Origin: Escherichia coli | GTDB lineage: Bacteria; Pseudomonadota; Gammaproteobacteria; Enterobacterales; Enterobacteriaceae | Direction: 5' to 3' (one strand) | Length of the DNA: 64,000 nt | NCBI RefSeq assembly: GCF_003334255.1 | Contig: NZ_QOWU01000002.1 | Shown: one piece after another, positions 1 through 64,000 of the stretch | Layout of the letters: every line of letters begins with the position of its first letter | Position numbering within the stretch: the first letter of the stretch is position 1 | Made by a program: the position numbers and the translations under genes | The notes under the pieces: generated by a model | Database searches by the model: none | Told to the model about the DNA's origin: nothing | Seen by the model: only the letters and a program-made list of their open reading frames with translations

Positions 1-77
1 ACACCTGCCGAACCCTGGACAATGGGACCGCCATACTGAGTCATATCTCCCTGACGCGCCGCTGGTTTTCCGCTCAT
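1..77 (-). CDS. rhsD: 5' end of Rhs-family protein gene (first ~25 codons; gene continues beyond window start)
   Basis: Reverse complement of 1..77 reads ATG AGC GGA AAA CCA GCG GCG CGT CAG GGA GAT ATG ACT CAG TAT GGC GGT CCC ATT GTC CAG GGT TCG GCA GGT = MSGKPAARQGDMTQYGGPIVQGSAG, recalled RhsD N-terminus; downstream of ybbP in same orientation. Confidence 0.75.
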   Translation of the reverse strand, partial: MSGKPAARQGDMTQYGGPIVQGSAG

Positions 78-507
78 ATAAAGTGCCCTTTTAGTTATTG
101 TTCATATCCCTGTGTTAGCAACAAAAAAAAATAAAATGACACACAAGACCAGCTAATGTATTTATATATTTTTCACATAAACTTATTTGTTCTCAATCAA
201 CAACAACTGTTATTACAGGTCACTTTCAATATTTTATTAAACTAACATTTTTAGCACAGATGAATTCATCATCAACAAATTCACTATATGGATAATATCC
301 ATTCAACGCATATGATTTATGATTTTATTAGTCTGAGTTATTTTTGTAGGGCTATATTTAAAATCAATAAACTCCACCGATTCAGATTAATATCAGCAAT
401 AGAAAGATAGGAAATCACCAATTCAATAACATCATCAATGAAACATATTGTAGAATTAATTTAAACAAGGCGTTCCATTCAACCAGAACGCCCCTTATTT
501 ACTCTCA
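78..507 (-). promoter_or_regulatory. AT-rich intergenic region between ybbP and rhsD (rhsD upstream/promoter region)
   Basis: 430 bp strongly AT-rich, no credible ORF, lies directly 5' of rhsD start on minus strand. Confidence 0.5.
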
Positions 508-2922
508 TCACCCCGCAAACTGCCTGAACAGCGCCTTACCCTTAACCAGTCTCGCGCCCAGCCAGCCGCCGAAAAGCGACAGCAGCAGCGCACCGCTGCA
601 CGGCAGAACAATCCACAATCGCCAGTCTGGCTCCCACGGGAAATCAAACACTTTCGCCTGCAACACTGCCAGTGCCGTTTCCGCACCAATTGCGGCCACC
701 AGGCCGGAAACAAACCCAAGCATGGCGAACTCACACCACAATGTCGTGCGCAGCAGTTTTTTCCCCGCACCGAGTGTGCGCCATACCACCAGCTCCTGAT
801 GACGCTGGCGCATTCCCACCTGCACCTGTGCCAGCAACAGCAACATACCGCAGGCGGTGACCAGCACCACCATCACCTCCAGCGCCCGACTTACCTGCTC
901 CAGCACCTGACCGACCTGTTTTAAAATCGCGCCAATATCTAACAGGCTAATGGTCGGGAACTGGCGGTTGAGTTGCGTCAACATGCCGTTGCCATTCTCC
1001 CAGCGGAAACTGGTAAGCCAGCTCTGCGGTTGCCCGTCTAATGCCCCTTCCGGGAAAATAAAATAGAAATTAGGCCGCAGACTTTCCCAGTCCACTTTGC
1101 GCAGGCTGGTCACTTTAGCGCGGAACTCCTGGGTATCGCCCATAAAAGTCACGGTATCACCGAGGGCAACGTTTAAGCGTTTCGCCAGCCCCTCTTCCAT
1201 CGACACTTCATCGGCTTTTGGCGGCCAGTTACCGGCGACAATCGGATTATGATCGGGCCGCGTATTTTGCCAGGTAAGATTGAGTTCGCGATTAAGCGCC
1301 TCATCTTCATTACCTTCTGTCGGCTTATCGTTAATCGCCGTCAGCCGCGCCCGCACTACCGGATAAAATGATTCCGGGACTATATGATGTTCCGCGAGGA
1401 ACGCTTTTAGCGGTGCTACCTGTTCTGTGGCGATGTTAATTAAAAAGTAGTTCGGGCTTTCTGGCGGTAGCTGCTGCTGCCAGCGGTCGAGCAGATCGCC
1501 ACGCAATACCAGCAACAGCGCCAGCAGCATAAAGGAGAGCGAAAATGCCGAAAGCTGACTTAACGTTGACCACGGCTGACGTAACAGGCGGCTAACCGCC
1601 AGGCGCAGAGGCAGCGATTTCAGCGTCATGCGGCGAAGTACATTCAGCAGCATCCAGCCCAGCACACCGCACAGCAAAGCCAGTACTACCGCGCCCGCCA
1701 GCACCGCCCAAAGCAGCATGCTGCCACCCATTAATCCGGCGAGCAGCAGCACAACCACCACACTGACAATCGGCAGATAAAACTTCAGCGGCCAGACGTT
1801 CGCTACCACATCATTACGTAATACGCGTAAAGGCTGCGTTGCCAGCAACAAGCGATATGGTCGTAGCCCCACCAGCAGCGAGATGACCGTCATGGTGCCA
1901 AGCGCCCACAGCCACGGCCAGAGGCTGGCTGGCGGTAGTGCAGCAGGCAGAACGGGCTTGAGCAGCACCATCAACACGTTTTCGAACAACAGACCTATGG
2001 CCCCACCGGTAACGGCTGAAAGCGTCAGCACCATCAACCACTGACCGACGATTAGCTTACGCAGTTGCGCTCGCCCTGCCCCCAGCGTTTTGAGGATCGC
2101 CACCAGATCGTAGCGACTGCGACAGTAATGATTCATCGCTACCGCCACCGCTGCCACTGCCAGCAGCAAGGTCAGAAGCGCCGAAAGCAGCAGGAACTGT
2201 TGCGAGCGTTCCATCGATCGCCCCAGCGCGCCTTCGTCCTGTTCCAGACCGTACCAGCGTTGTTCGGGTTTAAGCTGAGGTAACAACCATTTCTCATAGC
2301 CGTCGAGCTGGTTCTCGTTGCCGCCGAATTTATAACGCCAGGTGACCCGACTCCCCGGCTGCACGGCTCCGGTTTTATCGACATCCGCCAGATTCATCAT
2401 CAGACGCGGAGCCATCTGGAAGGGGTTAAAACCGGAATCCGGTTCCTGAATCACTTCTCCGGCAATCCGCAAGGTGGCATCGCCCACGTCAATGGTGTCG
2501 TCCGTTTTCAGGTTAAGCAGTGCCATCAGGCGTGGGGCCAGCAATACGCTGCCCGCCTGCGGTTTCAGGCCAGGGGGATTAGTTTGCAGATCGCCATACA
2601 TCGGGTAGATATCATCCACCGCTTTGACGTTCGCCAGCTGCGGTGTGTCGCCTGCAAAGGTCATTGTGGCGAAAGTCAGCTGCTTGCCGACTTTCAGGCC
2701 GCGCTTTTGCGCTTCCTCCAGCCACGCTTGCGGCACTTCGCGTGAACTGCGCAACGCCCGATCGCCCGCCATAAACTCACGGCTTTGCTGGCTTAAGCCC
2801 TTCTCCATGCGATCGCTGATATTGCCCAGCGCCAGCACGCAGGCCACCGCCAGGCTTAGCGCCAGCCAGACAATTAATAGCGACGGCGAACGCCATTCGC
2901 GCCAGAACCAACGTGCAATCAT
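508..2922 (-). CDS. ybbP: MacB/FtsX-type ABC transporter permease (two FtsX domains)
   Basis: 804-aa ORF, length and sequence match recalled K-12 YbbP; 4-bp overlap with ybbA. Confidence 0.93.
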   Translation of the reverse strand: MIARWFWREWRSPSLLIVWLALSLAVACVLALGNISDRMEKGLSQQSREFMAGDRALRSSREVPQAWLEEAQKRGLKVGKQLTFATMTFAGDTPQLANVKAVDDIYPMYGDLQTNPPGLKPQAGSVLLAPRLMALLNLKTDDTIDVGDATLRIAGEVIQEPDSGFNPFQMAPRLMMNLADVDKTGAVQPGSRVTWRYKFGGNENQLDGYEKWLLPQLKPEQRWYGLEQDEGALGRSMERSQQFLLLSALLTLLLAVAAVAVAMNHYCRSRYDLVAILKTLGAGRAQLRKLIVGQWLMVLTLSAVTGGAIGLLFENVLMVLLKPVLPAALPPASLWPWLWALGTMTVISLLVGLRPYRLLLATQPLRVLRNDVVANVWPLKFYLPIVSVVVVLLLAGLMGGSMLLWAVLAGAVVLALLCGVLGWMLLNVLRRMTLKSLPLRLAVSRLLRQPWSTLSQLSAFSLSFMLLALLLVLRGDLLDRWQQQLPPESPNYFLINIATEQVAPLKAFLAEHHIVPESFYPVVRARLTAINDKPTEGNEDEALNRELNLTWQNTRPDHNPIVAGNWPPKADEVSMEEGLAKRLNVALGDTVTFMGDTQEFRAKVTSLRKVDWESLRPNFYFIFPEGALDGQPQSWLTSFRWENGNGMLTQLNRQFPTISLLDIGAILKQVGQVLEQVSRALEVMVVLVTACGMLLLLAQVQVGMRQRHQELVVWRTLGAGKKLLRTTLWCEFAMLGFVSGLVAAIGAETALAVLQAKVFDFPWEPDWRLWIVLPCSGALLLSLFGGWLGARLVKGKALFRQFAG

Positions 2923-3605
2923 GCTTCCTCCTGCAACTGCCCGTTCACCAGCCGTAAGCAGCGGTCGCAGCGTGCCGCCAGTTGCAGGTCGTGGGTCACC
3001 ATAATCAACGTGGTGCCATGTTCACGGTTGAGGGAAAACAGCAGGTCGGCAATTTTATCGCCCGTCTGGCGGTCAAGGTTGCCGGTGGGTTCGTCGGCAA
3101 ACAGCACATCAGGTCGACCATTAAAGGCTCGTGCCAGCGCCACTCGTTGCTGTTCACCGCCGGAAAGCTGTGCCGGAAGATGATCCAGACGTTTACCCAG
3201 CCCTAACTGTTCGAGCAACGCTTTCGCCCCGTTACGACTTTCCGCGCTACTCTCACCGCGCAGCAGAGCCGGAAGCTCGACGTTTTCCAGCGCGTTAAGG
3301 GTAGGAATTAACATAAATGACTGAAAAACAAAGCCGACGTGCTTCGCGCGCAACTTTGCCCGCGCTTCTTCGTCCATATTATGTAGCGGTTGTCCCACCA
3401 GACTCACTTCGCCACTGCTGCCGTCATCAAGCCCGGCGAGGATCGCCAGCAAGGTTGACTTACCCGATCCCGACTCGCCCACCAGTGCGATGGTCTCGCC
3501 ACGTTTGACAACCAGCTCAACTCCGGTGAGGATGGAGAGTTCATGCTCCCCCTGACCGACGGACTTCTTAAGATGATGAACTTCAACAATGTTTTCCGCT
3601 GGCAT
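2919..3605 (-). CDS. ybbA: ABC transporter ATP-binding protein
   Basis: 228-aa ORF with Walker A GESGSGKST and ABC signature LSGGEQQR. Confidence 0.93.
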   Translation of the reverse strand: MPAENIVEVHHLKKSVGQGEHELSILTGVELVVKRGETIALVGESGSGKSTLLAILAGLDDGSSGEVSLVGQPLHNMDEEARAKLRAKHVGFVFQSFMLIPTLNALENVELPALLRGESSAESRNGAKALLEQLGLGKRLDHLPAQLSGGEQQRVALARAFNGRPDVLFADEPTGNLDRQTGDKIADLLFSLNREHGTTLIMVTHDLQLAARCDRCLRLVNGQLQEEA

Positions 3606-4199
3606 TTGCCCTTCCTGTTCCTGGTCCTGTTAACCTTCCGTGCCGCCGCAGCGGACACGTTATTGATTCTGGGTGATAGCCTGAGCGCCGGGTATCGAAT
3701 GTCTGCCAGCGCGGCCTGGCCTGCCTTGTTGAATGATAAGTGGCAGAGTAAAACGTCGGTAGTTAATGCCAGCATCAGCGGCGACACCTCGCAACAAGGA
3801 CTGGCGCGCCTTCCGGCTCTGCTGAAACAGCATCAGCCGCGTTGGGTGCTGGTTGAACTGGGCGGCAATGACGGTTTGCGTGGTTTTCAGCCACAGCAAA
3901 CCGAGCAAACGCTGCGCCAGATTTTGCAGGATGTCAAAGCCGCCAACGCTGAACCATTGTTAATGCAAATACGTCTGCCTGCAAACTATGGTCGCCGTTA
4001 TAATGAAGCCTTTAGCGCCATTTACCCCAAACTCGCCAAAGAGTTTGATGTTCCGCTGCTGCCCTTTTTTATGGAAGAGGTCTACCTCAAGCCACAATGG
4101 ATGCAGGATGACGGTATTCATCCCAACCGCGACGCCCAGCCGTTTATTGCCGACTGGATGGCGAAGCAGTTGCAGCCTTTAGTAAATCATGACTCATAA
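3573..4199 (+). CDS. tesA: Thioesterase I / lysophospholipase L1 (GDSL family), secreted precursor
   Basis: 208-aa frame from MMNFNN with signal peptide and GDSLSAG motif; start chosen inside the 218-aa track ORF. Confidence 0.9.
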   Translation: MMNFNNVFRWHLPFLFLVLLTFRAAAADTLLILGDSLSAGYRMSASAAWPALLNDKWQSKTSVVNASISGDTSQQGLARLPALLKQHQPRWVLVELGGNDGLRGFQPQQTEQTLRQILQDVKAANAEPLLMQIRLPANYGRRYNEAFSAIYPKLAKEFDVPLLPFFMEEVYLKPQWMQDDGIHPNRDAQPFIADWMAKQLQPLVNHDS

Positions 4200-4998
4200 A
4201 GCAACGGAGATCCTGACAGGTAAAGTTATGCAAAAATCGGTCTTAATTACCGGATGTTCCAGTGGAATTGGCCTGGAAAGCGCGCTCGAATTAAAACGCC
4301 AGGGTTTTCATGTGCTGGCAGGTTGCCGGAAACCGGATGATGTTGAGCGCATGAACAGCATGGGATTTACCGGCGTGTTGATCGATCTGGATTCACCAGA
4401 AAGTGTTGATCGCGCAGCCGACGAGGTGATCGCCCTGACCGATAATTGTCTGTATGGGATCTTTAACAATGCCGGATTCGGCATGTATGGCCCCCTTTCC
4501 ACCATCAGCCGTGCGCAGATGGAACAGCAGTTTTCCGCCAACTTTTTCGGCGCACACCAGCTCACCATGCGCCTGTTACCCGCGATGTTACCGCACGGTG
4601 AAGGGCGTATTGTGATGACATCATCGGTGATGGGATTAATCTCCACGCCGGGTCGTGGCGCTTACGCGGCCAGTAAATATGCGCTGGAGGCGTGGTCAGA
4701 CGCACTGCGCATGGAGCTGCGCCACAGCGGAATTAAAGTCAGCCTGATCGAACCCGGTCCCATTCGTACTCGCTTCACCGACAACGTCAACCAGACGCAA
4801 AGTGATAAACCAGTCGAAAATCCCGGCATCGCCGCCCGCTTTACGTTGGGACCGGAAGCGGTGGTGGACAAAGTACGCCATGCTTTTATTAGCGAGAAGC
4901 CGAAGATGCGCTATCCGGTGACGCTGGTGACCTGGGCGGTAATGGTGCTTAAGCGCCTGCTGCCGGGGCGCGTGATGGACAAAATATTGCAGGGGTGA
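4189..4998 (+). CDS. ybbO: Short-chain dehydrogenase/reductase family oxidoreductase
   Basis: 269-aa ORF with SDR glycine-rich motif TGCSSGIG and YxxxK. Confidence 0.9.
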   Translation: MTHKATEILTGKVMQKSVLITGCSSGIGLESALELKRQGFHVLAGCRKPDDVERMNSMGFTGVLIDLDSPESVDRAADEVIALTDNCLYGIFNNAGFGMYGPLSTISRAQMEQQFSANFFGAHQLTMRLLPAMLPHGEGRIVMTSSVMGLISTPGRGAYAASKYALEAWSDALRMELRHSGIKVSLIEPGPIRTRFTDNVNQTQSDKPVENPGIAARFTLGPEAVVDKVRHAFISEKPKMRYPVTLVTWAVMVLKRLLPGRVMDKILQG

Positions 4999-5016
4999 GT
5001 TGAAGCGCGCGCTTAA

Positions 5017-5913
<897 letters not shown>

Positions 5914-5975
5914 TATTCCGTTGATCGGCACATGAACCACAACGCCGGATGCGATGCTGCGCATCCGGCATCGCA

Positions 5976-6755
5976 TCATTTCTTCTTCAATTGCGTCACC
6001 ACCAACTGGTGGCGCGAATTATAAAACTTACGATAGGTTAAATAGCAGGCAATAATGGTCGACAAGCTGGCGGTTGAGAGCAGCATAAAGGTCACCATAA
6101 TCTGATATTTAATCGCCTTCACCGGATCAATCCCGGCAAATATCAGCCCGGACATCATTCCTGGTAAACTCACTAAGCCAACCGTTTTTGCTGAATCGAC
6201 CGTCGGAATTAAAGCCGCGCGAATACTGTCGCGAATCAATATCGCTGAAGCCTGCTTCGGCGTCGCACCAAGACTCAGTTTCTCCTGAATCTGTTGCTGT
6301 TCGCTAATGACCCGTTGCCCTAAATTGTTGTAACACAACCCCACCGCTACCATGGCGTTACCGGCAATCATCCCGGCGATAGGGATCACCTGCATCGGGA
6401 TAAATTCAATCGACCCTGAGAGAATCAGCACCGCCAGGGTAATTCCCGCCCCGACCGTAATGGCAATAAACGATGAGATAAAAGCTTTAGCAATATATTT
6501 ACTGCGTTTTTGCGCGTTCCACGCCGCATTAAAGCAGATAAATAACACCATCAATAATGTCAGGCTGGCATCATCCACGCTGAAAATATACTTCAGCACA
6601 TAGCCGACAATAATCAGCTGAATTATCGCTCGCCCGACGCTCCAGAGAATATCTTTCTCCAGCGCCAGTTTTTCTTTATGGCTAATTAAGATTGCCACCA
6701 CCACCAGCATTAATGCCAGTGCTAATGATTCGTTAGTAATATTATGCGAGTTCAT
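5976..6755 (-). CDS. fetB: Iron export ABC transporter permease
   Basis: 259-aa frame from MNSHNITNES inside 268-aa track ORF; hydrophobic membrane protein; overlaps fetA stop. Confidence 0.88.
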   Translation of the reverse strand: MNSHNITNESLALALMLVVVAILISHKEKLALEKDILWSVGRAIIQLIIVGYVLKYIFSVDDASLTLLMVLFICFNAAWNAQKRSKYIAKAFISSFIAITVGAGITLAVLILSGSIEFIPMQVIPIAGMIAGNAMVAVGLCYNNLGQRVISEQQQIQEKLSLGATPKQASAILIRDSIRAALIPTVDSAKTVGLVSLPGMMSGLIFAGIDPVKAIKYQIMVTFMLLSTASLSTIIACYLTYRKFYNSRHQLVVTQLKKK

Positions 6756-7419
6756 AGCGTGCTTCCTGCATTTCTCCGGCATGCGGTTGCAGTGTAATCA
6801 CTTTATCCGCATGATTAATTTCGTCTTTATCGTGTGTCACCCACAGCACGGCAATATTTTGCTCGCGCACATAACGATGGATCATCTCATTGACGTTATG
6901 TTTATTACTTTCATCCAGCGCACTGGTTATTTCATCCAGCAATAAAACCTTCGGCATAAATTGCAGGTTACGAATCAATGAGATGCGTTGTTTTTCACCA
7001 CCAGATAGCTCGGCGATATTCTTCGTCAAAATGCTGTCCGGCAAGGCGAAGCGTTCGAGAAAATCGAGAAAAATGGCTGGGTCAGGCTGCCGGTTACGGA
7101 TCTGCCAGGGAAAGATCAGATTATCGTATACCGTATCGCCAAACAGCGTCGGTGTCTGGGCGCAGTAAGAGACTTGTTGGCGGTAGATTTCTGGCTTTAG
7201 TGTGCTGACATCCTCACCTTCAAACAGTAACGTTCCGCTGGTTGGGCTGATCAATGAAGCAACTATTTTTAGCAGCGTACTTTTGCCACAACCAGAAGGA
7301 CCGGTAATTAACTTAAATTCGCCAGCACGCAGCGAAAAATTGATGTTATTAAGAATCTTCGCATCACCCGCCAGATATCCTACGTTTTGTAGCTGAAGCA
7401 AAGGACTATTTTCCTGCAT
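6742..7419 (-). CDS. fetA: Iron export ABC transporter ATP-binding protein
   Basis: 225-aa ORF with Walker A GPSGCGKST and LSGGEKQR. Confidence 0.92.
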   Translation of the reverse strand: MQENSPLLQLQNVGYLAGDAKILNNINFSLRAGEFKLITGPSGCGKSTLLKIVASLISPTSGTLLFEGEDVSTLKPEIYRQQVSYCAQTPTLFGDTVYDNLIFPWQIRNRQPDPAIFLDFLERFALPDSILTKNIAELSGGEKQRISLIRNLQFMPKVLLLDEITSALDESNKHNVNEMIHRYVREQNIAVLWVTHDKDEINHADKVITLQPHAGEMQEARYELA

Positions 7420-7564
7420 CGCTGTTCCCTTTTTCTGATTTTTACTAAAAACAGTTTATCCTTTGCAGGAATAAGGGGGAACTCTCTTTCAGTAATCAGG
7501 TATAATTTGTTTAATCAAGCAGCAATTTTGCTGATTATGGACGGTACAACAGGAGGTTTTTCCG

Positions 7565-8482
7565 ATGCTTATCTTTATCCCGATTCTCATTTTTGTCGCG
7601 CTGGTCATTGTCGGCGCGGGTGTCAAAATCGTACCGCAGGGCTATCAGTGGACAGTAGAACGCTTTGGTCGCTATACCAAAACGTTACAGCCGGGGCTCA
7701 GTCTGGTGGTGCCGTTTATGGATCGCATTGGTCGCAAGATCAATATGATGGAGCAAGTGCTCGATATCCCTTCCCAGGAAGTTATCTCGAAAGATAACGC
7801 CAACGTTACCATCGACGCCGTGTGCTTTATTCAGGTGATTGACGCGCCGCGCGCGGCTTATGAAGTCAGCAATCTGGAGCTGGCGATCATCAACCTGACC
7901 ATGACTAACATCCGTACCGTGCTGGGTTCAATGGAACTTGACGAAATGCTCTCTCAGCGCGACAGCATCAACTCACGCCTGCTGCGTATTGTCGATGAAG
8001 CCACCAACCCGTGGGGGATTAAAGTCACCCGTATTGAAATTCGCGACGTGCGCCCACCGGCAGAGCTTATCTCTTCAATGAACGCGCAGATGAAAGCGGA
8101 ACGTACCAAACGCGCTTACATTCTTGAAGCGGAAGGGATCCGTCAGGCGGAAATCCTCAAAGCCGAAGGTGAAAAACAGTCGCAAATCCTGAAAGCGGAA
8201 GGCGAACGTCAGTCGGCGTTTTTACAGGCTGAAGCGCGTGAACGTTCCGCCGAAGCAGAAGCCCGCGCCACCAAAATGGTGTCTGAAGCTATCGCCTCCG
8301 GTGATATTCAGGCGGTGAACTACTTCGTAGCGCAGAAATACACCGAAGCGTTACAGCAGATCGGTTCCTCCAGTAACAGCAAAGTAGTGATGATGCCATT
8401 AGAGGCCAGCAGCCTGATGGGGTCGATTGCCGGGATTGCCGAGCTGGTGAAAGACAGCGCCAACAAACGGACTCAGCCATGA
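7565..8482 (+). CDS. qmcA: SPFH/stomatin-family membrane protein
   Basis: 305-aa ORF, N-terminal TM segment, band-7 domain; matches recalled QmcA. Confidence 0.92.
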
Positions 8483-8937
8483 TGGAGTTAATGGTCGTTC
8501 ATCCACATATTTTCTGGCTCAGTCTCGGCGGTTTGCTGCTGGCAGCCGAGATGCTGGGCGGAAATGGTTATTTGTTGTGGAGCGGCGTGGCAGCGGTGAT
8601 TACCGGCCTGGTGGTCTGGCTGGTGCCGCTGGGTTGGGAGTGGCAAGGGGTAATGTTTGCCATCCTGACGCTGCTCGCCGCCTGGCTGTGGTGGAAATGG
8701 TTGTCGCGGCGGGTGCGCGAACAAAAGCACAGCGATAGTCATTTAAACCAGCGCGGGCAGCAGCTGATTGGCCGACGTTTTGTGCTGGAATCTCCGCTGG
8801 TCAACGGGCGCGGTCATATGCGCGTCGGTGACAGTTCATGGCCTGTCAGCGCCAGCGAGGATCTCGGTGCAGGTACGCATGTTGAAGTCATTGCGATAGA
8901 AGGGATAACCCTACATATCCGAGCCGTCTCGTCTTAA
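8479..8937 (+). CDS. ybbJ: NfeD-like inner membrane protein, translationally coupled to qmcA
   Basis: 152-aa ORF overlapping qmcA stop by 4 bp. Confidence 0.88.
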
Positions 8938-9345
8938 TCACCCTGCCCGATGATGACAGCAGCCGGAGAGATTTTCGATAATCGGGCAGTCGGCGCTGTC
9001 ATCGCCAGGGCAGGCATTCGCCAGTGCCAGCAGCTGGTCGCGCATGGATTGCAGCTCCTCAATGTGTCGTTCGATCTCCGCCACCTTCTCCAGCGTGCGC
9101 CGTTTGACGTCGGCGCTGTGCCGCTGCGGGTCGTTAAACAGATTCACCAGCTCGCCGCTCTCTTCCAGGTTAAAGCCCACCTGCCGTGCCTGGCGCAGTA
9201 AGGTCAGTTCGTTGAGATGCTGCTGCGTGTAGGTGCGATAACCGTTTTCGCTGCGCATCGGCGGCGTCACCAGCCCCTTCTCTTCATAGAAGCGAATGGC
9301 TTTGCTGGTCAGGCCGGTAATTTTTGCTACATCGCTGATGTTCAT
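8938..9345 (-). CDS. cueR: MerR-family copper-responsive transcriptional activator
   Basis: 135-aa ORF with MerR HTH and C-terminal Cys pair (CPGDDSADC). Confidence 0.94.
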
Positions 9346-9469
9346 CGTTCGCGCAACGCCTCCTGTGCTTTGTTAAAGGGTTTCAACAGATATTCAAGCA
9401 CGTTTTTTTGCCAGTGCGAATATCGACCGCCACCACAATAATACAGGAAGTACTGCGCACAGAGAGATG

Positions 9470-10762
9470 TTATACGGTTTTATTGCGCTTCATGACCATT
9501 GCCACAATAAGGCTGAGTAAGAGTGAGCCAATAATCCATATCAACGCACGGCTACCCTGGGACCACAGACTGTAGATAAAGCCAACGATCACCAACAACA
9601 TCACCAACGTACCAACGATAAGAATCGGCAACGAGGCGTGAATATCATGACGCAGGCGGATCGCCACCACAAACACCGCCAGGTAGCAAATCAAAAAGGT
9701 GGCGCTGGCAACGCTGGCGAGTGAGCCTAAATTCAGTGCCGCCGTCATCAGCATAATCAACACCACGACAATAATGTTGCCCCAGGTACTCTGCCGCCAC
9801 AGGGATTTATTCATTAGCTTCGGCAGTTCGCGTTCGCTGCCCATGTTGTCCATGATGTTAAACACGGCGAACAGGTTCGCGTTAATGGCTGAAGCCGTCG
9901 CCAGTAAAGCGCCGATGACGACGATCACATAACCCACATGCCCGAGCAGCGGAGAAGCAGCCTGCGCTACGGCGGTATCGGCATATTTTTCTAACTCTAA
10001 TGCCGATACATCGCTAAGCAAAACCAGTGCCAGCGAGATATAAAGCAACGTGGTAACGCCAATCGCCACCAGAAACGCCCGTGGCATAATGACCTGCGGA
10101 TCTTTCACTTTATCCGCCGCGTTCGCCATCATGCCAAAGCCCGCATAGGCAAGGAAAGTTATCCCAATACAGGAGAAGAACGCACCGGAGCTGGGGGGCG
10201 CAGAGACGGAAATATGCGCCGGTTGCAGCGACCAGACACCGGCAATAATCAGCAATAACAGGATCATCATTTTAATGCCGACGAGGATCACTTCCAGCCG
10301 CCCTACCGCATGGTTGCTTAAGGAGTTGAAAAGCGTCATCACCGCAATGATCCCCAACGCGTAGAGCAAAATAAGGTGCTCCTCCTGGCTGCCTTCATGC
10401 AAAAACTGCACGGCATAAGCGCCAAAAGCACGGGCGACCATGGCGATGCTCACCGCCAGCGTCAACAGGTACAGTAACGAGAGCGCCAGCGAAAAGACGC
10501 CGTTGCCTAATCCGCGACGAAAGAAGTCGATAATGCCGCCATTGCTGGGATAGCTCGCCCCCAGACGCGCATAGGCATAACCGGAAAACATCGCCACAAT
10601 ACCGCCAAAAGCAAAGGCGACCCAGGTCGAGGCTTCCATTAGCAATGCAGCCTGCCCCAGCAGCGCGAAGATCCCCGCCCCCACCATTGCCCCAATGCCG
10701 ATGGAAACGACGTTCCATAGACCGAGAGGTTTGTTACCGTTATTACCTTCCGTGTTCATCAT
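9470..10762 (-). CDS. ybaT: APC-family amino acid transporter
   Basis: 430-aa polytopic membrane ORF immediately downstream of glsA. Confidence 0.9.
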   Translation of the reverse strand: MMNTEGNNGNKPLGLWNVVSIGIGAMVGAGIFALLGQAALLMEASTWVAFAFGGIVAMFSGYAYARLGASYPSNGGIIDFFRRGLGNGVFSLALSLLYLLTLAVSIAMVARAFGAYAVQFLHEGSQEEHLILLYALGIIAVMTLFNSLSNHAVGRLEVILVGIKMMILLLLIIAGVWSLQPAHISVSAPPSSGAFFSCIGITFLAYAGFGMMANAADKVKDPQVIMPRAFLVAIGVTTLLYISLALVLLSDVSALELEKYADTAVAQAASPLLGHVGYVIVVIGALLATASAINANLFAVFNIMDNMGSERELPKLMNKSLWRQSTWGNIIVVVLIMLMTAALNLGSLASVASATFLICYLAVFVVAIRLRHDIHASLPILIVGTLVMLLVIVGFIYSLWSQGSRALIWIIGSLLLSLIVAMVMKRNKTV

Positions 10763-10764
10763 GA

Positions 10765-11697
10765 TCAGCCCTTAAACACGTTATAGCCGAGTTGCTTAGC
10801 GACCGATGCCACCATTTTTTGACCGCGAACACTGTTGCCATCTTCGTCCAGCGGTGGTGAGAACGCGGCAATTCCCATCACTCCAGGGACGACCGCCAGA
10901 ATACCGCCACCTACACCGCTTTTGCCCGGTAAACCAACACGATACGCCCAGTCACCGGAGCGACCATACAGCCCTTCCATCATCATTTCGGCCAGAATGT
11001 ACGGCACGTTGTCGGCCTGAAGAACGCGTTTATGCGTCAACGGATTCACACCACCTGCCGCCAGCGTCGCGCCAAGCGTTGCCAGTTCAATAGTATTGAG
11101 GAGCGTGGAGCACTGACGGGTATACACGTCACAGGCTTCCATTGCATCACAATAGAGATATCCGGCGGAGTACAGCAGCCAGGCTATGGCCCGGTTATGG
11201 AAGTTGGTTGTTTGTTCCGACTGGTTGACTTCGTCAGAGAGCGCTACCTGCTCGCCAGCCAGTTGCTGTTGGATATGTAAAATTCGCTGCCAGCGTTGTT
11301 CAACATTTTCAGCGTTAATCAGGCTGGTGGTGGCAATAGCGCCAGCATTTACCAGTGGCGAAAGCGGTTTGCCGCCATGCAACTCTAAGGCGATAACTGA
11401 GTTAAAGGGCAATCCGGTCGGGTCAGCGCCAATTTTGTCCTGTACCGCCTGCGGGCCGACATCTTCTAACGCAAGGGCTAACGTACAGACTTTCGAGATG
11501 GATTCCAGTGCAAAGCGGTAATCACTGTCACCCGCACTATAGACGTTGCCATCGCAGGTCACGATAGCCACTGCCGCCAGTTGACCTGGTACATTCGCCA
11601 GAAAGGGAATGTAATCGGCATTTTGTCCGCCGTTAAGTGAGTGAAATTGGGTGTAAGCCTGATCCACTGCCTGCTGTAATTTGTTTGCATCTAACAT
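10765..11697 (-). CDS. glsA: Glutaminase 1
   Basis: 310-aa ORF matching recalled GlsA/YbaS. Confidence 0.92.
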   Translation of the reverse strand: MLDANKLQQAVDQAYTQFHSLNGGQNADYIPFLANVPGQLAAVAIVTCDGNVYSAGDSDYRFALESISKVCTLALALEDVGPQAVQDKIGADPTGLPFNSVIALELHGGKPLSPLVNAGAIATTSLINAENVEQRWQRILHIQQQLAGEQVALSDEVNQSEQTTNFHNRAIAWLLYSAGYLYCDAMEACDVYTRQCSTLLNTIELATLGATLAAGGVNPLTHKRVLQADNVPYILAEMMMEGLYGRSGDWAYRVGLPGKSGVGGGILAVVPGVMGIAAFSPPLDEDGNSVRGQKMVASVAKQLGYNVFKG

Positions 11698-11888
11698 CTT
11701 TTGTTAACTCCTTTTTATAGATGCGGGAGGTAATTCCTCACCCCGGTGCCGATTTTCAGGCATCCTGATTTAACTTAGCACCCGCAACTTAACTACAGGA
11801 AAACAAAGAGATAAATGTCTAATCCTGATGCAAATCGAGCCGATTTTTTAATCTTTACGGACTTTTACCCGCCTGGTTTATTAATTTC

Positions 11889-11920
11889 TTGACCTTCCCC
11901 TTGCTGGAAGGTTTAACCTT
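11889..11920 (+). promoter_or_regulatory. copA promoter with CueR operator (inverted repeat ACCTTCC-N7-GGAAGGT between -35 TTGACC and -10)
   Basis: Sequence cttgACCTTCCccttgctGGAAGGTttaacc directly upstream of copA; MerR-type long-spacer promoter architecture. Confidence 0.8.
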
Positions 11921-11958
11921 TATCACAGCCAGTCAAAACTGTCTTAAAGGAGTGTTTT

Positions 11959-14463
11959 ATGTCACAAACTATCGACCTGACCCTGGACGGCCTGTCCTGC
12001 GGTCACTGCGTTAAACGCGTGAAAGAAAGTCTTGAACAGCGTCCGGATGTTGAGCAGGCGGATGTGTCTATCACTGAAGCGCACGTTACCGGGACTGCCA
12101 GTGCAGAACAGCTGATCGAAACCATCAAACAAGCGGGTTATGACGCATCTGTAAGCCACCCAAAGGCTAAACCGCTGGCGGAGTCATCAATCCCGTCGGA
12201 AGCACTGACAGCGGTTTCTGAGGCGCTTCCGGCAGCGACCGCCGATGACGATGACAGCCAGCAGTTGCTGCTGAGCGGCATGAGCTGCGCCAGCTGTGTC
12301 ACCCGCGTACAAAATGCGCTGCAAAGCGTACCGGGCGTCACTCAGGCACGGGTAAACCTGGCGGAGCGTACTGCGCTGGTGATGGGCAGTGCCTCCCCAC
12401 AAGATTTAGTGCAGGCGGTGGAAAAAGCGGGCTACGGCGCGGAAGCGATTGAAGATGACGCTAAACGCCGCGAGCGCCAGCAAGAAACCGCCGTCGCTAC
12501 GATGAAGCGCTTCCGCTGGCAGGCAATTGTCGCACTGGCGGTGGGTATCCCGGTGATGGTCTGGGGGATGATCGGCGATAACATGATGGTCACCGCTGAC
12601 AACCGCAGCCTGTGGTTGGTTATCGGCCTGATAACCCTGGCAGTGATGGTTTTCGCCGGCGGCCATTTTTACCGCAGTGCATGGAAAAGCCTGCTGAACG
12701 GTGCGGCGACGATGGATACGCTGGTGGCGCTGGGTACTGGCGTGGCGTGGCTCTATTCGATGAGCGTCAACCTGTGGCCGCAGTGGTTCCCGATGGAAGC
12801 GCGACATCTTTATTACGAAGCCAGCGCGATGATTATCGGTCTGATCAATCTCGGCCATATGCTGGAAGCGCGCGCACGCCAGCGTTCTTCTAAGGCGCTG
12901 GAAAAGTTACTCGATTTAACCCCGCCGACGGCACGCCTGGTTACTGACGAAGGTGAAAAAAGCGTGCCTCTGGCAGAAGTGCAGCCAGGTATGTTGCTGC
13001 GCCTGACGACCGGCGATCGCGTGCCGGTAGATGGCGAGATTACCCAGGGCGAAGCATGGCTGGATGAAGCGATGCTGACGGGCGAACCAATCCCGCAGCA
13101 AAAAGGCGAAGGCGATAGCGTCCATGCCGGGACAGTGGTACAGGACGGCAGTGTGCTGTTTCGTGCCAGTGCGGTTGGCAGCCATACTACGCTGTCACGA
13201 ATCATTCGCATGGTGCGCCAGGCCCAGAGCAGCAAGCCAGAAATCGGTCAGCTGGCGGATAAAATCTCAGCCGTATTTGTGCCGGTAGTGGTGGTTATTG
13301 CGCTTGTCAGTGCGGCAATCTGGTATTTCTTTGGTCCGGCACCGCAGATTGTCTATACCCTGGTGATTGCCACCACGGTACTGATTATTGCCTGTCCGTG
13401 TGCGCTGGGGCTGGCGACGCCGATGTCGATTATTTCCGGCGTCGGGCGGGCGGCTGAGTTTGGCGTGCTGGTGCGGGACGCTGACGCGCTGCAACGCGCC
13501 AGTACACTCGACACTGTAGTGTTCGATAAAACCGGGACGCTGACTGAAGGGAAGCCGCAGGTTGTCGCAGTGAAAACATTTGCTGATGTTGATGAAGCGC
13601 AGGCATTGCGTCTGGCGGCGGCACTGGAGCAAGGTTCCAGCCATCCGCTGGCACGAGCGATCCTCGATAAAGCAGGTGATATGCAGCTACCGCAGGTCAA
13701 CGGTTTCCGCACATTGCGCGGGCTGGGCGTGAGCGGTGAAGCTGAAGGTCATGCGTTATTGCTGGGCAATCAGGCGCTGTTAAATGAGCAACAGGTTGGT
13801 ACCAAAGCTATCGAAGCGGAGATTACTGCTCAGGCATCGCAAGGGGCAACGCCTGTGCTGCTGGCGGTTGACGGGAAAGCGGTAGCCCTGCTGGCAGTAC
13901 GCGATCCGTTGCGTAGTGATAGCGTGGCGGCGCTGCAACGCCTGCATAAAGCGGGATATCGTCTGGTGATGTTGACCGGGGATAACCCAACCACCGCCAA
14001 TGCGATCGCCAAAGAAGCAGGGATTGATGAGGTGATCGCCGGGGTGCTGCCGGACGGTAAAGCCGAAGCGATCAAACATCTGCAAAGTGAAGGACGTCAG
14101 GTGGCAATGGTGGGCGACGGCATTAACGACGCGCCAGCGCTGGCTCAGGCGGATGTCGGCATTGCGATGGGTGGCGGCAGTGATGTTGCCATTGAAACCG
14201 CGGCGATTACCCTGATGCGCCATAGCCTGATGGGCGTTGCGGATGCGCTCGCTATTTCCCGCGCAACGCTGCACAACATGAAGCAGAACCTGCTCGGTGC
14301 GTTTATCTACAACAGTATCGGTATTCCGGTCGCCGCCGGTATTTTGTGGCCGTTCACTGGAACACTGCTTAACCCGGTAGTTGCCGGAGCGGCAATGGCG
14401 CTCTCGTCGATTACCGTAGTGAGTAACGCCAACCGGTTGCTGCGGTTTAAACCGAAGGAATAA
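11959..14463 (+). CDS. copA: Cu(I)-exporting P1B-type ATPase
   Basis: 834-aa ORF with two N-terminal metal-binding motifs (GLSCGHC, GMSCASC), CPC, DKTGT. Confidence 0.96.
12159..12165 (+). other. copA: Programmed -1 ribosomal frameshift slippery heptamer C CCA AAG in copA (would yield ~70-aa CopA(Z) ending ...HPKG)
   Basis: CCCAAAG in frame X XXY YYZ at codons 68-69; -1 frame reads CCC AAA GGC TAA; known mechanism from literature. Confidence 0.7.
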
Positions 14464-14518
14464 GTACATCATTGCGGATGCGCTGCTTTAGGGTGGCGCA
14501 TTTGGCATCGACGCATGA

Positions 14519-14756
<238 letters not shown>

Positions 14757-14778
14757 GAGATGAAGCGATGTTTTGGCC

Positions 14779-15120
14779 TTACGCGACCTTTTTTGCACGC
14801 TCTTCACGGCGTGCCAAATATTCAGCCACTGTTTCAATCCGTCCCAATTCTTCCTGGGTGCGCATGTTGTTTTCAACTTCCCAAAGATCAACCGCCGCCT
14901 GGAGGTTTAGCCAAAAATCGACTGTGGTATCAAAAACTTTCGCCAGACGAAATGCCATCTCAGTAGTGAGTTTACGATTGTTATTGATCAGTGCACTGAC
15001 GCTATTACGATGAACATGCAGCAACTCTGCTAACTCATTGATTTTCAAATCGAGCGGTTCCAGATATTCATAGAGAAGAATATCTCCGGGTGTCGTCGGT
15101 TTTCTTGTTGCCTGTTTCAT
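14779..15120 (-). CDS. ybaQ: XRE-family HTH protein, HigA-antitoxin-like
   Basis: 113-aa frame from MKQATRK inside 131-aa track ORF; HTH region ELAELLHVHRNSVSALINN. Confidence 0.85.
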   Translation of the reverse strand: MKQATRKPTTPGDILLYEYLEPLDLKINELAELLHVHRNSVSALINNNRKLTTEMAFRLAKVFDTTVDFWLNLQAAVDLWEVENNMRTQEELGRIETVAEYLARREERAKKVA

Positions 15121-15257
15121 GGTTTTTAACTGTTGCTTCCTTGTGAATAGCGATGCAAGAACATACTGAATCATACAAACACATTAAACAAGTCTCCAAC
15201 TCCATTTGCGCCATCCCTCACCGCGCGCTAGCATGATATTTCACAAAGGGAGGTCGT

Positions 15258-16052
15258 ATGGATCTGTTGTACCGGGTAAAAACGCTTTGGGCCGCGCTGC
15301 GCGGTAATCATTACACCTGGCCTGCCATCGATATCACCCTCCCCGGCAATCGCCATTTTCATCTGATTGGCAGTATTCATATGGGTAGCCACGATATGGC
15401 TCCCCTGCCCACCCGTTTGCTCAAAAAGCTCAAAAACGCCGATGCGCTGATCGTCGAGGCGGATGTTTCCACCAGCGATACGCCTTTTGCTAATTTGCCT
15501 GCCTGCGAGGCGCTGGAAGAGCGCATTAGCGAGGAGCAACTCCAAAACCTGCAGCACATTAGCCAGGAGATGGGCATTTCTCCCTCACTCTTTTCTACCC
15601 AACCGCTGTGGCAAATCGCGATGGTTCTTCAGGCGACGCAGGCACAAAAACTGGGGCTGCGGGCAGAATACGGTATCGATTACCAGCTATTGCAGGCGGC
15701 GAAGCAACAACATAAACCCGTGATTGAACTGGAAGGGGCTGAAAACCAGATTGCCATGTTGCTCCAGCTCCCTGACAAAGGACTGGCGCTGCTGGACGAT
15801 ACGCTGACCCACTGGCATACCAACGCACGGTTGCTGCAACAAATGATGAGCTGGTGGCTGAATGCACCGCCGCAAAATAATGATATAACGCTGCCCAATA
15901 CGTTCAGTCAGTCGCTGTACGATGTGCTGATGCATCAGCGAAATCTCGCCTGGCGGGATAAATTACGCGCCATGCCGCCGGGGCGATATGTGGTCGCGGT
16001 CGGTGCACTACACCTGTATGGAGAAGGGAATTTGCCGCAAATGTTGCGCTAA
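15258..16052 (+). CDS. ybaP: TraB/GumN-family protein of unknown function
   Basis: 264-aa ORF matching recalled YbaP. Confidence 0.88.
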   Translation: MDLLYRVKTLWAALRGNHYTWPAIDITLPGNRHFHLIGSIHMGSHDMAPLPTRLLKKLKNADALIVEADVSTSDTPFANLPACEALEERISEEQLQNLQHISQEMGISPSLFSTQPLWQIAMVLQATQAQKLGLRAEYGIDYQLLQAAKQQHKPVIELEGAENQIAMLLQLPDKGLALLDDTLTHWHTNARLLQQMMSWWLNAPPQNNDITLPNTFSQSLYDVLMHQRNLAWRDKLRAMPPGRYVVAVGALHLYGEGNLPQMLR

Positions 16053-16134
16053 AAAAATGGCCAATATCGCTATTGGCCCGTCAAAGAGGAATTTCATTTT
16101 TTTATTATTATGCCGTCACTTTAAGCGACGGTGT
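16051..16134 (-). ncRNA. chiX: ChiX (MicM/SroB) small regulatory RNA
   Basis: Reverse complement reads ACACCGTCGCTTAAAGTGACGGCATAATAATAAAAAAATGAAATTCCTCTTTGACGGGCCAATAGCGATATTGGCCATTTTTTT, the recalled ChiX sequence including its terminator hairpin and U-tail. Confidence 0.9.
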
Positions 16135-16240
16135 AACTCGATTGTCGCTCAATCTCACCATCCTGCCAATACTCTTAGGCAAGATGACTCTTTTTTTTGG
16201 ACCGCCATCAGGCGTATGCTTGCTTCGTTTTTTTGTTTAA

Positions 16241-16735
<495 letters not shown>

Positions 16736-16771
16736 GCATTGTGCCGGATGCAAACATCCGGCACTTTCGGA

Positions 16772-18424
16772 TTACTGCCAGCTCACCTCACCTTTCGGTT
16801 CATAAACACTCACATCCAGCGGCGAGCTTTTCTGGATATACGCTTTCAGCACTTCGGCATCAATAAAGCCGGTATTCACATAGCCCGGTTTGTTATCAAG
16901 GCGCGGATATCCATCACCGCCGGTGGCATTGAAGTTTAATGTCGCCATACGGTAAGTTTTCGCCGGATCGACCGGTTCGCCTTTGATTTTAAGGTCGTTC
17001 AGTTTGCCGTCTTTCGCCACAAAGCTAACGTTGGCAAATTGCGGGTAGGCACCTGAATCTGGCTTCATCTGCGCGACGGCGGTCAGGTAATCAATCACCT
17101 CTTTACCGGTCATGTCGGCATACACCACCACATTGCCGAATGGCTGCACTTTCAGCACGTTTTTATAGCTGATATCGCCTGCTTCGATAGAATCACGAAT
17201 TCCGCCTCCGCTCATCACCGCAAAGTCGGCACCAGTGCGATCCATTTGGGCTGCCAGAATCAACCGCCCCATATTGGTCTGTACAAAACGCACTTTGTCA
17301 CGATCGCCTTCCAGACGACCATTGGTTTCGCCTATTTTCACTTCCAGCTGCGCTTTGCCTTTGTTCTGGAACGGTGATAACAGCGAGATCATTTGCTGGT
17401 TTTCAGCGATTTCAGGAGTGTAAAGCACGCGCTCGCTTTTCCCGTCTTCCCAGGTCACTTTCTTCTTCAGGTTCACCGGAATCAGCTGGTAGTTAACCAT
17501 TTTCATTTCGCCATTACGAAACTCAAAATCAGCCCGTCCCACGTATTTGCCCCACTCATGCGCCTGCACAATCCAGATGCCGTTTTGTTGATCTGGTTTG
17601 CATGGCGTACCCGGCACGTAATCGACCTGTTTTTTGTTTTCTGCCGCCATGCAGACCGGATCTTGCGAGTGACCACCGACGATCATCGCCAGCGATCCGG
17701 CAGGCAGCGCGCGCGCCATCTCCACATCGCCCGGTGCGTTAGAGCCGTGCTCACCATTGTCGTAATGCCCCATATGGGTCGCCGCGATAATAATGTCTGG
17801 CTTTTCTGTCTGTTGCAGCTCCTGAATCACCAGCTTCGCTTCATCGGCGGGCTTACGGAACTCAATATCGGTGAAGTTTTCTGGATTGCCTAACTTCGCT
17901 GTGTCATCCGTCGTCAGACCAATAACGGCAATTTTCAGATCCTGACGCTTAAACAGCGCCCATGGTTTAAACAGGCGCTCGCCGGTACTTTTCTGGTAGA
18001 TATTGGCAGAAAGTAACGGGAACTTGGCCCACTTTTCCTGCTGGCGTAATACGGTGAGCGGGTTATCAAATTCATGATTACCGATCGCCATCGCGTCATA
18101 GCCCACCAGATTCATACCGCGAAAATCAGGTTCGGCATCCTGTAAGTCAGACTCGGGCACGCCAGTGTTAATGTCGCCACCGGAAAGTAGCAGCACGCTA
18201 CCGCCTTCAGCCGCAACCTCTTTGCGGATACCATCCACCAGCGTTTTTTGCGCCGCCAGACCATATTCGCCATATTCATTGCGCCAAAAATGCCCATGAT
18301 GATCATTGGTATGCAGAACTGTAATTTTGTAGGTTTTATCCTGCTCATACGCCAGAGCAGTTTCACTCGCCAGTGTAAATGTGGTTAACAGTGCTAACGC
18401 CACGCCCCGCTGCAATAATTTCAT
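16772..18424 (-). CDS. ushA: Periplasmic UDP-sugar hydrolase / 5'-nucleotidase
   Basis: 550-aa ORF with signal peptide and metallophosphatase motifs (GNHEFD). Confidence 0.95.
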   Translation of the reverse strand: MKLLQRGVALALLTTFTLASETALAYEQDKTYKITVLHTNDHHGHFWRNEYGEYGLAAQKTLVDGIRKEVAAEGGSVLLLSGGDINTGVPESDLQDAEPDFRGMNLVGYDAMAIGNHEFDNPLTVLRQQEKWAKFPLLSANIYQKSTGERLFKPWALFKRQDLKIAVIGLTTDDTAKLGNPENFTDIEFRKPADEAKLVIQELQQTEKPDIIIAATHMGHYDNGEHGSNAPGDVEMARALPAGSLAMIVGGHSQDPVCMAAENKKQVDYVPGTPCKPDQQNGIWIVQAHEWGKYVGRADFEFRNGEMKMVNYQLIPVNLKKKVTWEDGKSERVLYTPEIAENQQMISLLSPFQNKGKAQLEVKIGETNGRLEGDRDKVRFVQTNMGRLILAAQMDRTGADFAVMSGGGIRDSIEAGDISYKNVLKVQPFGNVVVYADMTGKEVIDYLTAVAQMKPDSGAYPQFANVSFVAKDGKLNDLKIKGEPVDPAKTYRMATLNFNATGGDGYPRLDNKPGYVNTGFIDAEVLKAYIQKSSPLDVSVYEPKGEVSWQ

Positions 18425-18641
18425 ACTTCTCTCCCTGACCTGATTTCAACGTGTTGAAAAATAGTATGACGCGACATCATAGACAAGTCTGCGTCCGGTG
18501 AAGATAAATCTGCATCCAGATTAGAAATTCTGTATTCGGCGTTGAGACTTCCTTCAGGCGACGCATACAGGTATGTTAGTCGGGTAATAATCACAAATAA
18601 GATCATTCTTTACATCGCAACCCTGAAAAAGTGACTTTCCT

Positions 18642-19862
18642 ATGGCAATGAGTGAACAAACCCAGCCTGTGGCGGGCGCGGCTGCGTCAACGACCAAGGC
18701 CCGAACATCGTTTGGTATTTTAGGTGCTATCAGCCTCTCACATCTGCTGAACGACATGATCCAATCGCTGATTCTGGCGATTTATCCGCTGCTTCAGTCA
18801 GAATTTTCTCTGACATTTATGCAGATTGGCATGATAACCCTCACCTTCCAGCTCGCCTCTTCGCTACTGCAACCAGTGGTCGGCTACTGGACCGATAAAT
18901 ATCCAATGCCATGGTCGTTGCCAATTGGCATGTGCTTTACCTTAAGTGGTCTAGTGCTGCTTGCGCTGGCGGGCAGTTTTGGCGCAGTTCTGCTGGCGGC
19001 GGCGCTGGTCGGTACCGGTTCATCGGTCTTTCATCCGGAATCTTCTCGCGTGGCCCGTATGGCTTCCGGCGGGCGGCATGGCCTGGCACAATCTATCTTT
19101 CAGGTCGGCGGCAACTTTGGCAGTTCCCTGGGACCCTTGCTGGCGGCGGTGATTATCGCGCCTTATGGCAAAGGCAACGTTGCCTGGTTTGTGCTTGCGG
19201 CACTGCTGGCGATCGTGGTGTTGGCACAAATCAGCCGTTGGTACTCGGCACAGCACCGAATGAATAAAGGAAAACCCAAAGCGACGATTATCAATCCACT
19301 GCCGCGCAACAAAGTGGTACTGGCGGTCAGCATTCTGTTAATCCTCATTTTCTCGAAATATTTCTATATGGCGAGCATCAGCAGCTATTACACCTTCTAT
19401 CTGATGCAAAAATTCGGATTATCTATCCAGAATGCTCAGCTTCATCTGTTTGCCTTCCTGTTTGCCGTTGCGGCAGGTACGGTGATCGGCGGGCCTGTAG
19501 GGGATAAAATTGGGCGGAAATATGTGATTTGGGGCTCTATCCTCGGCGTTGCGCCGTTTACGCTGATTTTACCCTACGCCAGCCTGCACTGGACGGGGGT
19601 TTTAACGGTGATTATTGGATTTATCCTCGCTTCGGCATTCTCTGCCATTCTGGTTTACGCTCAGGAGCTGCTTCCGGGACGTATCGGTATGGTTTCTGGA
19701 CTCTTTTTCGGTTTTGCTTTCGGCATGGGAGGTCTGGGTGCGGCAGTTCTGGGGCTTATCGCCGATCACACCAGCATCGAGTTAGTCTATAAAATCTGTG
19801 CTTTCCTGCCACTATTGGGGATGTTGACCATATTCCTGCCTGATAACCGGCATAAAGACTGA
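18642..19862 (+). CDS. fsr: MFS transporter, fosmidomycin resistance protein
   Basis: 406-aa 12-TM ORF matching recalled Fsr. Confidence 0.92.
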   Translation: MAMSEQTQPVAGAAASTTKARTSFGILGAISLSHLLNDMIQSLILAIYPLLQSEFSLTFMQIGMITLTFQLASSLLQPVVGYWTDKYPMPWSLPIGMCFTLSGLVLLALAGSFGAVLLAAALVGTGSSVFHPESSRVARMASGGRHGLAQSIFQVGGNFGSSLGPLLAAVIIAPYGKGNVAWFVLAALLAIVVLAQISRWYSAQHRMNKGKPKATIINPLPRNKVVLAVSILLILIFSKYFYMASISSYYTFYLMQKFGLSIQNAQLHLFAFLFAVAAGTVIGGPVGDKIGRKYVIWGSILGVAPFTLILPYASLHWTGVLTVIIGFILASAFSAILVYAQELLPGRIGMVSGLFFGFAFGMGGLGAAVLGLIADHTSIELVYKICAFLPLLGMLTIFLPDNRHKD

Positions 19863-19869
19863 TTTCATT

Positions 19870-19902
19870 GCAGCCAAAGGCAAACTTTGGCTGCATCGTT
19901 TT
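19870..19902 (+). terminator. Intrinsic terminator downstream of fsr
   Basis: Hairpin gcagccaaagg-caaa-ctttggctgc followed by atcgtttt. Confidence 0.7.
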
Positions 19903-20099
19903 ACAGTCGCCATAAGCCTTTCCTCTGTTAAACCGCCTTCTGTTTTCCGATCCGTGCTTTTTTTGCAGCTAATTCCATTTTTCTGCAAAATTCAACAATT
20001 ATTCATAAACATCATCAATGAAATTGTCATAAACTATTACCTGTAATTTTGGTTTTCCCGGCCAAAAATGGACAATAACCACCAGGAAAAGGAGACGGA

Positions 20100-21776
20100 A
20101 TGCATCACGCCACCCCGCTTATCACCACCATTGTTGGCGGCCTTGTGCTCGCCTTTATCCTCGGCATGCTGGCCAATAAACTACGTATTTCTCCTCTGGT
20201 GGGATATCTGTTAGCGGGTGTGCTGGCAGGACCATTCACTCCGGGCTTTGTTGCCGATACCAAGCTTGCGCCGGAATTGGCTGAACTGGGCGTTATTTTG
20301 CTGATGTTCGGCGTCGGTTTGCATTTTTCGCTCAAGGATTTGATGGCGGTAAAGTCCATCGCCATTCCCGGCGCGATCGCCCAGATAGCCGTGGCGACGC
20401 TGCTGGGTATGGCGCTCTCCGCCGTGCTGGGCTGGTCGTTAATGACCGGTATCGTGTTCGGTTTATGTCTTTCCACCGCCAGTACCGTGGTGTTACTGCG
20501 CGCACTTGAAGAACGGCAATTAATAGACAGTCAGCGTGGGCAAATCGCCATCGGTTGGTTGATTGTGGAAGACCTGGTGATGGTTCTGACGCTGGTGTTG
20601 CTGCCCGCAGTGGCAGGAATGATGGAACAGGGCGATGTGGGCTTTGCCACTCTTGCAGTCGATATGGGGATCACCATCGGCAAGGTGATCGCATTTATCG
20701 CCATTATGATGCTGGTAGGTCGCCGTCTGGTGCCGTGGATTATGGCACGCAGCGCGGCAACCGGTTCTCGCGAGCTGTTTACCCTGTCGGTGCTGGCGCT
20801 GGCGTTAGGGATTGCCTTTGGTGCGGTAGAGCTGTTTGATGTCTCCTTTGCACTCGGTGCGTTCTTTGCCGGGATGGTACTGAACGAGTCTGAACTGAGT
20901 CACCGTGCCGCCCACGATACGTTGCCATTGCGCGACGCGTTTGCGGTGCTGTTTTTTGTCTCCGTCGGGATGTTGTTTGATCCGTTAATTCTGATTCAGC
21001 AACCGCTGGCAGTGCTGGCGACGCTGGCGATTATTCTGTTTGGTAAATCGGTCGCGGCCCTGCTCCTTGTGCGTCTGTTTGGTCACTCCCAGCGCACGGC
21101 ATTAACCATCGCCGCCAGCCTGGCGCAGATTGGTGAGTTCGCGTTTATCCTGGCGGGACTGGGAATGGCATTGAATTTACTGCCGCAGGCCGGACAAAAC
21201 CTGGTACTGGCAGGGGCGATCCTGTCGATTATGCTCAACCCAGTACTGTTCGCACTACTGGAGAAATATCTGGCGAAGACCGAAACGCTGGAAGAGCAGA
21301 CGCTGGAAGAGGCAATCGAAGAAGAGAAGCAGATCCCAGTGGATATTTGCAACCATGCGCTATTGGTGGGTTACGGTCGTGTAGGCAGCCTGCTGGGGGA
21401 GAAATTGCTCGCCTCTGATATTCCGCTGGTGGTGATTGAGACGTCGCGAACCCGTGTTGATGAGCTGCGAGAGCGCGGGGTCCGCGCAGTATTGGGCAAT
21501 GCAGCGAACGAAGAAATTATGCAACTGGCGCATCTGGAATGTGCAAAATGGCTGATCCTGACGATTCCCAACGGTTATGAAGCAGGCGAGATTGTGGCAT
21601 CTGCCCGCGCGAAAAATCCGGATATTGAGATTATTGCCCGCGCCCATTATGACGATGAAGTGGCGTATATTACCGAACGTGGCGCGAATCAGGTAGTGAT
21701 GGGTGAACGTGAAATTGCCCGTACTATGCTGGAACTGCTGGAAACGCCACCGGCGGGTGAAGTGGTGACGGGGTAA
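20100..21776 (+). CDS. ybaL: CPA2-family cation:proton antiporter with C-terminal RCK/KTN domain
   Basis: 558-aa ORF; membrane domain plus NAD-binding-like GYGRVGS motif. Confidence 0.92.
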   Translation: MHHATPLITTIVGGLVLAFILGMLANKLRISPLVGYLLAGVLAGPFTPGFVADTKLAPELAELGVILLMFGVGLHFSLKDLMAVKSIAIPGAIAQIAVATLLGMALSAVLGWSLMTGIVFGLCLSTASTVVLLRALEERQLIDSQRGQIAIGWLIVEDLVMVLTLVLLPAVAGMMEQGDVGFATLAVDMGITIGKVIAFIAIMMLVGRRLVPWIMARSAATGSRELFTLSVLALALGIAFGAVELFDVSFALGAFFAGMVLNESELSHRAAHDTLPLRDAFAVLFFVSVGMLFDPLILIQQPLAVLATLAIILFGKSVAALLLVRLFGHSQRTALTIAASLAQIGEFAFILAGLGMALNLLPQAGQNLVLAGAILSIMLNPVLFALLEKYLAKTETLEEQTLEEAIEEEKQIPVDICNHALLVGYGRVGSLLGEKLLASDIPLVVIETSRTRVDELRERGVRAVLGNAANEEIMQLAHLECAKWLILTIPNGYEAGEIVASARAKNPDIEIIARAHYDDEVAYITERGANQVVMGEREIARTMLELLETPPAGEVVTG

Positions 21777-21810
21777 ACGGTGGTTGCCGGATGTAAAATA
21801 TGAAAAATAT

Positions 21811-21894
21811 GTAGGCATGATAAGACGCGCCAGCGTCGCATCAGGCATCGAGAGCCAAATGCCAGATGCGGCGTGAACGCCTTATCTGGCCTAC
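21811..21894. repeat. REP palindromic element pair
   Basis: gtaggcatgataagacgcgccagcgtcgcatcaggca ... atgccagatgcggcgtgaacgccttatctggcctac between convergent ybaL and gsk. Confidence 0.85.
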
Positions 21895-21908
21895 GAACCG
21901 ACGATAAC

Positions 21909-23213
21909 TTAACGATCCCAGTAAGACTCTTCCAGGCTGTCTTCACGCTCCGGCAAGCCGCGCGTTAAACGAGGTGAATGCTGGTTCAGTACCTGATAGC
22001 TCACACGGTTAGCATATTTACACACCTGGGCTAACGATGAATAAGTTAACCAGGTGAATTTATGTTTGCTGGAGTTTGGTACGTTGCTACGGTGGTAGCT
22101 GTTGGCGGTAATGTCATGCAGCAACGCTGCCAGTGCGCCATCCCCCGCTCCGTTAGTGTTCATGATTTTTTCCGGCCCGCCCATGTACGGCGCAATGTGC
22201 GAATATACACGCAGCGGATTCTGGCAATCCTTGTGGCGCATGGCGCGGCTAAACTCATACTGGTTGAATTCCGCTATAGCGCCCGGCAGCAGCGGATGCT
22301 GGGTTTTACGTTTCGCTTCGTCTTCGGTAAAGCCCGCCATATACAAGCCGATTGGCCCGGCGGTGCACAGCACCAGATCTACCCAGTCCAGCGCCTTGTC
22401 AGATGCCAACAACGGATCGCTTTCTCCGGTCAACGCTTCGGCTTCATCTTCGTTCATCGCAAGGATAGAGACGTGGTCTTTGAGGAATTGCTGCCACCAC
22501 TGCGGATTCTCGGCAATGACAAACTTGGTGCCCAGCGTCAGCACCACCGGTACGTTATATTTCTTCGCGTACTCAATGGCTTTCATGGTTGCTTCCGGCA
22601 TGGGTTCACCCGGCTTGCAACGCACCAGATAAGAGGTGAGAACCAGAGCCGAGGCTCCGGCAATCACATCTTCCGGAATACTTTCAGCCCGCAGCTGGTT
22701 CATGTGGCCAGGGCTGATAGCAAAGGTACGTTCCCCGGACTCGCCAATCAGCGTAAAGCAACGACCAATCGGGCCATCCACGCCTTGTAGATAGTTAAGA
22801 TCGGTACGGCTGGAAGTGTTACACAGGTAACGATAGGCATAACTGCCAATTTCAATATTGCTGCACATGACGCCCAGCAGCACCGAACGGTCGTCCGCGA
22901 GCACCGAGTAGTTGTGCATGGTGTTACCAATGGTGCCACCCGCAAACTGATGGGTAATCAGGTTTTTCTGTTTTAGTTCCTGATAAAGCGCTTCGGCTAC
23001 GTCATCCTCAATCACCAGTGAATGCCCGGCGCTTAATCCATAACGCTCAATGAATTCATCATCCACTTTCGCTTCAATATCGACCAGCGTTTGATCGATA
23101 CCCACTACCCAGGCGGCGCTGGTTTCGTTTTCTGGCTGGAATTGCTGAAGCAGCGGATCGCGTGCATTTACAGGGAAGTAATGTTTGGATTTACGTTTAC
23201 CGGGAAATTTCAT
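21909..23213 (-). CDS. gsk: Inosine-guanosine kinase
   Basis: 434-aa ORF matching recalled Gsk. Confidence 0.94.
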   Translation of the reverse strand: MKFPGKRKSKHYFPVNARDPLLQQFQPENETSAAWVVGIDQTLVDIEAKVDDEFIERYGLSAGHSLVIEDDVAEALYQELKQKNLITHQFAGGTIGNTMHNYSVLADDRSVLLGVMCSNIEIGSYAYRYLCNTSSRTDLNYLQGVDGPIGRCFTLIGESGERTFAISPGHMNQLRAESIPEDVIAGASALVLTSYLVRCKPGEPMPEATMKAIEYAKKYNVPVVLTLGTKFVIAENPQWWQQFLKDHVSILAMNEDEAEALTGESDPLLASDKALDWVDLVLCTAGPIGLYMAGFTEDEAKRKTQHPLLPGAIAEFNQYEFSRAMRHKDCQNPLRVYSHIAPYMGGPEKIMNTNGAGDGALAALLHDITANSYHRSNVPNSSKHKFTWLTYSSLAQVCKYANRVSYQVLNQHSPRLTRGLPEREDSLEESYWDR

Positions 23214-23364
23214 GGTTGTTTTTACGGGTGGTTAACTGAGCGGCGAATGTTAACACAATCTGACGGGAGCGCGCGAGACGCAGCCAGTTTCAATATCAGC
23301 AGGCGGGATCGCATTTTCATGGCAGTGGTTCCTTACAATGACGTAATTTGAAAGGAGTTTTTGT

Positions 23365-24324
23365 ATGAAGCCGGAAAACAAATTACCCGTTCTGGACCTT
23401 ATTTCTGCTGAAATGAAGACCGTTGTGAATACTCTTCAGCCGGATTTACCGCCCTGGCCCGCAACGGGAACGATTGCTGAGCAACGACAGTATTACACGC
23501 TTGAGCGCCGATTCTGGAATGCGGGCGCTCCAGAAATGGCAACCAGAGCTTACATGGTTCCAACAAAATATGGGCAGGTGGAAACACGTCTCTTTTGTCC
23601 GCAGCCAGATAGCCCGGCGACGCTATTTTATTTGCATGGCGGCGGTTTTATTCTCGGCAATCTCGATACCCACGATCGCATCATGCGCCTGCTGGCAAGC
23701 TACAGCCAATGTACGGTGATTGGTATTGATTACACCCTTTCACCTGAAGCGCGTTTTCCGCAAGCGATAGAGGAAATTGTGGCTGCTTGTTGTTATTTCC
23801 ACCAGCAGGCGGAGGATTATCAAATCAATATGTCCCGCATTGGCTTTGCCGGTGATTCCGCAGGTGCCATGCTGGCGCTCGCCAGTGCGTTGTGGTTGCG
23901 TGATAAACAGATCGATTGCGGTAAAATTGCGGGTGTTTTGCTGTGGTATGGGCTTTACGGATTACGGGATTCCGTGACTCGTCGTCTGTTGGGCGGTGTC
24001 TGGGATGGCTTAACGCAACAGGATTTGCAGATGTACGAAGAGGCATATTTAAGCAACGACGCGGACCGCGAGTCGCCGTATTACTGTCTGTTTAATAATG
24101 ATCTCACTCGCGAAGTTCCGCCCTGTTTTATTGCCGGGGCGGAGTTCGATCCGCTGCTGGATGACAGCCGTCTGCTTTACCAGACGTTAGCGGCGCATCA
24201 GCAGCCCTGTGAGTTCAAACTCTACCCAGGCACGCTGCACGCCTTTTTGCATTATTCACGGATGATGAAAACCGCCGACGAGGCTCTTCGCGACGGCGCT
24301 CAGTTCTTTACCGCTCAGCTTTAG
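23365..24324 (+). CDS. aes: Acetyl esterase (alpha/beta hydrolase)
   Basis: 319-aa ORF with HGGGF and GDSAG motifs. Confidence 0.94.
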
Positions 24325-25283
24325 CGATACGCGGCAACAAGATTAGCCATCATTTCGATATGTTCCGGCGTGGCATTAAGCGCCGGAATATATTCATATT
24401 TTTTCCCGCCGGCACCGAGGAAGACCTCACGGTTTTGCTCGGCAATCTCTTCCAGCGTCTCCAGACAATCCGCAGCAAAGCCCGGGCACATCACCTGAAT
24501 ATGACCTACGCCTTTTTCTCCGAGCATTTTCAGCGTTTCGTCGGTATAAGGCATCAGCCAGGGTTCCCGACCAAAGCGCGACTGAAAGGTCATCATCACT
24601 TTTTCCGGTGCCATCCCCAATGCGGAAGCCAGTTCACGAGTCGTTGTGCGGCAACGTTGCGGGTAATCATCGCCTTCATCTGCATAACGCTGGGGAATGC
24701 CATGATAAGAGAGCAGTAGCAGATCCGGTTCGCCATGTTTGGCAAAAGAAGCGCGTACGCTGTTCGCCAGTGCATTAATGTAATCGTGGTTATCGGCGTA
24801 ATCACGTATAAACGATATCCCCGGAATGCTACGTTTGCGCGCCAGAATGCGTGCCAGTTCATCCCATACCGCACCGACCGTAGAACAGGAGAATTGCGGA
24901 TAAAGCGGCAGCACCACAATATGATCTACATGCTCTGCCAGGAGTTCATCTACGGCGCTTTCCAGTGATGGCGAGCCGTAGCTCATTCCCAGCGCTACGG
25001 GCATCTCCGGTAAACGTTGTGCCAGCGCCTGCTGTTGCTGGCGGCTGTAAACCATCAGCGGCGAGCCACCTTCCATCCAGACAGAGGCATACAGCTTCGC
25101 CACACGCGGCGAGCGCAGCGGCAAAATCACGCCGCGCAGCAATGGCCACCATAACAACCGTGAGGTATCAACCACGCGTCTGTCGCTTAAAAATTGTTTC
25201 AGATAGCGTTTTACCGCTTCAGGTGTGGGGGCATCGGGCGTACCCAGGTTTGCCAGCAGGATACCGGTTTTAGTCTGACGCAT
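24321..25283 (-). CDS. hemH: Ferrochelatase
   Basis: 320-aa ORF matching recalled HemH; stop codon overlaps aes stop. Confidence 0.94.
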
Positions 25284-25518
25284 TACCGCCTCTTATCGAT
25301 TCAACTTGTTGATAATTGTAGCGGAAAAGTGAGGAAGAAGAACTAATTGCTGTGAGAGGTCAAATCAGAAAAAGGAATAGCGCAGATTGAGGTTTTTGTA
25401 AAAGGCCGAATGAATATCCGGCCTGAGATTGCTGATAAGTTTGCTTGTGCGGGCCTGTTCCCCTCACCCTAACCCTCTCCCCGAGGGGGCGAGGGGACTG
25501 TCCGTGCGCGCTTTCGAA

Positions 25519-26235
<717 letters not shown>

Positions 26236-26343
26236 TCAAGAAAGGCACCTGGGGCTGAAACGGTTAATGGCGAGATAATTTGCGGAAAGTGCAGATGATG
26301 AAAAGAAAAATGCCGGATGACACGAAGGTCATCCGGCATTACA

Positions 26344-28218
26344 TCAGGAAACCAGCAGCTGGTTCATACGACGAATAAACAGGTTCGGATCTTCCAGCGT
26401 GCCGCGTTCTGCCAGCAGCGCCTGATCCAGCAGCAGTTCTACCCACTCGCTGAACTTCGCTTCATCTTCAGTATCTGCCGCACGTTTCACCAGTACGTGA
26501 TCCGGGTTCAGTTCGAAGATGTATTTCACTTCTGGCACTTTCTGGCCCGCCGCAGCGAACAGTTTCGCCATCTGAGTGCTCATTTCGTCCGCGTCGGTCG
26601 AAACGATCGCTGGCGTATCGGTCAGACGGTGAGTCAGACGGACATCTTTCACGCGCTCGCCGAGCAGGGCTTTCACACGGTCGATGAACGGAGTCAGTGC
26701 TTTCTCCGCTTCTTTCGCGCTCTCATCAACTTCGTCAGCCAGTTTTTCAAGCGACTCGTCAACTTTAGACACCGACTGGAACGGTTTACCGTCGAACTCA
26801 GTCAGATAGTTCATCATCCACTCATCGATGCGGTCGGAAAGCAGCAGAACTTCGATGCCTTTCTTACGCAGCAGTTCCAGGTGCGGGCTGCTCTTCGCTG
26901 CCGCATAGCTGTCTGCGGTGATGTAGTAGATTTTCTCCTGCCCTTCTTTCATGCGGGAAACGTAGTCTTCCAGAGATACGGTCTGCGCAGAAGAATCGGT
27001 ATGGGTAGAAGCAAAACGCAGCAGTTTGGCGATCGCTTCCTGGTTAGCGAAATCTTCCGCCGGACCTTCTTTCAGTACCAGGCCAAACTGTTGCCAGAAG
27101 GTCTGGTATTTTTCCGCGTCGTCTTTCGCCAGTTTTTCCAGCATTTGCAGCACACGCTTGGTCAGCGCATTGCGCAGGTTACGCGTTACCGTGCTGTCCT
27201 GGAGGATTTCACGGGAAACGTTCAGCGGCAGATCGCTGGAGTCAATCAGACCACGCACGAAGCGCAGATAGTTCGGCATGAACTGTTCTGCGTCGTCCAT
27301 GATGAACACACGCTGAACATACAGTTTCAGGCCGTGTTTATGATCGCGGTTCCACATATCCCACGGAGCCTGGGACGGGATGTACAGCAGGCTGGTGTAC
27401 TCCTGCTTACCTTCAACACGGTTGTGGCTCCAGGTCAGCGGATCATTAAAGTCGTGGGCGATGTGTTTGTAGAACTCTTTGTACTCTTCATCGGTGATTT
27501 CCGACTTGTTACGAGTCCACAGCGCCTGCGCTTTGTTGATTTTCTCCCAGGAGATAACGGTTTCGCCGTCTTTCTCTTCGCGTTTTTCGATCTCTACCGG
27601 CAGCGCGATATGGTCGGAGTATTTGCTGATGATGGAACGCACGCGCCAGTCATCGAGGAACTCGTCTTCGCCTTCACGCAGATGCAGGGTGATTTCAGTA
27701 CCACGATCTTCTTTGGTGATGTCGGCAACGGTGTATTCACCTTCGCCAGCCGATTCCCAGAAGACGCCATTTTCTGGTTTTTCGCCTGCCGCGCGAGTAC
27801 GCACGGTCACTTTGTCGGCCACGATAAACGCAGAGTAGAAACCAACACCAAACTGACCGATCAGCTGGCTGTCTTTCGCCTGGTCAGAACCCAGGGATTC
27901 GAGGAATGATTTGGTACCGGATTTAGCGATAGTCCCCAGATGGTCAATCACTTCGTCGCGGGTCATCCCCACGCCGTTATCGGAGATGGTCAGCGTACGC
28001 TTGTCTTTATCGAAAGAGACACGAACGCGTAGTTCGCCATCACCTTCGTACAGGTCCGGGTTAGAGAGCGCACGGAAACGCAGCTTGTCCGCCGCATCGG
28101 AGGCGTTAGAGATAAGCTCACGCAGGAAGATTTCTTTATTGGAATAGAGAGAATGGATCATCAGGTGCAGAAGCTGTTTCACTTCTGACTGAAAACCACG
28201 AGTTTCTTGTCCTTTCAT
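26344..28218 (-). CDS. htpG: Hsp90-family molecular chaperone
   Basis: 624-aa ORF matching recalled HtpG. Confidence 0.96.
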
Positions 28219-28269
28219 GTAGGTCTACCTCAATAATGCCATTTTAAGGTTAAAAACAGGATGTGGGAG

Positions 28270-28298
28270 AGATGGGGACAAGGGAGAATAATTTCAAG
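28270..28298 (-). promoter_or_regulatory. Sigma32 (heat-shock) promoter of htpG
   Basis: Minus strand reads CTTGAAA-N14-CCCCATCT about 50 nt upstream of the htpG start codon. Confidence 0.7.
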
Positions 28299-28327
28299 CG
28301 AGAGCAGGTGATCCTGCTCTCGTTTGC

Positions 28328-28932
28328 TTAAAAACGAATCTTATGACGCCCGGCAAGGGAGTGTGACAACGTGGTGCCGTCGACCATTTCCAGCTCGCCG
28401 CCAACCGGAACGCCATGAGCGATTCGGCTGGCTTCCACGTCATATTGCGCGCAAAGCTCGGCAATGTAGTTAGCGGTAGCTTCACCTTCAACCGTGGGGT
28501 TGGTGGCGAGGATCACTTCAGTGATTTTTTCCTCTGCCAGACGCTGTTCCAGACGATCAAGCCCGATATCATCCGGACCGATGCCGTCCAGCGGTGACAG
28601 ATGCCCCATCAACACAAAATAACGACCTGAAAACTGCCCCGTCTGCTCAATGGCGTAGATGTCCGCCGGACTCTCCACCACGCAGATTTGACCGTTTTCC
28701 TGACGACGCGGATTCGAACAGATGTTACAGACTTCCTGTTCGGTGAAAGTGCGGCAATCGGCGCAGTGGCCGATTTCCGACATCGCCCGGGTGAGCGCCT
28801 GCGCCAGACGCATCCCGCCGCTACGATCGCGCTGAAGCAGCGTGAACGCCATACGCTGCGCCGACTTCGGGCCAACGCCCGGCAGACAGCGCAGTGCTTC
28901 CATAAGCTGTGTTAACAGCGGGCTGGTTTGCA

Positions 28933-28933
<1 letters not shown>
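28328..28933 (-). CDS. recR: Recombination protein RecR
   Basis: 201-aa ORF with C4 zinc finger and Toprim region. Confidence 0.95.
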
Positions 28934-29277
<344 letters not shown>

Positions 29278-29314
29278 TCACGTTAAGGATGACGAACGTA
29301 AGCTGTGCTTACGA

Positions 29315-31246
29315 TCAAATGGGGCGGATACTTTCTTCATCCAGCTCCGCATCGAAGAACCGACGCAGGGTCTGAATATTATTATCCGCAATAATGGACT
29401 CGCGCGCCTGCGCAAGTTTTTCTTCGTATATCGCCTGACGCCACTCCAGCGGCGTACGCACCGCGGGATTATCATCTTCAACGATAGTCAGTTCAACCGT
29501 TGAACCTTTTAACATGCTCAACGCTTCAGCCAGTTTTTGCTGTGCACCGCGGTTGTTCAAATGCCGCTGAGAGGAGCGCAAATGCAGACATACTGCGTTG
29601 TCGCTCTCCTCTTTCCAGGCATTTAACGCCACCTGTTCGACCAGTTTTGGTAGCGAAAGTTGGCTCACCTGTGCCGCCCACGGGTCGCGCTCAATGGCTT
29701 CTGCCGCTAGCTTCGCCGCCAGTTCCGGCGTTTTTTCATGTTCCAGCGCTTTTTTCAGCGCCTTCGGCGTGGCGACCACTTCTTTTTGCTGCATCACCGG
29801 AGTGGTCGCCTTCCAGCGATACGCTTCTTTTTTGGCTGGCGCTTTTTCCAGCGCCGATGGCACCGGACGCGCCTGAACGCGATCGGTGACCGAAGCCAGT
29901 CTTTCCAGCGCAGCGTTATTCACCGGCCGCGCGCGGGTAGCGGCTGCCGGTTCACTCTTTTTTGCTTTGGTTGCTCCCTGCACGCGCTGCAACTGCTGGC
30001 GCGCCGCCAGCACCTGGCTGGTGGTTTCCGGGAGCGGTACAGTCGGTGCCTGCTGCGGCGCTGATTGCGGTTGCGGCGGCACCTGGGTTGGCGTCATTAC
30101 TGCCGTTGGCGCGACGGGTGCAAAGGACTGTCGTGGCACTTCTGGCTCAGGCAGCGGCATACGCGGATGGAATGCCAGCGCGCGCAGCAGCGTCATCTCA
30201 ACGCCCATGCGACGGTCCGGCGCATACGGTAATTCTTTGCGACCAATCAACAGCGTCTGATAGTAAAGCTGAATATCCGTCGGCGGTATGGTGCGCGCCA
30301 GTTCACGCATCCGCAGCTCGATGGCGGCCATGTCGTTGCCAAGTGCAGCAGGCGAAAGTTGTACCATCGCAATACGATGCAACAGGCCGAGCATTTCCAC
30401 CAGCAACGCTTCCCACTCGATACCACGGGCAGCGGCTTCATTAATCAGCGCCATTACGCGCTCGCCGTTGGCCTCGACCATCGCTTCAACCAGCGACAGC
30501 GCCTGATCGTCGTCAAGCGTACCCAGCATCGCACTGACCGCCTGGGTTGAAACCTGGCCGTCACCGCTGGCAATCGCCTGGTCGGTCAGACTTAAGGCAT
30601 CTCGCAGGCTGCCTTCAGCGGCGCGTGCCAGCAATTGCAGCGCCCGCGGCTCGTGAGCGATATGTTCTTCGTTGAGGATGTGCTCAAGCTGATGGCGAAT
30701 TTGCTCGACATCCAGCGCCTTGAGATGAAATTGCAGACAGCGTGACAAAATCGTCACCGGCAATTTCTGTGGATCGGTCGTCGCCAGCAGAAACTTAACG
30801 TGCTCCGGCGGCTCTTCAAGGGTTTTTAACAGTGCGTTAAAGCTGTGGCGCGACAGCATATGCACTTCGTCGATCAGATAAACTTTGAAACGACCACGCG
30901 CCGGAGCGTACTGGACGTTATCCAGCAGGTCGCGGGTATCTTCAACTTTGGTGCGCGAGGCGGCGTCGATTTCAATCAGATCGACAAAGCGCCCCTGCTC
31001 GATTTCACGACAGTTATCGCACACGCCGCACGGCGTCGCGGTAATGCCGGTTTCGCAGTTTAGCCCCTTCGCCAGCAGTCGGGCGATAGAGGTTTTTCCG
31101 ACGCCACGGGTGCCGGAAAAAAGATAAGCATGATGAATACGCCCTAACGACAAGCCGTTCGCCAGTGCGGTCAGCACATGTTCCTGGCCGACGACGTCAG
31201 CAAAGGTTTGTGGGCGCCATTTTCGGGCTAAGACCTGATAACTCAT
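29315..31246 (-). CDS. dnaX: DNA polymerase III tau subunit (gamma produced by frameshift)
   Basis: 643-aa ORF with Walker A GTRGVGKTS. Confidence 0.96.
   Translation of the reverse strand: MSYQVLARKWRPQTFADVVGQEHVLTALANGLSLGRIHHAYLFSGTRGVGKTSIARLLAKGLNCETGITATPCGVCDNCREIEQGRFVDLIEIDAASRTKVEDTRDLLDNVQYAPARGRFKVYLIDEVHMLSRHSFNALLKTLEEPPEHVKFLLATTDPQKLPVTILSRCLQFHLKALDVEQIRHQLEHILNEEHIAHEPRALQLLARAAEGSLRDALSLTDQAIASGDGQVSTQAVSAMLGTLDDDQALSLVEAMVEANGERVMALINEAAARGIEWEALLVEMLGLLHRIAMVQLSPAALGNDMAAIELRMRELARTIPPTDIQLYYQTLLIGRKELPYAPDRRMGVEMTLLRALAFHPRMPLPEPEVPRQSFAPVAPTAVMTPTQVPPQPQSAPQQAPTVPLPETTSQVLAARQQLQRVQGATKAKKSEPAAATRARPVNNAALERLASVTDRVQARPVPSALEKAPAKKEAYRWKATTPVMQQKEVVATPKALKKALEHEKTPELAAKLAAEAIERDPWAAQVSQLSLPKLVEQVALNAWKEESDNAVCLHLRSSQRHLNNRGAQQKLAEALSMLKGSTVELTIVEDDNPAVRTPLEWRQAIYEEKLAQARESIIADNNIQTLRRFFDAELDEESIRPI
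29957..29963 (-). other. dnaX: dnaX programmed -1 frameshift slippery site A AAA AAG
   Basis: Minus strand reads GCAAAAAAGAGTGAACCGGCAGCCG at the expected position (around codon 430). Confidence 0.8.
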
Positions 31247-31374
31247 TGGCAGGCTCTGAAACGCTGGAAGGTGGATTCACGAAGGGGTAATGCTAACACA
31301 GCCCCGTCAGAACGGCGAGGCTGAATGCACATCTTGTGCTGTCCGTAGCGTGGGCAGCACAAGACTGGCGATAA

Positions 31375-31926
31375 TTAATGGCCCGGGAACGGGACAAGGC
31401 TGTAGCTGGTAATGCCCTGTTTTTCGAGACGCTGTTCGCCGCCGAGATCGAACAGGTTGATAATGAACGCAGCGTCAGCCACTTCACCACCCAGACGACG
31501 GATCAGTTTAACGGTCGCTTCGATAGTGCCGCCGGTTGCCAGCAGGTCGTCCACCACCAGAACTTTGTCGCCCGGTTTGATGGCATCAACGTGGATCTCC
31601 AGCTGATCGGTGCCGTATTCCAGGTCGTAAGTTTCACTGATGGTTTCACGCGGCAGTTTGCCCGGTTTACGGACCGGTACAAAGCCAACGCCCAGACCCA
31701 GAGCTACCGGAGCGCCAAACAAGAAGCCACGCGCTTCGGTGCCGACAACTTTGGTAATGCCCGCATTTTTGTAACGCTCAACCAGCAAGTCGATGCTGAG
31801 AGCGTAAGCTTTCGGGTCTTCCAGTAAGCTGGTGACATCGCGGAAAAGAATGCCGGGTTTTGGGTAGTCCTGAATGCTTTTGATGCTATTTTTGAGATAC
31901 TCAAGCTGCTGTGCAGTCGCGGTCAT
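31375..31926 (-). CDS. apt: Adenine phosphoribosyltransferase
   Basis: 183-aa frame from [13 protein letters not shown] inside 201-aa track ORF. Confidence 0.94.
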
Positions 31927-32078
31927 AAGTGTATGCCTGCTTGTTACGGTGGTACTCACGGCGCGTTTTAAACGTATCAAAAGTAACAGTTGTTTAACCT
32001 TTGACCGCCTGCGCCTGTGCTCGAAAACGCCAGAATGTACTGGCTGTACGCAATAATTGCAACTGCGATTGTTGTGCT

Positions 32079-32456
32079 TCAGTGCTTTTCTTGCTTTTCA
32101 TCAATCACCGGAATTCGCCACATATAGAAAAGCAAACAGGCGAGAATTACCAGCAACATGATGCGCACCCATGGCATCTGGACGAACCACAGAGAAATGG
32201 CAAACGTGAGCAAAATAAGCAAAATCGCCCGCGGTTTGACGCCGCGCGGCATCGCATGATGTTTCTGCCAGAAACGTAGATAGCTGCCAAACCATGAGCG
32301 GTACAGCAACCAGGCGTGAAAGCGCGGGGAAGAACGGGCAAAGCACCAGGCCGCCAGCAGGATAAACGGCGTCGTCGGTAATACCGGTAATACCACGCCC
32401 AGCGTACCCAGCACTACCGCCAGCCAGCCAATGATGATTAAAATGATTCGTTGCAT
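32079..32456 (-). CDS. ybaN: Small inner-membrane protein (DUF454 family)
   Basis: 125-aa hydrophobic ORF matching recalled YbaN. Confidence 0.88.
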
Positions 32457-32525
32457 ATTGAGTGTTGTCAGCTTACAGAGTGGCTACTTTAGCATAACAA
32501 TTATCATTTTCATTGAGGTCTTATC

Positions 32526-33053
32526 GTGAAAACCGCCCTGCTGCTGGAAAAACTGGAAGGACAGCTCGCTACGCTGCGTCAGCGTTGTGCCCCGGTGTCA
32601 CAGTTCGCCACGCTAAGTGCTCGTTTCGACAGGCATCTTTTTCAGACTCGTGCGACAACACTACAGGCTTGTCTCGACGAGGCGGGCGATAATCTGGCTG
32701 CGCTTCGTCATGCAGTTGAGCAGCAACAGCTGCCGCAAGTGGCCTGGCTGGCGGAACATCTGGCGGCACAACTGGAAGCCATCGCGCGTGAAGCCTCCGC
32801 CTGGTCATTGCGCGAGTGGGACAGTGCACCACCGAAAATTGCCCGCTGGCAGCGTAAACGTATTCAGCATCAGGATTTTGAGCGGCGGCTACGTGAGATG
32901 GTTGCCGAACGCAGAGCCCGTCTGGCGCGGGTGACCGATCTCGTGGAACAGCAAACGCTGCATCGTGAAGTGGAAGCCTATGAAGCGCGCCTGGCACGCT
33001 GCCGCCATGCGCTGGAAAAAATCGAAAACAGGTTAGCGCGTTTAACCCGCTAG
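32526..33053 (+). CDS. priC: Primosomal replication protein N''
   Basis: 175-aa ORF matching recalled PriC. Confidence 0.92.
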
Positions 33054-33066
33054 CAATGGAGAGAAT

Positions 33067-33228
33067 ATGTCACTGGAAAATGCCCCTGACGATGTCAAAC
33101 TGGCTGTCGATTTGATTGTGCTGCTGGAGGAAAATCAGATCCCTGCCAGTACCGTGCTGCGCGCGCTGGATATTGTAAAGCGTGATTATGAAAAGAAATT
33201 AACGCGCGATGATGAGGCGGAAAAGTGA
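33067..33228 (+). CDS. ybaM: Small protein of unknown function
   Basis: 53-codon [56 protein letters not shown], below the track's length cutoff; matches recalled YbaM. Confidence 0.8.
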
Positions 33229-33280
33229 GAAATAAATGGGGTCGCTAAATGTCCCCTAAGGTTGCGGGCAAACGCAAAAC

Positions 33281-33380
33281 TGCCTGATGCGCTACGCTTA
33301 TCAGGCCTACACCGCTCCTGCAATATATTGAATTCTTGCGGTTTCGTAGGCCGGATAAGGCGGTCACGCCGCATCCGGCA
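33281..33380. repeat. REP palindromic element pair
   Basis: tgcctgatgcgctacgcttatcaggcctac ... gtaggccggataaggcggtcacgccgcatccggca between ybaM and mscK. Confidence 0.85.
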
Positions 33381-33439
33381 TGAACAACGCGCACTTTGTT
33401 AGCAATCTCGGGGCAACTAAATGTTGCCCCCTTTCGTTT

Positions 33440-36400
33440 TTACCCTACCGCTGGCGTCGGGTCATCGCCTTTGTAGTCGCGTTTTACTTCCGTCACCTCA
33501 TCGCCCTTCTCGTTGTGCAGATGCACTTCAAGCTGGTTAAAGGCAATGTTGATGTCGTTTTCACGGCACAGCTGATCGATAGTACGGTTCAGCTCATCGA
33601 CAGTACGACTACGGTCACGCAGTTCACGCACATACAGACGCAGCTCATGATCCAACGTGCTGGCACCAAATGCCGTAAAGAAGACTTCCGGCATTGGTTC
33701 GTGCATCACCCTTGGGTGCTCAGTCGCCGCCTTCAGTAACACTTTACGCACTTTTTCCAGATCGGAGCCATAGGCCACGCCGAGACGGATCACCAGACGC
33801 GTAGTAGTGTCAGTCAACGACCAGTTGATCAGACGCTCGGTAACAAACGCTTTGTTCGGGATGATCACTTCTTTGCGATCGAAATCGGTAATCGTTGTCG
33901 CACGAATACGGATCTTACTTACCGTCCCCGAGAAGCTACCAATGGTTACCGTATCGCCAATACGCACCGGACGTTCGAACAGAATGATCAAACCGGAGAC
34001 GAAGTTACCGAAGATCTCCTGTAAGCCAAAACCAAGACCTACGGATAATGCTGCGGCCAGCCACTGGAGTTTATCCCAAGAGACGCCCAGCGATCCGAAC
34101 ACCGTCATCGCACCAACGGCAATAATGATGTAGTTAAGGATGGTAGTAATGGCATACGACGCGCCCTGGCGCATATTCAGTCGCGAGAGCACCAGCACTT
34201 CCAGCAAACCAGGCAGGTTGCGAATCAACGCCCAGGCCACCATTGAGGCGATAATCGCAAACAACAGGCTGCCCATGGTGACGTTTTTCACCACCGCAGC
34301 ACCAGCTTCAGTACCGTTGTAATGCCAGAGCGTAATGCTGTCGAGATAGCTGAACACGGTGATCAAATCGGACCAAATTGCCCAGAACATGACACCGAAC
34401 AGCGCAAACATCAGCAACATGGTAATACGCAGCGTCTGCTGGTTAACCTGTTCCAGTGCAATGGTGGGTTCTTCCGGCGGTTCGGCACCTTCTGCGCCCT
34501 CTTTCACCAGATTCTGCCGACGCGCCAGCGCACGACGCCAGGCGATACGCCGCGCCGCTACGCTTAAGCCACGCAGTACCGTCTGGTACAGCAGGTTCCA
34601 GATGATCACCAGATAAACGGTTTCAATCCAGCGTCCTGCCAGACGCAGCGTAGTGTAGAAGTAGCCTGTAGCAGTCAGCACCATCAGCGCAATCGGGATT
34701 ATCGACAGCACGGTAATGGTGACCAGTCGCATGGTGTGCGACTCTTTATCACGCCAGCTTTCGCGGCACATCGGCCATACCAGGAAGGCAATCAGCAGCA
34801 GGTTGAAGAAAATCATCGCTTGCCCCAGCACATCATCCATCAGATGCAGCGGGGAAAGTTCTGCCACCACAGACCAGAAATGGATAGGCAGCAATGCGAG
34901 ACTGATGCGGACAATTTGCCGACGCCAGTGGCTGGTCTGCTGTTCCGGCATGCCGAAGTGACGTACGGCAACGCCGTTTTTCTCCAGTACCTTCCAGCAC
35001 AGGCCAAACACCAGCCAGAATATCGCCAGTTTTTTGCTGAACGACCATAGCAGTTCGCTGATGTTGAGCTGCATGGTCAACAGAATCAGGCCAACCGCGA
35101 GAATAATCAGGCACACCGGCAGCGCACGGATCAGGTCGATAAGGATCGCTTTTGGTGTGTTGAGCTGGCTGTCGTTACGCAGGGAACCCACAGCGGAAGC
35201 CAGTTTTTGTTGATACGCTTTCAGCCAGCCCAGACGCCAGTGGATCAGCCCGGCAATCAACAGCAGCGGCAAACCAGCGAGGAAAGCGATAAAAACGGCG
35301 GGCCAGGCTTTTTGCCAGTTCACCGTGATTTTCATCGACTTAAATTCATCTTTCAGGCTTTGCGGGAACGCTTTGATCCAGTCCCAGTCCATTGGACGGT
35401 TACTGTTCACCCAAAAGATTTGCTGAGTCAGGATGGATTTCAGGTTTTTCGACACACTCATTAACTGCTGCTGGTTGATTTGCAGGTTAATGGCCATCAT
35501 CAGCTGGTTACCCAACTGTTTGTTGAGTTGATCCAGCAATTCGCGACGCATATCAACCACTTGCAATAACGCATCGTGAACTTCGCTGTTGACTTCGTTG
35601 GTGTGACCTTCTTCCAGTTTGTTGACGAACGCATCGCTCTGGAAGAGTGCATCACGCTGCTGGTTAACTTCAAACTGTTCGAGACGCAAATCCGCGATGC
35701 GGTTGGTCATGTTTTCCAGTTCATCCGCCGAGGGCAGCGTTTGTTGTTGCTGGTAAAGGATACGAGACAACAGCAGGCTGCCCTTCAGGACGGCAATCTG
35801 CTCTTTAATATTGCGTTCCGATTGCAGCGCCCGCTCCAGCCAGTTTTTGACTTTAATGTTTTGCTGCATCAACTGATTACCGTTTTCAGTCGCGGTAATC
35901 AGACGCTGACTTAACTGCTGGTTAATTTCCAGTTCCTGCTTCACCAGCGGATTAGCCTGAATACGCGCGGCTTCATCCGGGGAGACGGCTTCCTGCGCCG
36001 TTTTTTCGGTTAAAGTCAGGCGCTTGCTGTTTACCGCTTCTTGCAACAGTTGTAACTGGTGCTCCAGACGAGCGCTGTTCGCCGTCACGTAATCACGTTG
36101 CTTTTGCAAGGTATCCTGCAAGACGGTGTTCCCTTCCAGGCTTTTACGCTGCTGGTCAATCTCCGCATTCAGCAACGCCTGCTGGGCCTGCATTAACACT
36201 TTCTGGCTGGGACGTAAGGCTGTCTCGCCGACATCAGTCCCATCCAGACGACTGCGAATTTGTTGCAGCTGCTGCGAAGCGTTATACATCGCATTTTGCA
36301 CGCGTTCGGGCTGCGTCTGTAACGAAACCAGCTGGCTGTTATAAGACGCCAGATCGTTTTGTGCGTTTTGCAAATCGTCCAGCGCCTGGGCAACGCGAGT

Positions 36401-36802
36401 TTCCAGCTGGCGCAACGAAAGCGTGCTCAGAATTTTGCGCGTTTCTTCGTCGTTATCGACATCGCTAAGTGCTGTTAACGCCGCGGTCGCCTGGCGCATT
36501 TTTTCCGGCGCTTCAGCGACTTTTTGCCGTAGCTGAACTGTCTCTTCTTTTATGCGATCGATTTTATCGAGGGTGGCTAATGTATCTGTCAGATCCTGCT
36601 GCACCAGTTTGTCCTGAGCAGAAAGATCTTTTTGTTTATTTAGTGAGTCAAGTTGCGCCTGCAGGTCCGCTTTTGTCGGCAGATCACCATTCGATGACGC
36701 CCGCGCAAACGCCGTGTTCTGGCATAACAAGACAAAAACAAAAGCAATAAATGCTGAAAAAACAAAATGCCGTGATCGTTTGTAATACTGGAACATAGTC
36801 AT
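33440..36802 (-). CDS. mscK: Potassium-dependent mechanosensitive channel
   Basis: 1120-aa ORF with signal peptide, long coiled-coil periplasmic domain and MscS-like C-terminus. Confidence 0.95.
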   Translation of the reverse strand: MTMFQYYKRSRHFVFSAFIAFVFVLLCQNTAFARASSNGDLPTKADLQAQLDSLNKQKDLSAQDKLVQQDLTDTLATLDKIDRIKEETVQLRQKVAEAPEKMRQATAALTALSDVDNDEETRKILSTLSLRQLETRVAQALDDLQNAQNDLASYNSQLVSLQTQPERVQNAMYNASQQLQQIRSRLDGTDVGETALRPSQKVLMQAQQALLNAEIDQQRKSLEGNTVLQDTLQKQRDYVTANSARLEHQLQLLQEAVNSKRLTLTEKTAQEAVSPDEAARIQANPLVKQELEINQQLSQRLITATENGNQLMQQNIKVKNWLERALQSERNIKEQIAVLKGSLLLSRILYQQQQTLPSADELENMTNRIADLRLEQFEVNQQRDALFQSDAFVNKLEEGHTNEVNSEVHDALLQVVDMRRELLDQLNKQLGNQLMMAINLQINQQQLMSVSKNLKSILTQQIFWVNSNRPMDWDWIKAFPQSLKDEFKSMKITVNWQKAWPAVFIAFLAGLPLLLIAGLIHWRLGWLKAYQQKLASAVGSLRNDSQLNTPKAILIDLIRALPVCLIILAVGLILLTMQLNISELLWSFSKKLAIFWLVFGLCWKVLEKNGVAVRHFGMPEQQTSHWRRQIVRISLALLPIHFWSVVAELSPLHLMDDVLGQAMIFFNLLLIAFLVWPMCRESWRDKESHTMRLVTITVLSIIPIALMVLTATGYFYTTLRLAGRWIETVYLVIIWNLLYQTVLRGLSVAARRIAWRRALARRQNLVKEGAEGAEPPEEPTIALEQVNQQTLRITMLLMFALFGVMFWAIWSDLITVFSYLDSITLWHYNGTEAGAAVVKNVTMGSLLFAIIASMVAWALIRNLPGLLEVLVLSRLNMRQGASYAITTILNYIIIAVGAMTVFGSLGVSWDKLQWLAAALSVGLGFGLQEIFGNFVSGLIILFERPVRIGDTVTIGSFSGTVSKIRIRATTITDFDRKEVIIPNKAFVTERLINWSLTDTTTRLVIRLGVAYGSDLEKVRKVLLKAATEHPRVMHEPMPEVFFTAFGASTLDHELRLYVRELRDRSRTVDELNRTIDQLCRENDINIAFNQLEVHLHNEKGDEVTEVKRDYKGDDPTPAVG

Positions 36803-36929
36803 GATGAATGAAGGTTTCTGAACCTGAAGAACGACCTGAAAAAGTCAAACCGCAAGAATATCACGACGCAGTGAACCAGAATAGCAACGACGAAAATGTC
36901 CAGGAAAAATCCTGGAGTCAGATTCAGGG

Positions 36930-37577
36930 TTATTCGTTAGTGGCAGGATTACGAAGCGTGGGGCACAGGAGATACATCTCCAGTAAGATGGCAACGTAAT
37001 CGCGGGCTTCTTTTTTAAGATCAAAAGATTGCGGGGCAAAGAGCCAGTTTTCCATCAGGCCGGAAATATAGCCGCGCATAATAATTGCTGCGCGACGCGT
37101 CATTAAATCCGCAGGCAACATTTTCGCTTCAATACAATGTTTTAACGTTTGTTCTATACGGTCATAACTTTCCAGACAGAGATTACGTTGTGCCTGTTGC
37201 ACAACAGCCATTTCTCCGACAAATTCGCATTTGTGGAATATAATCTCCATCAATAATCGACGCCGTTCTTCTGTCACCGTGGATTCAAGAACATGAATTA
37301 ATATCTCTCTTAATACTGAGAGTGGATCGCCAGGGAATTTTGCCTGATACTCAAGCTCTAGTTCACCAATATTGGATTCTGACAGTTCCCAGATCTCACT
37401 GAACAAATCCGACTTGTCTTTAAAATGCCAGTAGATTGCACCGCGCGTAACGCCAGCTGCTTTTGCAATCTCGCCCAGCGAGGTGGATGATACCCCCTGC
37501 TGTGAGAAAAGACGTAGAGCCACATCGAGGATGTGTTGGCGCGTTTCTTGCGCTTCTTGTTTGGTTTTTCGTGCCAT
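36930..37577 (-). CDS. acrR: TetR-family repressor of acrAB
   Basis: 215-aa ORF matching recalled AcrR; divergent from acrA. Confidence 0.95.
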
Positions 37578-37605
37578 ATGTTCGTGAATTTACAGGCGTT
37601 AGATT

Positions 37606-37629
37606 TACATACATTTGTGAATGTATGTA
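37606..37629. promoter_or_regulatory. AcrR operator (24-bp palindrome) in the acrR/acrA divergent promoter region
   Basis: Perfect inverted repeat TACATACATTTGTGAATGTATGTA. Confidence 0.85.
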
Positions 37630-37718
37630 CCATAGCACGACGATAATATAAACGCAGCAATGGGTTTATTAACTTTTGACCATTGACCAATTTGAAATCG
37701 GACACTCGAGGTTTACAT

Positions 37719-38912
37719 ATGAACAAAAACAGAGGGTTTACGCCTCTGGCGGTCGTTCTGATGCTCTCAGGCAGCTTAGCCCTAACAGGATGTGACGACA
37801 AACAGGCCCAACAAGGTGGCCAGCAGATGCCCGCCGTTGGCGTAGTAACAGTCAAAACTGAACCTCTGCAGATCACAACCGAGCTTCCGGGTCGCACCAG
37901 TGCCTACCGGATCGCAGAAGTTCGTCCTCAAGTTAGCGGGATTATCCTGAAGCGTAATTTCAAAGAAGGTAGCGACATCGAAGCAGGTGTCTCTCTCTAT
38001 CAGATTGATCCTGCGACCTATCAGGCGACATACGACAGTGCGAAAGGTGATCTGGCGAAAGCCCAGGCTGCAGCCAATATCGCGCAATTGACGGTGAATC
38101 GTTATCAGAAACTGCTCGGTACTCAGTACATCAGTAAGCAAGAGTACGATCAGGCTCTGGCTGATGCGCAACAGGCGAATGCTGCGGTAACTGCGGCGAA
38201 AGCTGCCGTTGAAACTGCGCGGATCAATCTGGCTTACACCAAAGTCACCTCTCCGATTAGCGGTCGCATTGGTAAGTCGAACGTGACGGAAGGCGCATTG
38301 GTACAGAACGGTCAGGCGACTGCGCTGGCAACCGTGCAGCAACTTGATCCGATCTACGTTGATGTGACCCAATCCAGCAACGACTTCCTGCGCCTGAAAC
38401 AGGAACTGGCGAATGGCACGCTGAAACAAGAGAACGGCAAAGCCAAAGTGTCACTGATCACCAGTGACGGCATTAAGTTCCCGCAGGACGGTACGCTGGA
38501 ATTCTCTGACGTTACCGTTGATCAGACCACTGGGTCTATCACCCTACGCGCTATCTTCCCGAACCCGGATCACACTCTGCTGCCGGGTATGTTCGTGCGC
38601 GCACGTCTGGAAGAAGGGCTTAATCCAAACGCTATTTTAGTCCCGCAACAGGGCGTAACCCGTACGCCGCGTGGCGATGCCACCGTACTGGTAGTTGGCG
38701 CGGATGACAAAGTGGAAACCCGTCCGATCGTTGCAAGCCAGGCTATTGGCGATAAGTGGCTGGTGACAGAAGGTCTGAAAGCAGGCGATCGCGTAGTAAT
38801 AAGTGGGCTGCAGAAAGTGCGTCCTGGTGTCCAGGTAAAAGCACAAGAAGTTACCGCTGATAATAACCAGCAAGCCGCAAGCGGTGCTCAGCCTGAACAG
38901 TCCAAGTCTTAA
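37719..38912 (+). CDS. acrA: Multidrug efflux periplasmic adaptor (membrane fusion) lipoprotein
   Basis: 397-aa frame from MNKNRGFTPLAVVLMLSGSLALTGC (lipobox) inside 409-aa track ORF. Confidence 0.95.
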   Translation: MNKNRGFTPLAVVLMLSGSLALTGCDDKQAQQGGQQMPAVGVVTVKTEPLQITTELPGRTSAYRIAEVRPQVSGIILKRNFKEGSDIEAGVSLYQIDPATYQATYDSAKGDLAKAQAAANIAQLTVNRYQKLLGTQYISKQEYDQALADAQQANAAVTAAKAAVETARINLAYTKVTSPISGRIGKSNVTEGALVQNGQATALATVQQLDPIYVDVTQSSNDFLRLKQELANGTLKQENGKAKVSLITSDGIKFPQDGTLEFSDVTVDQTTGSITLRAIFPNPDHTLLPGMFVRARLEEGLNPNAILVPQQGVTRTPRGDATVLVVGADDKVETRPIVASQAIGDKWLVTEGLKAGDRVVISGLQKVRPGVQVKAQEVTADNNQQAASGAQPEQSKS

Positions 38913-38931
38913 CTTAAACAGGAGCCGTTAA

Positions 38932-42083
<3,152 letters not shown>

Positions 42084-42101
42084 TACAACGTGTAATCACT
42101 A

Positions 42102-42127
42102 AGGCCGCGTAAGCGGCCTTTTTTATG
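42102..42127 (+). terminator. Intrinsic terminator downstream of acrB
   Basis: Hairpin aaggccgcg-taa-gcggcctt followed by ttttat. Confidence 0.8.
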
Positions 42128-42628
42128 CATAACCTACGAACATTAAGGAGTAATTGAACCACCAACTCAGGATCTCATACGAAAACCAGTATTAACCACG
42201 GATAAAATTCATAAAAAATACTGATTGTTAGTTAATTTATATTAAGTAGCGCTAATAGATTTAATAATCCATAATCATTTAGAGGCTATTCTTAATTATT
42301 TGCGGTAATTCTTTATTCATTCCTCGGTTATTACGTCATATTCAGAGCAATCCTGGTATTAGTGTCACCAATTTCATCTGGCGATAATCCTGAAATGTTA
42401 TGAATAGTTCGAGCAAACTGCTTTTACCTGCTGCGGGTTAGTGCTAGTATGAAAAAGTGAGTCCTGTCCCGCTTCCTTCCTAATTGTAATTTTTCGTAAT
42501 AATGCGATGAAAACCTGCAAAGAGTGGCTTATAGTTAAGCTAACAAACGAGAGGGCAAGTCCAGGTCAGTAAGTTTTTTCCATCCCGAAAGGTGTCCGTT
42601 AGTTCAACCGCTAAGAAGGGGACGCGTT

Positions 42629-43003
42629 ATGGATGAATACTCACCCAAAAGACATGATATCGCACAGCTTAAGTTTCTCTGTGAAACCCTGTATCATGAC
42701 TGCCTTGCAAACCTTGAAGAAAGCAATCATGGCTGGGTAAACGACCCAACCTCGGCGATCAACCTCCAGTTGAATGAACTGATTGAGCATATTGCGACCT
42801 TCGCACTTAATTACAAAATTAAGTATAATGAAGACAATAAGCTCATTGAGCAGATCGACGAATATCTGGATGACACCTTTATGTTGTTCAGTAGTTATGG
42901 TATTAATATGCAGGATCTTCAGAAATGGCGGAAGTCAGGTAATCGACTATTCCGTTGTTTTGTCAATGCGACGAAAGAGAATCCTGCGAGTTTATCTTGT
43001 TAG
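42629..43003 (+). CDS. tomB: Hha toxicity modulator TomB
   Basis: 124-aa ORF directly upstream of hha; matches recalled TomB/YbaJ. Confidence 0.9.
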
Positions 43004-43028
43004 AATTATTACAACCATAGGTAGAAGT

Positions 43029-43247
43029 ATGTCCGAAAAACCTTTAACGAAAACCGATTATTTAATGCGTTTACGTCGTTGCCAGACAATTGACACGCTG
43101 GAGCGTGTTATCGAGAAAAATAAATACGAATTATCAGATAATGAACTGGCGGTATTTTACTCAGCCGCAGATCACCGCCTCGCCGAATTGACCATGAATA
43201 AACTGTACGACAAGATCCCTTCCTCAGTATGGAAATTTATTCGCTAA
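43029..43247 (+). CDS. hha: Hemolysin expression-modulating protein Hha (H-NS co-regulator)
   Basis: 72-codon frame [72 protein letters not shown] inside a longer track ORF. Confidence 0.92.
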
Positions 43248-43418
43248 TAAATAATTCGCTTTCGGAGCTATAACCGGCTGTTTATTAAGAATTTTATACT
43301 TTTTCGCCATGAAGACATACCCTATGTGATCTTTATCACACAGATGTAATGGGAACGTTCTCTTCACTGACTTTTCGTCTTACTGTGTTGCCGCATTTTC
43401 AGCAACCGGAGGTCAGTA

Positions 43419-43970
43419 ATGAGCACAGAAAAAGAAAAGATGATTGCTGGTGAGTTGTATCGCTCGGCAGATGAGACGTTATCTCGCGATCGCCTGCGCG
43501 CTCGTCAGCTTATTCACCGATACAATCATTCCCTGGCGGAAGAGCACACATTACGCCAGCAAATTCTCGCTGATCTATTCGGTCAGGTGACAGAGGCTTA
43601 TATTGAGCCAACGTTTCGCTGTGACTATGGCTATAACATTTTTCTCGGTAATAATTTTTTCGCCAACTTCGATTGCGTGATGCTTGATGTCTGCCCTATT
43701 CGCATCGGTGATAACTGTATGTTGGCACCAGGCGTTCATATCTACACGGCAACACATCCCATCGACCCTGTAGCACGTAATAGCGGTGCTGAACTGGGGA
43801 AACCCGTCACCATCGGTAATAACGTCTGGATTGGCGGACGCGCGGTCATTAACCCTGGTGTGACCATTGGTGATAACGTCGTGGTAGCCTCAGGTGCAGT
43901 TGTCACAAAAGATGTCCCGGACAACGTTGTCGTGGGCGGTAATCCAGCCAGAATAATTAAAAAATTGTAA
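43419..43970 (+). CDS. maa: Maltose O-acetyltransferase (hexapeptide-repeat)
   Basis: 183-aa ORF matching recalled Maa. Confidence 0.93.
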
Positions 43971-44085
43971 TCGGTTTTTCGCAACTGTTATGCAAAATTG
44001 TGGTAGATCTGTTACTTCCCCTCTACTATTCCCACGTTAAAATAGGGTGTTCCCTGGAAAGTTGCAGATACCACGAAGGCAAACG

Positions 44086-44556
44086 ATGACCGAAATACAA
44101 CGCCTGCTGACCGAAACGATTGAGTCTCTGAATACCCGCGAAAAACGCGACAACAAACCCCGCTTTAGTATCAGTTTTATCCGTAAACATCCGGGGCTGT
44201 TTATCGGTATGTACGTTGCTTTTTTTGCCACCCTGGCGGTGATGTTGCAGTCCGAAACGCTGTCAGGCTCTGTCTGGCTACTGGTTGTATTATTTATCCT
44301 GCTTAATGGTTTCTTCTTTTTCGATGTCTACCCACGCTACCGCTATGAAGATATCGACGTGCTGGATTTCCGCGTTTGCTATAACGGCGAATGGTACAAC
44401 ACGCGCTTTGTACCTGCCGCGCTGGTTGAAGCCATCTTGAACTCTCCGCGTGTCGCGGATGTTCATAAGGAACAACTGCAAAAAATGATCGTCCGTAAAG
44501 GTGAACTGTCTTTTTACGATATTTTTACCCTCGCTCGCGCCGAATCAACATCTTAA
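44086..44556 (+). CDS. ylaC: Inner membrane protein of unknown function
   Basis: 156-aa frame from [14 protein letters not shown] inside 169-aa track ORF; two predicted TM segments. Confidence 0.85.
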
Positions 44557-44719
44557 GTTAGGGTTACATACCAGGCGTAAAGCTCTGCGCCTGGTCAAAT
44601 GACAATGATCGTTTCCACCCATCACTTCATGAAATACCAGCTCTACCTCCTTATCTCCAGCCAGCCTTTTTCCACAATCAGATATACTTTCCCTACACTG
44701 TGTTAATAAGGATATGCTG

Positions 44720-46270
44720 GTGAGAACACGACATCTGGTCGGCCTTATTTCGGGAGTACTGATTCTTTCAGTATTGCTGCCTGTCGGCTTAAGCATCTGG
44801 CTGGCCCATCAGCAGGTAGAAACATCGTTTATTGAAGAGCTGGATACCTATTCCTCCCGCGTCGCTATTCGAGCCAATAAGGTGGCGACACAAGGGAAAG
44901 ATGCGCTGCAGGAGCTGGAAAGATGGCAAGGCGCTGCCTGTAGCGAAGCCCATCTCATGGAAATGCGTCGGGTATCTTACAGTTATCGCTATATTCAGGA
45001 AGTGGCTTATATCGATAACAACGTTCCCCAGTGTTCGTCTCTGGAGCATGAAAGTCCGCCCGATACCTTCCCCGAGCCAGGTAAAATTTCGAAAGATGGT
45101 TATCGTGTCTGGTTAACATCGCATAACGATTTAGGCATTATCCGTTACATGGTCGCCATGGGAACGGCACATTATGTCGTCATGATCGACCCCGCTTCCT
45201 TTATTGATGTCATTCCCTATAGCTCATGGCAAATTGATGCCGCCATTATTGGCAATGCCCATAACGTTGTCATAACCAGCAGCGATGAAATTGCTCAGGG
45301 AATTATTACCAGGCTACAAAAAACACCCGGTGAGCATATCGAAAATAATGGAATCATTTACGATATCCTGCCCTTACCGGAGATGAATATTTCGATCATC
45401 ACATGGGCTTCAACGAAAATGTTGCAGAAAGGCTGGCATCGGCAAGTCTTTATTTGGTTACCGCTCGGGTTGGTGATTGGCCTGCTGGCAGCGATGTTTG
45501 TGCTGCGTATTTTGCGCCGTATTCAGTCACCGCATCATCGGCTGCAGGATGCTATCGAAAATCGTGATATTTGCGTGCACTATCAGCCGATTGTCTCCTT
45601 AGCCAATGGCAAAATTGTCGGTGCTGAGGCACTGGCGCGCTGGCCGCAGACAGACGGTAGTTGGTTGTCACCAGATAGTTTTATTCCGCTGGCACAGCAA
45701 ACGGGCCTTTCTGAGCCATTGACGCTACTGATTATAAGAAGCGTCTTTGAAGATATGGGCGACTGGCTGCGTCAGCATCCACAGCAGCATATTTCGATCA
45801 ATCTTGAATCCCCCGTGCTCACCTCGGAAAAAATCCCGCAATTGCTGCGTGACATGATCAATCACTATCAGGTTAATCCCAGACAGATCGCGCTTGAACT
45901 CACTGAACGCGAGTTTGCCGATCCGAAAACCAGCGCCCCGATAATTTCTCGCTACCGGGAGGCGGGCCATGAAATTTATCTTGATGATTTTGGTACGGGG
46001 TATTCAAGTTTAAGTTATTTACAGGATCTGGATGTCGACATTCTGAAGATCGATAAATCTTTCGTTGATGCGCTGGAATATAAAAATGTCACGCCGCATA
46101 TCATCGAAATGGCAAAAACACTGAAACTGAAAATGGTAGCGGAGGGAATCGAAACCAGTAAACAAGAAGAGTGGTTACGCCAGCATGGCGTGCACTACGG
46201 TCAGGGCTGGCTCTACAGCAAGGCATTACCGAAAGAAGATTTCTTACGCTGGGCCGAGCAACATTTGTGA
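44720..46270 (+). CDS. pdeB: c-di-GMP phosphodiesterase (CSS periplasmic domain plus EAL domain)
   Basis: 516-aa frame (518-aa track ORF, start likely the GTG two codons in); EAL motif in VGAEALARW. Confidence 0.88.
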   Translation: MRTRHLVGLISGVLILSVLLPVGLSIWLAHQQVETSFIEELDTYSSRVAIRANKVATQGKDALQELERWQGAACSEAHLMEMRRVSYSYRYIQEVAYIDNNVPQCSSLEHESPPDTFPEPGKISKDGYRVWLTSHNDLGIIRYMVAMGTAHYVVMIDPASFIDVIPYSSWQIDAAIIGNAHNVVITSSDEIAQGIITRLQKTPGEHIENNGIIYDILPLPEMNISIITWASTKMLQKGWHRQVFIWLPLGLVIGLLAAMFVLRILRRIQSPHHRLQDAIENRDICVHYQPIVSLANGKIVGAEALARWPQTDGSWLSPDSFIPLAQQTGLSEPLTLLIIRSVFEDMGDWLRQHPQQHISINLESPVLTSEKIPQLLRDMINHYQVNPRQIALELTEREFADPKTSAPIISRYREAGHEIYLDDFGTGYSSLSYLQDLDVDILKIDKSFVDALEYKNVTPHIIEMAKTLKLKMVAEGIETSKQEEWLRQHGVHYGQGWLYSKALPKEDFLRWAEQHL

Positions 46271-46311
46271 ATTTTTGGGCTGACGGCACGCCGCACAGCC
46301 CGTCACGCTAC

Positions 46312-46665
46312 CTATTCGTCGATGATTGACTCGAATCCGCCATAGATCATTCGCTTGCCGTCAAACGGCATGGACTCGCCGAACTCTTTCATCCGTGGGT
46401 CCGACATCATCTTTTGATTAGCAGCGTCGCGGACCTCTTTTGAAGGGTATTCAATCCAGCTAAAGACAACCTCTTCATTCTCTTCCGCTTTCACCGCCAT
46501 ACGAAAATCGGTCACTTTGCCATCCGGTACATCGCTGGCCCAGCATTCGACAATACGAAGCGCGCCAAACTCTTTAAACAATGGCGCAGCCTTAGCGGCC
46601 ATTTCCCGATAGGCATCCTTTTTATCGGCAGGAACGGCAACCACAAAACCATCAACATACTTCAT
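46312..46665 (-). CDS. ybaA: DUF1428-family protein
   Basis: 117-aa ORF matching recalled YbaA. Confidence 0.88.
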   Translation of the reverse strand: MKYVDGFVVAVPADKKDAYREMAAKAAPLFKEFGALRIVECWASDVPDGKVTDFRMAVKAEENEEVVFSWIEYPSKEVRDAANQKMMSDPRMKEFGESMPFDGKRMIYGGFESIIDE

Positions 46666-46776
46666 CAGACATACCTCCGAAGCGTACTGCGCAGCCAGAC
46701 AATTCTTGCGACGTCAGTTGTGGTTAAAGTTTAGCCATGTTGGGATTTTTTGACGAAACGGTGGGAGGCAGAAATG

Positions 46777-46889
46777 GGTGGGGGCCCTGCCAGCTACATC
46801 CCGGCACACGCGTCATCTGCCTTGGCTGCTTCCTTCCGGACCTGACCTGGTAAACAGAGTAGCGTTGCGGGAGAACCAACAGAGCCCCC
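46777..46889 (-). ncRNA. ffs: 4.5S RNA (signal recognition particle RNA)
   Basis: Reverse complement reads GGGGGCTCTGTTGGTTCTCCCGCAACGCTACTCTGTTTACCAGGTCAGGTCCGGAAGGAAGCAGCCAAGGCAGATGACGCGTGTGCCGGGATGTAGCTGGCAGGGCCCCCACC; ends uncertain by 1-2 nt. Confidence 0.92.
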
Positions 46890-46965
46890 ATTGAGAGCGT
46901 TGAGAACCAACGCGCAGGCGCATTATCACTGCTGCCCCGGCTAATTGCAACCCATCGCGTGCCAG

Positions 46966-47355
46966 ATGCTGGTTTCTTGCGCAATGCGACTTCACTCGGG
47001 CGTTTTTCCAGATTATGCTGAAAAATTACCTCAGGAAGAAAAGATGGAAAAAGAAGATTCATTTCCCCAACGCGTCTGGCAAATCGTCGCCGCTATTCCC
47101 GAAGGCTATGTCACCACTTACGGTGATGTGGCGAAACTGGCGGGATCGCCCCGCGCCGCGCGCCAGGTGGGCGGTGTGTTAAAGCGTCTCCCTGAAGGCA
47201 GCACCTTACCCTGGCACCGGGTGGTTAATCGCCACGGCACAATTTCGCTAACCGGACCGGATTTACAGCGTCAGCGACAGGCATTACTGGCAGAAGGTGT
47301 GATGGTATCGGGAAGCGGGCAAATCGACTTGCAGCGTTATCGCTGGAACTACTAA
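46966..47355 (+). CDS. atl: Alkyltransferase-like DNA repair protein
   Basis: 129-aa frame inside 136-aa track ORF; start codon choice uncertain (alternative ATG at 46984). Confidence 0.82.
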   Translation: MLVSCAMRLHSGVFPDYAEKLPQEEKMEKEDSFPQRVWQIVAAIPEGYVTTYGDVAKLAGSPRAARQVGGVLKRLPEGSTLPWHRVVNRHGTISLTGPDLQRQRQALLAEGVMVSGSGQIDLQRYRWNY

Positions 47356-47385
47356 CCCTCTCCGGGCGGAGAGGGTTAACGTCGC

Positions 47386-47958
47386 TTAATATTGCGTAGG
47401 AGCTGGAACTGCCGAAGACGGATTCACCTGAGTTGGTGAAGTCGAAGGTACGGTAGTCGTTGCGCCACCGCTGGCCTGAACCGGCACGGCGGTTTGCTGT
47501 ACCGGCACCAATGTCAGGTCGGCTTTAGTTCCGCCCTGGTTGATCACCGGCTGAACGGTATCGGTGATAAATACCAGTTTGTCATTCACGGTAATCGCCG
47601 CACTCAACAGAATACGCGCGTTCGGCTGAACATCTGCCGGGTTAAATGGCAGAACAAAGCTGAATGGTGACTGTTTACCTTCAGTACGCACCGCTTTCTG
47701 CGCCAGCACTTTTGACGGTGCATCGGCTAACGACGCGTCAGAAAGTGTCACGGTCAGCACAGCATCAGGCGGCAGTGCGACTTTCTGACGGATCCAGACG
47801 GTACCGGAGACATTCGGTTGCTGGATAGCTGGTTGTTGTGTTGCTGAAATAGACGTATTTGCAGCCGGTGCTGGCGTCTGAATATCCGCGCTTTTATCTG
47901 CGCAAGCCGCCAACGCAATCGCAACCGCTAAACCACTGGCCATGTGCACGAGTTTCAT
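47386..47958 (-). CDS. ybaY: Outer-membrane lipoprotein of unknown function
   Basis: 190-aa ORF with lipoprotein signal (LAACA) and Thr/Pro/Ala-rich tail. Confidence 0.88.
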   Translation of the reverse strand: MKLVHMASGLAVAIALAACADKSADIQTPAPAANTSISATQQPAIQQPNVSGTVWIRQKVALPPDAVLTVTLSDASLADAPSKVLAQKAVRTEGKQSPFSFVLPFNPADVQPNARILLSAAITVNDKLVFITDTVQPVINQGGTKADLTLVPVQQTAVPVQASGGATTTVPSTSPTQVNPSSAVPAPTQY

Positions 47959-48175
47959 TCATTTCTCCTTATTATCAATGCACCAGCGGGCTAACTTTCC
48001 TCGCCGGAAGAGTGGTTAACAAAATAGTAACGTCAACAAGTGTGGCACACATCACGCATTTCTGCCTGTAATTAGCCCGTAATTCAGACCATTGCACCCA
48101 TCGGACCAGTAGCAAATTTGCGTTATACTCAACTCACTTTGGCTTGCTGCGGCAGCTTTGTTACTGGAGAGTTAT

Positions 48176-49036
48176 ATGAGTCAGGCGCTAAAAAATTTAC
48201 TGACATTGTTAAATCTGGAAAAAATTGAGGAAGGACTCTTTCGCGGCCAGAGTGAAGATTTAGGTTTACGCCAGGTGTTTGGCGGCCAGGTCGTGGGTCA
48301 GGCCTTGTATGCTGCAAAAGAGACCGTCCCTGAAGAGCGGCTGGTACATTCGTTTCACAGCTACTTTCTTCGCCCTGGCGATAGTAAGAAGCCGATTATT
48401 TATGATGTCGAAACGCTGCGTGACGGTAACAGCTTCAGCGCCCGCCGGGTTGCTGCTATTCAAAACGGCAAACCGATTTTTTATATGACTGCCTCTTTCC
48501 AGGCACCAGAAGCGGGTTTCGAACATCAAAAAACAATGCCGTCCGCGCCAGCGCCTGATGGCCTACCTTCGGAAACGCAAATCGCCCAATCGCTGGCGCA
48601 CCTGCTGCCGCCAGTGCTGAAAGATAAATTCATCTGCGATCGTCCGCTGGAAGTCCGTCCGGTGGAGTTTCATAACCCACTGAAAGGTCACGTCGCAGAA
48701 CCACATCGTCAGGTGTGGATCCGCGCAAATGGTAGCGTGCCGGATGACCTGCGCGTTCATCAGTATCTGCTCGGTTACGCTTCTGATCTTAACTTCCTGC
48801 CGGTAGCTCTACAGCCGCACGGCATCGGTTTTCTCGAACCGGGGATTCAGATTGCCACCATTGACCATTCCATGTGGTTCCATCGCCCGTTTAATTTGAA
48901 TGAATGGCTGCTGTATAGCGTGGAGAGCACCTCGGCGTCCAGCGCACGTGGCTTTGTGCGCGGTGAGTTTTATACCCAAGACGGCGTACTGGTTGCCTCG
49001 ACCGTTCAGGAAGGGGTGATGCGTAATCACAATTAA
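48176..49036 (+). CDS. tesB: Acyl-CoA thioesterase II
   Basis: 286-aa frame from [20 protein letters not shown] inside 292-aa track ORF. Confidence 0.94.
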
Positions 49037-49042
49037 AAAAAT

Positions 49043-49074
49043 AGCCGGAGGTGAAAACCGTCCGGCTGTTTTTT
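49043..49074. terminator. Bidirectional intrinsic terminator between convergent tesB and amtB
   Basis: A-run, hairpin agccgga-ggtgaaaaccg-tccggct, then gtttttt. Confidence 0.8.
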
Positions 49075-49084
49075 GCAGTGCTTG

Positions 49085-50371
49085 TTACGCGTTATAGGCA
49101 TTCTCGCCGTGGCTGTTGACATCCAGCCCTTCTCGCTCCTGCTCTTCCGGTACACGCAGACCAACCGTCAGATCCGCCAATTTGTAGCCGATAAATGCCA
49201 CAACACCGGACCAGACGATCGTAATGGCGATGCTTTCCAGCTGTACCAGCAACTGATGGCCCATCGTCACACCTTCAGCGAAGCCCACGCCGCCCAGCGA
49301 GCTGGCGGCAAAAATCCCGGTCATGATACAGCCGACAATGCCACAAACGCCGTGCACACCGAAGACATCGCAGGGATCATCCACCCGCAGCAAGCGTTTG
49401 AGCATGGTAACGCCCCACAAGCCCGCCAGACCAGCTACCACGCCGATAATCAACGCGCCGCCAACCCCAATGTAGCCGCAGGCTGGCGTCACGCCGACCA
49501 GACCGGCAATCGCGCCAGAACACGCCCCCAGCAGTGAAGGCTTACCACGCAGCGCCCATTCACCGAAGATCCAGCCAAGAATTGCCGCCGCCGTTGCGAC
49601 CACAGTATTCACAAATGCCAGTGCCGCGATTTCATTCGCCGTGCCCGCTGACCCGGCGTTAAAGCCAAACCAACCGATATAGAGAATGGCAGTCCCGGTG
49701 AAGACCATCGGCAGGTTGTGCGGTTTAAACGCCTCTTTACCGAAGCCCACGCGTTTTCCTATCAGATACGCGCCCACCAGACCGGCGATTGCGGCGTTAA
49801 TGTGCACCACGGTGCCACCCGCGAAATCCAGCGCACCGTGAGAAGCCAGCAAACCACCGCCCCACACCATATGCGCAATCGGAATGTAAGAGAGCGTCAG
49901 CCATACCACCACGAAAATCAACACAGCTGAGAAGCGGATTCGTTCCGCCAGCGCCCCAACTATCAAGCCGACGGTAATGCAGGCAAACGATCCCTGAAAC
50001 GCCACGTGGATATACTGATAAATGCTGCCCATCACCGCCGTCAGTTCGATGTTTTTCAGCATCAACCAGTTAATGTTGCCGAAGAAGTTGTTGCCCTCAC
50101 CAAACGCCAGCGAGTAACCGTAAACCACCCAGAGAATACAGACCAGTGCAAATGTCACCGTCACCTGCGTCAGCATCGACAGCACGTTTTTGCCGCGAAT
50201 CAACCCACCGTAAAACAGGGCAATCCCCGGAATAGTCATAAACAGCACCAGCGCAGTACAAATCATCATAAACGCATTGTCGGCTTTATCGGCCACCGCA
50301 GGTGCAGCCATTACCAGTCCCGGAAGCATCGCCAGTGAAGCAAGCCCAGTTTTTATCGTCGCTATCTTCAT
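49085..50371 (-). CDS. amtB: Ammonium transporter
   Basis: 428-aa ORF with signal peptide and Amt family membrane domain. Confidence 0.95.
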   Translation of the reverse strand: MKIATIKTGLASLAMLPGLVMAAPAVADKADNAFMMICTALVLFMTIPGIALFYGGLIRGKNVLSMLTQVTVTFALVCILWVVYGYSLAFGEGNNFFGNINWLMLKNIELTAVMGSIYQYIHVAFQGSFACITVGLIVGALAERIRFSAVLIFVVVWLTLSYIPIAHMVWGGGLLASHGALDFAGGTVVHINAAIAGLVGAYLIGKRVGFGKEAFKPHNLPMVFTGTAILYIGWFGFNAGSAGTANEIAALAFVNTVVATAAAILGWIFGEWALRGKPSLLGACSGAIAGLVGVTPACGYIGVGGALIIGVVAGLAGLWGVTMLKRLLRVDDPCDVFGVHGVCGIVGCIMTGIFAASSLGGVGFAEGVTMGHQLLVQLESIAITIVWSGVVAFIGYKLADLTVGLRVPEEQEREGLDVNSHGENAYNA

Positions 50372-50400
50372 TTTTCGTTCCTGTTGCTGTGTGCCAGAGA

Positions 50401-50739
50401 TTACAGCGCCGCTTCGTCGGCTTCGCCGGTACGAATACGAATGACGCGTTGCAATTCAGCGACGAAGATTTTGCCGTCGCCAATTTTTCCGGTGTAAGCC
50501 GCCTTACTGACGATATCGATCACTTCATCGAGTTGGTCATCAGCAATCGCCACATCAATTTTTACTTTTGGCAGGAAATTGACGCTGTATTCCGCCCCCC
50601 GGTACAGCTCGGCATGCCCTTTCTGACGCCCGAAACCTTTCACTTCGGTGACGGTCAGGCCCTGAATACCAATGGAAGATAACGCTTCACGAACGTCTTC
50701 CAGCTTGAATGGTTTGATTATCACGGTCACCAGCTTCAT
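50401..50739 (-). CDS. glnK: PII nitrogen regulatory protein GlnK
   Basis: 112-aa frame from MKLVTVIIKPFKLEDV inside 158-aa track ORF; T-loop RGAEYSV. Confidence 0.94.
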   Translation of the reverse strand: MKLVTVIIKPFKLEDVREALSSIGIQGLTVTEVKGFGRQKGHAELYRGAEYSVNFLPKVKIDVAIADDQLDEVIDIVSKAAYTGKIGDGKIFVAELQRVIRIRTGEADEAAL

Positions 50740-50791
50740 AGATCCCCTCCGGTCAGAATTCGGTAATGGTTCTGCTACACGAAGAAGGTAT

Positions 50792-50808
50792 TGCAAGCGG
50801 TGTGCCAG
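50792..50808 (-). promoter_or_regulatory. Sigma54 promoter of glnK-amtB
   Basis: Minus strand reads TGGCAC-ACCGC-TTGCA (-24/-12 consensus) about 50 nt upstream of glnK. Confidence 0.8.
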
Positions 50809-50919
50809 AAATGAAAAACGAGAAAGAGAGCAGGAAGTTAAGAAGTTTGAAAATGAAAACGCACTATGACAGTGCACAGTGCGTTACATTTTTGCACCAA
50901 CGATGAAATATTGCGCTAT

Positions 50920-54466
<3,547 letters not shown>

Positions 54467-54495
54467 GCGTTGTGTCCTGACCTGATTCTGGATAT

Positions 54496-54954
54496 TTATT
54501 CGATGGGTAAAGAAGTGGTGTATTTAATCTGTTCCATCGCGAAGCTGGAAGTGACGTCCGACAGCCCCGGCACGCTGTTTACCAGACGCTTATAAAACTC
54601 GTCGTAGCGTTTCATGTCGGCAACCTGGACGCGCATCAGATAATCGTATTCACCAGCCATGCGCCAGAACCCCAGCACTTCTGGCATTTCGGTAACCACC
54701 GTGACAAAGCGGCAATACCATTCGCTGCTGTGATGTTGCGTTTTTATCAGCACAAAAGCGGTCAGGCCGAGGCCTATTTTTTCCGGATCCAGCAGGGCGA
54801 CTTTGCCGATAAGGATACCGTCGTCCTCCAGCCGTTTCAGGCGCTTCCAGCAAGGGGTGGTTGTCAGATTAACGGCTTCAGCCAGTGCCTGCAAAGAGAG
54901 GGTGCAATCCTGCTGCAGTAAGGCCAGCAGCTTACGGTCAATTTTATCTAACAT
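54496..54954 (-). CDS. decR: Lrp/AsnC-family transcriptional regulator
   Basis: 152-aa frame from [16 protein letters not shown] inside 228-aa track ORF. Confidence 0.9.
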
Positions 54955-55106
54955 AGCCCTTCCACAGAGAATTTTTTTCTCTTTTAATTTTATTTTAAAG
55001 GTGAAATCACGACAATTTATTCTGTGCGGTTTAAACACCACGGCACAAAATGACAAATTCAACGCAAAAAAAACCGGGCAATTGCCCGGTGCTGGAAGGG
55101 ATCTCG

Positions 55107-55925
55107 TTATTCGGGGGAATAAGGTAGATGTGGATAGTCCAGCCAGTGCGTCAAATAGTGAGAGACAGCCTGATTTCGGCAATGTCCAATCACCGGTAAA
55201 TGCGGGAGCTCCGCGCGCAGTTGCGGCATCGCATTGCCCATAATAAATCCGCTACCGACGCTGACTAACATTTCGCGATCGTTCATCGCATCACCAAAGG
55301 CCATGCAATCGCGCAACGATAAACCTAAATGTTGGGTCAGCACCGTCAATGCAGCGCCTTTATTGCAGCCCACCGGCAGCACTTCGAGGCAATCCGTGGC
55401 GGAAAAACACAAATGTGCACGCTCGCCTAATGCTTCGTATAGCTGGATCTGCAAGCGTGTAAGATCGTCGTGATCGCCACAGAAGCAGATCTTGGTGACG
55501 CTGCCGAGTGGCATTTTTTTGACATCGATTATCTGATAACGAAAACCGCTATAGACAAATGCCTGCAACAACGCAGGGATCTCTTTCCCGGTAAACCAAC
55601 CGTCGTCATTGAAGATATGCATGCTGGCTCGGGTATCCCATTGCTGATACAGCACCAGCTCCGCGACATCCGCAGGTAAATCATCACGATGTAAAAGTTC
55701 ACCTTCCAGAGAATGCACGCGCGTTCCGTTGCCGGTAATCAAATACGCATCCAGCGATAGCGCCCCGAGAATATGCTGCATCTCCAGCGCATGACGCCCC
55801 GTGGCAAAAGTGAGGGTAATGTCGCGTTCACGCAGTCGCGCCAAAGTAGAGAGGGTTTTCTCACCTAAATGATGGTCAGGCATCAATAAAGTGCCATCCA
55901 TATCAAATGCTGCCAGACGAGCCAT
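55107..55925 (-). CDS. cof: HAD-family HMP-PP phosphatase
   Basis: 272-aa frame from [14 protein letters not shown] (HAD motif I) inside 276-aa track ORF. Confidence 0.9.
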
Positions 55926-56024
55926 TTCTTTCTCCACTCTGTGACACGGTTAATGGTGATTGAGTATCACCTGATATATACGGAAGTAATAGTGAATAGT
56001 TAAATAATATTGTTCCGGGTTTAT

Positions 56025-57725
56025 ATGCGATTGCTCAACCGTCTTAACCAGTATCAACGTCTGTGGCAACCTTCCGCCGGAAAGCCGCAAACCGTCACCG
56101 TCAGCGAACTGGCCGAACGCTGTTTTTGCAGCGAACGCCATGTTCGTACGCTGTTGCGTCAGGCACAGGAGGCGGGATGGCTGGAGTGGCAGGCGCAGTC
56201 AGGACGCGGAAAGCGCGGACAATTACGCTTTCTGGTCACGCCGGAATCGCTACGCAATGCGATGATGGAACAGGCACTGGAAACCGGAAAGCAGCAAGAT
56301 GTGCTGGAGCTGGCGCAACTGGCCCCAGGTGAGCTGCGCACTCTGTTACAGCCGTTTATGGGCGGACAATGGCAAAACGATACACCCACGTTGCGTATTC
56401 CCTACTATCGCCCGCTCGAACCGCTACAACCAGGCTTTTTGCCCGGCCGTGCCGAGCAGCATCTCGCCGGGCAGATATTTTCCGGCCTGACCCGCTTCGA
56501 TAATAATACTCAGCGCCCGATTGGCGATTTAGCGCATCACTGGGAAACCTCTACTGACGGGTTACGCTGGGACTTTTATCTTCGTTCAACCCTACACTGG
56601 CATAACGGCGATGCAGTAAAAGCCTCACACTTACACCAGCGATTATTGATGCTGTTACAACTGCCAGCACTGGATCAATTATTTATTAGCGTGAAGCGTA
56701 TTGAAGTCACCCATCCGCAGTGTCTGACCTTCTTTTTACATCGCCCTGATTACTGGCTTGCGCACCGGCTGGCGAGCTATTGCAGCCATCTGGCGCATCC
56801 GCAATTCCCACTGATCGGCACGGGTCCTTTTCGCTTAACACAATTCACAGCAGAGCTGGTGCGCCTGGAAAGCCATGATTATTACCATTTACGTCATCCG
56901 CTGCTTAAAGCGGTTGAGTACTGGATAACTCCGCCGCTTTTCGAAAAAGATTTGGGAACCAGTTGTCGGCATCCCGTGCAAATCACCATCGGCAAACCGG
57001 AGGAGCTGCAACGGGTCAGCCAGGTCAGTAGCGGCATCAGTTTAGGTTTTTGCTATTTGACGTTGCGCAAAAGTCCCCGACTCTCCCTCTGGCAGGCGCG
57101 AAAAGTGATCTCCATTATTCATCAATCCGGTTTATTACAAACGTTAGAAGTCGGAGAAAACCTGATCACCGCCAGTCATGCATTACTGCCAGGCTGGACT
57201 ATTCCGCATTGGCAGGTACCGGATGAAGTCAAACTACCGAAAACCTTGACGCTGGTTTATCACCTACCGATAGAACTTCATACCATGGCAGAACGCCTAC
57301 AGGCGACACTGGCAGCGGAAGGCTGTGAACTCACAATTATTTTTCATAACGCAAAAAACTGGGACGACACGACCCTACAGGCACACGCAGACCTCATGAT
57401 GGGCGACAGATTAATTGGCGAAGCACCGGAATATACTCTGGAGCAATGGCTGCGCTGCGATCCGCTGTGGCCACATGTTTTCGACGCTCCAGCATACGCA
57501 CATCTACAATCGACACTGGATGCCGTGCAAATAATGCCTGATGAAGAAAACCGATTTAATGCCCTGAAAGCGGTTTTTAGCCAGTTAATGACAGATGCGA
57601 CGCTGACGCCGCTGTTCAACTATCACTATCGCATTAGTGCCCCTCCCGGCGTGAACGGTGTGCGACTGACACCGCGCGGCTGGTTTGAATTTACCGAAGC
57701 CTGGCTTCCCGCGCCATCGCAATGA
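56025..57725 (+). CDS. ybaE: SgrR-like protein (N-terminal winged HTH plus solute-binding-protein-like domain), function unknown
   Basis: 566-aa frame from MRLLNRLNQYQRLW inside 571-aa track ORF. Confidence 0.88.
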   Translation: MRLLNRLNQYQRLWQPSAGKPQTVTVSELAERCFCSERHVRTLLRQAQEAGWLEWQAQSGRGKRGQLRFLVTPESLRNAMMEQALETGKQQDVLELAQLAPGELRTLLQPFMGGQWQNDTPTLRIPYYRPLEPLQPGFLPGRAEQHLAGQIFSGLTRFDNNTQRPIGDLAHHWETSTDGLRWDFYLRSTLHWHNGDAVKASHLHQRLLMLLQLPALDQLFISVKRIEVTHPQCLTFFLHRPDYWLAHRLASYCSHLAHPQFPLIGTGPFRLTQFTAELVRLESHDYYHLRHPLLKAVEYWITPPLFEKDLGTSCRHPVQITIGKPEELQRVSQVSSGISLGFCYLTLRKSPRLSLWQARKVISIIHQSGLLQTLEVGENLITASHALLPGWTIPHWQVPDEVKLPKTLTLVYHLPIELHTMAERLQATLAAEGCELTIIFHNAKNWDDTTLQAHADLMMGDRLIGEAPEYTLEQWLRCDPLWPHVFDAPAYAHLQSTLDAVQIMPDEENRFNALKAVFSQLMTDATLTPLFNYHYRISAPPGVNGVRLTPRGWFEFTEAWLPAPSQ

Positions 57726-57789
57726 ATAGCTGGTCCGGGTTAATCGCAGGCGTTACCATAACGCTTTTATTGTTCAAGCAGGATTATCT

Positions 57790-58485
57790 ATGAAACGTGC
57801 TGTCGTTGTGTTCAGTGGAGGTCAGGATTCCACCACCTGTCTGGTGCAGGCATTACAACAATATGATGAAGTCCATTGCGTGACGTTCGATTACGGTCAG
57901 CGGCATCGCGCAGAAATCGACGTGGCACGCGAACTGGCGCTGAAACTGGGGGCACGCGCGCATAAGGTGCTGGATGTCACCCTGCTCAACGAGCTGGCGG
58001 TCAGTAGCCTGACGCGTGACAGCATTCCGGTGCCTGATTATGAACCTGAAGCCGATGGTATCCCGAATACGTTTGTCCCAGGGCGTAATATTTTGTTCCT
58101 GACGCTGGCGGCAATATATGCGTATCAGGTAAAAGCAGAAGCCGTAATTACTGGCGTCTGCGAAACGGATTTCTCCGGCTACCCGGATTGCCGCGATGAG
58201 TTTGTGAAAGCACTAAACCATGCCGTCAGTTTGGGCATGGCGAAAGATATTCGTTTTGAAACGCCGCTGATGTGGATTGATAAAGCGGAAACCTGGGCGC
58301 TGGCAGATTATTACGGCAAACTGGATTTAGTCCGTAACGAAACGTTGACCTGCTATAACGGCTTTAAAGGCGACGGTTGCGGTCATTGTGCGGCATGTAA
58401 TTTACGCGCCAACGGTTTGAATCATTATCTGGCCGATAAACCGACGGTGATGGCAGCGATGAAGCAGAAAACCGGGTTGAGGTAA
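57790..58485 (+). CDS. queC: 7-cyano-7-deazaguanine synthase
   Basis: 231-aa ORF with PP-loop VVFSGGQDS and C-terminal Cys cluster. Confidence 0.94.
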
Positions 58486-58536
58486 TTATTCCGGGTGTCG
58501 CCGGATGCGGCTTGAGCATCCGGCACCACAAAACGT

Positions 58537-58935
58537 TTACTTAACCATCTGCTCCAGCTTTTCGCGCAATTCCCCTTCCAGAGCTAATGCTTTCTGCGTT
58601 TTAAGATCAATACAAACAAACGTAATAAGCGCATCCGCTACCACCTGCCCTTCCGGCTCCAGTGTAATGACCTGGCTTAAGATGCCGCTTTTACCGTTTA
58701 ATTGCTGCAACTGACTGGTAATAGTTAACAGGTCACTTAATACCGCTGGGCGACGATAGTTAATATTGATATTGACCACGACGAAGGCGATGTTATGGGC
58801 CGTCATCCACTGAAAACTGTCGCTATTTTCCAACCCATCCCAGCGGGCTTCTTCGAGAAATTCAAGGTAGCGGGCGTTGTTGACGTGCTGGTAAACGTCG
58901 AGATGATATCCACGAACTTTGATTTGTGTTTGCAT
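58537..58935 (-). CDS. fadM: Long-chain acyl-CoA thioesterase III (hotdog fold)
   Basis: 132-aa ORF matching recalled FadM/YbaW. Confidence 0.92.
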   Translation of the reverse strand: MQTQIKVRGYHLDVYQHVNNARYLEFLEEARWDGLENSDSFQWMTAHNIAFVVVNININYRRPAVLSDLLTITSQLQQLNGKSGILSQVITLEPEGQVVADALITFVCIDLKTQKALALEGELREKLEQMVK

Positions 58936-58976
58936 AGCGCAATAACCTTACGTTGTTGTTATAAGTACAGAGGTCA

Positions 58977-61422
<2,446 letters not shown>

Positions 61423-61613
61423 GGTGTAACAACACTCCGCTGTAGATGACTGTGTACCTCACGCAACGTATCGATGCGCGCAAAGGCCTATTGTGACAAG
61501 AAACGGGGGCAATTGTCAGCCCACAAGACGCAGAAAGTCACCGAATACAAATAAAAAAGGCACATCAGTAGATGCGCCCTTGAACTTCGTCACATCCCCA
61601 CTGGGGACAACGC

Positions 61614-61886
61614 TTAGTTTACCGCGTCTTTCAGTGCTTTACCTGCACGGAAGCTCGGTACTTTAGCAGCAGCGATGGTGATCTCTTTACCGGTCTGCGG
61701 GTTGCGGCCAGTACGGGCAGCACGCTCTTTAACGGCAAAAGTACCAAAACCTACCAGTGCTACATCATCCCCTTCTTTCAGAGATTCAGTTACGGAAGCA
61801 ATAATAGCATCTAACGCACGGCCAGCCGCAGCTTTAGAGATATCAGCCCCTGCAGCAATCTTGTCGATCAATTGAGATTTATTCAC
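61614..61886 (-). CDS. hupB: DNA-binding protein HU-beta
   Basis: 90-aa [35 protein letters not shown]... Confidence 0.96.
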
Positions 61887-62030
61887 TCTTCTCTTCCTCT
61901 TTATAATTTATATCGCACTTGAATCCTTCAAGGTACGAACGCGCAGCAGTTATATCAGGCCAGCCATCCCCTTACAACACCCCTTAATAAGGGCAAGCCC
62001 GATCCGCCATCTAACTTAGCGAGACAAAAA

Positions 62031-62070
62031 AAGGCTGGCAAGCCCGAATTAGCCTGCCAGCCCTGTTTTT
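62031..62070. terminator. Bidirectional intrinsic terminator downstream of lon
   Basis: A7, hairpin ggctggcaagccc-gaat-tagcctgccagcc, then ctgttttt. Confidence 0.8.
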
Positions 62071-62094
62071 ATTAGTGCATTTTGCGCGAGGTCA

Positions 62095-64000
62095 CTATTT
62101 TGCAGTCACAACCTGCATACCAGACGGTTCATTTTGCAGCGCCAGAGTCAGAACTTCCTCAATGCGCTTCACAGGATGAATGTCCAGATCGGCAATTACG
62201 TTGTCAGGAATCTCTTCCAGATCGCGTTTATTTTCGAACGGAATTAGCACTGTTTTAATCCCGCCGCGATGCGCTGCCAGGAGTTTTTCTTTCAAACCAC
62301 CGATCGGCAGTACCTGACCACGCAGAGTGATCTCACCGGTCATTGCCACATCGGCACGAACCGGGTTACCGGTCAGGCAAGAAACCAGCGCGGTGCACAT
62401 AGCAATACCGGCACTCGGACCATCTTTCGGCGTCGCACCTTCCGGTACGTGGACGTGGATGTCACGTTTTTCGTAAAAATCAGGGTTGATCCCCAGTTTT
62501 TCCGCACGCGCACGAACCACCGTTAACGCCGCCTGAATGGACTCCTGCATCACTTCGCCGAGCGAACCGGTATAGGTCAGTTTGCCTTTACCCGGAACAC
62601 ATGCGGTTTCAATGGTCAGCAAGTCACCGCCCACTTCCGTCCACGCCAGACCGGTTACCTGACCGACACGGTTTTCGTTATCCGCGCGACCATAGTCGAA
62701 ACGCTGAACACCGAGATAGTCATGCAGGTTATCGCCGTTAATTTCGATATGTTTTAATGACTTATCGAGCAGTAACTGCTTAACCGCTTTGCGACACAGT
62801 TTGGAGATTTCACGCTCCAGACCACGCACGCCCGCCTCACGGGTGTAGTAACGAATAATGCCGATAATGGCGCTATCGTCGACGGTCAGCTCACCTTTTT
62901 TCAGTGCATTACGTTCAATCTGCTTCGGCAGCAGGTGACGTTTGGCGATGTTCAGTTTTTCATCTTCGGTATAACCGGAGAGGCGAATCACTTCCATACG
63001 ATCCAGCAGCGGTGCCGGAATGTTCATGGAGTTCGACGTCGCGACAAACATCACGTCGCTGAGATCGTAATCCACTTCCAGGTAGTGGTCGCTGAACGCT
63101 ACGTTCTGCTCTGGATCCAGCACTTCAAGCAGTGCAGAGGCCGGATCGCCACGCATGTCAGAAGACATTTTGTCGATCTCATCGAGCAGGAACAGCGGGT
63201 TTTTCACGCCCACTTTCGCCATTTTCTGGATCAGTTTACCCGGCATAGAACCGATGTAAGTACGGCGGTGACCACGGATTTCCGCTTCATCACGCACGCC
63301 GCCCAGCGCCATACGGACATATTTACGCCCGGTGGCTTTGGCAATGGACTGACCAAGAGAGGTTTTACCTACCCCCGGCGGCCCTACCAGGCAGAGGATC
63401 GGTCCCTTGATTTTGTTGACACGGCTTTGAACCGCAAGATACTCAAGGATTCGATCTTTCACGCGCTCCAGACCATAATGGTCGGTATCAAGGATTTCCT
63501 GCGCCTGACGCAGGTCTTTTTTGACCTTGCTACGCGCATTCCACGGCACCTGTACCATCCAGTCGATATAACCACGCACTACGGTCGCTTCTGCCGACAT
63601 CGGAGACATCATTTTCAGCTTCTGCAACTCTGCTTCCGCTTTCTCTTTTGCCTCTTTCGGCATCTTCGCCGCGTCGATTTTGCGCTTCAGGGCTTCGTTT
63701 TCGTCCGGCGCGTCGTCCATTTCACCGAGTTCTTTCTGAATAGCTTTCATTTGCTCGTTCAGATAGTACTCACGCTGGGATTTCTCCATCTGCTTTTTAA
63801 CGCGGTTGCGAATGCGTTTCTCAACCTGCAGCAGATCGATTTCCGATTCCATCATTGCCATCAGATATTCCAGACGTTCGTTAACGTCGGACATCTCCAG
63901 AACAGACTGTTTGTCAGCCAGTTTCAGCGGCATATGTGCAGCAATGGTATCCGCCAGACGCGCCGGATCGTCGATGCTATTCAGCGACGTCAGCACTTCT
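62095..64000 (-). CDS. lon: Lon protease, 3' portion only (N-terminus lies beyond window end)
   Basis: C-terminal ~635 codons with Walker [10 protein letters not shown] and protease Ser in PKDGPSAG; ORF runs off the window edge. Confidence 0.95.

Follow-up and report, generated by a model that had tools for sequence, protein, structure and literature searches.

The window, a stretch of 64,000 nucleotides of Escherichia coli DNA, opens inside an rhsD gene on the minus strand. Its first bases (77..1) hold the rhsD 5' end, codons 1-25 plus 2 nt, beginning ATG AGC GGA AAA CCA GCG GCG CGT and continuing onward, and they translate as MSGKPAARQGDMTQYGGPIVQGSAG. This translation agrees with RefSeq, where the same 77 bases are labelled rhsD in records with DNA identical to the window, supporting the original prediction that they encode the RhsD N-terminus. 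Upstream of the ATG (77-75), reading of the sequence finds an in-frame stop codon at 104-102 and no alternative start codon in between. A Shine-Dalgarno-like AAGGG on the same strand (86..90), 8 nt upstream of the ATG, is a plausible ribosome-binding site for rhsD.

Between the rhsD ATG and the ybbP stop codon (508-510) lies a spacer of 430 bp (78-507) with a GC content of 28.4%, against an average of 52.3% (sd 4.5 over windows of 430 bp). Across all 64 kb this is the GC minimum for that length, and the highly AT-rich region that had been described ahead of the gene is thereby borne out, coordinates included. On the basis of composition and genome distribution, positions 78..504 (28% GC) are assigned as an RhsD-specific upstream region that forms part of an accessory element. 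Only one other stretch of the window falls below 36% GC over 430 bp, the acrB-tomB spacer at about 42,030-42,620; the tomB/acrB spacer is an H-NS-flagged promoter site (PMC3946193).

On the far side of the spacer, ybbP (508..2922, minus strand), an 804-aa ORF identified from the reading frame and annotation, forms the core-genome flank of the element and is co-directional with and upstream of rhsD. Just after ybbP, in element-specific DNA, a scan match and folding identified a terminator-like hairpin (467..494, minus strand), which is stable (-16.1 kcal/mol, z = -3.98) and carries a weak T-run (GTTTAAATTA). Further along the window come ybbP, ybbA, tesA and other genes expected at this chromosomal site in E. 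coli. On the plus strand, tesA can be read from 3543 as its longest ORF, which shares its first bases with the 5' end of minus-strand ybbA (ending at 3605); starting tesA at 3576, as RefSeq does, still leaves an overlap of 30 bases.

The extent of the element was determined from a comparison set of 5426 complete E. coli genomes. A megablast search with window 1-1500 matched ybbP in 5421 of the 5426, while in about 2500 genomes the match starts only at 498-505. The AT-rich leader is present in 2907/5426 (median one copy, at most 2), and a sensitive blastn search of the same genomes found no diverged second copy. Together with the empty sites that were examined, these counts support the view that the Rhs gene is accessory-like. 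Junction sequences and local alignments place the ybbP-side edge of the RhsD element at 498..505, the point from which Rhs-less genomes again match the window. Because this match begins only there, the AT-rich stretch lies wholly inside the element. In local alignments, the junction next to ybbP falls at window 498-502 and the one next to mnmH lies 2-7 bp past its stop codon, the latter at 5208-5213 of locus L007 from strain MB06232, in which window position 1 corresponds to L007 12001. The RhsD element is therefore about 7.3 kb long, and window 1 to about 504 is all element DNA. The window had been thought to begin at the 5' boundary of the Rhs element; its start is instead some 500 bp inside.

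The bordering genes, mnmH (ybbB) and ybbP, are convergent core genes. In the three Rhs-less genomes that were examined, the gap between them is 58 bp in FDAARGOS_1292, 240 bp in 23CRST026 (with REP-like sequences) and 712 bp in 0H24. No terminal inverted repeats or target-site duplication were found at the element ends, and the element replaces the interior of a short ancestral mnmH (ybbB)-ybbP spacer with no clean interruption. The spacer of 0H24 (L003, NZ_CP081774.1, 11295-12006) has no RhsD element and carries an annotated dinQ-like type I toxin gene at 11706-11789, bordered by two copies of AAAAAAACCGACATGACAGT[C/T]GGTTT. Two copies of CAGTCCTCATCTAGCA and REP-like sequences are also found in this spacer. 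In some strains, then, another small toxin module occupies this intergenic position.

The remainder of the element lies beyond position 1 and was studied in MB06232, the closest public record. Window 1-25000 aligns to this strain as a single piece, with an identity that rounds to 100.0%, and over the first 1,500 bases there is no difference at all. Its rhsD (L007 12077..7797) is intact and encodes 1426 aa. The NCBIfam RHS_core model (NF041261) matches this copy at 2785.8 bits (cut-off 2000), with aa 1-1258 aligned to model positions 1-1261; the window itself contains only aa 1-25. Past the N-terminus, the Rhs core and its YD repeats are present in MB06232, as six TIGR01643 stretches plus the Rhs-associated core domain. 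Pfam finds DUF6531 at aa 46-123, the RHS domain, and eight RHS_repeat matches at E<=0.001 along with weaker ones. The boundary of core and tip carries the motif PxxxxDPxGL, in the form PLQQIDPMGL (aa 1249-1258), and the C-terminal tip is a DUF4329 (Tox-JAB-2) domain (E = 2.4e-37). The next gene, ybbC, has an Imm-NTF2-2 immunity fold (E = 6.8e-26), and these two families, DUF4329 being Tox-JAB-2, were paired by Zhang et al. (PMC3482391). The original prediction had placed the toxin tip and immunity gene just outside the window; they are indeed off the window, but they are not immediately adjacent, lying about 3.8-4.7 kb past position 1.

Past ybbC, the gene order in MB06232 is a displaced orphan tip, a split ybbD, an rhs 5' remnant and a truncated ylbG. 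The orphan Rhs tip retains 86 aa of the core end, and a 280-nt direct repeat connects it with the main rhsD. GC content differs strongly by part: the core has 63.4%, the tip 36.5%, ybbC 30.6% and the leader 28.4%. A GC-rich core with an AT-rich tip is the classical Rhs element composition (PMC2935791), and the RhsD element has this composition of Hill-type Rhs elements. No vgrG or tss genes were found within 13.5 kb around the locus. Other features of the far end include a 95-nt copy of the rhs 5' end (L007 5747-5841, 79% identical, ATG changed to ATT) beside the truncated ylbG, which resembles what is left of a second rhs gene start at the distal limit of the element. In the K-12/MB06232 type (L007 6208-6698), the ybbD-like gene that follows the orphan tip is broken into two pieces of 86 + 57 aa, and the corresponding ORF of strain 99E2750 (L009 5325-5816) is intact at 163 aa.

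The N-terminal piece that starts in the window might dock on a VgrG spike. A literal P-A-A-R motif occurs at RhsD aa 5-8, inside the window, and the N-terminus corresponds to the RHS_core model from position 1 onward. The Pfam PAAR_motif model aligns to aa 3-20 with an E-value of 0.26, below significance, and in two PAAR proteins, 9rce_c (E = 0.12) and 4jiv_D (E = 0.67), the final repeat aligns with aa 2-29, again short of significance. These weak matches are mutually consistent and suggest a single PAAR-like repeat at the RhsD N-terminus. Further in, aa 48-145 align with the start of the Tse5 shell chain (E = 3.6e-16), whose sequence opens with PVNPMLG; this fits a short N-terminal piece that precedes the shell.

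The leader is 98-100% identical across K-12-like, O157, 99E2750 and WCHEC96200 genomes, in which it differs only in poly-T length and at a few points. The K-12-type tip with ybbC occurs in 1896 genomes, with an identity of 99% or more in 1892 records. In O157:H7, leader (99% identical) and core are the same, but they are joined directly to the tip that is orphaned in MB06232-type genomes. The two tips share 226/228 aa, and the same 86-aa ybbD-like ORF follows. The RhsD copies of O157 and WCHEC96200 read PVNGIDPLGL and then continue into a different tip, which together with the DUF4329 tip described above upholds the claim that this Rhs gene encodes a polymorphic toxin with a variable C-terminal end. 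The joining of the O157:H7 core to the MB06232-type orphan tip is consistent with C-terminal displacement as described by Jackson et al. (2009, PMC2935791), in whose list of conserved Rhs loci this site is 'locus 3'.

Several strains carry disrupted versions of the locus. For example, TW10598 (L031 6209-9000) has an IS66-family insertion within the leader, some 87 bp ahead of the ATG (window ~164), which parts rhsD from its proposed promoter and most of the AT-rich stretch. In AL.H8 (L006 11249-12042), IS1 stands in place of rhsD through ybbD following an IS1-mediated deletion, and only window 466-507, with the ybbP terminator hairpin, is left beside ybbP. In another strain, IS1 is inserted after rhsD.

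Homology with K-12 rhsA, rhsB and rhsC begins at the ATG, and a plasmid-borne rhs gene (H120) matches window 1-77 only. Upstream, the leaders of rhsA and rhsC are clearly related to one another (score 106; shuffles averaged 10.4). The rhsD leader gave no signal against rhsA or rhsB in local alignments evaluated with dinucleotide shuffles, and only a marginal one against rhsC (10/300 shuffles equally good). A shared leader or promoter box, ATATAAATA, which appeared in a MAFFT alignment of the rhsA/B/C/D upstream regions, was rejected as homology on the basis of the shuffle-tested local alignments. Exact-pattern scans of representative genomes from about 100,000 species returned 0 matches for the leader/ATG junction, and for the terminator stem only chance matches in unrelated organisms. 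The E. coli representative genome presumably lacks the RhsD element, which is a likely reason for the empty species scan.

Much of what can be said about the AT-rich spacer comes from K-12. The 430-bp spacer is 100% identical to that of K-12-derived strains, so published K-12 data apply to the spacer of the window. In the flanking ybbP and the DNA around it, divergence from K-12 is about 0.8% (128 mismatches in 15.5 kb), and strain G6/7 shows 1 difference from the window in 15,500 bases. This flank divergence indicates a source strain other than K-12, one whose backbone resembles those of MB06232 and G6/7. With the U00096.2 coordinate of the rhsD start as reference, the published promoter island 522099_304 (ybbP/rhsD) converts to approximately 160..463 of the window, about 2 nt either way. 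In Table 1 of Panyukov & Ozoline (2013, PMC3661553), this island is one of 78 'promoter islands', which are described as forming open complexes, and it is tied to foreign genes. The same table gives the ybbP/rhsD island as H-NS bound in all the ChIP data sets compared.

Genomic SELEX by Shimada et al. (PMC3946193) placed an RpoD-holoenzyme site, flagged HNS, in the ybbP>rhsD spacer. For rhsD they propose the sigma-70 promoter TTAATA-17-TGTAAT, a pattern that the window matches exactly once (212..240, minus strand). This promoter sequence is invariant in 5 diverse strains. The interpretation best supported by these data is that the AT-rich spacer is a promoter region carried by the element and silenced by H-NS, where binding is taken from the literature and the silencing of rhsD is our inference. 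Sequence scans add little. The high-affinity H-NS motif TCGATAAATT, allowing <=2 mismatches, has two matches in the AT-rich stretch, which is not an enrichment, and its 77 matches across the whole window against 54.7 expected are uninformative.

Taken together, the observations are very probably explained by the end of an RhsD element that contains the start of a polymorphic toxin gene and the element's own promoter and leader under H-NS. Window 1-504 is the ybbP-proximal end of a roughly 7.3-kb RhsD accessory block in the mnmH (ybbB)-ybbP spacer. RhsD consists of a short, weakly PAAR-like N-terminal piece, a YD-repeat shell, the PxxxxDPxGL processing motif and a swappable C-terminal toxin. 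This toxin, of the DUF4329/Tox-JAB-2 family, is predicted to be active and to be neutralised by the ybbC product, and delivery would occur via a type VI secretion system. The 427-bp AT-rich stretch would serve as the element's own promoter and leader region. Given the K-12 literature, it is expected to bind RNA polymerase in vitro and to be covered by H-NS in vivo, and rhsD is most likely kept silent by H-NS in ordinary growth.

An alternative is that the element is a decaying relic, in which rhsD is no longer a working weapon, is without a delivery system, silenced and prone to disruption, and the 5' end in the window is the start of a pseudogene, perhaps an incipient one. Supporting this, G6/7, which differs from the window at only one of 15,500 bases, has a frameshifted rhsD (L001 9797-14077). 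Here one base is gained at nt 687 (+1) and one lost at nt 1607 (-1), with the result that the reading frame stops at codon 268; the gene is annotated as frameshifted, and the change may be genuine or stem from faulty sequencing. The IS66 insertion in the leader, the IS1-mediated deletion and the IS1 after the gene in other strains point the same way, as does the splitting of ybbD (86 + 57 aa against 163 aa intact elsewhere). To our knowledge, K-12 also lacks a type VI secretion system, which counts in favour of decay. Against it, the rhsD ORF is intact over its 1426 aa in the closest record, the tip and ybbC are nearly invariant in those 1892 records, and the leader is conserved at 98-100% across distant lineages. 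Decay is considered unlikely.

Alternatively, the AT-rich stretch could be inert filler with no promoter, so that rhsD, if transcribed at all, would depend on read-through from ybbAP across a leaky terminator. Since rhsD is co-directional with ybbAP, following ybbP on the same strand, read-through transcription is possible, and the hairpin at 494..467 is poor in its T-run. A simple promoter consensus scan found 2 sites in the spacer against 1.8 in composition-matched shuffles, which is no excess, although its algorithm differs from PlatProm, used by the authors of the promoter islands. In addition, the fold of the leader RNA (205..60, z = -0.16) gives no hint of structure. Nevertheless, the RpoD holoenzyme binds this spacer in genomic SELEX, where a promoter was proposed (PMC3946193), and the spacer is listed in Table 1 of PMC3661553 among islands described as forming open complexes. 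The stability of the hairpin (z = -3.98) also argues against a leaky terminator. This reading as inert filler is judged very unlikely.

The least probable reading, for which we see hardly any chance, is that the stretch conceals an unannotated small gene or small RNA: it is strongly conserved and has short ORFs of 21-40 aa on both strands (e.g. 288-410, plus), but an Rfam search of window 1-1200 at E<=1 gave zero matches, no feature is annotated in the stretch among the RefSeq matches listed, ORFs of that size are expected in DNA of 28% GC, and sequence variation is too low to test coding constraint. The small ORFs in 78-507 were set aside as genes, being explained by base composition.

A more specific role can be imagined for the roughly 330 bp of RhsD-unique, AT-rich DNA at window about 170-504. 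It has no paralogue upstream of rhsA/rhsB/rhsC, and exact-pattern scans did not match it in representative genomes of other species. This DNA might be a dedicated silencing pad carried along with the element: H-NS recruited by it would hold the toxin gene off on arrival, and it would also supply the ybbP terminator. If true, the stretch would be more than a leftover promoter region, but we regard this as a speculative idea with little likelihood.

Comparison with known systems places the locus firmly within described biology. The K-12 RhsD element (rhsD-ybbC-ylbH-ybbD-ylbI-ylbG, from ybbP to ybbB/mnmH) has the same site, gene order and leader as the window type. The K-12-like and MB06232 RhsD proteins differ at 11/1426 residues, and there is no difference of substance from the K-12 element. 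The ybbP/rhsD spacer is itself one of the K-12 promoter islands listed in Table 1 of PMC3661553, whereas the consensus scan performed here showed no promoter excess.

Other relatives include the type VI Rhs effectors Tse5 of P. aeruginosa (8cp6) and RhsA of P. protegens (7q97), which have a homologous YD-repeat shell (E = 1.4e-122 and 4.4e-86, respectively). They share with RhsD the layout of a short N-terminal piece, a shell and a toxin. However, the toxin domain of RhsD differs (DUF4329), its N-terminal piece is only weakly PAAR-like and its secretion is predicted. Unlike the Tse5 and RhsA systems, the RhsD locus in MB06232 has no adjacent vgrG or chaperone gene. The Salmonella SPI-6 rhs main/orphan locus (PMC7043789) resembles RhsD: behind its full-length rhs gene lies an orphan tip with a shared core end, and H-NS silences this DNA. 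That locus lies inside a type VI secretion island, whereas RhsD is isolated between housekeeping genes.

In summary, the observations made in the window have already been described for the E. coli RhsD element; they are accurate but ordinary, and nothing in them is new. Beyond correct annotation, their significance is slight. For annotation, window 1-504 should be treated as accessory RhsD DNA and the sequence from the ybbP stop codon as core genome, with the toxin and immunity genes off the window. The striking AT-rich stretch is already explained in the literature as an H-NS-bound promoter island, listed as such in Table 1 of PMC3661553, before a horizontally acquired toxin gene. The locus is also a clear case of Rhs tip displacement at a fixed site, in which K-12-type and O157-type genomes combine the same leader and core with different tips.

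Follow-up and report, generated by a model that had tools for sequence, protein, structure and literature searches.

The closest described system is the YbbAP-TesA complex of Escherichia coli, which McAndrew et al. (PLoS Biol 2025; PMC12646458) co-purified and whose structure they solved (PDB code 9GE8). The same study reports that the tesA-ybbO operon partly overlaps the divergent ybbA-ybbP operon, describes co-evolution, suggests mechanotransmission as the mechanism and a lipid-like molecule as the substrate, and notes that a distinctive deletion phenotype is lacking. YbbAP-TesA consists of a Type VII ABC transporter and a periplasmic GDSL hydrolase, and in this respect resembles LolCDE-LolA, FtsEX-EnvC and MacAB-TolC, other Type VII ABC systems of E. 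coli that have a periplasmic partner. It differs from these, however, in that YbbP is one fused chain with two FtsX domains, and in that the partner is an enzyme whose gene stands head-to-head with that of the ATPase, whereas elsewhere the partner is encoded in the same operon or at a distance in the genome. At the transcript level, ExcludonFinder (Sanmartin et al., NAR 2025; PMC12288877) places tesA-ybbA among 16 divergent excludons in E. coli MG1655, and RNA-seq gives the excludon call in 50% or more of 58 transcriptomes from E. coli. Classical excludons involve overlap of untranslated regions and genes of opposing function, whereas in tesA-ybbA it is the coding sequences that overlap, and the two products belong to the same complex.

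The stretch of DNA analyzed here (64,000 nucleotides, hereafter the window) derives from the E. coli chromosome, and we are highly confident that it carries the ybbP-ybbA/tesA-ybbO locus encoding the published YbbAP-TesA complex, with tesA and ybbA sharing coding sequence and holding their expression signals inside each other. On the minus strand, ybbP (508–2,922) encodes an 804-residue Type VII (MacB-type) ABC permease and ybbA (2,919–3,605) a 228-residue ABC ATPase with an ATG start, the ybbP ATG and the ybbA stop codon overlapping by 4 nt (ATGA). On the plus strand, tesA (3,573–4,199) encodes a 208-residue GDSL/SGNH hydrolase precursor (207 residues when counted from ATG3576), and is followed by the gene of the SDR aldehyde reductase YbbO (4,228–4,998 from its conserved start). 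The annotated ybbO start is at 4,189, but the NCBIfam model alignment begins at residue 14, and M14 is kept in 17 genera, many of which either lack the upstream ATG or have it behind stop codons.

YbbP matches the NCBIfam equivalog ABC_perm_YbbP with 1453.7 bits (cutoff 999), contains two FtsX domains (PF02687, residues 247–363 and 683–793), i.e., the duplicated FtsX-type TM domains of a Type VII permease, and is identical over residues 1–804 to the chain in PDB entries 9GE6/7/8, including 9GE6 chain A. YbbA matches the equivalog PRK10584 over model positions 1–228 of 228 (478.8 bits, cutoff 336), with LolD, MacB and FtsE as second-ranking NCBIfam matches, and its translation carries the Walker A motif GESGSGKST and the signature LSGGEQQR of ABC ATPases. 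TesA matches the equivalog PRK10528 (413.3 bits, cutoff 270), and residues 27–208 match PDB 1IVN and chain 9GE8_T (405.8 bits for the latter). The SGNH/GDSL blocks are all present, i.e., the GDS(L) serine of block I, the glycine of block II, GxND in block III and DxxH in block V, and an alignment of 32 sequences extending down to 37% identity shows no variation at residues G34, D35, S36, G70, G97, N99, D100, D180 and H183. With YbbP identical over 804 residues and mature TesA matching 9GE8_T, the locus is the same as that of the published complex.

The initial annotation had taken the tight divergent arrangement as a hint of a functional link between TesA and YbbAP, which is now experimentally established by the co-purification and cryo-EM structure (PMC12646458), and had described ybbA-ybbP as lacking an established substrate, which is still roughly true of the natural substrate. 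The head-to-head overlap that it pointed out is correct but already known, both the layout and the partnership having been published in 2025. That paper does not dissect the overlap; our analysis adds an assignment of the tesA start codon, dual coding in codon register, a promoter and a Shine-Dalgarno (SD) sequence embedded in the partner reading frames, the mapped transcription start site (TSS), and the CATG-sharing starts in other Gammaproteobacteria.

The tesA open reading frame spans 3,543–4,199 and offers in-frame ATG codons at 3,543, 3,573 and 3,576. Translation from ATG3573 yields the 208-residue precursor and a 33-nt overlap with ybbA (3,573–3,605), and ATG3576, the start used by RefSeq PGAP, yields 207 residues and a 30-nt overlap. 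The frames are codon-registered, in that the CAT codon of TesA His11 is the antisense of the ybbA ATG, and opposite strands of the same 30–33 nt are translated as tesA and ybbA. Within the dual-coding segment (3,573–3,605, both strands), delimited from the sequence and from synonymous diversity, the n-region of TesA (M1–H11) is antisense to YbbA M1–H11; the first 10–11 codons of the signal peptide, a part that tolerates sequence variation, are in this way the codon-registered antisense of YbbA residues 1–11. There is no intergenic DNA between the genes, and all expression signals consequently lie inside the partner gene.

The need for such an overlap is apparent from the export signal of TesA. 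The Sec signal peptide (3,573–3,650, plus strand; 26 residues, MMNFNNVFRWHLPFLFLVLLTFRAAA) ends directly before the mature start at 3,651, in agreement with the solved TesA structures, whose chains begin at residue 27. Judged from its sequence, the precursor has the make-up of a Sec substrate, with a positively charged n-region (MMNFNNVFRWH), a hydrophobic core (LPFLFLVLLTF) and an AxA site (RAAA, followed by AD). From the ybbA ATG to the mature N-terminus there are only 15 codons, so that a signal peptide of normal length must reach into ybbA. As the signal peptide is cleaved, the start itself is without direct protein-level proof.

Synonymous-site constraint across Enterobacterales bears out the proposal that tesA and ybbA share coding sequence. 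Third-position diversity in ybbA, compared over 17 genera of Enterobacterales, is 0.09 for codons 2–11, the lowest among 170 sliding windows, as compared with 0.49 in codons 35–228; in tesA, it is 0.15 in codons 3–14 and about 0.46 elsewhere. The third positions of ybbA Pro2, Ala3, Glu4 and Glu8 are near-frozen, and YbbA His10 and His11 are encoded by CAT in 29/29 cases, which preserves the tesA ATGs. The Pectobacterium locus (L013) was excluded from the codon analyses on account of a 15-codon insertion in the region of the signal peptide and an unclear ybbA start. Purifying selection is seen in both frames across the shared segment, the hallmark of overlapping genes. Low synonymous variation at the 5′ ends of genes may in part reflect constraint on translation initiation; a generic effect of this kind is, however, disfavored by codons 2–11 of the control gene ybbP, where synonymous diversity is 0.38 as opposed to 0.09. 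An Rfam scan of 3,200–4,300 (E ≤ 1) gave no match, which leaves the conservation without a known sRNA or leader to explain it.

These data also bear on whether tesA might instead start at TTG3606, abutting the ybbA ATG, with the upstream ATGs being accidental antisense of YbbA His10 and His11. Versions of TesA with 194–197 residues that start at TTG3606 occur in the annotations of some gene callers, TTG or GTG is found at this position in 11/17 Enterobacterales sequences, and an open antisense frame can arise by chance, as codon-registered ones often do. TTG3606 is missing, however, in Citrobacter werkmanii, Rahnella, Photorhabdus, Providencia and Acerihabitans, its SD energy is −1.5 kcal/mol, and it would leave a signal peptide of ~15 residues lacking a charged n-region. 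TesA R9 is found in 17/17 genera of the Enterobacterales alignment. The invariant CAT codons and the near-frozen ybbA third positions furthermore go beyond what ybbA coding alone explains. On the grounds of conservation, signal-peptide shape and synonymous-site constraint, we reject this start, which we consider exceedingly improbable; as the overlap-removing downstream codon disfavored by this evidence, it does not overturn the overlapping tesA start of the initial annotation. Of the 17 Enterobacterales loci examined, all have ATG3573 and/or ATG3576, whereas neither ATG3543 nor TTG3606 is conserved, and the tesA start is assigned to ATG3573/3576, in contrast to the 194–218-residue variants found in databases.

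The tesA promoter is of the sigma-70 type and lies with the leader within ybbA codons 12–34. Kim et al. 2012 (supplementary file 2) mapped the tesA TSS to 519021(−) with 45 reads and a 5′ UTR of 32 nt, and the sequence given upstream of this site matches 3,491–3,541 in the window. The TSS accordingly corresponds to T3541 and the 5′ UTR to 3,541–3,572 (plus strand), in ybbA codons 12–22. A relaxed promoter scan combined with the alignment assigns the −35 element to TTGACA (3,505–3,510, plus strand; ybbA codons V32-V33-K34) and the −10 element to GAGGAT (3,528–3,533, plus strand), with a 17-bp spacer and the TSS 8 nt downstream, so that the promoter (3,505–3,533) occupies ybbA codons 25–34 and the −35 box has the correct spacing from the mapped TSS. 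The top match of the relaxed scan predicts a TSS near 3,540, as compared with 3,541 mapped; a strict scan of 3,200–4,000 for sigma-70 promoters and terminators returned no promoter. The −10 element reads AAGGAT in most other Enterobacteriaceae of the alignment. Positions G3507 and A3510 of the −35 box, which are four-fold sites and the third positions of ybbA Val codons 33 and 32, are invariant in the 17-genus alignment; third-position diversity is zero at codon 33, and residue 32 varies between V, L and I. Diversity is lowered to 0.25–0.32 across ybbA codons 12–34.

The mapped TSS also bears on the third candidate, i.e., that tesA is translated mainly from ATG3543, with a 63-nt overlap and a 218-residue precursor. 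This codon has by far the best SD of the candidate starts (GGAGAG, −8.4 kcal/mol), whereas that of the assigned start is weak and near background (−3.2 kcal/mol); ATG3543 is furthermore present in 9/12 Enterobacteriaceae sequences, and TesA of 218 residues appears in some metagenome gene calls. With transcription starting at 3,541, however, ATG3543 would have a leader of 2 nt and its SD would lie outside the mRNA. The codon is missing from loci L003 and L005 as well as from more distant genera, and is GTG in L010, and the third position of the opposite ybbA codon, His21, varies (diversity 0.28). With its SD excluded by the TSS and the ATG unconserved, ATG3543 is discarded as the tesA start; we judge it very unlikely to be the main one.

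In the opposite direction, the ybbA SD sequence (AGGAAGGG, 3,609–3,616, minus strand; duplex energy −7.0 kcal/mol) is embedded in TesA codons P13-F14-L15, and its CCCTTCCT is mostly conserved in the alignment. Two weakly supported ybbA TSSs, with 2 reads each in Kim et al. 2012, map inside tesA on the minus strand, at 3,760 (518802(+), 155-nt leader) and at 3,992 (518570(+), 387-nt leader). The initial annotation had placed the promoters of the two units inside each other's reading frames, and this is where they are found, with the tesA promoter and TSS in ybbA and the sole mapped ybbA TSSs in tesA. At tesA synonymous sites, no conserved ybbA promoter signal is visible in the 17-genus alignment. 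The available part of the Kim et al. 2012 supplements lists no Klebsiella TSS for tesA-ybbA, and the RpoD genomic-SELEX paper covers only the ybbP-rhsD spacer and makes no mention of the tesA-ybbA junction.

Beyond Enterobacterales, a divergent ybbA-ybbP adjoins tesA in 78/78 evaluable loci (80 fetched). Because the 80 fetched loci represent the top-ranking TesA matches and cluster in the phylogeny, with 14 from Pseudomonas and 6 from Vibrio, the counts are not independent. In roughly 60 of the 78 loci, from several orders, the start codons are at most about 12 nt apart. The starts often share CATG, and such starts yield canonical signal peptides in Vibrio, Salinivibrio, Psychromonas, Rheinheimera, Marinobacterium, Nitrincola, Dokdonella and Cycloclasticus. 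Most non-enteric relatives have a start-to-start distance of no more than about 10 nt, often with the AT of CATG shared. Where the gene pair is kept, spacing ranges from the −33-nt overlap to gaps of >100 nt in Marinobacter, Aeromonas, some Halomonas and Salinicola. We infer that the layout is ancestral in Gammaproteobacteria, and Enterobacterales appear to have moved the tesA start about 10 codons deeper into ybbA.

Judged on published TSS data only, the 5′ transcription of tesA and ybbA overlaps as in divergent excludons, by at least 220 nt in antisense. From the TSS positions, the tesA and ybbA mRNAs would be complementary over this length or more and the polymerases would converge, which fits the RNA-seq call of a divergent excludon. 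The stronger tesA promoter might dampen ybbAP transcription by collision, occlusion or antisense pairing, which would leave TesA in excess over the membrane complex; the absence of intergenic DNA may also lock the partner genes together. That such dampening and the resulting TesA excess are physiologically significant is conceivable, though we hold it to be somewhat doubtful. Mutual repression is counter-intuitive for members of one complex, an observation that speaks against interference.

A stronger proposal is that the near-zero start spacing, from CATG-sharing to the 30–33-nt overlap, is a selected device in which the embedded convergent promoters and the antisense 5′ mRNA of at least 220 nt determine how much TesA is made relative to YbbAP, or shift TesA between its free state and the membrane complex, through transcriptional interference or RNase III cleavage; we regard this as unlikely. 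We give an even chance to the reading that the overlap, while real, has no regulatory meaning and reflects drift of start codons in a compact and ancient gene pair, with an n-region that tolerates almost any sequence and expression levels that are set independently. The range of spacings among lineages that keep the pair agrees with such drift, as do the lack of a visible conserved ybbA promoter at tesA synonymous sites and the joint action of TesA and YbbAP, which speaks against mutually exclusive expression. The close start spacing across several orders, the recurrent excludon calls in E. coli transcriptomes and the converging promoters with their antisense overlap of about 220 nt argue against it.

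The locus offers little new biology as such, as the layout can be read from any E. coli annotation, and structural and biochemical work has shown the link between TesA and YbbAP. Of practical value is the tesA start, which is fixed at ATG3573/3576 as opposed to the 194–218-residue database variants. Furthermore, the anatomy of the junction implies that a standard deletion of tesA or ybbA should take with it the promoter, ribosome-binding site or first codons of the partner, and single-gene phenotypes at tesA/ybbA would thereby be confounded. The tesA-ybbA pair provides a clean and deeply conserved test case of whether genes for partner proteins are regulated through an overlap of this head-to-head kind.

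The coding sequences of tesA (ORF 3543..4199, plus strand) and ybbA (2919..3605, minus strand) overlap at their 5' ends, and we conclude that the overlap, at 3573-3605, is genuine dual coding. In the ORF list these genes are flanked by ybbP (508..2922, minus strand) and ybbO (4189..4998, plus strand), and the same four genes are annotated across 2400-4700, a region matched in 5,419 of 5,426 complete E. coli genomes at 95-100% identity. TesA, YbbA and YbbP exceed their curated NCBIfam equivalog cutoffs (413 bits vs 270, 479 vs 336 and 1454 vs 999, respectively), and YbbP carries two FtsX domains. The ybbP of the window is an intact 804-aa ORF, whereas in the best-matching RefSeq genome, E. coli strain G1/2, the gene is annotated as a frameshifted pseudogene (1258-3523 of locus L001).

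In this antisense frame the stop codons pair with sense codons that are rare, and an open frame alone is therefore no proof of coding. In the high-GC loci L069, L073 and L078 (Pseudomonas, Halomonas), the tesA frame runs without a stop for 700-1100 codons opposite ybbA-ybbP, which has probably led to over-extended database TesA calls of 230-450 aa. The overlap described in the initial annotation is instead borne out by start-codon conservation, signal-peptide spacing and low third-position diversity. Three ATGs, at 3543, 3573 and 3576, lie in frame in the tesA ORF. ATG3573, used in the initial annotation, gives a 208-aa TesA and a 33-nt overlap, and ATG3576, the RefSeq PGAP start, a 207-aa TesA and a 30-nt overlap; the former alone is retained in Photorhabdus, the latter alone in Superficieibacter, Enterobacter sp. 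Bisph1 and Mangrovibacter. Two Enterobacteriaceae and more distant genera lack ATG3543, and one has GTG in its place; this ATG has the best Shine-Dalgarno (SD) energy (-8.4 kcal/mol, against a weak -3.2 for ATG3573 and ATG3576), but its SD lies upstream of the mapped tesA transcription start site (TSS). The sole start able to abolish the overlap, TTG3606, is missing in Citrobacter werkmanii, Rahnella, Photorhabdus, Providencia and Acerihabitans. Furthermore, the N-terminus of mature TesA lies only 15 codons from the ybbA ATG, the solved structures starting at residue 27, and a normal signal peptide must therefore extend into ybbA.

Across the overlap the codons of the two genes are exactly aligned: the tesA His11 codon, CAT, is the reverse complement of the ybbA ATG, which places position 2 opposite position 2 and each wobble base opposite the partner's first base. 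Third-position diversity at conserved residues is 0.09 in ybbA codons 2-11, which overlap tesA coding sequence (the lowest of 170 sliding windows), 0.32 in codons 12-22 beneath the tesA leader, 0.25 in codons 23-34 beneath its promoter and 0.49 in codons 35-228. The corresponding values are 0.15 for tesA codons 3-14 and about 0.46 for its later codons, and 0.38 for the control 5' end of ybbP (codons 2-11) and 0.45-0.46 for the later ybbP codons. YbbA His10 and His11 are encoded by CAT in all 29 informative cases, and the tesA ATGs are thereby preserved.

The initial annotation also placed the two promoters within each other's ORFs, which holds for tesA. A relaxed sigma-70 scan found a -35 box, TTGACA (3505-3510), and a -10 box, GAGGAT (3528-3533), with a 17-bp spacer and a TSS predicted near 3540. 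The genome-wide map of Kim et al. 2012 (PMC3415461, supplementary file 2) contains a single tesA TSS (45 reads), 32 nt upstream of ATG3573; the sequence upstream of it is identical to window 3491-3541, which assigns the TSS to T3541. Promoter, TSS and leader thus lie inside ybbA, the -35 box within codons Val32-Val33-Lys34, and the Val third positions in this box (G3507 and A3510) are invariant across a 17-genus alignment. Conversely, the ybbA SD, AGGAAGGG (3616..3609, -7.0 kcal/mol), falls on TesA codons Pro13-Phe14-Leu15. The only ybbA TSSs mapped by Kim et al. 2012, at 3760 and 3992 with 2 reads each, are both in tesA, and these few reads suggest that the ybbA promoter or promoters lie there. 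A conserved ybbA promoter was looked for at tesA synonymous sites and none was seen; transcription of ybbA thus seems to be weak or diffuse. The same map has a weak internal TSS within ybbA (about 3072, minus strand, 3 reads), lying 150 nt ahead of ybbP, even though the two genes are translationally coupled through ATGA.

An alignment of TesA from distant relatives served as query for 80 genomic loci, of which 78 could be evaluated after a degraded Candidatus Pantoea persica locus and a redundant E. coli hit were left out. These loci come from Enterobacterales, Vibrionales, Alteromonadales, Pseudomonadales, Oceanospirillales and Xanthomonadales, with one from Burkholderiales. In 78/78 the gene directly upstream of tesA, on the other strand, encodes a YbbA homologue, which is followed by a YbbP homologue wherever the flank suffices, except at one locus (Massilia). 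In the Candidatus Pantoea persica symbiont (L018, 5350-6620), only short remnants of ybbA and ybbP are left and the tesA match is split into two parts that differ in frame; the locus seems to be decaying as a whole. Outside Enterobacterales, start-codon spacing falls into four groups: a 2-nt overlap, CATG (Vibrio, Salinivibrio, Psychromonas, Rheinheimera, Marinobacterium, Nitrincola, Dokdonella, Cycloclasticus and several MAGs), where only the ATG sharing AT with that of ybbA yields a canonical signal peptide; abutting starts, CATATG (Pseudoalteromonas, Aliidiomarina); a 9-nt gap with the tesA SD GGAG atop the ybbA start (Pseudomonas); and larger gaps of about 25-440 nt (Marinobacter, Aeromonas, some Halomonas, Salinicola). 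Near-zero spacing is thus the common and probably ancestral state, and in Enterobacterales the n-region of the signal peptide has been extended further into ybbA to give the 30-33-nt overlap. The locus counts are phylogenetically non-independent.

At the other end of tesA, the annotated ybbO start, ATG4189, overlaps the tesA stop by 11 nt and has probably been placed too far 5'. The NCBIfam match to YbbO begins at residue 14, MQKSVLITG (from ATG4228) is conserved in 17/17 Enterobacterales sequences, several genera lack the upstream ATG or have in-frame stops after it, and the SD energies are +0.7 kcal/mol for 4189 and -3.8 for 4228. Throughout Enterobacterales tesA is followed by a ybbO homologue, which among the other loci was found only in Salinivibrio (L021, 6636-7448, 42% identity); conservation of the tesA-ybbO operon thus falls far short of that of the tesA/ybbA pair.

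The functional link proposed between tesA and ybbAP agrees with the published physical association of their products: the YbbAP-TesA complex has been co-purified, its cryo-EM structures solved (9GE6/7/8) and inter-protein co-evolution described (McAndrew et al., PLoS Biol 2025, PMC12646458; bioRxiv May 2025). The YbbP and TesA of the window match the deposited chains of this complex over all 804 residues and over residues 27-208, respectively. Moreover, tesA-ybbA is among only 16 divergent excludons in MG1655 (ExcludonFinder, NAR 2025, PMC12288877). Observation, here confirmed, and interpretation, here supported, are thus both already in the literature, and the finding is a known one; the present analysis adds the assignment of the tesA start codon, the anatomy of the embedded promoter and SD, and the starts that share CATG in other lineages across Gammaproteobacteria.

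With TSSs at 3541 and at 3760 and 3992, at least 220 nt of the two mRNAs are mutually complementary, and the polymerases run towards each other. It is a speculative and somewhat doubtful possibility that the stronger tesA promoter lowers ybbAP expression, through convergent-promoter interference or antisense pairing; at least as likely is a neutral alternative, in which the overlap is tolerated because the signal-peptide n-region is almost sequence-free. Judging from this anatomy, a standard deletion of either tesA or ybbA would be expected to remove expression signals or codons of its partner.

Follow-up and report, generated by a model that had tools for sequence, protein, structure and literature searches.

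The copA gene, specifying a Cu(I)-exporting P1B-type ATPase of 834 residues, lies on the plus strand of the window, by which is meant the entire 64,000-nucleotide stretch of Escherichia coli DNA that was analyzed. The protein scores 1745.7 bits against the NCBIfam equivalog NF007952 (cut-off 1316), and the gene is flanked on one side by glsA, ybaT and cueR, on the other by ybaQ, ybaP and ybaK. The coding sequence shows 0 differences from that of E. coli K-12 MG1655 over 2505 nt (100% identity), and the 130 nt located 5′ of the gene, with the promoter region included, also are identical to MG1655. The copA region matches E. coli B-lineage chromosomes at 100% and was found in all 5426 of 5426 complete E. 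coli genomes. The 91-nt frameshift cassette described below is present in 5423 of these 5426 genomes and is at least 99% identical in 5342 of them. The gene and its promoter are positioned as follows:

11889..11919, + strand: promoter region of copA, reading TTGACC-N19-TAACCT and holding a 7-bp inverted repeat (ACCTTCC/GGAAGGT); operator of the MerR/CueR type by sequence
11959..14463, + strand: zero-frame coding sequence of copA for the Cu(I)-exporting P1B-type ATPase of 834 aa (open reading frame listing; RefSeq copA)

The arms of the inverted repeat occupy 11892-11898 and 11906-11912. By established knowledge (Outten et al. 2000, cited in PMC6747150) we take this operator-like repeat to be the putative CueR site of the gene.

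A first-pass annotation of this DNA had noted, within 12150-12175, that C CCA AAG sits in the X XXY YYZ frame at codons 68-69 of copA, that a -1 shift would read CCC AAA GGC TAA, and that the ensuing product of ~70 residues would comprise the first metal-binding domain with its GLSCGHC motif. These readings were borne out. Codon 67 (CAC) corresponds to 12157-12159, codon 68 (CCA) to 12160-12162 and codon 69 (AAG) to 12163-12165, and the -1 frame entered at 12159 proceeds through CCC AAA GGC to TAA. The elements of the recoding site are:

12159..12165, + strand: slippery heptamer C_CCA_AAG, consisting of the last base of the H67 codon and the P68 and K69 codons (X_XXY_YYZ register)
12168..12170, + strand: -1 frame stop TAA, one codon past the slip (frame arithmetic)
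11959..12170, + strand: recoded coding sequence of CopA(Z), 11959..12165 joined to 12165..12170 by the -1 slip, 70 aa (frame arithmetic)
12166..12171, + strand: spacer GCUAAA of 6 nt between the heptamer and stem 1, containing the -1 stop (coordinates)

The spacer length falls within the ~5-9 nt of programmed -1 ribosomal frameshift (-1 PRF) cassettes. The CopA(Z) product consists of M1 to K69 followed by G70, with the C-terminal end ..SHPKG, and retains GLSCGHC in which the cysteines form C14-G-H-C17. Residues 8-62 match the Pfam HMA family (PF00403) with an E value of 1.4e-13 across model positions 3-62 of 62, and the sequence relatives of CopA(Z) in the PDB include metal-binding domains of copper ATPases and stand-alone CopZ (6ff2, 1cpz). 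By these matches, CopA(Z) is one complete HMA metal-binding domain with CopZ-like relatives.

The copA frameshift site is not new, and even the reference annotation lists it. The MG1655 record (NC_000913.3) includes a second copA coding sequence of 212 nt in two joined pieces (YP_009518752.1, ‘soluble Cu(+) chaperone’) which is exactly window positions 11959..12170. This recoded entry, the identity of the copA coding sequence to that of MG1655, and published accounts of the frameshift (PMC5009743; PMC9548414) uphold the match with a frameshift-derived copper chaperone of the literature that the first-pass annotation had drawn. The PGAP annotation of B strains contains the 834-aa product only and the CopA(Z) coding sequence is absent, leaving an annotation gap in which a product listed in the K-12 reference is left out of B-lineage genomes.

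The 41 long open reading frames of the window (16,595 codons) contain 21 in-frame X_XXY_YYZ heptamers, or ~1 per 790 codons. As approximately one such heptamer is expected in a gene of the size of copA, the bare heptamer in copA is not beyond chance. Heptamers of the X_XXA_AAG type number only two in these reading frames, that of copA and the classical A_AAA_AAG site of dnaX.

The conservation of the site was assessed in 81 copA sequences, namely that of E. coli and the best 80 of 401 relatives with one genome per species, whose protein identities range from 97% (Escherichia albertii) down to 71% (Erwinia, Pantoea). The heptamer is located at the homologous codon and in register in 81/81 sequences of this set, as CCCAAAG in 78 and as CCCAAAA in three. 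A -1 stop, either TAA or TGA, is placed exactly one codon past the slip in 81/81. Residue 70 of the pump varies among A, S, T and P in E. coli and the best 80 of 401 relatives, yet always is encoded by NCT, and residue 71 varies among K, D, E and N, yet always is encoded by RAN. The predicted -1 products across the same 81 sequences are 70, 71 or 74 aa in length.

Codon choice around the slip is similarly restricted in E. coli and the best 80 of 401 relatives. Pro68 is CCA in 81/81, a codon that accounts for 9% of proline codons elsewhere in copA, and Lys69 is AAG in 78/81 compared to a background of 21%. The AGC codon for S66, 5′ of the heptamer, also is fixed, as are the rare codons GCT (9% background) and TCG (11%). 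In the segment designated below as the stem 1 3′ arm, the rare threonine codon ACA (6% background) is fixed in 68/68 and GCG in 81/81, and in the stem 2 3′ arm the rare leucine codon CTT (8% background) is fixed in 81/81. Synonymous diversity was calculated from a codon-aware alignment of ~820 codons of these 81 sequences (E. coli and the best 80 of 401 relatives), which delimited one further feature:

12154..12234, + strand: synonymous-site constraint footprint, codons 66-92, with mean synonymous diversity of 0.06 versus 0.444 gene-wide

Zero synonymous diversity was observed in 17 of the 23 usable columns of this footprint compared to 3.1% of columns gene-wide, and codons 66-92 have the lowest value of 679 contiguous blocks, the best non-overlapping block standing at 0.367 (E. 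coli and the best 80 of 401 relatives). The frameshift signals are under purifying selection in excess of what the zero-frame protein requires. Conservation of the heptamer and of the -1 stop together with the synonymous constraint form a context far beyond chance, and this context is what lends the copA heptamer its significance.

Immediately 3′ of the spacer, a predicted H-type pseudoknot spans 12172-12233, its two stems, one of 8 bp and one of 9 bp, being interleaved:

12172..12180, + strand: stem 1 5′ arm, CCGCUG, a 1x1 mismatch and CG; pairs with 12206-12214
12181-12194: loop 1, GAGUCAUCAAUCCC, 14 nt
12195..12203, + strand: stem 2 5′ arm, GUCGGAAGC, within the loop of stem 1; pairs with 12225-12233
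12204-12205: loop 2, 2 nt
12206..12214, + strand: stem 1 3′ arm, UG, the mismatch and CAGCGG, within the loop of stem 2 (predicted pairing)
12215-12224: loop 3, 10 nt
12225..12233, + strand: stem 2 3′ arm, GCUUCCGGC; pairs with 12195-12203

Within stem 1, the core is formed by 12172-12177 with 12209-12214 and, beyond the 1x1 mismatch, 12179-12180 pair with 12206-12207. The two-stem arrangement was recognized because the main helices of two alternative nested minimum free energy folds, of 60 and 95 nt, interleave. These nested folds of the E. coli sequence were not significant in comparison to shuffled sequences (z = -1.0 and -1.55).

Pairing was examined in the 73 distinct sequences among E. 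coli and the best 80 of 401 relatives. In this sample 99.8% of the cells of the pseudoknot are paired, which compares with 18-49% in a control in which the partners were slid by 1-3 columns. The stem 1 helix is 100% paired and its six core pairs are invariant in 81/81. Pairing in the stem 2 helix reaches 99.5%, with six pairs that are without variation and two that differ on one side only and stay paired (G-C to G-U, and U-G to C-G or U-A); its innermost pair is unpaired in 3/73 and invariant where paired. Overall, four pairs of the pseudoknot differ between species in this set of the best 80 of 401 relatives, of which three keep pairing, including an A-U to G-U change. Four blocks that are invariant in 81/81 of the same sequences (CCGCTG, CGGAAGC, CAGCGG and CTTCCG) coincide exactly with the arms of the two stems. 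A potential extension of stem 1, in which AAA at 12169-12171 would pair with UUU at 12215-12217, is possible in E. coli but is unpaired in most species of the set (best 80 of 401 relatives) and was dropped.

The observed covariation score was reached in 117 of 500 shuffles. As nearly all stem pairs are invariant, covariation statistics say nothing either way about the structure. An equally good interleaved two-stem structure arose in 68 of 2000 synonymous recodings of the single E. coli sequence. The case for the predicted pseudoknot therefore is carried by the synonymous-site footprint and not by folding energy or covariation. An Rfam search of 11700-14800 (E ≤ 1) returned no family over the frameshift element. 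The only Rfam matches in that interval were REP/naRNA4 copies located 3′ of copA.

The first-pass annotation was silent on both the downstream pseudoknot and the conserved -1 stop. These are features that set the copA heptamer apart from a chance one. Viewed against the ~20 chance heptamers in the window, a true site is distinguished by its conserved -1 stop, its synonymous-constraint footprint and its invariant interleaved stems, and copA serves as a positive control in which a true recoding site was recognized from raw sequence.

Loop 1 is almost invariant, with S76 and S77 fixed as the rare codons TCA TCA in E. coli and the best 80 of 401 relatives, a fixation for which the two stems do not account. 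GUCAUC finds a pairing partner of 6 bp or more in 60/81 of these sequences (best 80 of 401 relatives) versus 31% of shuffles, but its position varies and aspartate codons supply the motif free. It is conceivable, though doubtful, that a two-stem H-type pseudoknot is not the whole of the stimulator, with loop 1 forming a third helix with GAUGAC (12244-12249, in the acidic linker) or making tertiary contacts. If so, the stability of this three-element fold, and hence the ratio of pump to chaperone, could be tunable.

Frameshifting in E. coli copA is described in the literature. Efficient -1 frameshifting that produces a 70-aa putative chaperone was found via ribosome profiling (PMC5009743), and the event is well supported by a drop in ribosome density past the -1 stop (PMC9548414). 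The account of the work of Drees et al. 2017 given in PMC9548414 presents it as independent confirmation. The slippery sequence, a pseudoknot in the mRNA and the nascent chain act as stimulators (PMC7558416), and the pseudoknot along with stem-1 and stem-2 variants has been used in single-molecule assays (PMC6182138). CopA(Z) gives the cell protection when copper is in excess (PMC6771820), and a chaperone function has been stated for it (PMC6771820; PMC6747150). Among non-mobile E. coli genes only three, copA, dnaX and prfB, possess well-characterized programmed frameshifts (PMC10861913). For the present site the occurrence and efficiency of the slip, its stimulation by the pseudoknot and nascent chain, and the protection against copper are taken from this literature. 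The predicted structure is the same in kind as the published stimulator, and we infer that stems 1 and 2 are the published copA pseudoknot.

The copA -1 frameshift reportedly was described by Meydan et al. in 2017 (Mol Cell 65:207) and by Drees et al. in 2017 (Mol Microbiol 106:635), and was reaffirmed by Loughran in 2022. According to reviews, the Meydan 2017 study reported that loss of CopA(Z) by silent changes in the heptamer leads to copper sensitivity that is rescued by the 70-aa protein in trans.

The principal rival account is that the short protein comprising metal-binding domain 1 (MBD1) has as its main source a shortened copA transcript, or else proteolysis of full-length CopA, with frameshifting as a minor contributor and the RNA structure marking the place where a transcript ends or is processed. 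In its title, as cited in PMC9548414, the Drees et al. 2017 paper pairs ‘differential transcript formation’ with translational frameshifting, and this wording implies that a short transcript was reported there as a second, cooperating route. As far as that title indicates, such a transcript may be an additional route to the MBD1 protein. As the main source it is improbable: the terminator search of the copA 5′ region revealed no terminator-like hairpin with a U-tract within or near 12150-12300, a transcript end needs neither an in-frame heptamer nor a -1 stop that is kept in 81/81 sequences (E. coli and the best 80 of 401 relatives) through amino acid changes, and ribosome profiling locates the density drop at the -1 stop of a frameshift that has been confirmed independently (PMC9548414).

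The synonymous constraint denotes a function at the RNA level but leaves the kind of function unspecified, and the structure is situated in an inter-domain linker and includes the unexplained fixed codons of loop 1. The structure in codons 70-92 might serve mainly another purpose to which the slip is incidental, such as controlling mRNA stability or halting translation between MBD1 and MBD2 so that the protein can fold co-translationally or be targeted to the membrane. This proposal merits very little credence as a pause element needs neither heptamer nor -1 stop, both of which are maintained across virtually the entire set of species (best 80 of 401 relatives) with the non-preferred codons CCA (9%), AAG (21%) and GCT (9%). 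The 6-nt spacer provides the geometry expected of -1 PRF, and a protective function is documented for the product (PMC6771820). Least probable, with next to no likelihood, is that the heptamer is fortuitous and its conservation follows from an overlapping reading frame or from protein-level constraint. In-frame heptamers are expected at the frequency given above and the antisense frame is open over the region in E. coli, but that frame is interrupted by stops in 15/81 species (E. coli and the best 80 of 401 relatives) with no change in the nucleotide blocks, and neither of the two remaining sense frames is open in any of the 81. Moreover, the constraint acts on synonymous sites and fixes rare codons, and residues 70 and 71 change while the -1 stop does not. 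Frame closure, synonymous constraint and conservation of the -1 stop together refute an overlapping reading frame or chance as the cause of the constraint.

The site is almost certainly the E. coli copA cassette for programmed -1 ribosomal frameshifting, operating by the published mechanism. Its anatomy, its identity to the experimentally tested K-12 gene, and the conservation at synonymous sites of the heptamer, -1 stop and stems were observed directly in the sequences compared. In the programmed frameshift, ribosomes translating copA would meet C_CCA_AAG with tRNA-Pro at CCA and tRNA-Lys at AAG, and the pseudoknot positioned 6 nt past the heptamer would resist unwinding at the mRNA entrance. 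In some ribosomes both tRNAs would shift back by one base and pair anew with CCC and AAA; these ribosomes would then read GGC followed by TAA, thereby releasing the 70-aa CopA(Z). This protein would be a free copy of metal-binding domain 1 and serve as a cytosolic Cu(I) chaperone of the CopZ kind, a function assigned from the literature. The remaining ribosomes would stay in the zero frame and produce the 834-aa pump. As both products would derive from one CueR-controlled mRNA, their ratio would be set by the efficiency of frameshifting.

The system is that of K-12 copA/CopA(Z) with the same locus, heptamer, -1 stop, 70-aa product and 212-nt recoded coding sequence, and with no sequence difference. 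CopA(Z) resembles the copZ products of copZA operons in Enterococcus hirae, Bacillus subtilis and Haemophilus influenzae, which also are ~70-aa Cu(I) chaperones with an HMA fold and a CxxC motif that are co-expressed with CopA (PMC7558416; PMC10187127). However, copZ is a separate gene, whereas CopA(Z) is the MBD1 portion of the pump, set free through recoding. E. coli is without a copZ gene, and frameshifting explains how a cytosolic copper chaperone is provided at a ratio coupled to that of the pump.

The tau/gamma -1 frameshift of E. coli dnaX also is located in the window, at 29957-29963 on the minus strand. Like copA, dnaX is a chromosomal, non-mobile gene with a downstream RNA structure and with a heptamer that ends in A_AAG, is decoded by tRNA-Lys and is followed almost at once by a -1 stop, so that the shifted product is a truncated functional protein. 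The cassettes differ in that dnaX employs A_AAA_AAG, a Shine-Dalgarno-like AGGGAG at 29979-29974 and a simple stem-loop, whereas copA employs C_CCA_AAG and a pseudoknot. Inspection of the sequence 5′ of the copA heptamer revealed no Shine-Dalgarno-like element. Unlike dnaX, copA also uses the nascent peptide (PMC7558416). The -1 PRF cassettes of viruses and IS elements share with copA the X_XXY_YYZ heptamer, a spacer of 5-9 nt (6 nt in copA) and an H-type pseudoknot, but usually extend into a long -1 reading frame (Gag-Pol, transposase), whereas the copA shift terminates after one codon. The orthologous human copper ATPase, ATP7B, was claimed to undergo -1 PRF in the same 2017 paper as the E. 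coli finding. That claim is a reporter artefact that is without ribosome-profiling or conservation support, whereas the bacterial site has both (PMC9548414).

Rare codons in copA are fixed also outside the stems of the pseudoknot predicted downstream of the C_CCA_AAG heptamer, both in loop 1 (12181-12194) and 5' of the heptamer (12154-12156). In loop 1, residues S76 and S77 are encoded by TCA TCA in 75/78 and 63/65 sequences, respectively, against a background of 6% for TCA, and the S66 codon at 12154-12156 is AGC in 75/75 sequences. It is possible that loop 1 forms a third helix with GAUGAC at 12244-12249. A second copy of CTTCCG is located within loop 3 (GGTCCCTTCCGAGCTTCCGGC) in several Citrobacter species (rows L004, L005, L007-L009 and L013-L015 of alignment A1, which compares copA of relatives with that of the window; columns 69-85), and with this copy stem 2 would have a second, shorter option for pairing on its 3' side.

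Annotation of CopA(Z), the 70-residue frameshift product, is inconsistent between records. The recoded CDS ('soluble Cu(+) chaperone') is annotated in K-12 MG1655 (NC_000913.3), whereas PGAP-annotated B-lineage genomes of identical sequence (e.g., NZ_CP020368.1, L001) list the 834-aa CopA alone. The B-strain record also carries a 98-nt pseudogene fragment between cueR and ybaT (L001 143-240), labeled by RefSeq as a 'frameshifted; incomplete' hypothetical protein.

The window also holds the classical -1 frameshift site of dnaX (tau/gamma) at 29952-29979 on the minus strand, and A_AAA_AAG in dnaX is the only in-frame X_XXA_AAG heptamer in the window besides that of copA. The -1 frame reads AAA AAA GAG TGA, and a GC-rich hairpin lies 3' of the heptamer.

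29315..31246, minus strand, dnaX ORF, 643 aa
29979-29974, minus strand, SD-like AGGGAG upstream of the heptamer
29963-29957, minus strand, heptamer A_AAA_AAG, about codons 429-430

The regions flanking copA contain the following elements.

11889-11919, copA promoter, TTGACC-N19-TAACCT, with a long spacer of 19 bp
11892-11898 and 11906-11912, perfect 7-bp inverted repeat ACCTTCC/GGAAGGT in the promoter
14473-14753, three tandem REP/BIME-type copies 3' of copA, matching Rfam naRNA4 (RF02564) on both strands

The long spacer and the inverted repeat make up a promoter architecture of the MerR/CueR type; a sigma-70 scan that admitted spacers of 16-18 nt did not pick up this promoter. Two full REP/BIME-type copies scored 80-89 bits with naRNA4, and the copies account for spurious repeated ORFs in the ORF listing of the window.

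Follow-up and report, generated by a model that had tools for sequence, protein, structure and literature searches.

The window analysed here (the whole stretch of E. coli DNA, 64 kb in length) carries ybaQ on its minus strand between copA and ybaP, and the features of this locus, in window coordinates, are as follows.

11959..14463, plus strand: copA, copper-exporting P-type ATPase, convergent downstream neighbour of ybaQ and left-hand boundary of the variable spot (open reading frame list, RefSeq)
14497..14757, no strand: three REP-type repeats with a period of 101 nt between the 3' ends of copA and ybaQ; context, outside the module (repeat analysis)
14779..15120, minus strand: ybaQ coding sequence, 113 aa plus stop, solitary HigA-family antitoxin with XRE-type helix-turn-helix (translation, TIGR02607, 2EBY, RefSeq)
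14782..14799, minus strand: C-terminal RAKKVA, the C-motif-2 ClpXP recognition signal according to the literature (PMC9775585 Table 2, PMC2907309)
14911..15075, minus strand: helix-turn-helix DNA-binding core, residues 16-70 (Pfam HTH_3, 1.6e-10)
15121..15197, minus strand: 77-bp segment specific to the toxin-less haplotype, at the position of the toxin and operator-promoter (alignments)
15198..15257, no strand: ybaP-proximal intergenic part, near-identical in all three E. coli haplotypes (three-way and pairwise alignment)
15258..16052, plus strand: ybaP, TraB/GumN family, divergent upstream neighbour of ybaQ and right-hand boundary of the variable spot (open reading frame list, RefSeq)

ybaQ converges with copA across a gap of 315 bp and diverges from ybaP across a gap of 137 bp, and from 14464 to 15500 the window is 100% identical to strain W3110 and many other strains, which makes it a K-12-type E. 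coli locus. A preliminary description of the sequence gave REP repeats and ybaP as the flanks of ybaQ, as they are, with upstream and downstream interchanged: because ybaQ is on the minus strand, the REP array lies downstream of it and the ybaP side upstream. The REP array is absent from the toxin-bearing strain MS10860, where the copA-ybaQ gap is 57 bp, and matches in other genomes are approximately 100 or 200 bp shorter; the array thus differs in length among genomes and is polymorphic in copy number, which seems to co-vary with the ybaQ haplotype.

The minus strand of 14779-15120 encodes an intact open reading frame of 113 amino acids (MKQATRKP...RAKKVA), which can be extended mechanically to an in-frame ATG at 15174 to give 131 amino acids. 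The longer form was rejected and the 113-residue start favoured because every homologue opens with M[KN]QATRKP, in agreement with both PDB entry 2EBY, the crystal structure of exactly this 113-residue protein, and the RefSeq product (WP_000806442.1, 'HigA family addiction module antitoxin'); moreover, the ATG at 15174 is inside the only -10-like hexamer (TATGAT, 15175-15170). YbaQ scores 105.3 bits (E 1.1e-30) over residues 6-84 against positions 2-80 of the 81-position antidote_HigA profile TIGR02607, an equivalog model with a curated cut-off of 47.7 bits, and its residues 16-70 match Pfam HTH_3 at 1.6e-10. These matches and the structure bear out the preliminary description of a 113-residue XRE-type helix-turn-helix protein of HigA-like type, and the profile search that it had suggested as a check places YbaQ in the HigA antitoxin family, with a helix-turn-helix of XRE/Cro-C1 type, rather than in a non-antitoxin regulator family. 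The motif HVHRN(S/T)VSAL(I/V)NNNRKLT is nearly invariant among the homologues, the antitoxin of phage D6 included, and the terminal -VA or -AA is retained in 14 of 17 aligned sequences, a degree of conservation that fits a labile antitoxin. In the literature, YbaQ is a substrate of ClpXP by way of its C-terminal RAKKVA (C-motif-2; PMC9775585 Table 2; PMC2907309), a DNA-binding protein validated by ChIP-exo in K-12 with a derivable motif (Gao et al. 2018, PMC6237786), and a solitary antitoxin in the 2007 classification by RASTA-Bacteria (PMC2374986).

HigA-family antitoxins partner RelE-fold HigB toxins encoded upstream, and the toxin of a higBA-type module is therefore to be expected on the ybaP side of ybaQ, where the 137-bp spacer leaves no room for a toxin of 100 residues. 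Searches with HigB-1, the toxin of other E. coli strains, agree: with tblastn, 12000-18500 has no match at E<=1e-3, the ybaQ-ybaP spacer and its surroundings have none even when the limits are loosened to E 10 and a word size of 2, and the whole 64 kb has chance matches only, the best of them (E 0.11) at an unrelated place. Five small open reading frames in or overlapping the flanks of ybaQ, REP-derived ones included, match no NCBIfam family. The window accordingly has no complete type II higBA module, the PF05015 toxin gene upstream of ybaQ being absent, and the preliminary observation that neither flank holds a toxin-like open reading frame is upheld.

Comparison of 5426 complete E. coli genomes distinguishes three haplotypes between copA and ybaP: ybaQ alone, ybaQ together with a gene annotated 'RelE/ParE family toxin', and neither gene. 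ybaQ is found in 4834 of the genomes (with at least 80% of its length kept in 4831), higB-1 in 1266, and the K-12-type locus in 3559 at a coverage of at least 80%; approximately two thirds of E. coli genomes have the solitary gene, a quarter the pair and a tenth the empty site, the absence of ybaQ from about 590 genomes amounting to ~11%. In strain MS10860, a 303-bp gene between ybaQ and ybaP, 35 nt upstream of ybaQ and on the same strand, encodes a protein of 100 residues that matches PF05015 (HigB-like_toxin) over its full length at 3e-32. The YbaQ protein of MS10860 has the same accession as that of K-12 (WP_000806442.1), and its gene differs from the ybaQ of the window by four substitutions, all synonymous. 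In ATCC 25922, higB-1 is a frameshifted pseudogene beside an intact ybaQ, and this locus is an intermediate stage of toxin decay.

The synteny comparison proposed in the preliminary description thus finds a toxin partner at the copA-ybaP position in 1266 of the 5426 genomes. Since YbaQ matches an antitoxin family and has a syntenic toxin partner, neither of the two outcomes that were to count against the preliminary proposal, membership of a non-antitoxin regulator family and the lack of a toxin partner at this site in any genome, was encountered.

The genomes without ybaQ (such as E. coli LCP30S3_I5, L002:2145-2512) have between copA and ybaP a 368-bp G+C-rich segment with long palindromes, e.g. 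GGGGGCGGCGGCGATTGGCCGCCCCC, which is unrelated to both ybaQ-bearing haplotypes. The K-12-type segment ushA-ybaK-ybaP-ybaQ-copA, with 100% identical YbaQ, was also found in a record filed as a plasmid (L023, NZ_CP137697.1, pEcFELIX533.1, 128.8 kb) and in the PLSDB records CP061270.1, CP099174.1 and NZ_OL790696.1. Three of these four records are 1.2-4.8 Mb long, and all of them probably represent pieces of chromosome, F-prime-like elements or replicons with a wrong label, and not a mobile ybaQ.

The toxin-bearing locus has been characterized genetically by Rousset et al. (bioRxiv 10.1101/2020.05.25.114553), who found ybaQ to be essential in 5 of 18 strains, these being B2/F strains with higB-1 upstream, and dispensable in CFT073, in which higB-1 is truncated. 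Knockdown of ybaQ in strain S88 led to strong overexpression of higB-1, and the authors, who observed that higB-1 is absent from K-12 and both genes from phylogroup D, concluded that ybaQ originally served to control higB-1 (10.1101/2020.05.25.114553).

The boundaries of the variable spot are sharp. All haplotypes are near-identical from ybaP to ...GGAGTT (15198-15257), and the two that contain ybaQ become alike again approximately 8 nt before the ybaQ ATG; between these points the window has 77 bp (15121-15197), whereas toxin-bearing strains have ~410 bp comprising the operator-promoter, higB-1 and the 35-nt spacer. The 77 bp had initially seemed to align with the higB-1 promoter and with the spacer between higB and ybaQ, but in three comparisons (p 0.40, 0.18 and 0.63) local alignments to the promoter, gene or spacer score no better than shuffled controls, for which reason no homology is claimed and a remnant of any of the three was rejected; a relationship to the haplotype lacking ybaQ was likewise rejected (p 0.31 and 0.17). 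Against the rest of the window and all fetched loci, the 77 bp match only the toxin-less Escherichia copies. They contain a single sigma-70-like site (TGGAGA-17-TATGAT, 15198 to 15170), which is no more than chance expectation, and the window lacks a Shine-Dalgarno sequence at normal distance from the ybaQ ATG, where MS10860 has AAAGG 7 nt before the ATG. As no scar or recognisable remnant of higB-1 or its promoter remains in the window, it is from the comparison of haplotypes that we infer the toxin-less state to be the product of a loss.

A conserved palindromic array, GCAC-N4-GCAC-N-GTGC-N4-GTGC, lies upstream of higB in MS10860 and in the enterobacterial loci, with a TAnnnT hexamer 2 nt beyond its end. 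In 12 loci the core of the array, GCACTTGNGCACNGTGC, matches exactly, and GCACTTGNGCACNGTGC-N4-GTGC precedes higB in MS10860, in a D6-like plasmid and in at least 11 other loci. Situated between a presumed -35 element, which was assigned by eye since a sigma-70 scan did not call the higB-1 promoter, and the -10 hexamer, the array looks like the site of an autorepressor. The same operator has no match at up to three mismatches in the 64-kb window, the regions upstream of copA and ybaP included.

Outside E. coli, a scan of species-representative genomes with exact peptide patterns, which could pass over more distant or unpaired relatives, returned 17 loci. Of these, three are toxin-less copA-ybaP loci of Escherichia, and 14 come from Trabulsiella, Citrobacter, Enterobacter, Kluyvera, Sodalis, Erwinia, E. 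albertii, two further genomes labelled Escherichia and a distant Caldilineaceae MAG. None of these 14 lies within 3 kb of copA, ybaP or ybaK, each is immediately preceded on its own strand by a HigB-1 homologue, and their flanking open reading frames vary from locus to locus, as would be expected of a mobile module. The toxin is broken and the antitoxin full length in 4 of the 14, by a stop codon in Citrobacter portucalensis (L007:2679-2981) and Citrobacter koseri (L013:2382-2690) and by a frameshift in Escherichia sp. ESNIH1 (L011:2560-2925) and Enterobacter sp. Bisph1 (L012:2653-2942); the upstream operator is intact in all four. These look like independent inactivations, and the occurrence of broken toxins beside intact antitoxins suggests that toxin decay with survival of the antitoxin is recurrent in the family, with the K-12 state as its end point.

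The toxin-less state is not confined to E. coli. Three Escherichia species representatives, for which ybaP has a pS of 0.19-0.24 relative to K-12 (0.12 in the B2 strain), share the toxin-less 137-bp intergenic region at 94-96% identity, and the presence of the haplotype in such divergent Escherichia implies that the solitary state is old or was spread by recombination. The toxin may have been lost once, long ago, or B2/F strains may have re-acquired it later; either course would account for this distribution. In the toxin-less representatives, the pN/pS of ybaQ is ~0.10-0.12; on these few substitutions (2-3 non-synonymous, 5-9 synonymous), the gene appears to be under purifying selection in the absence of a toxin in cis. 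The copA-linked solitary ybaQ of Escherichia sp. E1V33 (L009:3001-3342) is frameshifted after codon 93. This genome also contains a complete D6-type higB/higA pair on a 94.6-kb contig (L010:2627-3339), and its chromosomal ybaQ has possibly decayed in the presence of the mobile copy.

We conclude that the ybaQ of the window is, very probably, the antitoxin half of a type II higB-1/ybaQ module that has lost its toxin. In the intact module, the order is operator-promoter, higB-1 (encoding a RelE-fold toxin) and ybaQ; YbaQ presumably binds the HigB-1 toxin, and it represses the higB-1 promoter, probably through the GCAC-N4-GCAC-N-GTGC-N4-GTGC array that immediately precedes the -10 hexamer. The window has the 77 bp of unrelated sequence in place of the toxin gene and operator-promoter; ybaQ stands intact behind a region with no operator, and its product, with no cis-encoded toxin to control, would be turned over by ClpXP. 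Because this protein is identical to the one that silences higB-1 in B2/F strains, it should remain competent both as a helix-turn-helix repressor and as a neutraliser of the toxin; the ~590 genomes without ybaQ indicate that whatever it does without the toxin is dispensable.

The suggestion in the preliminary description that ybaQ is an orphan antitoxin or the remnant of a toxin-antitoxin module is therefore sustained, by HigB at the same site in 1266 of 5426 genomes and upstream of all 14 homologues elsewhere, and agrees with earlier reports (PMC2374986; 10.1101/2020.05.25.114553). Both the solitary status of YbaQ and its cognate toxin were already published, and the finding, although it holds, is therefore an ordinary one. 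The present analysis reproduces the published claims independently and adds to them the operator, the boundaries of the haplotypes and the pairing across genera. The copA-ybaP locus presents within one species a natural series of intact module, frameshifted toxin, toxin-less antitoxin and loss of both genes, and is thus a convenient system for studying why antitoxins outlive toxins.

One answer would be that YbaQ has been retained as an anti-addiction or immunity factor, which neutralises and represses related higBA modules on mobile elements, notably D6-like phage-plasmids. A higBA module is present on phage D6 (MF356679 / NC_050154), whose host on record is E. coli C600, and on about 92 E. 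coli and Salmonella plasmids with sizes of roughly 75-95 kb; in the D6-like plasmid examined, it lies among phage tail genes and shares 99.7% identity with the module of phage D6. Modules of this type are found in 76 of the 5426 complete E. coli genomes, always on plasmids. The D6-type toxin shares 80-81% identity with HigB-1 and its antitoxin ~78% with YbaQ over 105 residues, the recognition region being near-identical, and the operator of the D6-like plasmid is GCACTTGCGCACAGTGC-N4-GTGC, as upstream of higB-1.

The D6-like prophage higBA has been assumed to act in post-segregational killing (PMC6799933), and the idea that chromosomal antitoxins can act in anti-addiction is established and has been put forward for orphan antitoxins (PMC7354431). 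By analogy, YbaQ expressed from a promoter without operator might prevent the loss of such an element from killing the cell, which would be in keeping with the apparent constraint on ybaQ in the absence of a cis-encoded toxin. However, 20% divergence may suffice to insulate toxin-antitoxin pairs from one another, and D6-like elements persist in E. coli although chromosomal ybaQ is nearly universal; this persistence, together with the phd-doc system that some of them also carry (PMC6799933), implies that the selective effect of YbaQ could be small. Retention for anti-addiction is thus a tentative proposal, which we consider rather improbable, and the specific prediction that solitary YbaQ acts in trans on D6-like phage-plasmids, by binding the identical operator and neutralising a HigB of 80% identity, is somewhat more doubtful still. 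If it were true, partial immunity to D6-like addiction would extend to most E. coli and the conservation of the antitoxin after loss of the toxin would be explained; the shared operator and ~80% identity make the idea directly testable in K-12.

It is unlikely that YbaQ has been domesticated as an ordinary transcription factor that controls its own set of chromosomal targets, possibly with copA or ybaP among them. The binding of DNA with a derivable motif in K-12 ChIP-exo (PMC6237786) and a pN/pS of ~0.1 would suit such a role, and the conservation of the gene where the toxin is missing led Rousset et al. to suggest 'other functions' (10.1101/2020.05.25.114553), but the literature found names no target gene or phenotype of YbaQ apart from the supplementary target list of PMC6237786. 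Regulation of the neighbouring copper or ybaP genes, which the preliminary description had offered as an alternative, was not borne out: no operator-like site occurs in the 64-kb window, upstream of copA and ybaP included, and genomes without ybaQ retain both genes with the ybaP-proximal upstream sequence nearly unchanged.

That ybaQ is a neutral leftover, functionless once the toxin had gone and now being lost, would accord with its absence from ~11% of complete E. coli genomes, its frameshift after codon 93 in one Escherichia lineage (L009) and the want of a well-placed Shine-Dalgarno sequence that the toxin-bearing haplotype possesses, but is improbable for a gene that is kept at 80% or more of its length in 4831 of 5426 genomes, that has an intact open reading frame and a pN/pS of ~0.1 in a haplotype shared with Escherichia at a ybaP pS of ~0.2, and whose protein is produced in K-12, as its listing as a ClpXP substrate implies.

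As the toxin-less half of a higB-1/ybaQ module, the locus can be set beside several known systems. It shares with the higB-1/ybaQ module of B2/F strains the copA-ybaP site and an identical YbaQ protein, and differs from that of MS10860 in having 77 bp of unrelated sequence in place of the toxin gene, the operator-promoter and the 35-nt spacer that holds the AAAGG ribosome-binding site, and in having the three-copy REP array downstream of ybaQ. The HigBA system of D6 resembles higB-1/ybaQ in its toxin-first order, its operator and its near-identical recognition region; the D6 module, however, is complete and resides on an extrachromosomal prophage, whereas the window has the antitoxin only, on the chromosome and with no operator. 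Chromosomal CcdA of Erwinia chrysanthemi (PMC7354431), an antitoxin that likewise has a relative on a mobile element, is the functional model for the possible role of a solitary YbaQ, but belongs to another toxin-antitoxin family, still has its toxin, and has had its anti-addiction activity demonstrated experimentally, whereas that of YbaQ is putative.

Among solved structures, the nearest relatives of YbaQ after 2EBY are Coxiella VapI (3TRB), P. aeruginosa HigA (6JPI, 7CSV), P. putida GraA (6F8S, 6F8H), E. coli CFT073 HigA (2ICP) and Proteus vulgaris HigA (4MCX), all of which have the single XRE-type helix-turn-helix domain of YbaQ in a protein of about 95-125 residues; with E values of 1e-13 to 1e-6, the relationship is distant. 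Unlike these HigA-family antitoxins, YbaQ is predicted to have its own C-terminal helical extension of ~30 residues ending in the ClpXP signal, according to a linker-fused HigB-1/YbaQ model (11 paired sequences, pLDDT 77, pTM 0.69) that was used for secondary structure only, and in the genome of the window it stands without a partner.

Follow-up and report, generated by a model that had tools for sequence, protein, structure and literature searches.

A probable passenger copy of the BoxC repeat between the adk stop codon and the mapped adk terminator of Escherichia coli

The closest described relatives of the structure considered here are the short intergenic repeats which have been known under three names. 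According to Holder et al. 2015 (PMC4666352), the TMECO elements are the same as the BoxC elements of the 1990s (Bergler 1992) and the PIT elements of Hoyne and Maher (2000, 2002); Bachellier et al. 1999 and Hoyne et al. 2000 belong to the further literature on BoxC and PIT. The published TMECO pattern is 5'-CCCTCNCCC N3-6 GGGNGAGGG N3 GGGNGAGGG-3' (Holder et al. 2015, PMC4666352). In that work single-stranded TMECO oligonucleotides were found by CD and NMR to form a stable intrastrand triplex and not a G-quadruplex, the oligonucleotides being of the consensus type-A and type-B forms, from which the adk copy differs in loop 1 by the sequences of Table 1 (PMC4666352). With the complementary strand added the duplex wins, and DMS footprinting in living cells gave no protection and detected no triplex (Holder et al. 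2015, PMC4666352). The introduction of the same paper also states that RNA cannot form purine-motif triplexes, and its authors proposed that the elements are sources of DNA instability (PMC4666352). As summarised there, Hoyne and Maher (2002) found PIT elements to act neither as promoters nor as terminators (PMC4666352).

In our study, a stretch of 64,000 nucleotides of E. coli DNA, hereafter called the window, has been analysed around the spacer between adk and hemH. Both genes lie on the minus strand, adk at 25519-26163 (stop codon TAA at 25521-25519; NP_415007.1, MG1655 497175-497819) and hemH at 24321-25283 (ATG at 25283-25281), and they leave a spacer of 235 bp (25284-25518), the sequence of which is identical in E. 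coli K-12 MG1655. A reading made from the letters of the window (the sequence-only reading) had noticed a GC-rich imperfect palindrome about 20 nt after the adk stop, and this observation is borne out. The palindrome occupies 42 nt of the plus strand (25459-25500) at a distance of 18-23 nt from the adk stop, and a repeat search recovered its inverted arms at 25459-25469 and 25487-25497, which are 11 nt each and 91% complementary.

The palindrome belongs to BoxC, a family of short repeats scattered through intergenic DNA in E. coli and related Enterobacteriaceae. The adk sense (minus) strand at 25460-25495 reads CCCTCGCCCCCTCGGGGAGAGGGTTAGGGTGAGGGG, which is letter for letter TMECO no. 6 at MG1655 497843-497878, and converting the window coordinates to those of MG1655 leads to the same site. 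Copy no. 6 is listed in Table 1 of Holder et al. 2015 at 497843-497878 as type A with one mismatch, and Supplementary Table S2 places it 23 nt from adk and 176 nt from hemH (PMC4666352). When written as a regular expression, the TMECO pattern is matched only once by the 64-kb window, on the minus strand at 25461-25495, and it also matches the MG1655 adk locus at positions 844-878 of the fetched locus. With the adk stop on one side (25519) and the hemH start on the other (25283), the copy is intergenic. The sequence-only reading had offered a small repetitive element as one of three options, and this option proved right, the palindrome being copy 6 of the 23 published for MG1655.

The core on the minus strand can be divided as CCCTCGCCCC-CTC-GGGGAGAGGG-TTA-GGGTGAGGGG. 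The C-rich block 1 (25486-25495) is followed by loop 1 (25483-25485), the G-rich block 2 (25473-25482), loop 2 with the type-A TTA (25470-25472) and the G-rich block 3 (25460-25469). Two partners are open to block 1: with block 2 the pairing has a single G·A mismatch, with block 3 a single G·U or G·T wobble. The latter pairing is the hairpin drawn in the sequence-only reading and is also the fold preferred by ViennaRNA. The core sits in a full dispersed repeat unit of about 55-64 bp on the minus strand (25444-25507), which has weakly conserved flanks (5' ..GCaCgGAC(G/A)GTC and 3' GAAcag.c.gcac). The extent of this unit follows from the other genomic copies, which align over 25444-25507, and blastn-short against nine MG1655 copies covers 25453-25507. 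A permissive Rfam search of 24800-26000 returned only sub-threshold chance matches, the best being Antizyme_FSE with 19 bits against a gathering score of 40.

The folding of the palindrome was compared with that of shuffled sequences. A 61-nt stretch is predicted by ViennaRNA to fold as RNA with -31.5 kcal/mol on the minus strand and -30.9 kcal/mol on the plus strand, and dinucleotide shuffles gave z-scores of -1.8 and -1.9 respectively, with 7 to 9 of 200 shuffles being as stable. As DNA, the z-scores were -1.2 and -0.5. The description given in the sequence-only reading is correct, but the hairpin energy alone is not above what a GC-rich sequence gives. The sequence itself, unlike the hairpin energy, is far beyond chance, since a 22-mer of the palindrome had no occurrence in 100 shuffles of the window and the 71-nt stretch around it (25445-25515) had 77,790 genomic matches by blastn. 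Of the 5426 complete E. coli genomes, 5409 contributed to these matches; a genome has 16 such places in the median case and never more than 27, which identifies the palindrome as a dispersed repeat.

For the comparison of individual copies, nine other single, MITE-free type-A copies of MG1655 were fetched and aligned with the adk copy. Among these 10 copies the core together with a 5' GTC and a 3' G is essentially invariant, and the adjoining 10-14 nt or so at either end show weak similarity; the invariance of the stems makes stem covariation uninformative. All the 10 copies are located downstream of at least one gene and none between divergent genes. They do not all face the same way relative to the transcript: those at pstA-pstB and yihS-yihR are antisense.

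The relation of the element to the end of the adk transcript was decided from published Term-seq data. On the adk sense strand the palindrome continues into GAACAGGCCCGCAC, which has no U-tract, and the stem itself is directly followed by GAACAGGCCCGC. The spacer contains a separate hairpin about 60 nt beyond BoxC, with inverted repeat arms at 25403-25411 and 25416-25424 and a stem of 9 bp, which reads AGGCCGGAU-AUUC-AUUCGGCCU on the minus strand and then UUUAC, so that the last U of the stem and the following UUU make a UUUU run. The predicted RNA fold of this hairpin has an energy of -13.2 kcal/mol and a z-score of -5.1, and none of 200 shuffles was as good. In Supplementary file 1 of Adams et al. 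2021, which spans three growth conditions, 3' ends are given at MG1655 497939/497940 (+) in three separate places (PMC7815308). These positions correspond to 25399/25398 of the window, the A and C after GGCCUUUU, immediately behind the hairpin 25403-25424, and they are the only Term-seq 3' ends of the spacer in those tables; none falls at 497820-497929, BoxC included (PMC7815308). Hence, BoxC is a part of the adk 3' UTR and not a terminator: it is transcribed within a 120-nt 3' UTR, upstream of the real adk terminator (25398-25424, minus strand), which is the hairpin 25403-25424 with its UUUUA and which combines a stem-loop, a U-run and a mapped 3' end. The sequence-only reading had rightly judged that the palindrome is not a canonical intrinsic terminator and had suggested mapping of the adk 3' end; the published ends fall at this separate hairpin with its U-tract, which that reading did not mention. 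Annotation of the adk 3' end should accordingly use the hairpin 25403-25424 and not the BoxC palindrome. A promoter and terminator consensus scan flagged nothing in the spacer, and as it also missed the real terminator with its tail of 4 T, it is not counted as negative evidence. Further along the transcript, a Rho termination region is reported at MG1655 498060 (about 25278 in the window), 5 nt into hemH (Adams et al. 2021, Supplementary file 2); it stands for bicyclomycin-sensitive read-through at this point and may have a bearing on hemH regulation.

The comparative analysis of E. coli genomes has revealed two alleles of the spacer. A 451-bp spacer query was matched at full length in 2915 genomes, and most of the others gave two pieces spanning 104 bp less. 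The long allele is present in about 2914-2915 genomes, including K-12, DH5alpha and O111, and the short allele was found at full length in 2506 genomes, including ST131, UPEC 536, ST95, O145 and O157:H7; together they account for all but about 5 of the 5426 genomes, and about 46% of E. coli genomes have no BoxC at adk-hemH. Alignment with four short-allele E. coli delimits the difference to a segment of 157 bp in the long allele (25361-25517), consisting of BoxC, a unique stretch of 83 nt at 25361-25443 and the new terminator, against a segment of 53 bp with a different hairpin in the short allele. The short form is also carried by E. albertii and by one divergent Escherichia genome, and on this comparison the long form is taken as derived and the short form as ancestral. 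The short-allele hairpin has a perfect 12-bp stem, GCAGCAGAUCUGC-UUUC-GGGCAGGUCUGCUC, with z = -4.1 and a U-poor tail; the sequence after it is UCAUCCUCCUC, and it is not a canonical intrinsic terminator. For the few named strains given above, the adk-hemH spacer serves as a clean two-allele marker of K-12-/O111-type versus ST131-/536-/O157-type strains.

Once present, the long allele has been very stable. BoxC and both flanks are kept in 2914 of 2914 long-allele genomes, and 2883 of them have at least 99% identity across BoxC and flanks. The possibility that the whole 157-bp segment is a larger mobile repeat was rejected, as its non-BoxC part (25355-25445) is single-copy in E. coli; a search of 80 adk loci from other species gave no match to it either. 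A clean insertion with target-site duplication was likewise rejected, as comparison of the filled and empty sites shows a replacement, and the locus therefore says nothing about how BoxC moves. In one long-allele genome (NZ_CP128581.1, VG888-46E9) an IS3-family element is inserted between the adk terminator hairpin and BoxC, at about 25436/25437 and some 7 nt from the BoxC repeat unit.

The same slot was examined in other genera. The sequence-only reading had named, as what would refute it, the lack of a stable fold together with a motif that is unique and not conserved in other enterobacteria; the condition on the motif holds only by half, as the motif is not unique and BoxC is absent after adk in all the 80 other-species loci examined. 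In Salmonella, Citrobacter, Enterobacter and Klebsiella the adk-hemH slot is filled with unrelated hairpins or REP-like palindromes, and by direct reading BoxC is unlike the REP-like palindromes of the Citrobacter and Salmonella loci and does not carry the REP consensus. Citrobacter youngae and C. amalonaticus have one to several REP/BIME-like palindromes here, GCCTGATAAGCGCAGCGCCATCAGGC and GCCGGATGGCGG...CTTATCCGGCCTAC, which shows that different repeat families fill the slot in different genera. The edge of the variable slot is a block upstream of hemH (25284-25360, minus strand), ACCTCTCACAGCAATTAG...GCTACAATTATCAAC...AGAGGCGGTA followed by the hemH ATG, which the alignments showed to be common to both E. 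coli alleles, Salmonella and Citrobacter. From its conservation and position this block is probably the hemH promoter region, and the slot between it and the adk stop appears to be simply permissive.

On the other side of adk, the htpG-adk spacer of E. coli (26164-26343) has a plain hairpin and a T-run after the htpG stop. At the aligned position BoxC occurs in Enterobacter, Klebsiella, Kluyvera, Phytobacter, Lelliottia and some other Enterobacteriaceae; it was seen in 12 loci, at about positions 1280-1365. It is often present there as an inverted A+B pair, directly next to the conserved block upstream of adk, and hardly varies in its stems, unlike in loop 1 and the flanks. In Salmonella and Citrobacter the htpG-adk slot has REP-like palindromes instead of BoxC. 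The htpG-adk BoxC looks like an orthologous copy that has been kept across genera in a terminator slot.

Four other explanations have to be weighed against a passenger role of the adk copy. It can be supposed that BoxC itself terminates adk, either Rho-independently despite the missing U-tract or by causing a pause or letting Rho enter, and a GC-rich hairpin 18-23 nt past a stop codon would be in the right place for it. This is extremely improbable: the U-tract is absent, the Term-seq 3' ends avoid BoxC and instead lie 60 nt downstream at the canonical hairpin with its UUUU, and PIT elements had no terminator activity in the work of Hoyne and Maher (2002) as summarised in PMC4666352. A further proposal is that replication or repair is held up by a hairpin or triplex that forms transiently on single-stranded DNA, and that local rearrangement becomes more frequent, in which case BoxC would have caused the allele replacement at adk-hemH. 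This agrees loosely with the dimorphism of the locus, where the whole segment around BoxC was replaced, and with the single IS3-family insertion 7 nt from the repeat unit; Holder et al. 2015 also reported polymerase stops in vitro and a higher intergenic change at TMECO than at control loci (PMC4666352). The polymorphism looks, however, like one old event with stable inheritance afterwards, to judge from the retention of BoxC and flanks and the high identity across them, and the in vivo footprinting of Holder et al. 2015 gave no sign of a triplex (PMC4666352). Moreover, the slot is hypervariable in genera which have no BoxC there, so that the link can be the reverse one, in which variable and permissive slots gather repeats; retention and slot variability together suggest this direction. 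None of the 2914 long-allele genomes examined has lost BoxC since its acquisition, which is mild evidence against an instability role of the element, and we consider this proposal unlikely here.

The remaining two explanations give the element a role at the level of RNA or protein. REP elements act on mRNA stability or coupling in some operons, and BoxC may similarly be not inert but kept by preference directly after stop codons as a 3' UTR module, working through an RNA hairpin or through a choice between hairpin and G-quadruplex. Such a structure (the quadruplex from four G-runs) would slow 3'-to-5' exonucleases or RNase E and thereby tune adk mRNA stability or the coupling of adk and hemH. 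After the adk stop and before its mapped 3' end, the adk mRNA carries the element as the G-rich sense strand, the RNA hairpin is predicted to be stable, and all 10 single type-A MG1655 copies lie 3' of some gene. The minus strand at 25460-25482 reads GGGG-AGA-GGG-TTA-GGG-TGA-GGGG, a canonical G-quadruplex motif which covers both G-rich blocks on the adk sense strand; both strands of the window, 64 kb in all, have no second motif of the G3+N1-7 x4 form. Against this stand the tables of Adams et al. 2021 without any 3' end at or just after BoxC (PMC7815308), the terminator hairpin, which already gives a protective structure at the 3' end, the antisense copies at pstA-pstB and yihS-yihR, the unremarkable fold z-scores and the absence of the element at the essential gene adk in about half of E. 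coli. Such a module is quite unlikely on this balance. If it did operate, the swap of a U-poor hairpin for BoxC and a canonical terminator may have altered adk mRNA stability or hemH read-through as a phylogroup difference within E. coli, and the near-invariant stems of the orthologous htpG BoxC across at least six genera would reflect selection on structure. RAYT enzymes act on REP elements, and BoxC could by analogy be a putative site for a nucleoid protein or for a dedicated recombinase or transposase that mobilises it. The near-invariant 36-nt cores across copies and genera would fit recognition by a protein, and a mobilising enzyme would account for the spread of the repeat; on the other hand, Holder et al. 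2015 found no association with transposons, phages or plasmids (PMC4666352), and the later literature searched names no binding partner. We regard a protein site as very unlikely. The transcript stabiliser and the protein-binding site had been the other two options of the sequence-only reading, and they find no support in a locus where about 46% of E. coli genomes, as well as E. albertii, do without the element.

The best-supported reading is that BoxC is a dispensable, derived passenger copy in the adk 3' UTR, where it probably serves no needed function. A single strand with one C-rich and two G-rich blocks could adopt three folds, namely block 1 with block 2, block 1 with block 3, or an intrastrand purine-motif triplex of all three blocks, of which the last is known in vitro for single-stranded DNA. 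As RNA cannot form the purine-motif triplex, the adk mRNA would be limited to a hairpin or conceivably a G-quadruplex. RNA polymerase reads through BoxC, and the transcript ends about 60 nt further on at the separate hairpin and U-run. The element probably arrived within the 157-bp replacement of the ancestral post-adk hairpin, in a lineage that includes K-12 and O111, and has been inherited stably since then. It probably persists because the slot from the stop codon to the next promoter is permissive for a structure-prone repeat, be it neutral or selfish. We assign a probability of roughly 85% to this reading as a whole, that is, to the BoxC identity, the non-terminating passenger role in the adk 3' UTR and the derived 157-bp replacement taken together. 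Two observations speak against it: the stable sense-strand RNA hairpin predicted at -31.5 kcal/mol may have an effect on mRNA decay, and the near-invariant stems of the htpG BoxC, next to its varying loop and flanks, could indicate selection on structure.

As a discovery the palindrome matters little, for the element, its adk copy and its structural potential are already published and no function assigned to BoxC after 2015 was found in the literature searched. What our study adds is the history of the locus, with a derived 157-bp allele as opposed to the ancestral short allele, the placing of the repeat with respect to a mapped RNA 3' end, and the finding that all 2914 long-allele genomes have kept it.

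In comparison with the known systems, the adk copy agrees with the BoxC/PIT/TMECO family in its core, three-block architecture, type-A TTA loop 2 and intergenic multi-copy distribution, and nothing about the element itself differs from published BoxC. With an intrinsic terminator it has in common a GC-rich stem-loop just after a stop codon, but it has neither the U-tract nor the mapped 3' end, both of which belong to the hairpin 25403-25424. The boxC of nut/rrn antitermination sites and the boxC of pneumococcal BOX have only the name in common with it and represent unrelated sequences and systems. REP/BIME elements are, like BoxC, short GC-rich palindromic repeats after stop codons and occupy the same kind of slot. 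To our knowledge no RAYT-like enzyme, gyrase or IHF association exists for BoxC, unlike for REP/BIME. The BoxC sequence is unrelated to theirs and has no consensus of the GCCGGATG...CATCCGGC type, it is built from three blocks whereas REP/BIME elements have two arms, and with about 16-27 places per genome it is far rarer than they are.

Follow-up and report, generated by a model that had tools for sequence, protein, structure and literature searches.

The AT-rich acrB-tomB spacer of Escherichia coli as the probable ancestral control region of the tomB-hha operon

Hha acts as a modulator of the silencing that H-NS imposes on virulence genes and on horizontally acquired ones, and control of the operon that encodes it therefore has wide consequences. 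A closely related described system is the orthologous ymoBA operon of Yersinia pseudotuberculosis, where CpxR~P binds at a promoter motif 56 bp ahead of TSS2 and increases promoter activity (EMSA, reporter); the level of YmoA protein is unchanged by CpxR activation. In Salmonella, only one promoter fragment, located about 78 bp ahead of the tomB ATG, is active, and the more distal one is GFP-negative. For E. coli, a constitutive RpoD promoter of tomB-hha has been described, with binding of the RpoD holoenzyme in vitro by gSELEX (Shimada 2014), and the supplementary TSS table of Kim 2012 lists one tomB start supported by 53 reads, giving an 87-nt UTR, and one start for the orthologous gene of Klebsiella pneumoniae, with a 97-nt UTR. 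RegulonDB lists tomB and hha among the CpxR targets, and the CpxR iModulon includes tomB; a ChIP-exo study does not include tomB among its CpxR 'direct targets' (PMC7657598). The tomB-acrB spacer is also flagged 'HNS', denoting overlapping H-NS binding sites (Shimada 2014). The promoter, the start site, RpoD binding, CpxR dependence and the H-NS flag are all already published.

In the window, by which we mean the whole stretch of 64,000 nucleotides of E. coli DNA that was analysed, the locus is the acrA-acrB-tomB-hha-maa-ylaC-pdeB region, reverse-complemented with respect to the K-12 MG1655 record, so that position x of the window converts to 523337 - x in NC_000913.3. We conclude that the 545-bp acrB-tomB spacer is very probably the ancestral cis-regulatory region of a core-genome tomB-hha operon, with its main elements already described. 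The leader is real but ordinary: it is neither a recently acquired island nor a hidden small RNA. The features of the region are collected in Table 1.

Table 1. Features between the end of acrB and the start of maa, in window coordinates.
Feature	Coordinates	Strand	Description and basis
acrB intrinsic terminator	42101..42126	+	GC-rich hairpin AAGGCCGCGTAAGCGGCCTT followed by a T-run; terminator scan; hairpin in 19/19 genera, identity 0.80
C-rich, G-poor Escherichia-only segment	42128..42204	+	Single-copy; ends at the published Rho termination region
Most AT-rich tract of the spacer	42200..42341	.	GC about 0.29-0.32; block identity 0.41; short CTTATTG and TATAAT-like blocks conserved
Candidate RcsAB/RcsB operator	42342..42355	.	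TCAGAGCAATCCTG in E. coli; cross-genus consensus TAAGAATATTCCTA; centred -193 from the start
CpxR-type operator block ATTGTAATTTTTCGTAATA	42483..42501	+	GTAAT-N5-GTAAT at 42486-42500, centred -49.5; identity 0.95
Sigma-70 promoter of tomB-hha	42507..42535	+	-35 ATGAAA (42507-42512), 17-bp spacer, -10 TATAGT (42530-42535); promoter scan
tomB 5' UTR	42542..42628	+	87 nt, from the mapped start A42542 (Kim 2012)
CCATCCC block in the tomB 5' UTR	42580..42586	+	Near-invariant, identity 0.86; complementary to the SD and start-codon region
Shine-Dalgarno AAGGGGA	42616..42622	+	Ends 6 nt before the tomB ATG (42629); read from the sequence
tomB (Hha toxicity modulator)	42629..43003	+	GC 0.405; ORF list, K-12 annotation, PF10757 homologues 70-100% identical across Enterobacterales
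hha (H-NS co-repressor)	43029..43247	+	GC 0.406; K-12 annotation mapped onto the window
hha-maa spacer	43248..43418	+	GC 0.394; hha 3' region and maa promoter with the CRP-type site
CRP-type site TGTGATCTTTATCACA	43325-43340		Perfect inverted repeat; centred -60.5 from the maa start 43393
IS1 sites	42243-42251, 42497-42504, 42521-42529, 42661-42669, 42848-42857, 43135-43143		

A sequence-only reading had described 42128-42628 as strongly AT-rich and the rest of the stretch up to 43418 as AT-rich compared with its flanks, and a sliding comparison over the whole window confirms the low GC: for the 1291 bp from 42128 to 43418 the GC content is 0.388 against 0.523 for the window, about the lowest for a stretch of that size (0.2% quantile). 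The 501-bp leader (42128-42628) has a GC content of 0.371, the 0.5% quantile for its size, and the full 545-bp spacer one of 0.378. Within the leader the composition is uneven, with GC 0.315 for 42128-42400 versus 0.439 for 42401-42628, and TpA steps are 2.4 times as frequent as in the window. The claimed contrast with the flanks holds for acrB (GC 0.539, GC3 0.59) but is weaker than implied for maa (GC 0.484): because the GC3 of maa is only 0.48, near the 0.46 of tomB and the 0.45 of hha, the downstream edge of the low-GC 'islet' is soft. A second strongly AT-rich stretch lies at window positions 1-700, where GC falls to 0.33 in 500-bp windows, below the tomB leader. The description of the leader as free of ORFs also stands, in that the ORF list contains none of at least 30 aa on the plus strand; the sole leader ORF is a mechanical 40-aa TTG frame on the minus strand (42398-42520), in the least conserved part of the spacer. 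The K-12 RefSeq annotation has no feature between acrB and tomB.

An alignment of the leader across 19 genera, from which block identities were computed, resolves the spacer into conserved islands on a background identity of 0.31-0.41. Specifically, the islands are the terminator (0.80), a palindrome (0.73), the CpxR-type block (0.95), the promoter (0.80), CCATCCC (0.86) and the interval from the Shine-Dalgarno to the ATG (0.89).

The earlier proposal of a long regulatory leader holding a promoter is borne out: the start listed by Kim 2012 falls within the leader at A42542, its published upstream sequence being identical to window 42492-42542, and RpoD binds at hexamers identical to the -35 and -10 found here (Shimada 2014). 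The ATGAAA-17-TATAGT arrangement has 9 of 12 consensus matches with sigma-70 spacing, TTATAGT is present in 76/77 orthologous leaders, and the GGGGA of the tomB Shine-Dalgarno is invariant in 52 taxa. We also considered a second promoter equivalent to Yersinia TSS1 and rejected it: an extended -10 occurs in E. coli, Citrobacter and Salmonella, but in merely 17/76 leaders. A PdhR site reported near tomB was likewise set aside, being a weak 8/14 match outside the leader.

Promoter activity for hha is also found inside tomB, where a sigma-70-like TTCGCA-18-TATAAT with 10/12 matches lies at window 42800-42829. Published hha start sites map 115 and 16 nt upstream of hha (window 42914 and 43013), and RpoD and RpoS gSELEX peaks lie between tomB and hha. 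Because of this promoter activity, these start sites and these peaks within or after tomB, hha may be partly uncoupled from tomB.

Just upstream of the -35 lies the most strongly conserved block of the spacer. It contains the tandem pentamer expected of CpxR, GTAA(A) at a spacing of 5-6 bp, as GTAATTTTTCGTAA at 42486-42499. This pattern has 2 matches in the 64 kb against 0.9 expected, and the identical 14-mer is present in 64/77 leaders, always 43 bp upstream of the -10. Erwinia and Apirhabdus have the 14-mer too, placed at -147 relative to the ATG. The distance from motif to transcription start in E. coli is 56 bp (143 - 87), as in Yersinia. From the RegulonDB and iModulon membership together with the binding of CpxR~P at equal spacing in Yersinia, we therefore take GTAAT-N5-GTAAT to be the known CpxR operator. 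The box fits the documented CpxR control of tomB-hha/ymoBA, and the only addition here is the depth of its conservation.

The conserved CCATCCC block raises the question of whether the 5' UTR works in cis as a switch on translation, be it through an anti-SD element or an RNA thermometer, with CCAUCCC pairing with the Shine-Dalgarno and start region. The block is near-invariant in untranslated sequence and complementary to both GGGGAUG and AUGGAUG, and predicted ensembles pair it with the Shine-Dalgarno/start region with a mean probability of 0.54. RNAalifold on 52 UTRs gives exactly this pairing, with GGGG and AUG, but as a consensus of 7 pairs at only -3.35 kcal/mol with 0 compensatory pairs, and the E. 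coli UTR folds no better than shuffled sequences (z = -0.29). Nor does the pairing add occlusion: the accessibility of the Shine-Dalgarno computed from the partition function is 0.347 for the native sequence versus 0.382 with shuffled upstream sequence, and it is lower in 34/52 taxa, which is no excess. Since CCATCCC is moreover absent in Erwinia and Apirhabdus, we regard such a switch as unlikely on these folding predictions, and the 5' UTR structure suggested by the sequence-only reading finds no backing in them. Occlusion of the Shine-Dalgarno by CCATCCC is not supported. A possible uORF in the UTR (a GTG at GGTGTCC, 14 codons overlapping the tomB start) was also discarded, an extra T in most other genera leading to a stop within four codons.

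Could a separate small RNA or a small protein instead be encoded in the remainder of the leader, expressed perhaps from a distal promoter within its AT-rich half? The spacer is 545 bp long while the UTR takes up only 87 nt, and there is some material for such a unit: a TATAAT-like block near 42264-42273, a TGnTAnnnT extended -10 at 42442-42450, a short SD-plus-TTG mini-ORF at about 42146-42196, an RpoS holoenzyme gSELEX peak located in the acrB-tomB spacer, and the precedent of a second Yersinia start 82 nt upstream of the main one. The extended -10 is the poorly conserved element already discounted as a second promoter, and the distal promoter fragment is silent in Salmonella. The mini-ORF, which we reject, lies in a segment absent outside Escherichia and is not kept even in E. 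albertii. Identity across the candidate regions is 0.02-0.41. A single tomB start is listed in each of E. coli and Klebsiella, the Term-seq data of Adams 2021 contain no 3' end in the tomB-upstream class, and K-12 carries no annotation here. Rfam searched at permissive E-values gives nothing relevant in the leader, only weak chance matches on the acrB terminator. The leader thus matches no known RNA family in Rfam, its UTR shows no stable conserved fold with covariation, and the unannotated small RNA that had been proposed is highly improbable, as is a small protein.

The remaining alternative concerns the age of the locus. Of 5426 complete E. coli genomes, 5425 carry the 1335-base interval that runs from the stop codon of acrB to the start codon of maa, at 95-100% identity. 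A TomB profile scan with one genome per species yielded 303 relatives, the best 80 of the 303 representing about 20 genera of Enterobacteriaceae. Wherever the flank is long enough (about 75 loci in about 20 genera) the order is acrB, a spacer of 435-559 bp (GC 0.35-0.40), tomB (GC 0.39-0.46) and hha, with maa downstream in most of them; the acrB 3' end in these loci has a GC content of 0.53-0.60. TomB is 90-100% identical among these genera, and homologues in Proteus and Providencia are 38-44% identical. Apirhabdus retains the acrB-spacer-tomB-hha order, and Erwinia amylovora, with another upstream neighbour of tomB, yet retains an AT-rich upstream region and the CpxR-type box. The spacer, tomB and hha have thus kept a stable low GC across the Enterobacteriaceae, which is not a sign of recent transfer.

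On plasmids, tomB appears in 14 'plasmid' records only, mostly replicons of 0.1-4.9 Mb, and is thus practically absent from real plasmids. Hha paralogues (54-68% identity), in contrast, occur on at least 5000 plasmids, most of them conjugative: for that reason the Hha family is to be called mobile, while the tomB-hha pair on the chromosome, together with its leader, is ancestral. That the region arrived recently between acrB and maa as a horizontally acquired islet silenced by H-NS, an origin that the sequence-only reading had suggested as possible, is accordingly very unlikely: a GC content 13 points under the window mean, the deviant composition typical of genomic islands, together with the H-NS flag, the mobile paralogues and a GC3 of tomB and hha lower than that of acrAB, is outweighed by near-universal presence, constant gene order, spacer length and GC, the conservation of TomB, its rarity on plasmids, and a reference arrangement that lacks mobility genes and is bounded by no integrase, tRNA or repeat. 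The locus may have been acquired at the root of the Enterobacterales, but it would then not be what is usually meant by an 'islet'.

Nine database clusters with lengths of 185-205 aa carry the TomB (PF10757) and Hha (PF05321) domains together. In the window tomB and hha are out of frame, with start codons 400 nt apart, and a fusion requires both a 1-nt indel and the loss of the stop codon; the double-domain clusters could be real fusions or assembly errors.

The ancestral control region is probably also set apart from the upstream operon. Directly after the acrB terminator comes a segment (42128-42199) that is confined to E. coli and E. albertii in the alignment; a repeat-element origin of 42128-42215 is ruled out by its single copy per genome. 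The segment has the C-rich, G-poor composition of untranslated RNA in which Rho acts (C 19, G 9; C/G = 2.1). A significant Rho termination region has been mapped by bicyclomycin sensitivity at K-12 481133 on the minus strand, which is window 42204 (Adams 2021, supplementary file 2), about 80 nt beyond the acrB hairpin, where the C-rich tract ends. We conclude that 42128-42204 probably insulates tomB-hha from acrAB read-through. Term-seq 3' ends also lie inside tomB, at window 42701 (K-12 480636) and at 42898 and 43030; the first, 72 nt into the ORF, falls within a significant Rho region (Adams 2021) and hints at premature termination early in tomB.

The palindrome island is a candidate RcsAB/RcsB operator. 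The pattern TN(G/A)GA-N4-TC(T/C)N(A/G) has exactly one match in 72/77 leaders, always at the same aligned position and about -190 to -230 from the start, and the consensus of these sites equals the published RcsAB box at 14/14 positions, including the six left free by the search pattern. The strict RcsB box, TN(G/A)GAN4TC(T/C)NA, is satisfied by 41/72 of the orthologous sites, and perfect versions, TAGGAATATTCCTA, occur in Enterobacter or Kluyvera. The E. coli sequence is the most degenerate copy, breaking the strict consensus at the last base only. In the E. coli window the relaxed pattern is not enriched (8 found versus 8.7 expected), and the palindrome is absent in Erwinia and Apirhabdus. 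A literature search found no paper linking Rcs to tomB. A LolCDE inhibitor induces tomB 6- to 11-fold alongside the colanic-acid genes, though the same treatment also activates Cpx. It is conceivable, though less likely than not, that this palindrome, some 200 bp ahead of the tomB start, functions as an RcsB/RcsAB operator within H-NS-bound DNA; in that case Rcs and Cpx would converge on an operon setting the level of Hha. Sensing of the envelope and of surfaces would then be connected to biofilm behaviour and to the silencing of foreign genes across the genome.

In 13 loci of the Enterobacter/Lelliottia group there is a further conserved block, CATTTGCGTAA..GCTCGCA, about 20-40 bp upstream of the CpxR box. 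It is absent from Escherichia, Citrobacter and Klebsiella leaders and may be an extra operator in that clade.

The stretch had further been suggested to be H-NS-bound, which agrees with the literature in the form of the HNS flag for the spacer, a second-hand entry in a single table (Shimada 2014). The tract at 42200-42341 is likely H-NS-bound DNA; a scan for the published 10-bp high-affinity H-NS motif gave no enrichment in the region.

Taken together, these elements suggest the following scheme. Transcription of acrAB would be halted by the intrinsic terminator, and any read-through would be stopped by Rho in the C-rich tract just after it. Next come about 300 bp of very AT-rich DNA, taken to be occupied by H-NS, that bear the RcsAB-like palindrome, then the CpxR operator upstream of the tomB start, and then the sigma-70 promoter, which fires at A42542 and gives a 5' UTR ending in a strong Shine-Dalgarno. 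Because the operon encodes Hha, a partner of H-NS, a feedback loop would arise when H-NS binds here. How much Hha is made would be adjusted by regulators of envelope stress, of which CpxR is known and RcsB is proposed.

Natural E. coli isolates show six independent IS1 insertions at six sites within the 1.3-kb AT-rich stretch. The insertion in GF4 separates the CpxR box from the -35 and that in FAM21845 lies between the -35 and the -10; of the other four, two interrupt tomB, another interrupts hha, and the last falls in the distal spacer. The cluster could be a hot-spot in AT-rich or H-NS-bound DNA, or it could reflect selection for altered tomB-hha expression.

At the downstream end of the stretch, the maa start has been mapped to 43393 with a 26-nt UTR (Kim 2012). 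A perfect TGTGA-N6-TCACA is found at a conserved distance from maa in 40/73 loci. Because the site is kept at a fixed distance while its central 6 bp vary, the pattern suggests class I CRP activation of maa. Eight loci of the Kosakonia/Phytobacter group have an hha-maa spacer of 70-87 bp, versus 140-223 bp elsewhere, without the CRP-type site, and the architecture of the maa promoter must differ in that group.

To the published architecture of tomB-hha, our analysis adds little beyond confirmation, but the cross-genus map of constrained blocks could be useful. The RcsAB-like candidate palindrome, the invariant CCATCCC in the UTR and the recurrent IS1 insertions cutting the promoter, tomB or hha are modest new leads.

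Several known systems resemble this control region in part. The nucleoid-protein gene stpA, which also carries the HNS flag in Shimada 2014, is like tomB-hha in that a component of H-NS silencing has an AT-rich, H-NS-flagged upstream region; as compared with such H-NS-bound nucleoid-protein promoters, autoregulation of tomB-hha by H-NS/Hha is something that we infer. The RcsAB/RcsB operators of wza-cps, flhDC, rcsA and osmB are matched by the cross-genus consensus TAAGAATATTCCTA at all 14 positions, but the candidate tomB box lies far upstream and its E. coli copy is degenerate. Promoters of the Cpx regulon have GTAAA-N5-GTAAA operators, and tomB likewise has a direct repeat just upstream of the -35; unlike in those operators, each tomB half-site ends in T, not A. 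There is also a likeness to ymoB-ymoA. In Yersinia, according to the publication, two starts are mapped (-188 and -106), whereas one is listed in E. coli (-87) and one in Klebsiella (-97); the operon itself is the same, its CpxR motif lies upstream of the main start, and the 56-bp spacing is common to both.
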